Position numbers and translations under genes: made by a program. A stretch of DNA of 64,000 nt from Trichosphaerium sp. ATCC 40318 (Eukaryota; Protista; Tubulinea): positions 24,676 to 88,675 of the forward strand of contig JALMLS010000033.1 in assembly GCA_038496445.1 (NCBI GenBank). Direction: 5' to 3'. Positions 1 to 64,000 of this stretch are shown one piece after another (the stretch's first letter is position 1; every line of letters starts with the position of its first letter). The notes beneath the pieces were generated by a model. It was not told the DNA's origin. It saw only the letters and a list, made by a program, of their open reading frames with translations, and ran no database searches.

Positions 1-2313
1 TTTTCAGCGTTCATGCCGTATGTCTTTATATTTTTTCTGTTTTTTTTCTTTCTACCGTGCACACATTATGCATGGTGCAAATTATTTTAAAATCATGCAC
101 ACTGTTCATATGGCGTCCTTTTATTTGGTACCATTGTTCTAACTTATTGACTGTTTCTGCCTAGGTACCAAAACAAGCAATCACAATGGGTGTTGGTACT
201 ATCCTCTCTGCTAGAAAGATTTTCATGCTCGCTTACGCGGAGCATAAAGGCATGTGATTCATATCTTCCGTGATTTGTCACGTGACTGCGCTTACTTTAT
301 TTAGCACATATTATAAAACGGGCAGTTGAAGGTGAGATTGATGAAAAAGTTGCTGCTACTTTTCTACAGGTTAGTCTCAACACAAAAACGCCACTTCCTC
401 TTATAGTCACCGTGTAGGAGCATCCAAACTCTGAGTGTGTCATTGACATGGCCGCTGCTAATCAGATATCTCGCTCAAAGTGCCCTTGGACACTTGTAGG
501 CAATGATACTGATTCGCACATCGAATGGACAGACAAGTGCGTAATTATTAGCTCGGTTACTGTTTTCTAATGCTCCTACTTTAGACTCATCAGGAAAGCA
601 GTTATATGGTTGTCTCTTAAGATCAAAAAACCAATTCTCAAATTAACAGAAGAGGATTACACTGCAGGTCACTTGACTGTACTTCTACGTGATACTCCAG
701 TACACAAGTTGAACATTAGCGTATTTAAGCACTTGCAATCAACCATCACTGGTTGGTGCGTAAAAATCAATTGTGCTTGTGCAAATTATAACGCATTGTA
801 GGCCAGGTGGTAAACCTACAGCATTGACAGCGTCAGGTGATATTAAAACTGCTCAAAATGCTGCTAATGTACGAAACATAAATTAAAACTCAATATTTTG
901 TAGAATTATTACTAAAACAAAGCCCTAGGTAAGCGCTCATCTTGGTGGAACAACTACACGTCTTCCTCAGGATTATATCATAACTGACTACACTCACATA
1001 AGTGCTGCAGTCAACCCTTTTATTGACAACTCCCTTTTTCCTAAAAAGGTATGTTGCATGTTTGTTAAGTTTTGCGTTGTTGTAATCATTAATGGAACCT
1101 ATGAAGGTTTTGATTTTTTCACCTCACCCTGATGATGACGTCATTTCAATGGGCGGTACTTTCATCCGCCTATGCGAGCAAGGTCACCAGGTATAGTCAT
1201 TCGCACAATAGTTCTTGTTATTCACTGTACTCACAGGTACATGTCGCATACCAAACTTCTGGATCTATTGCTGTTTGGGATGAGGATGTAAGACGTTTTG
1301 CAGACTTTGCTGCTCAATACGGTAAAATGTTTGGCATTGAAGCTGAGAAATTAGCAGAAAAGAAAGCTCGCATTGATGTACGTAAAAGTTTTTGAAACAA
1401 GATGATTTATGATGCCTTGTTTTCTTATATTGAGTTCCCGTAGGCTTGTATTAAATCTAAGAAACCTGGTGAACCTGATACAAAAGAAATCTTAGAGATC
1501 AAAGGCATTATACGTGCTACTGAAGCAAAGTAAGAGAGACTTGCAAACAGCTTTATTCTTTTCACCTTGTACTTATTTTTTTTCCTTTTCTTCTCATAGA
1601 TCCGCTGCTCTCTATTGTGGTGCTGCACCTGAGAATATTCATTTCTTGAATATGCCATTTTACGAATCAGGAAAAGTCAAAAAGAATCCGCTTTCTGATA
1701 AAGATATTCAGATTATTAAAAACTTAATTGAAGAGATCAAGCCACAGCAAATCTATGCAGCAGGTGTATGTATAAGACTTACTTAACTTCTTTAACGTGA
1801 GAACTCACTCTCTTTTTGTAGGATTTGTCTGATCCTCACGGAACACATCGTCAGTGTCTTCTAGCAATATTAGATGCTTTGCAACTTGTCAAAACTCAAG
1901 ATTGGTTCAAGAAGTGTCAAGTGTTCCTTTACAGAGGCGCATGGCAAGAGTGGTGCGTTACTAGTAATCTCAGCTTGTTATAATTAAATTGTATTGATAG
2001 GGAGCCTCATGATATTGAAATGGCTCTTCCATTGTCTCCAGTAGAATTAAGACAGAAGAGATTCGCCATTTTCAAGCATCAAAGTCAGAAAGATACGCCA
2101 GCGTTCCCTGGATCTGATCCGAGAGAGTTTTGGCAACGTAGTGAAGCGAGAAACAGGTACATTTGTTGACATTTTTTATTGAATTTTTTGTTGACAAGTG
2201 CCTTTAGAAACACTGCTAAGCTTTACGATGCGTTGGGTCTACCTGAATACGAGGCAATTGAGTGTTTTGTTGAATACAATGTATTCAAGGACAACGAAGA
2301 TATCCCATTGTAG
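1..2313 (+). CDS. nagB: Glucosamine-6-phosphate deaminase, long form with C-terminal PIG-L/LmbE-like domain (5'-partial, multi-exon)
   Basis: Spliced exons give VPKQAITMGVGTILSARKI, TITGWPGGKP, FSPHPDDDVISMGGT, VHVAYQTSGSIAV, MPFYESGKVKK, DLSDPHGTH, YRGAWQEW, AIFKHQSQKD and DPREFWQRSEARN. Stop TAG at 2311-2313. Confidence 0.92.
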
Positions 2314-2544
2314 GTTCAATCGCGAACACAATAGTTTTTAAGGCAATAAAAGGGCTTTCTTCATGCTTCTCGTTAAAAAGTGTCATAGCGTACCTCTGCT
2401 TCTCTTTATTTATTGTATGTGTTTGTTTTACGCGAAATGGACAGGTGTCAACATTGTAGAACTGCAGTAGTTTGTGCTTTTATTTGAAATTGTTGGTAAA
2501 AAAGTGACCAAAAAACAAAAACATCAATTACTGAACGAGAAAGC

Positions 2545-5500
2545 ATGTTGAGCTGGATATCTCGTATTGTGGGATATAACACACCTACTACTATAATAGA
2601 ATGTGCCAAAGAGGGGTATATGGCTGGTTTGGAGAATTTTGAAGGAGATGTAGACGAATTACGCGGTCCTGACGGGTGTACTGCGTTAATGGTTGCTTGT
2701 CAGTGCGTTAACAATTTTCTATGTTGAAGGGCGTCTAAAAAATTATTTAAATGCGCCACCGCTCTGTAAATAAACTAACATTGTCGTAGACATGGTCAAA
2801 TAGAATTTGCACAAAAACTGCTTACAATGGGTGCTGATCTCGATGCCCGTAGCGGCCAAAAATTCACACCATTGCACGTTGCGGTATACAGCCAGTACGC
2901 TAAAAAAGATAGTATCACTTTTTTTAATAACGCTTTGAATAGAGCCGAAAACGTACTCATAATGTCGCTTTTGAAGCGCGGTGCAGCATTAGAAGCTTGC
3001 GACCAAAATGACTTTACACCTTTACACATGGTACGTCATTGTTCTTGAAACGGTATTCAACGTGTTCCTAGGCTTGTACAGAGAATTGCCTCAGACTTGT
3101 AAAGCTTCTTATCGAAGAAGGCGCTGACATCAACGCACAGAGTACGATTAACACGTTAAACTCTACAATTTCAGTGAAACAATCGATCTAAAGCGAGACT
3201 TCTTCCTACGGGACTAACTTTATTTTTTTTTAGCTAACATGGGTTTTACGCCGCTTATTGTAGCATCTTGTAATGGATTTTTGGACATTGTAGATTACTT
3301 GATTGAGAAAAAAGCTGACGGAAAGTTACGAACTTTCAAAGGCTTGGAAACTGCTGCTATCTTCTCAGTACGGTATGCTAGACCCACCAACTTAATATAG
3401 TACTAAGGAACTAATATCTTCATTAGATCTAAACAGACGGAAATCACAAAGCGGTTATTAAAGGCGTACCCTGAAATGTTGGATCTTGCTACAGTACGTC
3501 TTTTTTTTTTCTTATTTACGCGTTCTGTTTTATACGTCTCACATCTTAGTTATGATTTTAAAGAAACTGATTTTTACTAATAGGTATCCGGTGGAAATTG
3601 CCTACACTTTGCTGCTCAGTTATCAGATATTGGTGCGTCATCGAATCCATAAAACTTGTCTGTTTCAAGGTTTTTTTTCGTGGTTTTAACCGTCTTTTTG
3701 TAGAAATGGTTGATTACTTATGCTCTCTGGGTGCTGATATCAACTCTCAAAAGAAAAACGGTGGAACTGTATTGCATATTGCTTGTGAGATGAATAAGGT
3801 TGATATGATCACACAACTATTAGAGAGAGGTGCTAAAATTGAAGCAACATCCGCTTTTGGAACAACAGGTACAAAACACTTATTCCTTTCTTATTTTATT
3901 CTTACCATTTTGTTTTACATAGCTTTACATCATGCTTGTAATAAAAAACGTTATGAGGTTTTGAAAGCACTACTAGAGATTGGTAAAGCATCTGTAGTAT
4001 GTCAAGATAAAGATGGCCTCACACCTCTACATGCATTGTGTTCATCTCCAGTACGCTCTTTTTCTATTTTAAACCCAACATCTTAGCTCTTAATGCTATT
4101 CATTCGAATTGCACCTTTGGGTTCTTTTTAACGATAAAGACATGCTCTTTTTTTGCGCATTTGATTAGTACTAATCTAGATCTTCTGTAGAAAGCAGAAC
4201 ACGAAGTCTCTATAAAAATGGCTGAACTTCTTTTGAAGAGTGGTGCTGATCCTAATGCTGGTGATAACTCTTCAGCTACTCCATTACATCATGCTGTTTC
4301 TAGAAAATATCATTTGGAACTTGTCAGATTTTTACTTGAGGTACTTAAACATTCTAACATAAACTGTTACCCTCCATTCGTACAACAAAAAACTAAGCTT
4401 CAACCGTGCATTTTGCGAAACTTTTTTTTGCTAGTTTCTTGACTTTCTATTTCATCTTTGATGAATTGTATACCTCTTTATTTGATTATTTACTTATCTA
4501 TTCAATAGAATAAAGCAAATCCTACACAAGCAGATGACTACGGATGGACACCATTACATTTAACGATGAATATGTACAATCATCCACCAATGGTTGAACT
4601 TCTTAAAGAGTATTGTGATAAGAACTATCCTGAGTTTATGAAGACATTTGATCCTAAATTAAAGCGTAAAGAACTTGCAGGTAAAGATTATACTTCCAAT
4701 GAGATGGTTGTTAAAGAAGCAAACGTCTTTTTCAACAGAAATAAATAGATTACTTTTTTTGAGAAAAAAATAAGAAGCTCCAGTGTTTTTCTTGACCATT
4801 TTTTTATTTGGCTGTACTTTGACTTACGCAGTCTTAGACAAGTCTGCGTATGCACACCATGAACTATCAAAAGATGAGCGTGATGCTGTACTTGGTGATG
4901 TTTCATTAGAAGGCATCGCTGAGAAGATAAAGACAGGAAAGATAAAAAATGTGATTGTTCTAACAGGTGCTGGTATTTCAACGAATGCTGGTATCCCTGA
5001 TTTTAGATCACCTGATAAGGGCATGTATACAACCGATATTGTTCAAAAAATGGCCAAGGTTGGCGGTAAAGTATCATTCTCAGTAGCGAATCTTGTTGCA
5101 AATCCAGAAGACTATTACGCAGTTGTAAGAGCTTTGTTCATGCCTGTTGTCCGTGGAGATATTAAGTACGTTTTTGAGTATATCAATGGTCTTCTTTCAA
5201 TGTGTCTAAAGTTATTTGTAGGCCAACTGCTGCACATCACTTCATAAAGCTTCTGAACGACAAAGGCGTTTTGGTTAGAAACTATACACAAAACATCGAT
5301 AATTTAGAAGGCGTTGCAAATATTCCTGCTGATAAAATGGTTGAAGCTCATGGTTCTTTCCGTGGTGCGAGATGCGTAGCTTGTGGTAAACATTCCTCTG
5401 ATATGGATGCATTTTGGGCAACAGTTGAGAAAGAGGTGAGAAGCTTACAGCCTTGCCTTTTTTATATTTGAAGATTTCTTACATTTTTAATCCAGGCTGT

Positions 5501-6054
5501 ACCACACTGTGTTCATTGTGGTGGAATAATGAGACCAAATGTTGTTGCATTCGGAGAATCTCTACCAGCTCGATTCCATGATGTTCAGGCTGTACGTACT
5601 TAAAAATATTTGATAATTTTTTTTTGAAGTCTTGTAAGCACGTGAAGCGTGTTTCATTCAAAAAGCCTATTATCATAACTTATCGTTTTATAGGCTGACT
5701 TTGAGGATTGTGATTTGATAATAGTACTTGGTACTTCTCTTACTGTATACCCTTTTGCTGCTCTTGCCAATACATGCTCTCTAAAGACACCAAGATTGGT
5801 ACGCCTCTCTAGAATTGTTATCAACCACAATACTCACGCTGATGTAGCTCTTCAATCGTGAGGCTGTTGGACCTTTCGCAAAGAGTGTTTGGTTTGGTAA
5901 GAAAGATGATGATTGTGTTAAACTAGAGAATAAAAATGAGGATAAAGAGTGCTATAGAGATGTAGCATTTATTGGAGATATTGATGGCGGTGTAAAGCAC
6001 TTTTCAAGTTTACTTGGATGGCAGGATGATCTAAAAGCGCTTTGTGAAAACTAG
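2545..6054 (+). CDS. Ankyrin-repeat / sirtuin (class I SIR2-family NAD-dependent deacylase) fusion
   Basis: Many ankyrin repeats ([49 protein letters not shown]). The intron 4681-4836 joins them in frame (ELA/DKSAY) to a SIR2 domain with [29 protein letters not shown]...[13 protein letters not shown] and GTSLTVYPF. Stop at 6052-6054. Confidence 0.88.
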
Positions 6055-7448
6055 AAAACCTCTCATGAATCAAGGATAATAGATCTATCAGTATACTATC
6101 ACTATTGTTAAATAATAAAAAAACCCGACGAGGGACTTCCTAGAAAATGGTTACAACTCTTTAGCTCGAAAATACCTTCATGATTTAATGAACGTTTAGT
6201 TCACCCCACGTGTTCGAAATACCTTTCGTAATTGTTTCTTGCACTTACAGGAAAGTACTGTCCTTCATGAAATGGGCCTTGTGTAGTGATCATAACAAAC
6301 ACTTTATTAAGTAAAACGACAGGTCTTTCATGTTCTGGGAAGCTCGCTTGTATAAGAATGTGATCATGTAATACTATGCGTAGCATGTATTTCACTAAAA
6401 AGATCGGACCAAATAACACCGTTCATCTGGTTGCAACAGCTAAAGCAAATGTGTAAAGCCTTTGAACTCAAATTGTTGATGATTTGCTTCCGTATGCTTG
6501 TGTATCTGAGATTTATTTGAAAAATGGCAAGTTAGCTTCAGCGCAAGCTGCTCTTTAGCTCACCCAACTTGGTTATGTGATAAAACCATTCTAATGTGTC
6601 AACTGATAAGCTACAACGCGGGTTGGGTGTGCACTACTTTCGCGAATTGATTAGAGCCACGATTGACTAAAAAATGTGCTGTTTTCTGCAAAAATGTTGT
6701 ACAAAAGGCCTCCTAAAGAACAGATTTCGAGAAATACTGCAAACCCTTCAACACATGCAAATAGTGAGATTACGCGACACTTGCCAAATTAAAAAAGTCA
6801 CGTGTTTTCTAAGATACAGTTAACCATACTAATGTTTACCAGGGCTTGTACAACACTTGATAGCATGATACCTGCACTTGCTACAACTGAAGTAAATAGC
6901 CTTTTGAAAACAATAATTACGTATTCTCAACAAGTATGGCATTGACACGAGCTACCTTTAACTATAAATGATGTTTTTTATGTCCGAACGCTAAGGGATT
7001 TACCTCTTTCTACTCTACTTTTTATGCAACTGTCAAGAGTTTGACTTACTTTCAACAAGATGTTTATAAAGGTTTGAATGTAAAGAGTTTTCTGCACTAA
7101 GTAGTTGGTGCGAAAAAAAAAAAGAGAATCTCACTGTACTAAAGCCTTGGTGGGTCTTCATGATAGGTCTACATAATTGAAGGCATATAACAAAAGCGGG
7201 TGCCAAGGCGCTTAAACGGGACAATTGTTTGTTTGTATCAGGCTTTTTTAGATGATTGTTCGGATAGGAAAGCCTTAGAGAAATATGAATCTTTATAAAT
7301 GTTCATACTTCCCAAATCTCTAAGGGTACATGCTTAACTATAAAATAAAGGGTCAGAAATTTCGCAGTTTTTGTCACGTGCCGGACAAAATAGTTTACCC
7401 GTCGTATGTGTCGGAGAAATTAGAGCTGCATTCACCGGTAATAATTAA

Positions 7449-8420
7449 ATGGCATCTACTAAGACAACCACTCACAAGTTCTTCCATGATGTTAACTTCT
7501 GGAACAACAGAGCTGGGACAATGTCAAAAAAGACTATCGCCAATATTTTCTTGCGAGACGGTTTATTGAAAATTATAAAGGCAATGCCTCAGCCAAAGCA
7601 AGGAGAAGTAGTTTTAGATATAGGCTGTGGCGACGGGAATGGTCTGATTGTACTCGAAGAGATATATGGAGACAGTGGCGCTTCCTTTCATGGTGTCGAT
7701 ATAGCGCCTAAAATGATTGCTTGGTGTGAAGGCTTAAAACTTCCAAATGTAACAAAACTTGAGGTACTACAATCACTAGATTATGCAGTCGCTAACATAG
7801 ATACAAGGTCCAAGATGCATGTAAGATGGATAAATTAAAGTCAAACGCATATCATCACGTGATAAGCACTTTTTGTTTGGAATTTGTTACGGATCACGTG
7901 AGCGCATTCAAAGAACTTTTTAGAGTGATGAAGAAAGGGTCAAAAGCGTATGTTTTAGCATGGTCAGGGAACACTCCATTTGCACCTGTTCAAGAAATTG
8001 CAAAGAAGATTGCACCTGAAAACCCTAGGTCATCAATGGGATATAATAAACCTATCCTAAGCAACAAGGAATACTTCAAAGATGTTGTAACAAAAGCAGG
8101 TTTTCCCAATTTTACTATTGACGAAGTGGATGTTGAATATCAAGGAACATTCGATGCTTGGTATACTCTTATTGAACCAGAAATTGTGAAGCATCTTACT
8201 TTGGAGAACGTGGAAGGGTTAAAGAAAGTGGCTAGAGATACCATAAACGAACTATTTGGTATTGATATGGAAAGTTTACTCAAAAGTGTCCGTGTTGGAT
8301 ACTGATGGCTAATAAAAACTAGAGATTGCCAGTAGTGCTAAAGTACTTTTCAATGAGTGTCAGGTTTTTCGTCCTTTAAGATTAAAAGTACCATGCAAAT
8401 ATGCTATGTTGTTTACTTGA
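7449..8420 (+). CDS. Class I SAM-dependent methyltransferase
   Basis: Motif I VLDIGCGDG, GVDIAPKMI, VQDACK after an intron at about 7763-7807, and AFKELFRVMKKG. The 3' exon structure and end are uncertain. Confidence 0.85.
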
Positions 8421-8646
8421 CTTAGAGACTGAAAGTTTCAAGCGTTGTTTGAGCACAGTACTTTTTATCCCCGTTTTTTTCAGGTTTTAATCAAGCATTT
8501 TTTGTGTGGATAAGATCTTTATTTATATTAGTTGTTCCGTACAAATACCAGATTTTAAAGCAATTGGTACTTGTTACCAGTTGTAAATAGGTTTCATTTA
8601 GAATATCAACAACAGTCTGTACAAGTTATTGGATCTACATTGCCAA

Positions 8647-11600
8647 CTAGCAGACTGAACATTGACATTCATTACCAAACAAGGTACATCCAAGGTAATT
8701 ATTTGGTCCCACAGTCTGTAATCTATCCGTACATCCATTGTCAATGCAAACATTCCCTCTGAGGGTAGGTTGTACAGTACAAAGACCATCAAGGTCAGGG
8801 GAAGTACATGAACATTCTGTTACTCTTACCGCTATTTAAAAGGATTAGAATAGGTTTCAATACTACTAGAGTTGTTTGTTTACCTCCAAATGTCGAAGGA
8901 AAGTAGTCATATCTCCTGCATTCCAAATCTGAACCCACTCGATCACTATTTGCAACACAGCCATTGTCAACACAATTGTCAGTTGTTGGATCATAGTAGC
9001 AACATCCACCGCTCTATTAAAACATGTAAGCGAAAACATATGAATACACTATCAAGTACGTGAGGTGCAGTTGGTGGAGCTGTTGGTGATATTGTAGGTA
9101 CAAGTGTAGGTGCGTTTGTTGGAGCAGCTGTGGTAGGAGAAGCCGTTGTTGGAGTGATTGTGGTTGGGGAAGCTGTTGTTGGAGGTATTGTAGATGGCAA
9201 GTTTGTTGGAGATTCAGTAGGTGTAGTGGTTGGCGTAACTCCATCTAGATAATCGTAAGAACGGTGACGAAAGAAGTATTTACAAACAATAGAAGTACTA
9301 AACAACGTACTACAATCACAACAACAAGCACATTTGACTGTCACTTCAAAGAATTCATTTTTTTGACAGCAATTGAGATCCAACGCTATTCTATCAATAA
9401 TCTGACATTCGCCAACCTCATGAACAGGAAGTCCCATACCACTACATGTTCTAAACAAATAAATTAGCTTTATAACATCTTGAGTGAATAAATAAGACGT
9501 ACTGGTTGCATTGTTGTGTTGCAATAAAGCTGGCATCACTGAAGGCAACATTTACATCACAATCAGTAGATGTTCCAGTACCGAGGGTTGGTACAAAACA
9601 AGGTTCAGGTGTTGGTGCCATTGTTGGTGCCAACGTTGTAGGAGCCGTAGTAGTTGGCGGTATTGTTGTTGGTGCTAGCGTAGTAGGTGGCAAGGTGGTT
9701 GGAGGTAATGTTGTAGGTGCTACAGGTACTGTAGGTGCGAACGTCGGGGGCACAGGAGCGCACGAGCATCCTTCCCAAACTACTTGAAGTCCATAGTGGC
9801 TACCAGCATTTTCTGTTAAAACTCGAAGATTGTTAGGTCCTGTTACAAGTCCATTTGCCCTTGTAAGTTGAAACAATGGTATGTTTGCAACATCATATTC
9901 ATCAAACTGAACGCAAGACATATTAAAAGGTTGTCCGTTAATACTAGCACCGTTGTAGTAATTATCAACCCAGCAACGTCCTTTTAATACTGGATTCACA
10001 CATTCTATTAACTTGTTAACATAAAGTTCAATCACGTGATATTAGCGTACCTTCAGGAATATCAAAGTCGGTTGTAAATTCAACTGTTGCGTATATTGGC
10101 CTACCATATCCTCTGATCCATGTACCCTACTAGCGGAGTGAGCTAAGGTTAAAAGAAGTAGAATGAGTACTGGAGGTAGAGCGAAGTTTACTGTTGATGG
10201 TTGAGCCCAGTTTCCTATTACTACAGCAGTATATGCCAAGCAACATGTGTTTGGTATAAATAGCGGATCTCCCCAACAGTTCCTGAAACCTGTATGACTA
10301 CCACCACATATTTGCCAGTGTGATTCCGGGCTCGATGTTACGAATTGATTATAGAGTCGTGCTGATGCAGGAATATTATTGAAAGCATCATCAACACCTT
10401 GTAAGAAGAATAAGAAGTAGTAGCTAAAATGTTGTTGCCAAGTTTGTACCTGTAGGATACAGTCCAAGAGAATCTAAGCATTGTTGTACTGGCTCATATG
10501 GCGGTGTTGGTGATAGAGTCGTTGGTGGACTTGTTGGTGCTTGAGTTGTTGGTGTTAAACTACCGAACAGTTGACTACATGTTTGATTGGTACTGAATCT
10601 CCATCCCAAAGCTACACACAGAGTGTAAGAAAGATTACAACAAAAATCACACAAAACGTACTGTACAAGATAGATATTTCTTCAACAGTCCATGATCGTC
10701 TGAGTTGTTGTGGTGATATACCAGGACGCATGACAGCATCAAGATGAACCAATGGATCCAAATGACCCATGCTCGTGCCGTGAGCAAAAACAGATGGTGT
10801 AAAGATGACAGGAAGTGTCTCTCCGACTCTTGGACAATCAGTTGTATCCACAGAATCGAACACAATTTGACCCAAACCTCCACTACATAGAACGTTGAAA
10901 TTAGTGTTGAGCTGACTTTGTAGGTAAGAGTTTTATGTACGTTGGAGCTCCGGATGCTACCATGAATGCTCCAGTGGCATCTAATAGTGGAGTGTTTGTA
11001 GAAGCGACTTTGAGGTGTCTATCAAATAGAGAACGGCACAGCTAAATGTTACGAGTCAGCTACAATTGAATACTGCTAACACAATGTACAGGGTTTGGTG
11101 TAACGCTTCCACCTGTAGGATCAATGTAACTAATAAATCCAAGACCATGAGTCAGCTCATGTAGCATGACAGAGTAGAAATCAAATTGATTGGTAGGAGG
11201 AGCACCAGCACCGTAATGGTAGGCTAAGAAAAATAAGTGTGAATGTGATCACATACTTTCTTTTCACTTTTTTGTGATAAAATGTCAAAACATAGACACG
11301 TACTTTGTCCAAAGTTAACTTGAACGCGGATATGAGGGTCTCTACCAAAAGTAGGGTTTGTTCCAGTCAAATAAGCTTGTATTGGATAAGGTGTTTGAAA
11401 TCCAGCAGCCAGAGTAAACAACGGTCCCGCTTTTGCAAGTAGAGGTGATAACGTGTTTAATGACTGTTGTACTTCAATGTGGATCTGCACTATAAAATCA
11501 AATGTTAACGAAAACGACAGTTTTACAACAAAAGGGTAATGGTTCTGCTACTTTTCAAACCAAAAAAGTACCTGATGGAACTCCTGTTGGTAAGGCAAAC

Positions 11601-12037
11601 GTGTTACCAACATCCAACAATACCGATTCAAGGACCTGACGTCTTGTAGCGCCATCTGTAGGGTTGTTGAATCCTGTACCGACATCAAGATAATCTATCT
11701 CCCACGAGACACTTGAAGTTGTAACCTAGACAGAAAGAAATTACAAAAAAGTTGATGACGATATCAGAGGTAAAGGTGAATACAAGGTAACTTGCTTTAA
11801 ACAATCAAAATACGTACAATCTGGATCTGTTCAATGTTTCTTTTGGTTTCCGAGGGTGTTACCTCAACGCAGTCATAAGTTGTGCACCATACAACCCGTG
11901 GTTTTTCCTTTTATTGTAGATAAGTATCATCGGGTTTAACCCAAATGAAGATACTGTACCTGCTCTTCGTTGTTATTGGCATCAACGCCTGAAAGGTATA
12001 AAACCAGCAGTATTATGATTAGAAGCGATTTGCTCAT
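8647..12037 (-). CDS. Secreted zinc-metalloprotease-like protein with jelly-roll-like domain, Pro/Thr mucin stalks and Cys-rich C-terminus (copy A)
   Basis: Signal peptide MSKSLLIIILLVLYLSGVDA, DFYSVMLHELTHGLGF, distal GTSMGHLD and VMRP, PTT repeats, ends ECQCSVC-stop. Inverted paralogue of 13929-17228. Confidence 0.8.
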
Positions 12038-13928
12038 GTGTTGTTGCTTGAGTTGTTGTTTGAGAAAATAAGTGTGATGTGGCAGCAAAATAGGTTTAGT
12101 TTTCATCTTTTCAGATTTGTGATTTCGTTCGGCAAAAATGCGCCGCAAGTGAAAACGTAAAAACTCACTCAAATACAGTATTTCTGTGATGTCAACATAT
12201 ATCTGAACTGATATGTTCAACTCCGGCACAAAGTTCATGTTTTATTTTCGCTAAAATCGATGCGACAGAATAAATTTGATAAAATACACTATCCTCTGTT
12301 TACATAAAATCTAACGCTTGGAATCTAATATTGACTATTTTCATACGTGATTTTATAGGAGGAACGCAAAAATTAGATTATTATTCAGAAACAGCCAAGT
12401 TCCACATTAGATTAGGTCTTTTCTTGTTTTTTCATGAATTTCAAGTGCGTAAAATACAACTCCTTTTAGGAGTTGTCATGTACATCCTATTAGAGTGTCA
12501 CAAGCGTAAAAAACTGATTGTATCGACAATGTTTTTTTTAAAAGTAGGCTTTTGCGTACAAGAACTTTTTCATTTTATCTGTAAGTAACAATAGCCGATA
12601 AGCTATGGCTCGTCCATACAAGACCAATATGTTTGCTACCGCAAGTGTTTTAAAACAGAAAATGACCTTACAATTAATTGGGTTGCTATTGACAACTAGT
12701 CTGCACTACTTTCTATTCCTGAGCGTGTACAATAGAGATGTACTAATAAACCTTAAAATACCTTAGCAGAACTCAAATCACGGATGTCAACGTCATGAAT
12801 AACAATAGTGTTGCATTGCAGTCTAGTAGATAAAACGTTGCCCATCTCACGGTGATTGTACAAAATAATATCACAGATTTATGCAGGCCCTATAGTGACA
12901 CATGATACTCTCCAGTCAAAATAAGGGACTGTGAGTTGAGGACTCGGAAGACACTCTATCCCGGGTTCATAATTTTACGATCAATAAGCTTACAAAGTAG
13001 GTGAAACCTTCGAGAAAAGTGAAATAAGTTGCCAAATAATTGATTTTTTTAACAAGCTACAATCTTCCAGGTACAATAAGCAATCGTTAAAACAATATTT
13101 TACAATGATAGCCTTTAGAGAATATTACTTTAATGGAGATACACTGGTTTTGATAAAAATTCTATAGGCCACTAGTTAGAAAGAATCATGGCGATTACTA
13201 TAGAAGTCACTTTTGTCAATTGAGACTGAATTCAAGGCCGCTTGAAGAAAAATACATTATACATCTAGAAAGTAACACATAGATTTGTACTTACTGTACA
13301 GCGCTCTGCAGCCGCCCAATATTACTTTGCAAAGGAAATAAAAAATTAGCTAAAATAAATGCAACGCAATAAAATTTGTAAAATACATGTGAACTTATTT
13401 TTGGCGACAACAAAAATTATATGCAAGCGCTAGTGAAAATTGTTATACTAATGTTCAATGCTTTTTTGAGCTCCGCAAAGGAACTTTTTGGCAAAATCAC
13501 GAAAAACCACGTGAATCATCTGTTACCGTTCTCAGTTTCACATAATTTTTCTACATTGTCTCCGTTGCCCTTGATTACATGAAATGTCAATAAATAGCAG
13601 GGTCGGATGAGTTTGGTACCCACTGGGATTTGGTTGTTTTATTTTGCCTATTCCTGCGACAACTTGTTTTTATGCTATCAAAACATGTTATGCTACAAAG
13701 TTTGAACTAACTCTTTGTTAAAAGCCATTCATTGATTGTGAACGTTAACTCAGATTGCTTATTGTCCATTATTATCATCATAAGTTCTATGCAGAGAGAC
13801 GAGATTTGTTCAGGCTTCATTTGAAGGAGTCGTTTCTCATGAAACCCATCTTAAAAGATGAAAATTGGCAAGTTTTTGTGTTGCCACATCACACTTATTT
13901 TCTCGAACAACAACTCAAGCAACAACAC

Positions 13929-16900
13929 ATGAGCAAATCACTTCTAATCATAATACTGCTGGTTTTATACCTTTCAGGCGTTGATGCCAATAACAACGAA
14001 GAGCAGGTACAGTATCTTCATTTGGGTTAAACCCGATGATACTTATCTACAATAAAAGGAAAAACCACGGGTTGTATGGTGCACAACCTATGACTGCGTT
14101 GAGGTAACACCCTCGGAAACCAAAAGAAACATTGAACAGATCCAGATTGTACGTATTTTGATTGTTTAAATCAAGGTTACCTTGCATTTACCTCTGATAT
14201 CGTCATCAACTTTTTTGTAATTTCTTTCTGTCTAGGTTACAACTTCAAGTGTCTCGTGGGAGATAGATTACCTTGATGTCGGTACAGGATTCAACGACCC
14301 GACAGATGGCGCTACAAGACGTCAGGTCCTTGAATCGGTATTGTTGGATGTTGGTAACACGTTTGCCTTACCAACAGGAGTTCCATCAGGTACTTTTTTG
14401 GTTTGAAAAGTAGTAGAGCCATTACCCTTTTGTTGTAAAACTGTCGTTTCGTTAACATTTGATTTTATAGTGCAGATCCACATTGAAGTACAACAGTCAT
14501 TAAACACGGTAGCACCTCTACTTGCAAAAGCGGGACCGTTGTTTACTCTGGCTGCTGGATTTCAAACACCTTATCCAATACAAGCTTATTTGACTGGAAC
14601 AAACCCTACTTTTGGTACTTACCCTCACATCCGTGTTCAAGTTAACTTTGGAGGACAACGTGCGTTTCTGCTTTTTTACCAATTTTTTGTCAACAGAGCT
14701 ACAACTTATGACTCACACATTTTTTCTTGTAGCTTACCATTACGGTGCTGGTACTCCTCCTATCAACCAAGTTGATTTCTACTCTGTCATGCTTCATGAA
14801 CTTACGCATGGTCTTGGATTTGTAAGTAACATTGGTCCTCTCGGAGGAGGTATTAGGCCTAACTCTGTGGTATGTTCTTTTCAAGCAACGAGTTTTTTCT
14901 TTACTAACTTTTGTTTTAGCTTTATCGAACTTCCTTTGATAGACACCTCAAAGTCGCTTCTACAAACACTCCACTATTAGATGCCACTGGAGCATTCATG
15001 GTAGCATCCGGAGCTCCAACGTACATAAAACTCTTACCTACAAAGTCAGCTCAACACTAATTTCAACGTTCTAGTGGAGGTTTGGGTCAAATTGTGTTCG
15101 ATTCTGTGGATACTACTGATTGCCCAAGAGTCGGAGAGACACTTCCTGTCATCTTTACACCATCCATTTATGTGTTTGGTACAAGCATCGCACATTTAGA
15201 TACATTAGTTCATCCTGATGCTGTTATGCGTCCTAGTATAGCATCACAACAACTCAGACGATCATGGACTGTTGAAGAAATATCTATCTTGTACAGTACG
15301 TTTTGTGTGATTTCTGTTGTAATCTTTCTTACGCTCTGTGTGTAGCTTTGGGATGGAGATTCAGTACCAATCAAACATGTAGTCAACTGTTCGGTAGTTT
15401 AACACCAACAACTCAAGCACCAACAGGTCCACCAACGACTCTATCACCAACACCGCCATATGAGCCAGTACAACAATGCTTAAGTATGTTTGGACTATTT
15501 CCTACAGGTACGAACTTTGTCAAGTTTTGTTACTGGTTTTGGCACGTGCCAAAAGATTTGGCGTTTTATAGTCTACTTCGCTCTCTTATTTCTTTCTAGG
15601 TGTCGATGATGCGTTTAATGCCATTACTGCAACGCAAATCGGTTTCTATGGTCCTCCAACCTCTCCTCCTGAAACACATTGGCAAGTATGTGGGAGTAAT
15701 CAAACAAATTTTGGCAATTGTTGGGGAGATCCAACATCTAATACACCGAACCCTTGTTGCTTGGCATACACTGCTGTTCCACAACAGAACTGGGCTCAAC
15801 AAACAAATGTGAACTTCTTAATGCCACCTGTACGTATTCCAAGTGCCAATCTACAATCAATTCTAAAAAAGGAAAGGGAGCTTGGATCAGAGCATACGGT
15901 CGCCCTGTAGAGGCAACAATTGAGTATGCCACTGACTTTGAAATTCCCGAAGGTACATATCTTGTAAAACGGTTTTTACATGTGTTAAACAATCGTACTT
16001 AGAATGTGTGAATCCAGTATTAAAAGGACGCTGTTGGGTTGATAATTTCATGAACGACACTCGTATTAATGGACAACGTTTTAATATGCCTTGTGTTGCT
16101 TTCAGCGAGACAGATATTGCGAATATACCAGTATTTCAGCTTACAAGAGCCAATGGACTTGTTACGGGACCTAACCACCTTCGTGTTATTACAGAAAACG
16201 CTGGCAGTGTATACGGACTTCAAGTAGTTTGGGAAGGATGCTCATGCGCTCCTGTGCCACCTACATTTGCACCAACAGTTCCTACACCACCCACAACAAC
16301 ACCTCCTACAACAATGGCACCAACACCTGAACCTTGTTTTGTACCAACTCTCGGTACTGGAATATCTACTGATTGCGATGTAAATGTTGCCCTCAGTGAT
16401 GCCAGCTTTATTGCAACACAACAATGTAACCAGTACGTCTTATTTGTTCACTTTAGATGTTACAAAGCTTACTTATTTGTTTAGGACATGTAGTGGTATG
16501 GGACTTCCTGTTCATGAGGTTGGCGAATGTCAGGTTATTAATGAAGCAGTATTGCGTCTTCCATGTTGTCCAGGAAACTCGTTCTTTGAAGTGACAGTCA
16601 AATGTGCTTGTTGTTGTGATTGTAGTACGTTGCTCATTGCTTATTAGTGTCTAATTGTTAACCACTCATGTAGCTGGCGTGGTACCAACAGCTTCACCTA
16701 CAACTCTACCACCCACGGAACCTCCAACAACAGCTTCTCCTACCACAGCTGCTCCAACAAACGCACCTACACTTGTACCTACAATATCACCAACAGCTCC
16801 ACCAACTGCACCTCACGTACTTGATAGTGTATTCATATGTTTTCGCTTACATGTTTTAATAGAGCGGTGGATGTTGCTACTATGATCCAACAACTGACGA

Positions 16901-17228
16901 TTGTGTTGACAATGGCTGTGTTGCAAATAGTGATCGAGTGGGTTCAGATTTGGAATGCAGGAGATATGACTACTTTCCTCTGATAATTGGAGGTAAACAA
17001 ACAACTCTAGTAGTATTGAAACCTGTTCTAATCCTTTTAATAGCGGCAAGAGTAACAGAATGCTCATGTACTTCTCCTGACCTTGATGGTCTTTGTACTG
17101 TACAACCTAGCCTCAGAGGGAATGTTTGCATTGACAATGGATGTACGGATAGATTACAGACTGTAGGACCAAATAATTACCTTGGATGTACCTTGTTTGG
17201 CAATGAATGTCAATGTTCAGTCTGCTAG
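13929..17228 (+). CDS. Secreted zinc-metalloprotease-like protein (copy B)
   Basis: Same exon series as copy A: signal peptide, HELTHGLGF at about 14795, GTSIAHLD, VMRPS, LKGRCWVDN...GPNHLRV domain, PTT repeats and Cys-rich tail. Confidence 0.8.
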
Positions 17229-17574
17229 TTGAAAACAAGAGTGACATTATTATAATTTAACCCTCCTGTACCTTAATAAAGAAGAATTGGCTATTCGTGT
17301 TTGAAACATTTTGAATTGCAGAAATAGAACTGTTTGTCAAAAGTAGCAGTCTTGAATCATTTATCGTCAAGAATTCTTGAACCTAGCAGCATTACTTTAT
17401 AACATAACTAGCCTTATTGAGTATCACAATCATTGTTTTAATATGCTTACTTCTTGGTAGGACTACATGATCACTTTGGTGTCAGGACTACTTCCAAGAA
17501 AAAAATCTGTGTAATTAAAAGAATTCTGTGAATAACTGACACAATATTTATAATTAATCCTCGTCATAATCACT

Positions 17575-18466
17575 ATGAGCACCAACAAGAAGAAATTAAG
17601 CCCTGCAGATATTTCAAAGCAGCTGGATAACGAAATGCTGCCTTTGGAAATAATAATAGAAATACTGTCTCATTCTCCTCCCAGACACATTTTTAGCACG
17701 TATCTGAGTCTTTCAAAGCGTATAAATGAACTATTACGCGGATCAAAACATATTTGGTTCAATGCTTTCAAAAACGAATGCAAGGCGTACAACCACTGGA
17801 TATGGGAGTATTTGAACTATCACCAAAGCTTCGGAGACGAAACCGCTAACATTTGCATCCTACCAACTGGTACTCCGTAAATATCACTCTAAACGCCACT
17901 AACACATACTGATAGGCGAGTACAGCACCACTAAAACAAAAGAAGAGGCAATACAAAAAGTTAAAGACTTTGTTCCTAAAATAGAGTCCGGAGACTCAAA
18001 ATACTGGTATTCTAAGTACAGAGTTTGGCTTGTCGGACAGCGACTTGAACAATTATTAAAAGGAGTTCGTTTTGTAAATTATACAGCAAACAATGATGCC
18101 TTCTTTAAGGCATTCTACCTTCAGTTAACACCAGAAGATGACTCTGAACAGCCTGTTTTCCAAGTATTTGACAGATTATTTAAGGACATGCCAAAAGAGC
18201 ACAATGAACATTCAGGATTGATTGACTTGCTTGCACGGTCTAAGATTAGAACAGAGGAGTATGTTAATGAAGGTGAAGAGGAGTGGAAGGCAAATTTTGA
18301 TAAACTTGAGGCAGGTTATTTAGAAATAGCCGATGCCAAGTATAGGTTGTTTAATTACGCATCACACAGTCTTGGAGAATGGCAGAACAATGTGGTTTTG
18401 ATATATGCTATTTGTATTGATTGTGATTGCGTTGTTGGTGTTGGTTGCGTTGTGGACAACATGTGA
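17575..18466 (+). CDS. F-box-like protein, two exons
   Basis: MLPLEIIIEILSHSPPRHIFSTYLSLSKRINELL..W is F-box-like. A GT-AG intron at about 17870-17915 joins the two ORFs in frame. Confidence 0.7.
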
Positions 18467-18760
18467 ATCCAGCAACGAAACAACAAACGCCAAACAAAAA
18501 AAATATTACACCACACCATATCTTTCTCAAGTTTTTTTGTACTCTGTAGAAAATAAACAAAAAATCGTCTGGGGCTACACTGTTTGTTGTTACGTTGTAC
18601 AAACTGAAAAATGGCCAATATTGTTACGCTGTAATTTTTATTTTTTTATTGTAAAGTACAAAACTATCTCAATTCAACAAAGACGTTTAAAAAAAAACAT
18701 GAAAGTCAAGGTGTTATGCCAAGAGTTTTAGCACATGATGTGCAATAATCAAGACCATCA

Positions 18761-21700
18761 TTACCTGTACCATCTATTTCTAGAAAGCACATACTACATA
18801 TCTTTTCTGTCATATCTCTAAACAAACAAATAAGAAAAAACACGGAAAACAAAAATTAAAAGGCATCTACTTCAGCGGCTTTCACAGATAAAACCCACGT
18901 GGTGCTTCACAAAATGTAACAAACTTACGATGGGTATGATTCTCTTGGATCCACGGATCTAGATTTTCGTAGAAAGCTAAAGAAAGTACTAGCTCTAACC
19001 ATGCCCTCTGACTTTTTCAGATTTGAAGGAATAGAAGGTAACGCTTGTGACATTACACTGGCACTTCTTTTCTTAATTCCACCACTATCAAGCTCATCTA
19101 ATGCTACTGATCCTGCATCTGCGGAAGGTATTCTTGGCGGTTGACTATAGTCACCTCTAAGAGCAGCAAGCTTCGAATCTTTTCGAGCACGCTCATAAAG
19201 AGCAGCATTTTCCCTGCGTCGTTTCCTTCGTGTTTTGATACAACACGCTATTATACAAGCAGCCATAATAAGTACAACTACTGCGACAGCAACAGCAATT
19301 AACCACACTAACATAAACCCTAGAGCATGTAAGATTATAACCTACAAATCTGCTGTTTTTGGAGTAATAATACCGTTTGGTCCATTGTTCGGCGCTTGCT
19401 GTGTTTCTCTATCTCTTTCTCCTTCTTGCGCAAAAGGATCGTTACCAGGAACCGTGCATGCAGTCCAGTCATAGCCAGTTGCATTATTGACAATAAAGAC
19501 TTGTTGAGGATCAACGAATTGTACATTACACAACTCAACAGCAGCTTGAATAGCTGACTTCTCTATGATAAAAGTTAAGCAAGAATCAAAGTGAACATCA
19601 AAGAAAGGACCAACTCGTACCACCAAATCGCAAATCTATAGTCACGATTACATCTATATCATTTTGTTGTATATCACGTTTAGTACGAGTTGAAGATTGG
19701 ACCGCTTCTAATCGACTAGGAGTTATTTCTAGTACTTTAGCAATAACATTTTTCATAGAATCAAATCCATCGTTGATTGTGTTTGGTGTTTCTCTAAAAG
19801 AGAGCGACACTAAACTTTCTGTTCAAATCACAGTTAGCTTTAAGTCTTTAGATCTTTTGTTCATTTTATCGTACCTCTAGGACAAGGTAGAGAATTTCGG
19901 TACACGTTAACTTTGTTTCCACTGACCCTCCAATTAGGAGTGTTGATGCCACTTGGGTATTGGTGATAAAAAAAGAAACCATGCCTTCCAGGAGAAAAGA
20001 GCTCTGGAGCTCTTTCTACTGTAAACTGCACGTTGTTATCTGGACCATATAGCACGCGACATGGTATTGATTGGTTTGATCTATAACCAAAGTACATGCG
20101 AAACTCGTCGCCTATCTTTTCTGTACATTCGACAAAAGGAACAATAGAACGAGGCTAAACAGAAATCTTTAGAACTAAGCAATACTATAAAACGTATATT
20201 GGAGACTTACTGGACATGTACCGATCTGACCAGTGAAGGCAGTTGGTTGTACGGTGACTTGAGTAGGTGTACTGGTTACTACTGGTGAAGTAGGTACGTT
20301 TGTTTGGTTAGTGCTTACAGGTTGCATTGTAGGTAGGGTGGGAGGTGAAGGTTGTGCTGGAGTGTTGGTTGTAGGTGTTTGTAGAGGGGTGGTAGGTGAT
20401 TCTGGTGCACTTGGAATTGTAGGAGTGGTAGGCATTGTAGTACTAGCTGGTGATCTAGTTGGTGAAGCAGGATCTACTGGTTCTATTGGTGCTGTTGGTT
20501 CTACTGGAGCGACTGGTTCTATTGGCGCTACTGGTTCTTGGGTTGGTGCAAGTGACGTTGGTGCTGCCATCATTGATGTTGGCATGGTTGTAGGATTTAT
20601 AGTGGGAGTAGTTGGCACAGCTGTTGGCATAGCTACTGGCATAGTAGTTGGCATAGTAGTTGGCATAGTTGTTGGAGTAGTTGGCATAGCTGTTGGCATA
20701 GCTACTGGCATAGTCGTTGGCATAGCTGTTGGGATAGTTGTTGGCATCATTGTTGGCATAGTTGTTGGCATAGCTGTTGGCATAGTAGTTGGAATTGAAG
20801 ATGGCATCGTAGGCGTTGGTAATGGTATCATCGCATTCTATAAACATGTTAATATGTAATAAGTATACAACCAACAACATACAACAACGTTACTAAATTT
20901 GCCATCGCCTTGTGTGTTTCTTCCAATTACACGAAATGTGTACGTGTTATTAGGTACAACAGCCATATCTGTATAATCAAGCATTGTAGTTGTACTTACA
21001 AGCTTCCAATCATTGGCAGAAAGCTTACGCTGAACCCTTGAAAACAAAAGAAGTCAGACATAAACGAATGAGAAATGTGCTTACCTGTAGTCTATTATTT
21101 CAGCGCCGTTAGGATTAGGTTTATGCCATTTCATGCTTACAGCATTGCTACTTATAGTTACAATAGATAAAATTGGTATTCCTGGAGGCGCGCGGAACGA
21201 ATTATATACTAGAGTTGCGCTTGGGCGTAATGGGCAAGCAAAATCATTTAAAGTTGATGAACCATAGTTTGCCTTTTTGTAATAACATTAAGTAATGATG
21301 GAGATTGTTTGGTACGTACATCTATTGATGCCTTGACAACTTCAGGACGCGTTTTCATGACATTGTCCAAAGATATTAGACATTGAGATAAAGCGGTACC
21401 GTCTCCGCAACCTTTAAAAAATGAAATTAGAAAAGAGTTTCTCTTGGTTCATCCGTACCACCACGTGACTCATGACATTCATCAATACTAAATTCAGTTA
21501 TTATACCATTAAGAATTTGCCTTTGTGCAGTATAAGATAGTGCTGTGTCAGCCAAAAGGCGCTATAAAATTTGTAAACTTCAATAACAATTCTTAATAGT
21601 AACAATACCAATCGTTTTTTAAACTCAGCGGAGTAACCGTTTACGACTGCTGATTTTATAATAGAGTTTGAGGATAGTAAATATGAAGGCTCAGAAGTGC

Positions 21701-24700
21701 CCTATGCGGATATACTTAGAACATAAGATAGTGTTGCTAGAACTTGTGCGTACATTACGTCCAAGATATAAATAATCTCCATTTATGCTCAATCTCGTCC
21801 ATTTTCCGTTAAGAGGTTTGTAAAACAGTTGGTTATAAAATGCATCGTCCCATACACCAACAATATTAGCCGCTGCCATTTCGCCTGTAAAAAGTAGGTT
21901 AGCACGTGGGTAACACAGTATTAAATAAAGCCATACTTAACACCAAATTAGCATCAATATTCTCATCGATAAAAGCTTGTGTGTCAGCGTTATTTATAGT
22001 ATCTACGAGCAAACCATCAAGTCCTAACAAAAAGGTTGTTTAATAAACAGTACTCACATAGCCGACGTACCATCAACAAGATTCTTAAACATGCTATGAC
22101 TTTGCGAAGGGTCTGTTAAGCGCTCCTTATAAGTCTCAAGTAGTGATTAGTACCATACACGAAAAGAGGTAAACGCACTTGTCTCTCGTAAGTATAAGAG
22201 TATCGCTGCATCAGAGAGAAATCTGATGGACAAGTTGTGCTACTTAATACCCTACAAAACAACTTAATTGATTAAGCTTATTTTTTTTTCCAAAAAATTA
22301 CTCACGATGTATCTCCAGGTCCGTATGGACCTTCATGTCCATCAAGACCTTTTGAATGAAATAAATGACCTGCTCTCTCTTCTGAGAGATGCCTACAGTT
22401 CTTGTTCCTTCTTGGAAGGGATTTTTTTATCAAATCCCGATCACTTGTTACTTTCATGGCATATCGGAAGTACCTTCCATTAACTATAAGTTATTAATAT
22501 CAGTTTTATTATTGCTTGAGGATAATATTGTTGTACCATTTGTGCGTACGAAAGATACGTCTGGAGCACTTATACCGAGTAACTGAAGTGTTCTATAATA
22601 CATTGGTGTAGTGAACATTGTGCAATCTGGGCTCATCTTGTGCAAAACAATGACACTCTCATCATCAATGAGACTCCAATTGGGTACTTCCAAGTGAAAG
22701 GAAAGACCCAAATTTGGGTCCTCTATTGGACCCGGTGGATCAGTATCTAAATTGGACCACGAAGCCTATAAGAATAGCAATTAACATTAAGTATCCTTTT
22801 TTGTTTCTGTTTACCTGTTTTCTCTCGTGCCATGCCATCTAGCTCTTGCACTTGATACTTTGCCTGTTGGACCATGTACTAGAATAGCTGGGACCATACT
22901 ATTCCATTCTTGTTGTACAATACAATCAAAAACGCGACGATGCTCAACAGCAAAAAAAACGTTTGTGTACATTACTTCCCAATTTTCTGCTGATAAGAAT
23001 ATATGGAACGTGGGTGTTGTGCTTGTTTGTGTAGGTGTGATAAAGTAAGCATGATGCCGAAATGGATCTGATTTTCTTGGTGACTCTACAGTACTACAAA
23101 GACAGATATTAATGACTTTGAAAAAGATTGTTTAAAAAACAAGTGAAAGGTTTTACCTTCCGTCGAGCAATGTCATTACTATCTTGTATTTTACGACTGT
23201 ATTCTCTGTATAGGATTCTGTTATTACTCCTCTATACTGATTGAGTACAGCTGTCTATAAATAGGTGAGTATAGTTAAAAAAGATTTCTAAGTACCTTTG
23301 TTAAGATTATTTGAGCTGTTTCATCCGATGTCTGTAGTTCCTCGTTATGAGCAAAGTAGGATAAAGCAACTTGAATAACAGATGATGTATCTGGTCCGAC
23401 TTCAACGAAAACTTGAAGCTAATACGTATAAGACTTAATTGCGTGAGTAATAAAGTCATACAGGAGTTGAAGGTCTGATGGCACTCTTTGGCATATTGAA
23501 AGAAATCTTAGTGACGATTGGCTTTAATATTTGAGTATTGTCAATAACGTTTGCGGCAGCAGGTGTTGGTAGTCCTGCCTCCCAATTATAGGCATATTTA
23601 CCTGGTAGATTCCAAGATTTTCTCTGTAAAGAAAACCCTTTGTATTTGAAAGTTTGCATGTTGGTGTATGGAGATTCTCCTGCAACATGAAATACTTCTC
23701 TTGAGTCACCAAGTGCATCTATTAACCATAAGTAGAGCTATCATTATACTGTTATATTATAATATTACCTGGTGATACTGGCCATGGGAATGTGTTATTG
23801 TACTTAACGTAGTCTACAGCAAAACCATTCTCGTTTATTAAAGCAACCTTTTATCATTTAGTTGAGAATCAATAGCTAGTCCTTACCTTTTCGCCATCAT
23901 TAGATAGCTCTCCTGTATATGGTCCCAAGGAAGATTCCGGCAACATGTATAGATTATTTACTGCGATCACGTCACGTGCAATAACTGAACATGAGTTAAA
24001 CTACTTGCAATTTCAAGGTACGCATACCCAGAAATGACTTCGCATTAATTATGGTTCCGGAAGGAAATCTGTAGTCTAATGTGTCTTGTGATACGAGACG
24101 CCAATGAGATATATCTACAGAAGTGTCTTCATTATTGTATATTTCAACAAACTCATGTCGGTCATGAATTGTGTCCTTTTGTGCGAAGTTAGATGAAAAT
24201 AACCAAGAACTAGTTCGTACCTCCAAAACTGGATGATACATCAACTCAGATATTACAATATCTCTTTTGTCAAATCCGTCTATGGAACATGATTTGAATA
24301 AAGGAGGTCCACCAGGAGTGCCACTCCATTCGGAATGCCTATCACTGTCCACTACATAGATTGTTATTTAAGGTAACAACAGTTTTAATAAGATTTACAA
24401 CTACGCACTTGGTACAGGCGATGGAGCCCAGTAAGACGGTTGTGTATAGTCTGTGGTATTATAGCATATCATTTCTAGCGATGAACCAAAACCACCGGCA
24501 AGTGGGTCCCAAGGAAAGTCGTCACCAATAGTCATTTCGAATCTAATTTGTTATTATTATTCTAGGTCTTTGTTCTACAGCAACATCACATACTCTGTTT
24601 CTCCGGCAGCTGAAACAATTCTTATAATTTGCTCAGTATCCAAAAGGTCTTTTCCATAACTTAGAGGTGATATTTTCGTATCAGGAATATTGTAAACGCT

Positions 24701-25493
24701 GAAGGAAAATCAACAAAAAATATAAACAAGTAGTAGAGAAAATGTAGCAGTTTTGACAGTGTTTTACCACCACTACCAATAATTATGCCAGCGAAATTTC
24801 TTTCATTTGGTTCAAGATTTTGCATCTCAGCCAGGCGAATAGGAACTCAATTACGGTACCATAGGAGGAAAAAAAACATTTCAAAAATTACTACAAATGG
24901 ATTTCTCTTTTGGGAATATTGAAATACAAATGAGGTTAAATTTCCTTTTGAGTTTTCTTGCGCTTGTACCGCTAGCCTCACTTACGATTGAAGAGCTTCT
25001 TTGTTCCTTGCAACGACATAGTATGCTCTTGGTGCAATATTCGAATTTAATGGAAAAATATAATCACTGCCACCTTGACCTATGCCTAGAAGAGCGTTTA
25101 GAACCAGTAACTAGCTTTTAGACAAGAATTTATCCGCAGTGTTGAACCCTAAAAGGTTTTTTGTTCTAAGCGGTTGCATACCTTCAATTTTGAAACCTGT
25201 GAGCGATATTTCTTGGTCTCCAGTGTTGTAGAGCTCTAAAAATTCATATTCTTCGTCGGAAATACGAGCATTGTACATAATTTCCGATACGATAATCTAT
25301 ACGGCTGCATTAGGGCAAAGCAACCGTTGTACCGAAATGTCGTTGTCGGTTTTGTGAGCTGTACTATTTCGTACCTTGGAGTCAGTAATAACGCAAATAA
25401 ACGCTATGAAGGCGAATAACAGCGTAATTGATGAAGCTAGAAGTAAAAAAGTTTAAAACGTGTCATAATAGCGTTATTCGTACGTGAGTGCAT
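18761..25493 (-). CDS. Type I membrane protein: signal peptide, two lamin-tail domains, CotH-kinase-like region, FN3, Met/Pro/Thr mucin stalk, TM helix, cytoplasmic tail
   Basis: Signal MHSPSSITLLFAFIAFICVI. LTD motifs IIVSEIMYN..EYEFLELYNTG and IVISELMYHP..EFVEIYNN. CotH-like MAAANIVGVWDDAFYNQLFYKPLNGKW. FN3 YTFRVIGRNTQGDG. TM LVWLIAVAVAVVVLIMAACIIACC followed by KTRRKRRR. The 3' end is either 18925 or a short spliced exon ending at 18761. Confidence 0.75.
20200..20820 (-). repeat. Coding tandem repeats PT(T/A)M and PV(A/E)PIE forming a mucin-like stalk
   Basis: 12-bp periodic repeat of type ATGCCAACTACT/ATGCCAACAGCT in ORF 20175..20831. Confidence 0.9.
24743..24841 (-). ncRNA. Intronic U1-snRNA-like / Sm-site structured RNA candidate or U1 remnant
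   Basis: Minus strand reads CCAAATGAAAGAAATTTCGCTGGCATAATTATTGGTAGTGG, against recalled human U1 CCAAATGTGGGAAACTCGACTGCATAATTTGTGGTAGTGG. A 3' hairpin TTGGTAGTG/CACTGTCAA follows. Lies in the 287-nt intron 24699-24985. Confidence 0.35.
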
Positions 25494-25605
25494 TGTTTAG
25501 TAGTACATGTGCTTGTGTGATGAGGGTGAGTTGTTCTTTAGTTACTTTATTTAAATTCTCGCTTAAACCGTTACAGCACATAATTACAGGCGCAACGGGT
25601 ATAGA

Positions 25606-26940
25606 ATGACCGACGCTCCGCAGCTTATCTTTAGTGATAAGGCTGCCTTTGATAAAAAGCGTAAAAAGATGCGGGAAGATGGTCCCTTGAAGCTACAAGG
25701 TAAAGAAAGGGCTACAAAGTCCAGTGAATGTAATAATTAGTTAACGGCTATCAGTTGTGGCTGATTTCGATCGAACACTAACTACAGCTACGTCGTATTC
25801 AACATATGGCATTGTAGAGAAATGTGGCTTTTTGAGCGAAAAATACCATGAAACAGTGCGCGGACTATACGCCCACTACTATCCGATAGAGATAGACCAT
25901 ACTATTTCAAAGGTTCGTCGCCATGTATCTGTGTTCAGCATGTGACCCGTAAAAAGGAGGAAAAGACCATCAAAATGGTTGAATGGTGGACGAAAGTACG
26001 TCTATACGCCTTAGAATTACATTTAAGATCTACAACTCCGAAAAATTAACAATGTGAAGGCAAACAAAGCGCTTGCTGATGAAAACGTTAATATCAGCCT
26101 CTTCCCTAAGATGGTGGAGGTTGCTACCGTTGCGTTTCGCGATCGTACGTGTACTTTTTTGATTTGAAATTATTATTTTATTTACACCCACGTGAAGATA
26201 CACGTGATATGTTCAAAGAGTGTGAGGCAAATAACGTCCCTCTGTTGGTGTTTTCTGCTGGATTGACACCTGTCATTGAGAGTGTATTCATGTAAGTCCG
26301 AAAACCTGGTCCAACCCGGTTTTGTTTGTATTTTTTGTGACACTGCATTTGTATCTATTTTTGGTTTTTGACTTAACGTAGGCACCTTGAAAAGAAGATA
26401 TACAAGAATATGCATATCGTATCGAATAATCTAGGTGTCACCGACACTGGAAAAATAACTGGCCTTAGTGGTAACCTTTATTAATTGTTTTTAACCAAAG
26501 GTTTGTTAGCTAATGCCTGCTACTTTAAGGTACTCTAATTCACGTGTTGAATAAGAACGAATTCACACTACCAACCGATACACCTTGGTATGGTCAAATA
26601 AAGAACAGAGACAACGTAATTCTCATGGGTACGCAGTCATAAAACCTTGAAAAAAGAGATTATTAAACAACTTCAAGGTGATCACACTGGTGATGCCTCT
26701 ATGGCTGATAAACTGCCTCATGGCGAGATTATTAGAATTGGTTTCCTAAACTCAAAGGTAACGAGAAATTCTCATTCAAAGACACTGTACGGGCAATTGT
26801 TTTTTGATTTCTATTTTTAGGTTGAGGAAAATATTGAAAATTATAAGAAACTATTCGATGTTGTAGTCACTAATGATGGAACAATGGAGTTTGCTTTGAA
26901 GCTCATAAAAGAGATTTTACATAATAAAGATTTCTTGTAG
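25606..26940 (+). CDS. NT5C3: Cytosolic 5'-nucleotidase III (pyrimidine / m7GMP 5'-nucleotidase, HAD family)
   Basis: VADFDRTLT, YYPIEID, MVEWWTK, LVFSAG, HVLNKN, NVILMGD, IGFLN and FDVVVTNDGTM. Confidence 0.92.
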
Positions 26941-27008
26941 AAAGAATTCACAACAAAGTTCGGGAGTACCTCTGAAGGGATGGCTTTTTTATTGTTTTTT
27001 TTTTTTGT

Positions 27009-29302
27009 TCAATTTTTTTCGTCCATTGTAATGCCGGTCGTCCTCTGTTTTGGTGGTTGCCAGTATACTGCTATTACTACAGTAGATAATAGTATGCAAA
27101 TAAATCCATTGATAAGAGACATAAGTGACCATTGTGGTAGTCCTGAGATTATAACTTGGCGTTCTTGTTGAGGTGAAAAAACAGGTAACATTGCAATCAA
27201 CATTATAGGCATCAAAGCTAAAAGAGGGTAATGTAATATTCCTTTTTTGATTCTCTGGTATTCTAATAGTGATAAAGGGCCAAAGCTGTCTTGAATCAAT
27301 TCTGGCGCATCACTTGACATTGTCGTCTAAACGAGTTCAATATGAAAAACAATTTCATTCGATAAACTAAGTTATATTACCATATCTATCGAACTTGCTG
27401 TCTTCCTCTGGTATGCTTTTCGTACTATATTTACAGTGAAGAATACAATGGTGTTGGCAATAAAAGCATACAGCCCTATGTCCACACCGTAAAATCGAGA
27501 AAAACCAGATATTGCAAGAGCTATAAGAATCACCATTCCAACGATAATCCCGCTTAAAACCTCGGTTGATTTTACCTCTAATACATGTTATTATAGACGA
27601 ATTTCTACTAAGGGTGGTACCGAAAGAAGGGAATACTAGAGGTAAGAATAGACCCATAAAAAGCTGTGCTGTAATACCACCTTGTATAACGAAAAGAGTT
27701 GTTAAATTAATATTCCAAAAAAGACTGACGGCCATACAACCGAATAACAATAGCGCATTTGATACTCTTCCAATGATAAGCGCCTTTTTATCTGATATAG
27801 AAGGCCAGATCAAACCCTAGAAACATATAAGCGCCATAACAAAGCTCGCACGTGCCTTTACAATGTCCGTTATAAATATGTATCCAACAGACATTAAAGC
27901 TGAGTCTAAAGAAGACATAACAGCAGCAATTAAAATAGATGTAAAAATACTAACAATCCAATAGTAAGCGCCATGAAGGTCAAGTAAGTCTCTGAAAACA
28001 AGAGAAATAACTTGATCAGAATCTTCTTGTTTCAATAAAGGGTATCGTAAAATAGCTTGTACTCCAAGTAATACTGAAGGTATATGTCTAAAGTACGTTG
28101 TCCACAATCCTATTTAAAATAAATAATCACACGTGATTGTCACGTGAAAACGACTTACCGATGATGTAAACGTTTTTAACTACTTGTTCGTCTCTCGCTG
28201 CTATGATTCGTTGTATGGCTGGTGCGTTGAATCCAGCAAGGGATGTGATGATAATAAAAGAAGCCCAACTTACTAAGGAGTTGTTATTACTCTGAAATAC
28301 AACAATGCCTAAAACTACCTGTATTTTCTATTGTTGGTGTTGAAGTGTATACTTCATTAGTTTCATTCAAGGACTCTACAGCTTTCCCAATACCACCAAA
28401 AGTGTATCCTACTACAAAATACAAAAATATACCGCCGAGGATAAGCATGGAGCCCTTGAAATAAGAGTTATAAAGCATTATTATTTTACAACTCGCACCT
28501 GTATTAAGTCTGTCAATACCACTGAACGGAAGCCACCAATGCTCTCATAAATCAATACTATGATAACAAGAAAGGAAGCACCCCAAACGGCTGGAACGCC
28601 TATAAGTCCCTCGTAACACAACTTTACAAACTGATAACTAAGCATACAATACCTCTACAAAATCTCCCATGGCTTTACATTGAGACAAGACTTGTACACT
28701 TCCATAAGCAATCCACGTTAGGCTGTATACCAAAGCTAATATCTTTGAATCGTAGCTGCAAATGGTCAGACTTTCAAAAGAAACGAAGAATCGTACAGGT
28801 AGATAATAAGGTCGCTGGGCGCTAAGAACTTCTTTTGTCTGACAAGTCTAAAAAGTTGAGGAGCCCACATTGCGCCAATCAAGAAAATGCCAATGTCGAC
28901 TTGAGACCACCTAAGAGCAACAAAACCTAAGTGATGAGTGAACACGAACTACTGAAAAATACATTTCAAATCATAGACCTGTACGTCACGTGATATTTTT
29001 TTTTTGTCTTTAATTTTTTACCCTGACGCTTACCTGTACGAAAAGCATCGCCGGGAATACCAACATAATTGTATCCAGACGTCAAAAAAGATAATAGCGT
29101 AAAAGCTAGAACAACGTTTCCCAAATTTTGACCTGCCAAGTAGTAATCGCCTAGAAGGAACCAATTTAAACCAATGTTAAGTTAAAAATGTACCTAGCGT
29201 TTGTTGCCTTGCGTATAAGCGCCCATATAGCGCTATACCGATTATGAACAATAAATATATGCCCAAGCAAACGTAGACGCCATAACCTAAGTCCAGAACC
29301 AT
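27009..29302 (-). CDS. Sodium:solute symporter (SSS family, PanF/PutP-like) with an extra C-terminal two-TM module
   Basis: DYYLAGQNLG, SGYNYVGIPGDAFR, GGFRSVVLTDLIQG, AAVMSSLDSALMS and multiple TM segments. Confidence 0.88.
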
Positions 29303-29433
29303 TTTAAATGCTGTCAAGGAAAGTCGTCTCTATTCAATATTGTTTAAAAATGTATGTAGCCCCACTGCGTAACTACAAGATTGTAAGTCTTCCTTCATTA
29401 GTTATACAAAGCTATGTCTTTTTATTAACTTTA

Positions 29434-30230
29434 TTACAACGAGCAAGCCCATGCTATTGCATCAACATGTACAGCAAAGTCAAATGAAATTAGCTCTGTA
29501 AAAGTTTTCTTCTTATTGCACTCCCATAGCCATCCTATAAACTGTCTTCGTTGTAGGATATTGTGTACTTCTTTATTTAATTGCAGTAGAATCGACATCT
29601 CAGATTCTTTCAGTTTAAACCGCCATGAATGTCCTCTCTTGGGTGTATCAAGGAAAGTTATCCATCTGACAAAGTAAGTATTTTTTTGGTTTCTATTGCA
29701 TTGATTTTTCGAAAACAAATTCGCATCATCAGAGGTACCTTGATAGTAACCTTTCGGGACTCTGTCGCTCTGACGTTTAGTGTATTTTTCTGGACACGAA
29801 GAGAAATATCCACAGACAACATAAATGAATCGTGATTACTAATAAACCGTTACAAAATTCCTGCCGTACACTACAAGATAGAGTGTTTCTTTGTTGTCAC
29901 ATATTGGTATAACGCGTAGCTGAAGATTGATAGATGTAACTAACGCATACCCTATGGCATTGTATTTTTACCAAAAAACTTCTGCAGCTTTGGGTCATAG
30001 TCCAACGAAAAGAGGGAGAACGGATCCTAGCGTTACAAACCAAATAAAATTAAAGAAAAATCAAAAAGTGAATTTTACGTACAACACTCTTTTCTATGTG
30101 ACTATTAATATCTCTTGTAGAATTATCAGATGAGCTCAGATTGGCATGGAAAGAGAACACTAATACAGTTTGTATTCAATACAGTACAAAATTGAGGCTC
30201 TAGCGGCGTAGTCGTTGTAAAACTAGTCAT
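29434..30230 (-). pseudogene. Frameshifted paralogue of the orphan gene at 32792-33757
   Basis: Shares PQFCTVLN, DPFSLF.LDY.P.LQK.FGK, SNHDSFMLSV and FDFAV.VDA.AWACSL-stop. A 1-nt frameshift at about 29952 creates TAG, and there is a second frame break near 30140. Confidence 0.6.
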
Positions 30231-30421
30231 GACAGAATTATTTACAAAGCACGTGTCTAAAAGCTGACTTAAATAGATATTGTTTACTTAGTTCAGTTAA
30301 ATACACAGTGTTGAACGACAACGTAATGACTTATTCAAAGCGTTGCATTCCATGAGTTCATAGGAAATGAGAACAAATCAAGAATCAATACATATTGTAG
30401 CTATTTGACCGACTGTGGGTA

Positions 30422-32364
30422 CTAATTGAATGATTCAAATATTACAGTAAGGTCTGGATTCGATTCATTAAGAAAGTTTCCATGGTAAGTAGCACGAATA
30501 TCAGATGGATCTTCATTCTGGTCTACGAAAAGAATCGTCAAAGAAAACAAAACTGAAACCTTGCAACTAGTATGCATGCTATGTTAATGCGTACCTGGGG
30601 GCTTTGTTATTTTAAAGCGTCTCACGATACTACTAATCATTACGACAAGCTCTGTCAGTGCAAGGTTCTGACCAATACAGTTTCTTGGACCAGCACTGAA
30701 TGGAATCCAAGAAAAAGAGCTTGCGTCGTTGTTAATAAATCTATCTGGATTGAATATATTTGGGTTTTCCCTGTGAGTTAACAGTTAAATAAAACCTCAA
30801 GTATTACACCACATACCATAGTTCTGGGTCACGCATCACAAAGAATATTGTCAGCAGAACGTTTTGACCGGAACTTATTGTTGTATTTCCCACGGTAAGG
30901 TCTTTGTTTAGAGCACGTGGTAAATTGATGACAGGTGGATACATTCTCAGAGTCTCCCTGTGATAAATAAAATTTAGGTTCTGACCAATATAAAGAGAGC
31001 GTACTTGATGAATGCTTTTGTGTACTTGAACTCATGAAGTTGTTGCTTTGTTGATATTGTTTCACCATCACCTTATTTGTTCATTTAGTTCATTGTCATT
31101 GGCTGGAATTGTACATACTTAGTAGGTCATTCGCCTCTTGTTTTAGTTTTTCTTGAATTTCTGGATACCTTGACATGACGTACAGTGCCCAAGCAAGTGT
31201 GATAGATGTCTAGGTTCGTATTAATAGTAAAACTGGTATGTGACATACTGTGTCAAATCCTGCAAAGAAAAATAACAGAGCTTCATTTGCTATTGTAGCA
31301 TCTGTAAGAATATCTGGATTGTCAGATTGTGCCAACAACATCAGAGTTATCAAGTCATCACAAGGATTTCCTTCGTTAATGCGTCTACGTCTGTCATCAA
31401 TAGCAGCAAATAACTTACCAAGAAGTTCAGCTTTGAGTTGACCATACTGTCTACAGACTTGTTTAGCAAGAAAGTGGAATAAAACACGAATCTCGTACTT
31501 GTATTCAAAGAGGCCAGCTGAGAGCAACTTGTACTTAAGATGTGTACCTAATGATTTCAAGAGTTTAGGGAAGTGATTCGCCAACCAGACATGATCGAAA
31601 TCGCCACCAAATATCAAAGAAACAATGATACGCATTGTTATCAGTGACGTTTCTTTCTTTGGTGTTGCTTCAAATTTACCATTTTTCATTTTCTTTTCAA
31701 TATCGTCTAAACCCTTCGCTGTCATCTCTGATATCATTGGAATCATCGCTTTCAATGATTTAAAGTGAAACACGGGTGTCAGTAATCTCCTACGGGCCTT
31801 CCAAACATCATCTGTTTGCATAGTTACAAGACCATCTCCAAACATGTCTCCGATCTACACAAAAAGTAAGTCTGACATTGTTATTTTGACCGAGAAAAAA
31901 ATGTCGTTTCGTGATGCCGTTTGGTTTGCACGTGATAAACATGACGTACAAGTTTATAATTTGCCAGATTCTTAGGCACGTTATCGCGTAATAAGAGCTG
32001 TTTAATTATACTACTATCGCTGACGCTGATAATATAGTGACCACTGACGGGGTGAATGCCCATTACTGTCACTTTATGGAGTTTGTTCTCTTTTGTCTTT
32101 GGCCATTTAATAATTCGGTTTACATAATATCTTTGTGGTATTAGTTCTGTAGTACTTGTGAAGTGTAAAAACATCTACAACGTACGTTTTAGGATCAGTA
32201 CCAAAACTCCAAGGGAATATTAAAGCGTTAGGATGCCGTGGTAGTCCAAGGTACCAGAATTTAACTTTTAGAAAACTGACAGCCTTCTTGCCATACACAC
32301 GTAAGAAAGCTGCAATAAGCGCTAACACGACGACAATTAAAATGAGTACAGCTGATGTGTCCAT
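30422..32364 (-). CDS. Cytochrome P450, copy 1
   Basis: N-terminal TM anchor, WKARRRLLTPVFH, FFAGFDTTS, KETLRMYPP, FNPDRF and the heme motif FSAGPRNCIG. Exons splice without stops. Confidence 0.95.
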
Positions 32365-32791
32365 CTGATAAGGAGTAATAATAATTGGGGTTGTTAAAAA
32401 GTAACTAATTTTTCTTTATCTCAATCCTGCGAAATTTATGTTGAGGTTTCTTATGCAACGCGAGAATTCAAATGACAATCCCAACAGTACAATAACAAAC
32501 AACCGTAAACAGTTTAAAACTATCTTGCTACATACTGTTAAAGGCCGTTGTATTTCGCATGAAAAGCAATGAGGTTGTTCACGTGATCTTTGATAACTGT
32601 CAAAGTTTATTACATAACTACAAAGGATTAGAGCTCTTTTTAAAGTAACTTTGGCAAAACACAACCTCTCACAAGACATTCACGTAGATGTCTTCTGGTT
32701 AAAAGAATAAACTGCCTATTTCAGAAAACGTTGTTCGTACTTCTCCAGCTTTGTTTAGCACAACCATACTTCGAGTGGTTTAAGTTATTTA

Positions 32792-33757
32792 TTACAATGA
32801 GCAAGCCCATGCTACAGCGTCAACATTTACAGCAAAGTCAAAAGAATTAAGCTCAATGTATGACACCTCATCGGTACATTTCCATTTCCACGCGACACAA
32901 TGTCTTTCATTTAGTACACGGCGTACTTCTTGGTTTACTTCCCACCAACGCGATTTCTCAGATTCTTTTAACGAAAACCGCCATGAAAGGCCTTTCTTGC
33001 GCGTATCAAGCATGTTAACCCATCTAGAAAGCAAAAGTAAGCACATCAACATTCTTTTTTTGGTTCAGTGTTAACAGACGAAAAGTCGATCTTTTTTTTT
33101 TTTAACAGCTTATAACATACCTAGATATTGACCTATACGTGCTGTACGCGTTTATAGGTCTCTTAGTTTTCTCCGAGCAGAATATAGCTACTGAAAGCAT
33201 GAATGAGTCGTGGTTACTACCAAGTGTAAGTATAACACGTGTAACAATCAAGGTAAAAAACAAATGGCCCCAATCTTATTTTTTAGCAACGTACACAACT
33301 TGATAAAAACTTCCTTCCTGACTATCCACAGGTATAACGCCTAGCTTTAGAGATATTGTCATAGCCAAGGCATATAATACAGGTCTTGTTGATTTACCGA
33401 AGACTTTCTGTAGCATTGGTTCATAGTCTAAAAAGAAGAGGGAGAACGGATCCTTTATGAAAAAATTAGTAAAAAAAATATCTGATAAAATGGTGCTCCT
33501 TTTGCTCTTTGTAAACAGCGTACCGCGCTCTCATTACTTTTTTCTCCATTGTCGTCTTTGTTACCATTCAGAGCGAAGCTCACCTCTTTGTAACTGGGTA
33601 CGCCAATGTTATTATTGTTTAGGACTGTACAAAACTTTGGGGTGACTGGTATCATGTGATCAATGCAGATTTTCTTAGTGAACTCTTTGCTGTTGGCGAA
33701 GCTGATAGAATTGCCTTTGAAGTGATTACGCAATGTGAATCCACCTGAGCGCATCAT
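32792..33757 (-). CDS. Hypothetical multi-exon protein, unrecognised family
   Basis: Splice-compatible exons with amino-acid-level conservation against the paralogue at 29434-30230. The start is uncertain. Confidence 0.6.
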
Positions 33758-35394
33758 GAATTAGTTTGACATGACGCGTCATCGTAATGTGAATTTAAAG
33801 ACGCTGTCACGTGCCTAAGCCTTTTTTTGTGCAGGATGGGCGGTTTGTTTGCTTTTTTTTTTCACCTTTTATCGAGATGCGAAGGAGGTTGCGCAGAGAC
33901 GTCAATACTCGTATGCGGCCGGACTAGAAGTGGTTTTAGCTAACAAGTTGTTTTTTTGTGTTTCTTCTTTATTTCAAGAGTTAAACACGTGCCGTAGTGG
34001 GTAGCGAAGTTTGGGTGTTGATTTATCCGGTTGATATTGGTAGAAGTAGTAGAAACAAGTGAGGCAATGTAGGTCCATGTTGTGAGTGTATGAGTCGCGT
34101 TGGTGGGAAGTATACCAAGAGCGAAAAGTACAGAAACTAGCCGCGCTAGTATTGCAAGGATTAAATCATACAAAGGCGTCTCCAGACTGGAGAATCACCT
34201 CTCTACCCTATAGTAAAACATTAGAAAGCGCGCTTCACACAAACTGTTAAAGTTAGTATTGTACCTTGTTGCAATACCTGTGAAGAGGGAGTAGTGGCAA
34301 TATTGATATTTAACTAAGAATTTGATGTCAAAGGAGATCCAAATTGTCAACACTCGTCATGTCGCGGCGGTCCACTAACCGTACGGCACTATGAATAGCT
34401 CTAGTACCAAGGAGTCGCTAATAAGCATCAATAGCAACAAACGCAGGTATGGTAGTGACTGTCGTGTTTAATGCTAGGTGGCTATTGAGTGCTACCCGCT
34501 TTTGTTTAAGATTTTGATAACACTAAGTTATTTTGCTTCATGGGTTCGCCATCACAGGTCTTTCTGCGCATTCTGTGCCAACAAAATTATAAGTACCGGT
34601 TGAAAAGGAGTGTTTGTAATCACGTGATGTTGAACAGTTTTTTCAGAATTATTTAAATGTCACTTGTTAAGTTTTGACTGATATTAGGTACCTAAGGAGT
34701 TTATTACGAGATGATGTATGCTACGGGATTTGTCTGCGGACACTTATCGAAACCAAACACAATTTTTTTAAACTCCGTTACAAGTACCGAAAACGGGTCA
34801 AATCGTCTTTATCTAAGATAAGAATAATACTTGAATATTAGTTCTCAACAAGAACGGGAAACCATTATAGAACACAAGCTGGAACAATTAGGACTATTTT
34901 TATTTTGCTACTGACTAACTGTTTTAGGGGATCATACCATTTTAACCTATAATCTAAAGTTCTTGCGTTGACGGAATATATGACTTTATTTAGTGCACAA
35001 CAGCTGAATTGTAAATAAACTCCTCGTTCGCAATTTGAGTACAGAAGCAGTAGCAACGTATATAAAAACAGAGCCATTACCATCAATAGAAAATAATATC
35101 ATCGGTGATTTGTCTATTGGCTACCAAACAGTCATTTCCAACATTCCAAAAATAGTTTTTTACTACATGTTCTCCATCTGCAACGAAGGAGGTTTCTGAG
35201 CTACGGACATAAACTTAGGAGCTCTGGCAAGTGGCCATAATTACGTTCACGTTAGAACATCTAAGTTTCTTGAATATAATTGTCTCCGCCTTAATGCTTA
35301 ATGGATCCATACTATGCAATGTTCAATATTATTACAGTTGGAAGCTAACAATTTATTTACAGAATAAACTTATGTACACCATATTCGGACCTTA

Positions 35395-37320
35395 TTAATT
35401 GATTGGTTCGAATAGTACCGTAAGGTCTGGATTTGGTTCAGTAAGAAATTTACCATGGTAAGTAGCACGAAAATCTGATGGATCTTCATTCTGGTCTACG
35501 AAAAGAAACGTCAGAGACAACAAAAATAAAGTTTTCAAGTTTAAATTGAATAATTACCTGAAGGCTTTGTTATGTTAAAGCGTCTCACAACACTGCTAAT
35601 CAATATAACGAGCTCTGTTGTTGCAAGGTTCTGGCCAATACAGTTTCTTGGACCAGCACTGAATGGAATCCAAGAAAAAGAGCTTGCGCCTGTTGTAATA
35701 AATCTATCTGGATTGAATGTATTTGGGTTTTCCCTGTGAGTTAACAGTTAACTAAAACCTCAAACAATACACCACATACCATAGTTCTGGGTCACGCATC
35801 ACAAAGAATATGGTCAGAAGGACGTTTTGGCCTGCCTTTAGATTTGTATTGCCCAACATTGTGTCTTTATTTAGAGCACGTGGTAAATTGATGACAGGTG
35901 GATACATTCTCAGAGTCTCCCTGTGATAAATAAGATTTAGGTTCTGTGGGGTTTTAAAGAGAACATACTTGATAAATGCCTTGGTGTACTTGAACTCAGT
36001 AAGTTGTTGCTTTGTTGATATTGTTTCACCATCACCTTATATGTTCATTTAGTTCATTGTTACTGGCTGGAATTGTACATACTTAGTAGGTCATTCGCCT
36101 CTTGTCTTAGTTTTTCTTGAATTTCTGGATACCTTGACATGACGTACAGTGCCCAAGCAAGTGTAATAGATGTCTAGGTTCGTATTAATACTACAACTTG
36201 ATAAAATGACATACTGTGTCAAATCCTGCAAAGAAGAATAACAGAGCTTCATTTGCTATTGTAGCATCTGTAAGAATATCTGGATTATCAGATTGTGCCA
36301 ACAACATCAGAGTTATCAAGTCATCACAAGGATTTCCTTCCTTAATGCGTCTACGTCTATCTTTGATAGCAACATACAACTTGTCCATTAATTCAGCTTT
36401 AAGCTCACCAAACTTTCTAAACACCTTTGTCAGATGTTAAGCTATATAAACGAATTGTACTTGTAGTTGTAAGCCCACCGAAGAGTAAATTATATTGAAG
36501 ATGCGTGGCCAACGACCTCAAGAGTTTAGGGAAGTGATTCGCCAACCAGACATGATCGAAATCGCCACCAAATATCAAAGAAACAATGATACGCATTGTT
36601 ATCAGCGATGTTTCTTTCTTTGGTGTTGCTTCAAATTTACCATTTTTCATTTTCTTTTCAATATCATCTAAACCCTTTGCTGTCATCTCTGATATCATTG
36701 GAATCATCGCTTTCAATGATTTAAAGTGAAACACAGGTGTCAGTAATCTCCTTCGGGTTTTCCAAACAGCATCTGTTTGCATAGTTACGAGGCCATCTCC
36801 AAAAAGTGTTCCAATCTAAAATCACGTTCGTCAAAAAAAACAGGAAAAAATTATCCAAAAATAAAAGTATGATCACGTGATAAGGAAAAACAGTTGAAGA
36901 TTTGCAGGTGGGAACAACGTACAAGTTTATAATTATCCATGTTCTTAGGTGCGTTATCACGCATTAAAAGCTGTTTAATCATACCACTATCGCTAATACC
37001 AATATTGAAGTCACCATTGATTGGATGGATATCCAACACAGCTAATTTATGGAGTTTATTGTCTTTGTCTTTGGCCAACGAGAAATACGGTTTACATAAT
37101 ATCTAGCTTGTATTAGTTTACTGGTAACATAAACATCTACAACGTACGTTTTAGGATCTGTACCAAAGCTCCAAGGGAACGCCAACGCGTCTGGATGGCG
37201 TGGAAGTCCAGGGTACATGAATTGAACCTTTAGAAAGCTTATAACCTTCTTGCCGTACACACGAAAGAAAGCTATAACGAAGAGTACTATGACAAGCAGT
37301 ATGAGTGTAGTTGTGGCCAT
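35395..37320 (-). CDS. Cytochrome P450, copy 2
   Basis: Same intron positions and motifs as copy 1 (FAGFDT, ETLR, PDRF, FSAGPRNCIG). Stop TAA at 35395-35397. Confidence 0.95.
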
Positions 37321-37876
37321 GTTGTGTGGGATAATACGATTTTAATTAGCAAGCTATCGTCACACTTGGAATTATACCGAGATTTCACAGTAAATTATTT
37401 TACCGGTAAATAGAAAGATAGCCCTAGATATTAAAAGTTCCGGCAAAAATAATTTGCCGTAAAAAGTTCACGCGATCAAAACATGTTTGCTTTTTTTTCA
37501 GATAATCACAAGCTAGCTTCAGATTGTACTGTTGTACAGATAGCGCTAGATAGACGATTTCATTTCGGTCCGGTGATTTGTAGTGTTAGATCCTACCATA
37601 CGACTCAACGTACACAGTATATTTTGTAGTTCACAGTTTTATCATTGCAGGATGAGAGATGAAGTTTTATTTTAAGCTATAATTTATTGAACTTGTTTTT
37701 CTATAACATCTCTCTAGTTGTGAGCAAAAAAACAGAAAATGTATCCTCTATGCTAGAGTTTGTTTTAGTGATTTGTTTTGTGATACAAACACGATTTTAT
37801 TAAAGCGCTTAGGCATCTCAATAGGAAGCCTTTTGAAGTGACATTAACAAGCAGAGCTTCTTCGCCTCTTGTTTCT

Positions 37877-38333
37877 AGCTCAGTTGGTTGAGCGCACGGC
37901 TCTCAACTGTACAGTTGGTGTCTCACACTCATTTTTGTATGTACATACATCACAGGTTTATGTACAGCCAATTGGTGAAACAAAATCCGAAGATTCTTTG
38001 CAGCAATTGGTTTTCTAGTTCATTTTCTACCAGGATTTAGAGCCTCCTTTTGATGCTTGTAGCATTATTCTATGCACTACTTCTTGTTTTAAACAAAGTA
38101 CGCAGGTAACATATAAGAAAAAAGGGCTAATAGAAGTCAATTAAGTTGCGACTTGGTGACTACCTGATACTAATGGCTTGAGTCGCAAAGTCGGTCAGTT
38201 GCATAACATCACTAATTACCTACGGCCACAATCGGCTGTACATAACCTGTGATGTATGTACATACAAAAATGAGTGTGAGACACCAACTGTACAGTTGAG
38301 AGCCGTGCGCTCAACCAACTGAGCTCAGTTGGT
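37877..38333. mobile_element. Foldback / MITE-like element with about 98-bp inverted arms headed by tRNA-Lys-derived sequence
   Basis: 37877-37974 is the reverse complement of 38229-38325 with 1 mismatch and 1 indel. Arms begin AGCTCAGTTGGTTGAGCGCACGGCTCTCAACTGTACAGT versus tRNA AGCTCAGTTGGTAGAGCGTACGGCTCTTAACCGTACGGT. Mobility is inferred. Confidence 0.6.
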
Positions 38334-38598
38334 AATCAGATTTGATCTGATAGGATGTTACTAACAGGAGGTTGTCTCGAAAATTTGTAATGAATCAACA
38401 ATATCAGAAATAGATTGTCATGTATTGAGTAAAGTCAGTCAACTAGACTTGTTTAGAATCACTTATAGATTCCACAAGAAAGTGTTAAACATATATTAGC
38501 ATTTTTAAGTAAGGGTTATTATATTTTACATTATTTAAAGCACAAAAGAAAGGAGTTATAGGTGATAAAAGATTTTTTTTCTTTCTTTTTTTTTTTCG

Positions 38599-41218
38599 TC
38601 AAGACTGAACTCTTTTTCTCTTTCTACCTCCTGGATCCTCATTCTCTTTGTTATTTACTTCATACTCATGAGTATCTTCTTTATCAGAGCGAGAACGTCT
38701 AGCTTTCTGTGTTACACTATCTCTATTCTTTTTCTTTGCTTGAAAAGTGTCGTCGCTTTCATCTTTCCACTTGGCAAGCTTTTGTTCAATCTTACGGTTA
38801 GCTCCATTCGTATCGAAACCAAGAGCTACTTCAAGTTGTTTCTTAAAGTTTATAACAAGTCTCACGTGATCTTTTGTGAATTCTTCACGTGTTTCAGAAT
38901 CAGTTAATATGACATGTAGCATATGAGCCAAGTTATTAATAAGGAAGGGAATGTACATCTAAAACGGAAAAACGAACAGTTAGAACACAGAAAATTTATT
39001 GAAATGAAGTCTTTTTATTTGTTCTATACGTACCCTGAGGTTGCCGCTGAGGTGTTTTTTTAATAGAATTGCACCATGGCCTTTGGTTGTATCAACTACT
39101 TTGGATAAAAAAGTACCCTATACATAATGTTAATACAACCTTTTGAAATTTGTTTTTAGCTAATTTTTTTGTTTTTTCAACAAACGAACCTTAAAGTCAG
39201 GACCATCATGAAGACTAGCTACAAGTTTAAACAAGTACATATAAAGCTCCTTATTTCTTGATTTGAATTCTTGAACAAAAAGTCCTGGACGAAGGCTCAA
39301 ATGGCTTAAAATATGTTGTGTCGCTAAAAGAAAAATTAGGACAACATTTGAAAATAAACAAAAAATTAATAGCAATTACCAATGCGAATCAACATGCGCT
39401 TGTAGTGATCATTATAAGATAATTTCTCTGCTAAACGAACGCCTTCTATCTTTACATCATTATTAAACCTTCTGTGACCATCTACAGCGTCTATTGGAAG
39501 ACATTAGCACAAAAAAAGAAAAACAATTTATAACACGATTATGTAAAAGTTTCCCTATCCAACGCTTGTTATTTGTAGCATAGCAAGGCAACAACAGCAC
39601 TGATAGGCAACAATATAATCGAACAAATAAGTACTTACTCCCTGATATATCAACTAGTACAGACACTAGTTTATGAAAGTTTTTACGTGTTGTCTTGCCA
39701 TTTGAAATGATGCTTAAAAAGTTTGGCTCAACAAATTCGCAAAGGCGATATAAAAGCCTAATACATCCCAAAATAGCGCTCAGTGATTGCCTGCTATCCT
39801 ATATACAATATAAGGCTCAAAGAACACCAACGACGCCAATACAGCAGAAAAACAACCAAAATCCCGAGAATATATTCGAGAGTTCAGAATATAGCTCTTT
39901 AGTTTTTGCTCCTTTACTCAACTGTCATTAGAAGACGCACCTTGAGAATCTCTGTGCAGAGAAAAACGAATTTCCCATCAATAAAACGATTCGGTTTCAG
40001 GAATAAGTCTACAAAATTCCCACTGTACGTGAGCCCATCCAAGCAATTAAATACAGCCATTTCTAATTTAGTAATCTAGATATATATATCAGGTTAACAA
40101 GTAGATTAAAATAAGCAAATAAAGCAACTAAACGAAGAATAGATCAGGTTTTTCTTCAGAAAAAAATCCAACAAATTGCGTAATTGACGTGTAGGCGAAC
40201 ATACCACAGCTGGATATGTTGGTCCTTTATTCTTTAGTATACTTCTGTGTTGTAACAGGGATTCTAGCAAATCAAGAGTTGCCTGTAAGTTATATTAGAT
40301 GAGCAAACAGCGACAGCTCAGAGCTAAAAGTTAACGCACTTGAATGAATAACTCTAGTTTTGGGTGATTTACAACCTTGTTCAAGAACGGCCTGTCATCA
40401 GGTTCTGCTGTGAATATATGCTCCATCAGAATATAAACTAAACGCATTGTATGCGCGCAAGTCTCTTTAACGCGCAAATCTAAAAAAAAGTTAAAAAAAA
40501 AGTAAAACGCAAAAACCAAAGCTCTACAGTACCACTTGTTGATGTAAACCATTTTAAATGCGTTAACTATATCTTATTAATACCATTATATATAAAACAA
40601 GTCATATTACTTGTTTTAATGAGTATCTAAAGCGTAAATATGAAAAAAGTTTTCATCCAAATTAGTCGCATTTTAAATCTTTAATTAAATTAAAACCGTT
40701 TTTAAACAGATTGTGATTGCCTATACGCTATTCAGGACGTACCAATACGCTAAAGCATAGATCAGCAATACAATCAAGACTACCAACACTAAGTAGTATA
40801 GCGTCTAGCACGAGACTAAGTCCATAGCTCGTTAAAAACAGCTTGTGGAGTAAGGTCATGGCTTGAAGTATGTATTGATGTGACGCTTGTTTAGAGTGCT
40901 CTGTGAGGTCCGAGTCTTTTGCAAGAAGGCAGGCCAGTAAATGTTTTGGTAAGAATCCGCATAATTTCTTTAGATCTATCCTGCTTTTGGCGCCAGGGTT
41001 GTATTTAGAGTGCACTGCAATGATCAAGTCTATTAAAGGTAAGAAAGTTGCATTAGTGCTGTAGAAAACGCACCATCAGCTAAGGAAACCTTTTTTTTCA
41101 GTTCTTTTACTGTAAGAGGTTCCAGAAGTTCAATTATCGTAGAATTATCAGTTACTACTTCTTCGTGTTTCTTGTGAGCCTCTTCTAGCGATTTCTTTAA
41201 AGCAACGCGAAGCGACAT
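38599..41218 (-). CDS. Homologue of the plant Nodulin homeobox (NDX) N-terminal domain, no homeodomain visible
   Basis: IDLKKLCGFLPKHLLACLL, QYILQAMTLLHKLF, VVNHPKLELFI, LLYRLCEFVEPNFL, EGVRLAEKLSYNDHYK, LFKLVASLH and DHVRLVINFKKQL occur in the same order as recalled NDX blocks. Basic NLS-like tail RKRKRVQS. Confidence 0.65.
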
Positions 41219-41448
41219 GAAGTTTAAAGGTCCAAAGATGCAAAATACTTTAAATGCTCAGCCACGCAGATAGCGTTGGCGGAACTGAGCACCCCCAAGG
41301 CTGGATATATCCAATCTCCAAACAGTTCACTCGTGTATTGCGTTGAGTGCCTAGAAATTGTAAAACAGTTAAAAAATATTTAGGTCACGATTTTTCTTAC
41401 AACGCTGAATTCGTTCGCAATTAACTGTCAAAGAAACCCACTGAGACA

Positions 41449-41950
41449 ATGGCAGCCGTCATTCGTGCTAAAAAAGTATTTTCTATACCCAAGCCTTCTC
41501 GGCGAGCTCAAATATTGGGTTTGTACAGAGCTACACTGCGGGTACTGCCTATTGTTTCCTTGTACTATATAACACTGGTTAGCAAGGTGAATACATGTCA
41601 ACACAAACAAGAAAGGATTGGCTTCAGACAAGATGCAGAAAAGAGTACAGGGAATGCAAGAAATTAACAGATCCAGAAGAAATTGAGCGTAAATTAACGT
41701 TTGCGCGTACGTTAAACAAAAATAATGCGTAAATTGACTATAAGGGCTCTAAACCGCTGTATAAATAGGTGATTCACTTGATAATGCAATCGCACAAGCT
41801 GAATCTTTACGTAAATGGGCTAGGTCTGAGGATATCAAAGAACAAGAAAAAAAACTTCGTGTGACCGGTCCAAAAAAGAAAAAGGCTCTTTATGATATTG
41901 TAGCAAAAGAGTATGGTGGAACCATTTCGGAAAATCCAGAAACAAAGTAG
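41449..41950 (+). CDS. Mitochondrial LYR-motif (Complex1_LYR) protein
   Basis: QILGLYRATLR-QGEYM..RKEYRECKKLTDPEEIERKL across three exons, with a basic N-terminus. Confidence 0.8.
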
Positions 41951-42202
41951 CTTATCTCGAGAATCACTTTCATCTTTGCACGTGTCCAAAAAATATGTAA
42001 ATAAAAAATATGTAACAAGACGTCGACTCTTTATCTCCATCTCTCTAATAAATGCAATACTAGCTACCTCAAATGACCAATTGTTGCACTCAATACCGAC
42101 TTCATTTGGCAAGATGCTTTGTACATATTTTCTTTTTATTGGCTGCATACAATGTGAACCTTTGCCTACTTTCTGATTTGCCAAGTTTGTTTTATGAACA
42201 AC

Positions 42203-42904
42203 TTAGGTTGTTAATTCTCCATTCAGATAGGTGCGTGATACAAGTACTCCAGCAACTCTTTCCGTGTGTTCTCCGTGTAGTAATCCTTCTCTGTAATTAC
42301 AGTCCAACCTAATCAAACCACTTCTGCTGTATGACTTCATAGGACCATGCCATTTGCCTTCTTTGTAGGAACACTTGCACGCCATAGTCCCATTATCATG
42401 CCACTCTTCATAACTACCTTCCAAGACATCATTTTTTATACGATACTTTTGGTACAGTTTGCCATCTTTAAACCACTTGGTTACTTCTCCATCGACTTTA
42501 TTCTTCTTGAAGTATCTCACACTACGTAGTTGCTTATCATTATAATAAGTCAGGTACTTTCCTTCCATCTCGCCGTCTTTACAAAAAAAGTGAAAAAGCA
42601 CTTGTCCATCGTCTATTCTGTACTGCTCACCGTGCCGTAAACCGTCTCTATATTGTCTTCTATACCATATAGATGGCATGCTACCAGTATTCTCCCTATT
42701 TAAATACTCTTCAAACACTCCATGCTGTTCAAGCTTTGAGTCCTTAAAAATATAGCGTGTTGATAACGCAGCAGTTAAACAGAGCGTTGGCCATAGTTGT
42801 CTGATGTAGTCGTTTGGTTTGGAGATCATTTCTCTTATTTCAAGCGGTAAATTGAATAGATAGCATCTACAGACAATAAATATATTGAAGAATGTTCTCG
42901 ACAT
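42203..42904 (-). CDS. F-box-like + MORN-variant (YwqK-like) repeat protein, intronless ORF
   Basis: LFNLPLEIREMI followed by repeats of type YKEGKWHGPMKSYSRSG and KNDVLEGSYEEWHDNG. Confidence 0.85.
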   Translation of the reverse strand: MSRTFFNIFIVCRCYLFNLPLEIREMISKPNDYIRQLWPTLCLTAALSTRYIFKDSKLEQHGVFEEYLNRENTGSMPSIWYRRQYRDGLRHGEQYRIDDGQVLFHFFCKDGEMEGKYLTYYNDKQLRSVRYFKKNKVDGEVTKWFKDGKLYQKYRIKNDVLEGSYEEWHDNGTMACKCSYKEGKWHGPMKSYSRSGLIRLDCNYREGLLHGEHTERVAGVLVSRTYLNGELTT

Positions 42905-42995
42905 ACTTTTCCAGTCCGTAACGCGTTGTGCACACAGTATGTAGCATAGTGAAAAAACCGAAGATTCATTGAATTAATAGTCAACGTAATGAACT

Positions 42996-44184
42996 TTATT
43001 TTTTAGTGCTCATTGGTAGGCCTGAAGATAAAAATCCGCCATCTACATTCAAACATGCACCATTAATCATACCAGCAGCATCTGTCATCATGAACGCTAT
43101 TATTTTGGAAACCTGTGGACGAGTCAAAACAAAAACTTTGTGAAAACAAAAACGTTGTTTGTTATTCATGCCTCTTCTGGAGATGCAAATCTACCCATTG
43201 GTATGCGGGCAAGATGTGGTCCTGACTTTGCTGGGTCAGACCAACCTACTTTACCCATTTCTGTCAATACAACTGTAGGGTTAACAGAGCAAACACGAAT
43301 ATTTTTTGGGCCTAACTCATACGCCTAAAATGAGACTTGAGTACATAATCTTAACCCAAAAGGTACCATCATCTTTGTTAGCATGTCTAATCCAGCTTTG
43401 CTTGTGTTGTACGCAACGTGATTTTCTAAGGCTACTTGAGAAGCCTAGACAAGGTTTATGATTAATGTTGTTTTAAAGGTTGGAAGAGCGCATACTTGAG
43501 AAGAAACATTGATAATAACACCTCCGTTTCCACGTGCAACCATTTTTTTTGCTACAATCTGAGATAAAAAAAATGGACTTGTTAAGTTCAACGCCATTGT
43601 GATGTCCCAGTCTTCTTCTTTAAAATCAAGAACCGTTCCCATTTTTGCTATAGCTGCATTGTTTACAAGAACGTCTATATCGCCTACCTTGAGTAAGCGA
43701 TAAAGTCGTTTGAGGTGAAAAACAAAAAAATTGAAAAACTTTTCTGAATACCTATTTTGTCTTTTAGCGCTTTAACTTCTTCTCGCTTTGAGAGGTCGCA
43801 TTGTATCATAAGACAAGCATCTCGCTTTCCTAAAGCGTCCAGACTCTCTTTTGTAGTTTTTAATTGTTCTTCGTTTCTAGATACGCCTATATCATATTGG
43901 AGAGTGCGCTAGCGCGTAATTGATGATAATATGAGGTAATTTAGCGAAAAACGTGCCAATAACAAAACCACCGCTCTTAACAATAAGATCTGACAATGAA
44001 CGACCTATACCACGCGTTGCGCCTGTAATTAATACTAGAAGCAGTTAAAAAAAACGTTATAAAGGATACAATTGAAAGTTGAACCTCTTTTCCCTTCAAA
44101 GTTATATTGTACGGATGCTTGTTGTTCTATTTTTTGCCTTTTGGCTGTTGGAGCTAATTGTTCTTCTGCGGCGCGTTTTGACAT
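42996..44184 (-). CDS. Short-chain dehydrogenase/reductase, L-xylulose-reductase-like
   Basis: [44 protein letters not shown] and LNVDGG. Confidence 0.92.
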
Positions 44185-45174
44185 TGCTTTATTTTTTTTT
44201 TTTGCGTTTCGGTCCTTAAGATTTGAGTCAAGACTTTTTACTTGCTGCCAATTTTTTCATCGCTTTTTACCAATGATGTTTAGAAGGCTTACTACTATCA
44301 CGGTTGATTCAGCCAAATTTTTTACAAAGCATACTTTAGAAAGTTGCGAGGAATACTAATCACGTGACTGTATTACATGCTAAAGCTGAACAATGGCAAC
44401 AATATACTATCACAGCTTCAACAAGGTATAACGTACAAACCCTCATACCAACCCAAAAGCAATGTAATACGCCACCATAGGTTGCCAGCTGTAAAGGTAT
44501 GAAATATGTAAATAATTTTGGTATGGGTTTTTATATCGCGAGGGTTTGAGACGGAGACATAACTTTTTCCGCTTGAGGCGAGGCTGCTGCTTCCATGCAG
44601 ATCACATTTACCAAATGCTTCATTTACAATTTCTATCAGAAGTGTAAATCCAGAATGGGCCATATACCGGAATTTTTCTAAATTCTGAAAACTGTGTTAC
44701 ACTGCCATCCATGATGGCGTGTTTAATGAAAATCACGAGACACAAAGTAAAAGCGTATTAAGAGAGCACCTTCTACTTGAAGGTTCCTTGCAAAACCAAC
44801 CCCGGAGTTATTTATATCCCGGACTAATGGAAACGCTTTATGCGAATAGCCGTGTGAGATGGGTAATGACAATTGCCACAAAACATCTGCCTTGGAACTA
44901 TACTAGGGAGCTCGAGTTGGTTTTGAAGTAAACATACACTGTTTTTATGATCTGGTTGCGTAGTTTGACACGTAAAGTTGTTCAAGTATTGTTCACGTGA
45001 TATGCACATCATGCGTTCTTAAGAAAAGTTTTGGTACGTTTCAATACGACGAGCAACCACTTTCTAATACTAGGTATGAAGCTAGGGAATGAAGCTAGGG
45101 AATGAAAGGTAGTATTACTATTCCACTTGAATTGTCTTTGGAAAACTGCCATCGCACATGTGTACTTTTTGAAC

Positions 45175-48100
45175 ATGACTATTCCAGTCAGCATGACAAG
45201 AGGTAACCACTCTTTCAAACATTTGTACTTACATTTTGAAGGTCTTGGAATATTGCTGGTACTATCACTATTGTGCAGTGCTTATTGCGCTAGCACCTAT
45301 GATCAACTGAACTCTTTGATCTTTAAAAACAAAGGTACTGCTACCCGTTTTGAACAACTTTTATTAAAACGTCGTACGTCCTCAATAACCATTCTGTAAG
45401 GTCGTGTTGACAATACAGATGTCTTTTTTCATAAAACGAAGTGTGGCGGTTACGTAGAACCTCTAAACGTAACAAAAGCGCGTTATTCATGGGATTTACG
45501 AGGTGACTACCCATTTTTGTTCAAACAAACCGGCGAGCCGTCAAAATGTAACGCTTCTGCGCCAATAAACTACAGAAATCTTCCTGGCATGGTACGAAGG
45601 TATTGCAGAGGCTAATAACTAAATCACGTGCTCGTAGGACTACAAAGCGATTATTCCTGATACAACTTCGGATACACTCTGCCAAAAAGCTTGTTGTGCC
45701 GATGTACAGTGTCGTGCATGGGTTTTCGAGTAAGAAAACTGACAGTCTTTCCTTTCTAACCCTCTGTTAGCAAAGCGGCGCCAGGAGATTTTATGAGCTG
45801 TACAAAGGTATTACTGTTGTATCGAACAAAATATCTTTGTAATTAAAACCGTTTAGGGGCAACCTTGCTGTTATCTTAAAAACGGCGTTCCTGAAGGCAA
45901 ATCTGACTCTTGTTGCTCTTCTGGTGTTGTTTCCAGACTTGATGGTACTACTCCACCTTCTGGCATGCGTAGTGCTGTACCACTAGGCGGATTTGGTGCA
46001 GGTTCTTTCGAAATTCGAACGGATGGTGAGTACTTTAGTCAATGTCTTGAACTTATTAACGCTGAAAAGGCGGTTTTTACGAATGGACTATTCAAAATCA
46101 ATCTCCTGGAGGAGCTGCCAAATATGGAGTTGTTCCAGATGCTACTCTAGGGTCCGTGTAACGCGTTTTTCAAGTCTCTACACAATCTTACTTTTTTCTT
46201 GCTTCAGACTTTGGACACCGGCTTATACAAGGTTGCTTCGTACTAAACCACCTCAAAACCTACCTGGTGTACAAGCACTTGAATACAGCGGCGCATGGCC
46301 TGTCGCTAAGCTGTCAGTCATTGATAATTTTCCAATCGATGCTTCAGTTTATGCACATCCGGAGTTCCAGGTGGGAAGCATCGAAGGATCTGCAACACCT
46401 GGAGTTTTCTTTACTGTGGCTTTATCTAATCCAACAAAAGGTAACAATAGTGCAGAATATTACACACGACAATAATCGTTTTGTTGTCTTGTTATCGATC
46501 GCGACTCACACTTTTTTGGATAGAGCCTCAAGAAGTTGGGTTCCTACTTAACTTGCCACTGTCATATGAAGTTGATGTTCTCCGATATAGTGTAGCTAAT
46601 ACAACTGTTAGTGCCCTTAATCTTGCTGATTGCGCTTCAGTTTGCTCATCGAACACTTCTTGCGCTTCTTGGAGTTTTGATAAAAGCTGCTATCATCACC
46701 AAGATGTCCCACTAAACGTCTACAAACTTGGTGCCTACTCAGGTGTTGTGGGATCATGGACCAAATCAAGCTCGGGCGGATTAACCCTTACAAGAAAAGG
46801 AACAAACCCAGCTGCTGGAACAGCCTCACTCAAAGCCTTCGGAGACCTTAGCGCCCTAAGCGTTGGATACGCTTCATCAAATTCTTTGCCTGATATTTTC
46901 GAAACTTTCAAGAAATATGGAGACATATCTTCAATGCCTGAAATGTCTTATGCTTCTTATGGTGCAGCTAGTGTTAAAGGAACACTTAAACCTGGGGAAA
47001 ACGCAACAATGACAATAGCATTCGCATGGTAAGGTTTTTTTTCTTTAACTAAAGTACGAACTTAATATCTATTAAGGCACTTTCCATACCGTGATCAGAT
47101 GGGCGAAACTCTTGGTAATTTCTATAGAAATTTGTACTCCGACTCAACAGATGTTGTTACAAAAATGGTTAGTAGAGTGTCAACAACAGTAGACGAGATA
47201 GTGGCTGTTAACAACCTTTTCTACACAAACTCTTGGCCAGAATTTCTTCAAGATATTATGATGAACAGTGTAAGCCATTCTCGAACTGCCATGTATTTAG
47301 GTGATGGTAGAGTACGCCAATGGGAAGCGTATGATTGTGTAGGTAAGTACCCTAGACACTTTTAACTGTTCTAAAACGAGATTAGATGTAGACAGTGTAC
47401 ACAACGACTACCAACGAATGTTACCATACATGACATTTTGGCCTCAATCTCCGCAGAGTAAAATGAGAGGTTGGGCGAAATACCAGTTACCTTCAGGCAT
47501 GATTCAAGAAACATTGGCTCCTGGGTGTCAAGAAAAACCTAGCAAAATGGATGAAGCTCGTGGAAGAACTATGGCAGATGTTACCTCCTTGTTCGTCGTT
47601 GAAGCTCTTCAGATATATGAGTGGACAGGAGACGAAGTGTTCTTAAATGATATGAAGGATCACGTTATAGCAGCTGCTAATTGGCAAATGGATGTAACAA
47701 AGAAGTATGGAATACCTTATAGACTGATATGCACATACGACATTGTCAAACTACAAGAGTACGTTTCCTTAAACAAGAAACTGTTTTGTTTTGTACCCAG
47801 TTTTTCCGAAACTTACTTTGTTTTCTTAGTCACGATTTTGCATCATTTACTGCTTTTGTACATTTGTTATCGATGAGAGCTTGTTCTAAGATTGGGAAAA
47901 TTATTGGAAATAGTAGTTTGGAAAGTGCGTGTAATGAAAGCTTCAATAGAGGAGTTGAAGGTACCACAAAAAATCGTGAGGGGCTTTATTAATTTGTTTC
48001 CCAGCAATAAACAAATATCTTTGGAATGGCAAGTACTTCCGTGCTTGGAATGATGGGCCTAATGTAATGGCCGACACACTTTACGGACAAGTGTGGGCGT

Positions 48101-49071
48101 ATACCTTGGGTTTGGGAGAGCTTGTAGATGCAACACGGCTAAAGTACGTGCTCTATATTTAAAAGCCCGTTTATAATGAATACTAGAATGCAATTAAAAG
48201 CCGAAGAAGAGTATAATGATTCTGATTTTGGTCTTTCTGTAACATCTCCAGGCGATACTAACTCTTCTGCTATTGGTATTGATATTACTGAAAAACAAAT
48301 AAGCTGTGGTGGATCAATGGCTCATACAATATGGGGAGGAGGCTCACCAGATTGGTAAACGAAAAAGAGGCTTAAGTTTATTTTTCTAACTGGCAATGTC
48401 TAGGTCTGTCTTGAATATATGGCTTGGTAACGATATAACATATAGTATGTCGCAGGCTGAAAAGTCTCTTAATTATTGGAGGGATGGTATTCATGACCAA
48501 TGGAATATACACGCATTGCTTTCTGATAGCGATAAATCTTGGGGAGACCAAGCTGGATATCCTTACATTTCAAGCCATTATGGCTTTCACATGGTTCTTG
48601 TACGTACAAAAGTGCCTTTCTTATTTGTGAATAATTTATGTCACGTGCTCATACAAAGACCTGAAAGAATCTGTACTTCTTTGTTACTTTTTTTTTTTCA
48701 AAAAACAAAACTTACATCAAACAAAATTATTTTCTCCTTTCTCAGCCATAATCACGTGGGTTTTTTGTTCTTTAATCCGCCTTTACTTGTGTTTAATGTT
48801 GTTTGTTTGTTAGTGGCATATCCCTCTTGCATTATCTGGTCAGTACTATTCTGTTCCCGAGAGTGTATTATCGTTTAAACCACAACTTCAAGCACCATAC
48901 ACGCTGCCAGTATATTTACCTGGAGTACTTGCATTTATTAAAAAAGATGGCTCTCAATACACATTCGGTGTTGTCATTGGAAGTATTGAAGTAGATACAC
49001 TATCTATTGATAATCATGCGTACAAAACCAAAGTATCTCTTACAAAAGGTGAATCAATAGTTTGGAGTTAG
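45175..49071 (+). CDS. Secreted GH116 (GBA2-like beta-glucosidase / glucosylceramidase) with PAN/Apple modules
   Basis: Signal [70 protein letters not shown] and [14 protein letters not shown]-like [16 protein letters not shown] and [16 protein letters not shown]. Confidence 0.85.
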
Positions 49072-49132
49072 ATCAAAACTGTAAAGTTACTATTCAATAA
49101 ACTACGTATTGTACCCACTCAGGTTTCGTTTC

Positions 49133-49315
49133 TTAGGTGATACACTTAGCAAAGTCGTTTAAGACACTGAAAAGGTGAGCTACGGGAAGGAAATTAAAGC
49201 TAAGCCAATCAAAACCAATGTTTTGACGAATGATGTTGTTGAAGCTATGAGAAACAGCAGTAGCACCAAATCTAAACCCACATCTCAACAACGCTGAATA
49301 TAAAAGAGTAGCCAC
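49133..49315 (-). pseudogene. Truncated F-box fragment paralogous to the 5' part of 49367-50244
   Basis: AVSHSFNNIIRQNIGFDWL matches the DNA at about 50070-50128 (AVSHRFNN..IRQNIGFFWL). Confidence 0.5.
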
Positions 49316-49366
49316 TTGTCAATGTACGGTATGGTAAAGCTAGGTCGTTTTATTATGTTGTTTGCA

Positions 49367-50244
49367 CTACCATCTATCTTCTCTCCAAGTTATTCCTAGC
49401 GCCTCAACAGCGTCTTTGGTGACACGAGTTGCGTTACATGCATAAATAGATTTAAGTGATTTTAAGTGCACTAAACAATCATTCGTAATGTTCTTGCAAT
49501 TGTACAATTGAAGATGTTCAAGCTTGACAAGGTACTTCGTACCTGAGTCCGTAATCTTATCACAATCCAGAGTTCAAGTTTTTTGAGATTGGTCACGTGC
49601 TTTAAACCCGCATCTGTGATGTCGTTACAGTCATCCAAGCTCAAGTTTTTGATGTTTTTCAAAGGTACAATCATCGTCTAGACATTTGTAGCAAATTGAA
49701 ACTGCACATTGCCAAATTGTGCCATTCATCAACTTCTAATCTGAGATCTTCTTTATCTTTTTCATGGGTACAACCAGTAACACGGCAGTCATACATGGTT
49801 ACAGTATGTACTGATTTTAGAGGCTCAAGCGACATATCAACACTATTTGGATAGTACAAGTTAACTGAGTGAACTGGGGGGATGTCCGTTTACTAAAGCA
49901 AGAAGACCAGCCTTTGTAAATGTTACATAACCTAGATTTATGGTGTGAACACCTTTAAGACAAGCCAAGTCATTTGTAGAAAGTTCTAATCCTGCGTCAA
50001 ATTGTATAATTGTGTTTCTCAAAAAAGGACTGCCTTTGAGAAAGCACAATCTGACGGTTGTTTCTACTTTAGCCAAAAGAAACCAATATTTTGCCTAATA
50101 ATGTTGTTGAAGCGATGTGAAACAGCAAGCACGAATGAAGCACTTCGTAAGTAGTAGGCGCCGTAGAATAAGCGTTAGTATCTTGTTCGGTACTCGTTCA
50201 GAAACTTCATCTTGTGGAATTACTATTTGTCGTTCTGTTGCCAT
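49367..50244 (-). pseudogene. F-box / cysteine-containing LRR gene with at least three frameshifts
   Basis: LRR units LSLDDCNDITDAGLKH, DCDKITDSGTKYL and LYNCKNITNDCL lie in different frames. Breaks at about 49878 (C run), 49680 and 49567, with no intron signals. Confidence 0.7.
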
Positions 50245-50440
50245 GTTGTGTTGCTATGTAGGTAAATGTTGATTCTTTAAACGTAAAAATATTAAATAAC
50301 ACAGGTGCAAAGAAAACCGATTGTACCTTTAATCTACTGTTAACGCGTTGGTAGTGGCAACACAACAAGACAATTGCATTTAACGAAATTCAATATTTAT
50401 TAAATTTAGATTGCACACTCAGTTAACTGAGTTGAAAAAA

Positions 50441-50513
50441 CTCCCGACGAGGGTCTCGATCCCTCGACCGTACGGTTAAGAGCCGTACGCTCTACCAACT
50501 GAGCTAGCCGGGA
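50441..50513 (-). tRNA. tRNA-Lys(CTT), 73 nt
   Basis: Full cloverleaf: TCCCGGC/GTCGGGA, GCTC/GAGC, TACGG/CCGTA with loop CTCTTAA, GAGGG/CCCTC, G73, then a T6 Pol III terminator. Confidence 0.95.
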
Positions 50514-51497
50514 CTTGTCGATGGGTTTGAGTAACGTTTATTGGGATTCTATAAAATCTAAACCTGTCAATAATTAGTTTTAGAGTAGTACGCACAAACA
50601 CCATAAACGTTCCAGTAGTTTTCCAAAACGTACACTTTATACATACAGTGCTACATTGAAAGTTGTTAATTATTGGCACATCAGAAAAGCATGACACAAC
50701 TTGCTGCTTTTCCTGTTTAACTTATTTTCTTGTTTAGGCGTATGTGTTACTTTTGTAGATGAATGTACCATGAGCCAAGTACTACAAATAGGAGCTACTT
50801 AACTTAGGTGACAACGTAAAGGCCATTACGAATGTGCAATTTTGTTTTTACATTGTGCTATAGTTCAAGATGACTCTGGCTCTCGATTGAAAGTCTGGCG
50901 AATTACCCCTACTCCGCAACCCTGTGTCACAGGTATGAGTAAAATACCTACGCAACCCATACCAAGAGAAACTCAGAGTAGTAGCTACCATTAAAAACAC
51001 AACAAGTTACTTTGTCTTTTTAAAGCGAAGATTTGAACAAACTTTTCATGCATGAATGAATATGTTATTGCACGTGTACAAACACCACAACGTCCCTTGA
51101 AAAACTTGTATTATTGTTGAGTACAATAAATAGTCTTTGTTTTGTTATGAAAATACAGCCATATTTAGGCGGTTCATTTGGCATACTTCAAGGGAACGGA
51201 AGCAGGTACTAATCCTCTTTTTTTTTTCCCCAACAAATGTGGTTCAACACCTAATATAGAGCAGCGAACTTGTAGTGAATTAGATGTTTCAAAACACGTT
51301 TAAATTGCTTAGCTTAAATTTGTAGTTCATTTTCTTTTGAAAGCAGACAAGAACTGATACAGATATGGTGCCAAACACTAACAACATTTTTTACAGTAGA
51401 GTCATAAGGACTACGGCCCCTTTTATTTAGCGCATCTCCGAGCACAAGACTACAATTTGAAATGAAGGCTAATAATGAGTTTATTAAGATAACGAAC

Positions 51498-52050
51498 TTA
51501 ACATTGTGGTAAGATAGTGACACCCTTGGTACATGGGTCGTAAGCTAGAATAGGAACAGGAGCATAGCTATTTAAAATCGTTAAAAGAAAACAACTGAAG
51601 GAAAGGTAAGTACCCAGAAGATCCAAAGTAGAAGCTAATAGTCATCGGCTGTGAGGCACACAGATACCCTTTGAGGTCAAAGTACAAGTCTCCACAAACG
51701 TTTGTTTGGGTGCCACGCGTAGATACCCATTTACACGTTTGCGTTTGGCACCCAAGAGTGCAACGCAATTTGCTTGCTATGGATGAGTTAGAAATCTAAT
51801 ATTTTACTTGGAAAAAGTTGATTGTACCCTGTGGCGCCTGAATAGGACCCAAACTGTTGTTGCCTTTTACATCAACAGTAACTATTAAGTGTTCTTTCGT
51901 AATTAGTATCTTCAGGACAGTGCAGAAGTAGGCTGCATTGTAACGTGATACCAAGTTTTTAGGTCTCAATTCGTATCTTAGAAAGTGACAAGCACCTCCA
52001 CCATATCCGGGCTGGGATGGGCTGATTTGTTGCTGTTCTCCGTATTGCAT
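51498..52050 (-). CDS. Hypothetical three-exon protein between the tRNA inverted repeats
   Basis: GT-AG splicing gives an open frame MQYGEQQQ...VDVKGNNSLGPIQAPQASKL...GDLYFD...FYFGSSGYAPVPIL...LPQC-stop. Confidence 0.6.
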
Positions 52051-53292
52051 GTTGATGAGTTGTTGTTGATGAGTATTTGAGTTACAAATGAAGATACCGA
52101 ACATAGATTGTTAAGTTGTGTACTGGTAACTTTTCCTTTTAGTCTACCTTTGATGATTAGTTGACAGGCTGCTCGCTTTTATAGTCTTGCCAATACATTG
52201 AACAACACGTTGTATATAGTTTTAGGGAGCATTGTTGTAGTTCTTTGGGTAGTATTTAGTTTTTGCTCGAATATTAGTAAAAGCTAATCTCCAAAAACAC
52301 TGTAGGAACAGCGTGCAGGTTTATTACTTCAAATCCCTTTTTGTGTTAGAAATCACTTCAAGCGATAAGTGAAAACAATGTATACAATAAAAAATTTTCG
52401 CTACATGACAGTGAGATTGAATGATTACTAATACTACGTTCCCAAAATTGTTTCTGGATTAGTTTTTTTTGGCTGTCACTATTCAATAAAGACCATTTTA
52501 AAGTAATAACAACTTTCCACTCTAACAAGAATAGAAACGTCATATGAAAACGTATTTTCTACGTACTAGGCGAGAGGTAAAGCTGTTATCTGTTCTTGAA
52601 GTTTTGACAACAGAAAACTAGAAAAATATGATGACTGTCATTTTCCGCTAATAGTACACGTGGGTGCATAAAGTTAGGCACTTGTTAGAAGACAGCAGAA
52701 TATGATTTTTAAAGCCATAAACACTATTCTACAAGTCTTTCTAGGCGCACTAGTGCATACATGTACGATTCAAATGGAATGAAATGACGGCTGACACCTA
52801 AGTAATCTGTTGTACTCGGTTTTAGGACATTGTTAACCCAAGTAGTGGAATAAATACGTGGTTTTGATATGAGAGATAAATGAGGTTGTGACTGCTATTT
52901 ATTCTCTGTCATTCAAGTTAGCAGATTTTTTGCCTACTACTACAGTATCCTTATGCAGTGGTAACAGAAAGTCACGTGTTTGCATCATGGCTACCTAAAT
53001 AAACTTAGAGTGTTGGCGGCTTGTTTTGGCCATGGTAAATATAAGAAGTACGTTATTGTTCATTTGTACGAACAAAAGCAGTGCTCCACATTTCATAGAG
53101 ATTTTTATGGAGCGTTATTTTCTTAGGTGCCAATATTTAATAACTTTCAACGTAGCACCGTGTGTATAAAGTGTACGTTTTGGAAAACTACAGGAACGTT
53201 TATGGTGTTTGTGCATACTACTCTAAAACTAATTATTGACAGGTTTAGATTTTATAGAATCCCAATAAACGTTACTCAAACCCATCGACAAG

Positions 53293-53365
53293 TCCCGGCT
53301 AGCTCAGTTGGTAGAGCGTACGGCTCTTAACCGTACGGTCGAGGGATCGAGACCCTCGTCGGGAG
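53293..53365 (+). tRNA. tRNA-Lys(CTT), identical to 50441-50513
   Basis: Same cloverleaf followed by TTTTTT. Confidence 0.95.
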
Positions 53366-53448
53366 TTTTTTCAACTCAGTTAACTGAGTGTGCAAAATAA
53401 ATTTAATAAATACTTGTTTAATAAATAAATAATATTTATTTGCTTCAT

Positions 53449-53508
53449 CTCAGTTGGTTGAGCGCACGGCTCTCAACTATGCAGTTGATGTATCCACACT
53501 CATTTTTG
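53449..53508 (+). repeat. Third copy of the tRNA-Lys-derived repeat head
   Basis: CTCAGTTGGTTGAGCGCACGGCTCTCAACTATGCAGTTGATGTATCCACACTCATTTTTG matches 37879-37937, including the non-tRNA tail. Confidence 0.85.
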
Positions 53509-53697
53509 GAATTGACGCTCAACAATTCAGCAAGCTCATTTCACCTTCTACTGCTTTAACGACCAAAAAGTGACACCTTGGTCATTTCTTTTTTACTAGC
53601 TATCATTCCCTACTATGGACATAGCATACTTGGTTTTTATTTGCTTTACACCTACACAATATTTTACAAAAACTAATGAGACATTTAACTGCATTCA

Positions 53698-54593
53698 TTA
53701 CAAGTTGTCATCTATGACATTAAAGGCATGATGGAAGTAGTCCATATCATCAATATATACAACTAGCTCATAAGATCCAGTAACAGATATGTTACAAGAA
53801 ATAATAACATCACTACCCTCTCCTGTAACGACAGTAGACAAGGTTTCTACAAACAAAAAAACTGAGCTTTGAACAAAATGAAAAAGGAAGAGTTCAGTTG
53901 TGTATCGTACCTGGGCCGCCAGTGATATTAGCATTAACACGGAACGGTTGAAACGAAACTGGTTTATACATGGCATCCTTTGTTTCAATTGTGAAACGAG
54001 CTGTTTGGCCTAATGCCATCTGGGTGTTTTTGTTAGTTTCTTGAGGTTTGTGAGCAGTGAAAGAGAAATACTGTACTTTTTGAGGTCCTTTGATGTAATG
54101 CATGAGCTAACAAGATGCGTCAGTATCCAAAAACGGCGAAGAATAACTTTAATTGGTGTGAGAATTGTGTTTAAACGCTGCAGTCAGCGTTAAAGTGGCA
54201 TTGTTTGCGTTTGGAGTATGCTAGTGGCGCAAGTAAATACGTACATTTCCTTGTGCTTCTGGTTGGTAACCGCCTCTGGCGCTGCTAGATGAGTGCGTGC
54301 TACCAGTTTGGCCATTCCCAGCGCGATTACTGAGAGCATTGTTTAACTTTGCTCGATCTGCAGCTGTCAAACCGGCAAGAGGACCACCTAGCGTAGTGCG
54401 TTAACATAGCCGAATTCGGAAACCCATGCAATAAACCAAAATTCCTAACTCACCAGTTCCTTTTTGAACGCTATTTTGCGCATTAGACGTCTGACGCTAT
54501 GCGTTGTACACCTTATAAATCATTTAGAATAAAAATCTTACACACGACCTTACGCAAAGCGTTCTGTATTTTAAAATCCATCAAATGAGCCAT
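53698..54593 (-). CDS. Small filamin/ABP280 Ig-repeat protein with a low-complexity N-terminus
   Basis: GQTARFTIETKD...ITGGP...VTGSYELVVYID fits a filamin repeat. Internal exon joins are partly uncertain. Confidence 0.65.
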
Positions 54594-54722
54594 ATTTCTT
54601 GTCTAAACGATAGTGCGCAACTGTAGTGTACTTGTTATTACACAAAACTTAAAACGACAAGTTCAGTCACCATTCTCCTCAACAATCCTCGCATTATCAA
54701 AATAACCATACAAACATCTTAA

Positions 54723-56604
54723 ATGTCAAATTCACGTGTTGCTGATCCAAAGAAGCTCAAAAGAGGGTCTTCAGCGTCAGATGTTAAAGATAAGAGGTTT
54801 CAAATGTTTACTCATATAGATACTGCGTCTAAATCGTACGTAACGATATCTTTTGGAGAAAAAAAAAAAGAATTTGGAATTTATAACCAAGACGATTAGT
54901 TTTTCTGGCTTTACTGAGCGTATGATGTACGGAGAGAAAATATCAGAGGACAGTGTCATTGACGACATCGTAAACGAGAAACCAAAGACTGCAGCAGACG
55001 GATTAGGTACCTTATCCTCCCTTAGACAATTCTTGGGAACAGACTGTCGTTAACCATATATAATTCTGTAGGAAAAGGATTGCTGTCTCTTGGTCACAAT
55101 TTAGTTAAAGGCGTTACTGGTATTGTGGTACACAAATCTCATAGAAAAACATTTGTTTATAATACACGTGGCTGAAGTGTTTTCTCTTTGTTAGGTTGAG
55201 CCTGTAAAAGGAGCAAAACATAGTGGTGGTGTAGGATTTTTAAAGGGAGTTGCAGTTGGTTTAACAGGGTAAGCTCACGTGGTCATAGTAGCCACTTTTT
55301 TTTTCTTTTTTTTTTTTGAACGAACAGAAAAAAATACCAGAATTCGTGTTGTGGAATTTCTATGCCTTCGTAAAAAATCAGCGCCTAAGGAAGGTAATTC
55401 TAGTGATTACGAACCTAGTTTCTATTGTTGGGAGTTTAGATACATTCGTTATCAATGCATATGTTTTAATTGACCAACAACGCACTTTTATTTCTTATGT
55501 TTCAGAAAACTAGATATCCTGATATTGTTGCTTTAGTGTTGTAACAAAACCTGTTGTCGGTGTAGTTGATCTTGTCGCAAAAACATCTGAAGGCATTGCA
55601 AATACACCGCATACTATACACAACGCTTTGATGATTGCTAGAGAACCACCACAAGAAGGTAGTATTACTTTGTGTTTGTTTGATAAACGATTAACACAAT
55701 GTCCTAGATAAAATAGCCCATTTCGGACAACCACTTTCTAGTTCTGTTCAGAAAGCAGACGATCAAGGAAAAATACACATTGCATTTGCTTGTTATAAAC
55801 ATATTAGAGAAAACGGTTTACAGTCGGTTGGTATTTTCAGGTTGGCTGCGAGCAAGAAAACGCTTTTAAAGTTGCGCGATCAAGTTGGTACGGTAAATGG
55901 CTTATCGTATCCTTCATTAACAAGTCTTTTTAGATTCAGGAGAGACACTAAAACTTGATCAGTTTAATATGAACACGGTTGCTTGTCTGTACAAAGTATG
56001 TTTATTTTTTTGTTTTCTTTTGCTATGCGCATTCTTATTTATTGTGTAGCTTTATTTTGCTGAGCTTCCTGATTCTGTTATTCCATCATCTTCTTACTAT
56101 GATCTACTACGAATGGCAGAACAGAAGAAACCAGAAAACGAAATAGTGATGCTCCTGAAACCGTTTGTTAAAAACTTGGAGGCTGTCAATCGAGTAAGTA
56201 TTTTGTTTGGGTTTTACTTCGATTTTAGGTGCTTACTTTTTATAGCACGTGCTTTTACAATTAATGGACGTATTATATGAAATTCATAAACAGAGTAAAG
56301 TAAATAAGATGGATGCCCATAACCTTTCAGTAGTATGGGTAAGTATAAGCTAAAACGGTTTTTTTTCTCGTTTTTTTCTTATTTTATTTTAAAGGTTCAA
56401 AATGTTCTAAAGGCTCCTCCTGCAACCCCTGACCAAGATGAAAACGCTTACCTCATGCAACTTCTACGAAATGCGCCAAAATTGGCAACTGTTATTAAAG
56501 TGATGATTGAACACTTTGAAGAAATATTTAGCATCACTGCTGAAGATCAAAGTGCTGGGAATGATGATGGTGAAATTTTAACTAATGATTGTCCGCTTGA
56601 TTAA
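54723..56604 (+). CDS. VPS13/ATG2 C-terminal-like Gly-rich amphipathic region fused to a RhoGAP domain
   Basis: KGVTGIVVEPVKGAKHSGGVGFLKGVAVGLTGVVTKPVVGVVDL, then PFGQPL, GLQSVGIFRLAA (Arg finger), LYKLYFAELPDSVIP and NKMDAHNLSVVW. Confidence 0.85.
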
Positions 56605-56768
56605 AAAATAAGGTGTAAAATAAATAATAAGGTATAGGCATTTCATAAAACCGTCATGAGCCAAACCCGAAAAAAACATTTTTGAATTTTTTTAGCTAAG
56701 TAGAACTCCTTTGGTAAGAACTTGGCTACTCATAACAATTGTTTATTTAACGTGGTACAACGTATTTA

Positions 56769-57509
56769 TTACACGATTGTGGCCTTCTCCAGTTCACCAT
56801 CAAAATACCATCTCTTGTATTCTCCCTTTGGCTTACCATTTACGTAAAAAACCTTTTCCCATAATTGACCATTAACATGCCAAAGCTTATGCTCTCCTTC
56901 TCTTACACCATTCTCATAAGTGGTTTTTTCATACAAGATACCATTACGATGCCACTGAGTCTTCAGACCCACTTGAGCACCATTTACAAAATAAGACAGC
57001 TCCATTAACTGTCCGTCCTCATACCACCTCTTTTTCTGCCCGCATCGACCGTCTAGATGGAAATACGACAGTTCCATCAACTGACCGTTCTCATGCCACT
57101 CAGTGTACTCACCTTCTCTCTTACCATCTCGGTAATTATACTGAGAATACAATTCACCGCTCTCATACCACTCCTGGTAGACTCCTTCATTTTTATTGTG
57201 GACAAAATAACAGAGGTTCCTTAAGACACCGTTGTCATGCCATAACTTAAACTCACCGTGTAGTTGACCGCGCATCCAAAACTCTTGACATACAATCATT
57301 GCTGTGAGTGTATTGTTTTCGTAGAATACCTTCCGTTGTAACCATTTGCCGTTTTTCTCGATGTTGCCGTCAAACCTTGTTGTTAGTGCCGTGTACTTTG
57401 ATAAGACAGGCCATTTCAGGTAAACCTCGAAGTCTCTGTAGATTATTGCTATTTGAATCTCCGTTGGGAGTAGTAGTAGTGCGTTATTTGCAGGTATTAA
57501 TGAGCTAAT
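56769..57509 (-). CDS. F-box-like + MORN-variant repeat protein, paralogue of 42203-42904 (5' exon not resolved)
   Basis: The frame stays open upstream of the listed ORF to an AG at about 57510: LLLLPTEIQIAII..WPVLSKYTALTTR, followed by G.Y.EW.ENG.L repeats. Confidence 0.8.
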   Translation of the reverse strand: MSSLIPANNALLLLPTEIQIAIIYRDFEVYLKWPVLSKYTALTTRFDGNIEKNGKWLQRKVFYENNTLTAMIVCQEFWMRGQLHGEFKLWHDNGVLRNLCYFVHNKNEGVYQEWYESGELYSQYNYRDGKREGEYTEWHENGQLMELSYFHLDGRCGQKKRWYEDGQLMELSYFVNGAQVGLKTQWHRNGILYEKTTYENGVREGEHKLWHVNGQLWEKVFYVNGKPKGEYKRWYFDGELEKATIV

Positions 57510-58008
57510 CTAATTAATGTCTGCGTCAGAACACACGATACTAGAGACTACAAAACAAGCGAGTTTTAGAAACGCGTAGATTGCAATTGGTCAGCGTGCA
57601 AGAAGTAGATTGAGTGATTTTCTTTGGTAGAAAGGCTTTTTGTACAACAGGAGAGTTTTGTAGAATAAGAGGTTTTTTTAAAAGTGCATAGCCAAAGACT
57701 ACGAAGAACATACAACACCGCTAACAGACAACAATGCAATTTATCAAATTACTCGTTTCATGCTTTGCTCTGTTAGCGCTATTTTGCATGCTATTGGTAT
57801 GATGGTAGTCTTGGCAGTATAGCGTTGATCAAAGCAAAGCTCAACGAAAAGAATCAAAAGGGTTCATGTACCTCTTTAGAGTATCGAGCCATGATGTAAG
57901 AACAAACGGTCGGCGGACACTGTTTGTCAAGATTAAAGAAACAATCTTGTTAACGAAGTGAAGGACTTTAAGCCAGCCTTTTTGGCTTAATAAACATATT
58001 TTTATCCT

Positions 58009-58062
58009 TAGCTCAGTTGGTTGAGCGGGAAGCTCTTAACTGTAGGGTTACGGGATCTAGAC
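58009..58062 (+). pseudogene. Degenerate tRNA-Lys(CTT) copy
   Basis: TAGCTCAGTTGGTTGAGCGGGAAGCTCTTAACTGTAGGGTTACGGGATCTAGAC is colinear with the tRNA, but stems are broken and the acceptor arm is missing. Confidence 0.7.
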
Positions 58063-58213
58063 GGATACATGCACGCGAACATTCCGAAAAACAAAAACGA
58101 TATCACGTGATAGTGACATTTAGTATTGTAAAGGAACTGATAAAACTGATTTTATTGCTGCTTTTGTATTGATATCTGCAATAAATAAAAAAAGACTTAG
58201 TGTCGATTATTGT

Positions 58214-61057
<2,844 letters not shown>

Positions 61058-61229
61058 TGTGAATAAACAACAAGGACAGATTTGGGCGACAAAAACTTTT
61101 TACATTTTTCGTATTTGAGCACGAAACCCAACAAAGTTTTATTGCGTTAATACCACATTTGGTGTCGTGTTTGGACGACAGCAATAATACAGCCGTTACA
61201 ATTGTGAAACAATTATGGATGACGAATAA

Positions 61230-64000
61230 ATGTCGACAGGGAGAGCCTCTGCGCGCCTGAAGGGCAAGACAGTACTATTTCCTGCTCAAATACATTTAAA
61301 TGAGGCCGCGCTACCCTGTAATAATCAATTGAGCGATTTCGTTGCTAAAGGTATTAAAAACTCGTTGGTTATGAATAACATAATATTTGTAGACGACTTC
61401 TCTACGCTGAAACAAAAACAGGTTTGTAGTGGTTATTTTTTCTTCTAACTACTCGTACAGACATTTCATGAGCTTGAACCTCCCGTAGCAGACAATTTCC
61501 ACTCGCCTACGGCAGAAAAATCAAAGGAAAAACGGTTATCAGCTCTACAAGTACACAAACGCCTAAATTCAGCGTAACCTACAAGAAACGAATAACAATT
61601 ACCTAGAAATTTAACCGCGATAGAGAACGGGCGCGTTTCTCGAAACTTCGAAAACAGGCCATCCCAGACCTTCTATCAATACCAGATGGATCAAAAAAAT
61701 CTCTTCCAATATTTGATGATCCTTCACAGTACGTTTAGCTATACAATTTGCACGTGCAAGTTGGCTAAACTTGTTGTTGTAAAACATTTCAACTCTAATT
61801 TCTCTTACTTTATGTAGGTCTCAAAAAAGCGGAAGTACATTATTCTCAAATGGTAGGAGTGCTAGAACAGTGTTTGGGAGGGATGACAGTGATGAAGATA
61901 GCTTGGAGAACCTAGAAAAGTGCGTTTTGTTTTTTGTTATATTTGCTTTGTCGTGTTGATTATTTTGTAGAGCAAGCGACATCGAGGATGAGGTTAGCTT
62001 CATATCAAACAAAAGGGTTGCTTTTTAACATACTTTAGATACCTGATATCCCAGCATTCCGAGACGACTTTATCGTCAATGACGTTGAAATGGGTACTTG
62101 AAGTTTTTTTTCGAATTCTTAGTAATGTATTAGTCTATGATCCTTTATTTCCTACCAATGACACAACACGATCCCCAAGTCCAAAAAAGAAATCCCCATT
62201 CAAACGGCGATTGTCTCCTAAAAAGGAACGTAAAAAGAGAAATTTTATTGATATGGTGCATGACGATGACGAAGGCAGTACAGTCGACGAGCATCATAGA
62301 CCAAGCAAAAAGTGAGTAATGCCTTTATTTTTTATTGTTATTTAACTCACCATTATTGTAGAGCACGTATAGATTCTGCAGTAAACGACATCATGATCAT
62401 CGATTCACCTCACCAGTCAAGTAATAGAATTCCACAGTTTAAACCAGACGAACGTGTCAATATCAGTGATGACGAAAGTAAAGATGATATGGCTATTGAT
62501 ACTGTTTCTTCGAGTTCTAGGCGAAATGTACTAGTCTACAGACTTTTTCCATCTTGGATTACCTATGTTTTCTTACAGCACACTAGTCGCGTTCTAGTGG
62601 ATTTGTGGTTGTTGTTGCTCCTAAAGGTGGTTCAGAGATGAGACTTTATGTGCAAGTACCACGAGGAGTTGATATTGAGGCCGTACGCCTATAAACACAG
62701 CTATGTTGTCTAAGTCATCTATTTAGTTGACCGTTGAGCGATTTTGTGCAATTGTGATAACAAGATACAGCAAAAAAACTAAAATAGATGAAAAGGCTGT
62801 AAAAGTAAATGCTTTCAAGCTAAAAGGAGAATATGACATGGACCCTGATGATCTTGTATATAATGATATTGTAGATCCATCCGTTGATGCTTATCGCATA
62901 GAGATTGAAGGTATGTTAAGAGATTTCTAACCCGTTTTCTCGAACGTGCAGCTCTAATCGAAACATTTAGTTAAAGAAAAAACAATGGCAGATATCTACG
63001 CTTCCGAATACAACCCAAAAGTTCGTATGTTATCAGCTCTGAAGGAATCTGAGGAGAAAAGTGAGCTCAAAGTTGAAGAACGTAGCCAAGCTGATGTTGC
63101 ACTTAAACTTATCCGCGACTCGCATCGTCCTAAGATCAATAAGCTGATGTTTTGGCGTGGTGCCTTGCTTGGTTCGTAGTTTTTTTATGCACGTAGCGCT
63201 ATGAGCTTTACGTGATTAGTTTATGTTTGTTTTACAGCAAATAACCTCTTATATAGCACAGAGCACAGCTAAGCAATTCGCACAAGTGTTACATCATGAA
63301 AACTTAGCAAATCTCACGTTATTGGATTTCAGCGATAATAACTTACAACACCCTTACATTAGCAATATTCTAAAGGCTGCCAGTGGGTTGAAGCACTTGA
63401 AGACTTTAAACCTTTCAGATAACCACCTTTGCAATTCAAGTATACATCAGCTATGCATGGTATTACTACAATGTGGTAAACTAGAGGTATTGGAGCTAGC
63501 TGGTTGCTGGATTGATCAAACATTGATTTCTCTGTTGCTAAAGCAGAAAGTACGTCAAAAACATGCCTCACGTTTACTAGTTTAACGGGATTATCGTTAG
63601 GTGTTTGGCCACGCACGTAGCCTACATACTTTGGACCTTTCTCGTAATAATATATCTGGTGAAGGTTTAAGAGATTTCTTTTTGTATTATAGTAGAGATT
63701 GGGCTGATAGGCAGTGCCCACTAAAGGTATGAGCTTTTCTTGGGGTTATTTTGTAGAGCGTCCTGGGTCTTCAATGTCAACCTAAGGAGACCATTCTTTC
63801 TGTACAAGCTGACGCGTTTATTGTAGAATTTCATCCTTAAAGATAACTTTGGTTCTTCTTGTTGCTCTGGGATATCTGTCGCTCTTAAAGACTTTCTTGT
63901 TACAGTAAGACTGAACAAACTTATTTTATCGGGTAGTCATTTAGATGATAAATTCATTTCTGGTCTGCGCTCTGGATTATCGTTAAGTTCTTCAATTCAA
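61230..64000 (+). CDS. Protein with a low-complexity N-terminus, ubiquitin-like domain and RNI-like LRRs (resembles the TONSL C-terminus), 3'-partial
   Basis: RLYVQVP..LTVERFCAIVITRY..DMDPDDLV followed by LTLLDFSDNNL, LKTLNLSDNHL and LEVLELAGCWI. Confidence 0.55.

Follow-up and report, generated by a model that had tools for sequence, protein, structure and literature searches.

The inverted repeat at positions 37877-38333 of the 64,000-nt stretch of DNA analysed here (the window) is in our judgement likely to be the product of a single, probably recent local inverted duplication of a decayed tRNA-Lys(CTT) gene copy, of the template-switch type. We regard this foldback as a one-off local rearrangement of a fairly ordinary kind.

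The foldback is composed of two arms, a spacer and a short junction sequence:

37877-37974, plus strand: left arm, 98 nt, consisting of the tRNA-derived unit from AGCT on and about 38 nt of local 3' flank
37975-38228, no strand: non-palindromic spacer between the arms, 254 nt
38229-38325, minus strand: right arm, 97 nt, the left arm copied in inverted orientation, beginning exactly at AGCT
38326-38333, plus strand: CAGTTGGT at the junction, an 8-nt forward repeat of arm bases 5-12, seen directly

The outer 82 nt of the arms (37877-37958 against 38244-38325) are 100% complementary, and the inner portions, up to 37974 and 38229, respectively, contain one 1-nt indel and one mismatch. At the right end of the foldback, the 8-nt CAGTTGGT completes a perfect 20-bp palindrome, ACCAACTGAGCTCAGTTGGT (38314-38333), and because of this palindrome AGCTCAGTTGGT is present at both outer ends. 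Two further palindromes are nested in both arms, namely CAACTGTACAGTTG (at 37904 and 38285) and TGTATGTACATACA (at 37936 and 38253). The layout given by an earlier, sequence-only reading of the window is thereby confirmed: arms of 97-98 bp facing inward around a 254-bp spacer, a 20-bp palindrome with the resulting direct repeat at both ends, and nested palindromes within the arms. The inverted repeat is far beyond chance. Folded as a single strand, a 475-nt stretch reaches -232.5 kcal/mol (z = -19.6), and the 27-nt head of the arm has five matches in the window, compared to 0.00 expected in shuffles. Directly 3' of the 20-bp palindrome lies another small hairpin-forming repeat, ATCAGAT-ttg-ATCTGAT (38335-38351).

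Both arms consist of a decayed copy of a tRNA-Lys(CTT) gene, about 62-75 nt in length, and the local flank that follows it. Two genes for tRNA-Lys(CTT) were identified in the window by ARAGORN, one at 50441-50513 (minus strand) and one at 53293-53365 (plus strand), and in the alignment the arm is collinear with nearly the whole gene, starting with the D arm and continuing across the T-arm relic as far as the terminator. The arms had previously been derived from the 5' half of tRNA-Lys. The tRNA-Lys origin holds, but the restriction to the 5' half does not, as the homology continues via the T-arm relic to the T-run. The left-arm unit and two related copies in the window are:

37867-37937, plus strand: tRNA-Lys(CTT)-derived unit of the left arm, 74.6 bits on sequence model R1, supported by alignment to the family and to tRNA-Lys
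53437-53508, plus strand: solo family unit located downstream of the tRNA-Lys(CTT) gene at 53293-53365 (distance about 72 nt), 79.8 bits
58000-58049, plus strand: less decayed tRNA-Lys pseudogene carrying the GGTTGAGCG change of the family, 31.5 bits

In the left-arm unit, the 5' leader TTGTTTCT is followed by the A box/D arm, the anticodon arm, the T-arm relic and a T5 run (37932-37936). The right arm scores 65.6 bits on model R1 and covers model positions 11-73 only. The D arm/A box of the arms, AGCTCAGTTGGTTGAGCG, differs from the tRNA-Lys(CTT) gene by one change. The anticodon loop reads CTCTCAA, a change of the anticodon from CTT to CTC, and is followed by the variable region. Compared with GAGGGATCGAGACCCTC in the gene, the T arm has decayed to GGTGT-CTCACACTC in the foldback and to GATGTATCCACACTC in sister copies, with two of the five T-stem pairs kept, and the T5 run comes directly after this relic. 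The 3' acceptor strand is absent and a T-rich leader takes the place of the 5' acceptor strand. Regarding the internal promoter, the A box is intact and the B box is reduced to GTATCCA versus GGATCGA in the parent tRNA. Both features of a tRNA-Lys(CTT) pseudogene are present in the arm units, i.e. collinear homology to the parent gene and loss of the functional cloverleaf.

None of the family units was called as a tRNA by ARAGORN. In an Rfam scan of 4 kb around the foldback, no known RNA family was found except for a match of the right arm to the tRNA model (24.2 bits, below the gathering score of 29), which arises because the junction palindrome mimics an acceptor stem. The minus strand of 38282-38333 can in fact be drawn as a cloverleaf lacking the T arm, with the acceptor ACCAACT/AGTTGGT, a D arm and an anticodon arm with CUC. 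This cloverleaf is most likely an accident of the junction palindrome.

To describe the family as a whole, the genome (70.3 Mb in 642 contigs) was searched with three queries: the whole element, a 25-nt pattern and a sequence model derived from nine copies. Eleven strong copies were obtained, three on the contig of the window, C216 (both arms and the unit at 53437-53508), one on C358, three on C142, two on C317 and two on C1. Three weaker family copies were also detected, including the one at 58000-58049, the only weak copy that was read. Since several copies sit in segmental duplicates, they represent approximately 6-7 independent copies; C142 and C317 are 98-99% identical over 3 kb, and C216, C358 and C142 (at 118 kb) are mutually 96-99% identical. 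A search with the tRNA-Lys(CTT) gene showed that the genome holds exactly nine such genes (nine of nine candidates scored). They are all located on C1, C142, C216, C317 and C358, and all of the strong (11/11) and weak (3/3) units are confined to these same five contigs. Thus, the unit family is tied to tRNA-Lys(CTT) clusters and not dispersed. The solo units lie within about 0.1-30 kb of tRNA-Lys(CTT) genes.

Copies are similar from approximately 10 nt before the A box (TTGYTTCTAG) up to the T-run or at most about 15 nt past it. The flanks differ from copy to copy, except between segmental duplicates. The pseudogene at 58000-58049 still has the CTT anticodon and a recognisable T loop, GGGATCTAGAC. 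As these are retained alongside the GGTTGAGCG change, this pseudogene occupies a middle position between gene and unit family; counterparts of it are found at C142:122779 and C358:8370. Altogether, the family can best be regarded as a set of tRNA-Lys pseudogenes that owe their spread to segmental duplication. Metagenome contigs, scanned by pattern, yielded 0 matches to relatives of the family, a result that is uninformative as to their absence.

The gene neighbourhood gives insight into which of the two arms came first. Two cytochrome P450 genes precede the foldback in the window:

30420-32311, minus strand: tandem P450 paralog, 83% identical to the P450 gene at 35392-37320
35392-37320, minus strand: cytochrome P450 gene with introns, recognised by Pfam PF00067 on two exon ORFs and by paralog alignments

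The left arm is located 557 bp upstream of the start codon of the second gene (37320). The region 35392-37296 is 76% identical to C142:147793-149847, and beside this paralogous P450 gene a solo unit (C142:150091-150175) has the relative place and orientation of the left arm, to which it is 81% identical over a length of 85 nt. The intergenic DNA around this solo unit no longer aligns with the left-arm region. The same P450 and solo-unit locus is present on C317. In these two contigs, the P450 gene is flanked by two outward-facing units, 147394-147455 (minus strand) and 150091-150175 (plus strand).

The family 5' leader (upstream TTGYTTCTAG, here cttgtttctAG) is kept by the left arm only. The right arm has an abrupt start at AGCT, and the sequence before it, ACCAACTG, represents its bases 5-12 in reverse complement. 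Because only the left arm retains the leader, the right arm appears to be the secondary copy. We therefore infer from the sequence that the left arm is probably ancestral, an order of events that is based on a paralog of 76% identity and on the asymmetry of the leader. The arms continue for about 38 nt beyond the T-run, a stretch absent from the other copies except that the positional paralog has about 15 nt of it. As this flank is not common to the other copies, it is a local segment that was copied, not a discrete element.

Put together, the following course of events is proposed. The starting point would be a decayed tRNA-Lys(CTT) copy upstream of the P450 gene, in a segmentally duplicated region holding tRNA-Lys(CTT) genes. 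A 98-nt piece, comprising the unit from AGCT on and about 38 nt of its 3' flank, would then have been copied in reverse complement 254 nt downstream. The second templated stretch of 8 nt at the junction, centred on the self-complementary AGCT, would represent a templated turn-around, and at least two template switches would be needed. The mechanism would presumably be template switching during replication or repair and not transposition, possibly with a contribution of fork stalling at Pol III-bound sites. Three features of template switching are present, namely a reverse-complement copy of adjacent DNA, a junction palindrome centred on AGCT and the 8-nt templated stretch. A junction with a second 8-nt templated stretch on AGCT is what one expects of template switching, not of transposition. 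It has been described that template switching produces perfect inverted repeats and hairpins (PMC5453318, PMC8794818), and that tRNA genes are replication-fork pause sites in yeast (bioRxiv 10.1101/2020.01.29.925644). Concerning the ancestral state, the paralogous locus on C142 and C317 contains a solo unit, but is just 76% identical.

The intact tRNA-Lys(CTT) genes of the window are themselves arranged in an inverted fashion:

50394-50688 / 53118-53412, no strand: divergent inverted pair of intact tRNA-Lys(CTT) genes, with 295-nt arms that are 96% complementary and a 2429-nt spacer

A second divergent pair of intact tRNA-Lys(CTT) genes, on C1 (L055:1408-1608 / 1785-1985), has 201-nt arms that are 98% complementary and a 176-nt spacer. 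The template-switch reading therefore fits its setting, as intact tRNA-Lys(CTT) genes sit in inverted pairs too. Inverted pairing concerns most of the nine tRNA-Lys(CTT) genes.

Regarding the age of the event, a recent date is suggested by the perfect identity of the arms in their outer 82 nt. Alternatively, gene conversion from arm to arm, instead of youth, could be behind this 100% identity. The history may also have had more steps, in view of a low-copy repeat inside the spacer:

38051-38215, plus strand: low-copy module within the spacer, with similarity to C72, C34, C244 and C76

In detail, 38051-38173 is approximately 81% identical to C72:146669-146783, C34:398974-399062 (inverted there) and C244, and 38165-38213 is 94% identical to C76:137749-137798. 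As shown by the low identity to the related loci, the module is older than the arm duplication. A C34 similarity that seemed to run into the inner right arm, which would make the right arm ancestral, was rejected, since its score of 14-15 is reached by 175-333 of 500 shuffles.

On C72 and C34, the module (about 115 nt) lies directly against the 5' end of a conserved, roughly 160-nt element, being oriented oppositely in the two contigs. This element is found at L004:1620-1785 (C72), L005:1593-1775 (C34) and L015:192-375 (C244), with 83% identity between the loci. Its sequence starts with GGTGCATCT, and an Sm-site-like ATTTTTTG in it precedes a stem. In a scan of the spacer-related loci, neither the module nor the 160-nt element had a match in Rfam. 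The element may be an undescribed small-RNA gene.

The preservation of the units was then considered with regard to a possible function. Among six independent copies, the mismatch to the consensus is 4.6% in the A box/D arm and 6.7% in the T-loop relic, compared to 11-23% in the rest of the unit and its flanks, and a T4-5 run follows every unit copy. The units may still bind the Pol III machinery, as preservation is best in the A box and the T-loop relic and the T-run comes directly after. These better-kept promoter boxes raise a testable question, namely whether decayed tRNA copies still recruit Pol III. A further-reaching reading is that selection maintains the units, both arms included, as Pol III/TFIIIC-bound elements, be it as short Pol III genes or as boundary elements near the P450 genes, in which case the foldback would double the site. 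The mismatch distribution and the constant T-run favour selection, as does the 81% identity of the unit between the P450 paralogs within unalignable intergenic DNA. However, the sample of 6-7 independent copies is small, short-tract conversion from real tRNA-Lys genes could also preserve the A box, and the metagenome scans, uninformative as to absence, gave no relatives outside this genome. The units also have neither a shared RNA fold nor a compensatory pair: a common RNA structure was rejected, as RNAalifold yielded 16 pairs with 0 compensatory changes and the single folds differ, with z values from -1.7 to +1.5. On balance, we consider selection on the units unlikely.

A related possibility concerns the RNA output of the foldback itself. 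The sequence-only reading had suggested convergent Pol III units giving double-stranded RNA, which does not agree with the position of the terminators. T5 runs are found at 37932-37936 on the plus strand and at 38266-38270 on the minus strand, in each case before the inner arm and the spacer. Since each unit would stop at its T5 and both would give the same sense RNA, the Pol III units alone would not yield double-stranded RNA. Hairpin RNA from the foldback needs read-through from an outside promoter, and the only nearby candidate for this is a minus-strand gene ending at 38599, 266 nt away and pointing toward the repeat.

It is conceivable that such read-through makes the foldback a working hairpin-RNA locus, in which the 98-bp stem is diced into small RNAs directed against the units or against tRNA-Lys-like transcripts. 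This would be compatible with an origin by duplication, and de novo formation of hairpin and miRNA genes via template switching has been documented (PMC8794818; bioRxiv 10.1101/2023.04.19.537475). The near-perfect stem with its folding energy and z value, together with the orientation of the neighbouring gene, is in line with such a role. Nevertheless, the locus is single and without a conserved counterpart, and the Pol III transcripts of the units, ending at T5, would be identical and not complementary; a working hairpin locus is thus rather improbable. Look-ups of exact protein matches for an ORF within the foldback and for the last ORF of the neighbouring gene, in a collection that may omit this genome, returned no entries. 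Still less probable is the combination of both ideas, i.e. that the units are lineage-specific, selected Pol III/TFIIIC-bound elements, not dead pseudogenes, and that the foldback is a newborn hairpin gene feeding RNA interference against the units or against tRNA-Lys-like RNAs. If true, this would be a regulatory small-RNA locus caught at birth from a tRNA gene.

The foldback had originally been interpreted as a tRNA-headed mobile element, and long terminal inverted arms, a strong hairpin potential and the occurrence of further copies of the arm sequence in the genome do point in the direction of a foldback or MITE-type element. Copy number and paired-arm architecture had been named among the checks, with uniqueness of the pair counting against an element. 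In DNA, pattern and model searches of the whole genome, both arms were found together at one locus only, C216:62552-63008. There is no second locus with two close convergent units in 70 Mb, and all other family members are solo units in the vicinity of tRNA-Lys(CTT) genes. Additionally, the left arm occupies an ancestral position that is common to the paralogous locus.

Target-site duplications were likewise not found, as the flanks (...cttgtttct versus cagttggt or aatcag...) have no direct repeat in common. The 12-nt end repeat AGCTCAGTTGGT was evaluated as a target-site duplication and rejected: the sequence past its right copy does not continue the unit, and its presence at both ends is a by-product of the palindrome. 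As for coding copies, the earlier suggestion of longer relatives with a transposase or reverse transcriptase found no counterpart, since whole-genome searches gave neither a longer locus carrying the arms nor an autonomous transposase-encoding relative. The 457 bp of the foldback contain no ORF above 50 aa, the longest being 50 aa. In the literature on such elements and on amoeba tRNA pseudogenes, no description of a tRNA-derived foldback element was found. Thus, the mobile-element interpretation is close to refuted and very improbable, and a candidate new transposon class, the tRNA-headed foldback element, is removed.

An assembly artefact from a chimeric inverted read built into the contig is just as improbable, for palindromic chimeras are known from long-read and amplified libraries but are usually spacer-less and at read or contig ends, whereas the present repeat is internal to its contig, flanked on either side by tens of kb of ordinary sequence, has a unique 254-nt spacer and has arms that differ by an indel and a mismatch at their inner ends.

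The preferred reading, a tRNA pseudogene duplicated in inverted orientation by template switching, was compared with known systems. In the case of template-switch inverted duplications (four-point model, Loytynoja & Goldman 2017, PMC5453318; RNA hairpins, PMC8794818), the agreement is close: a nearby segment is recopied in reverse, giving a perfect inverted repeat with hairpin potential, and the junction lies at a short self-complementary sequence, here AGCT. On the other hand, the size of the piece (98 nt) and the distance (254 nt) exceed those of the short events modelled (PMC5453318), and the extra 8-nt stretch of the foldback implies a second switch.

With tRNA pseudogenes and locally duplicated tRNA clusters, the units share homology over the whole unit to tRNA-Lys(CTT), a lost cloverleaf, copies near the parent genes and intermediates such as the one at 58000-58049. 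They differ by common derived changes (A21T, CTC in place of CTT as the anticodon, and the loss of 2 nt from the T loop), by unusually well-kept promoter-box regions and by the fact that one copy has turned into a palindrome.

Among tRNA-derived SINEs, many have tRNA-Lys-like heads. Like these, the units are tRNA-Lys-derived, have an intact A box and occur in several copies. Unlike SINEs, they lack both a tRNA-unrelated body and a tail of the LINE-like or A-rich kind, their similarity ending at the T-run or at most about 15 nt past it. Furthermore, they are not dispersed and have no target-site duplications, and several lie within segmental duplicates. Foldback (FB) transposons and MITEs resemble the present structure in their long inverted arms around a short middle and in the lack of coding capacity. 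In contrast to these, the foldback is single-copy and without a target-site duplication, there is no family with middle and arms together, and the arms exist alone elsewhere in the genome. Provided that transcription runs across it, the foldback would share with hairpin-RNA (inverted-repeat) endo-siRNA loci a near-perfect stem, about 98 bp long, and a 254-nt loop; it differs from them in having no known conserved counterpart.

Overall, the comparison fits a member of a tRNA pseudogene family that underwent a template-switch-type inverted duplication, and the locus offers a clean example of a tRNA gene cluster rearranging by small inverted duplications.
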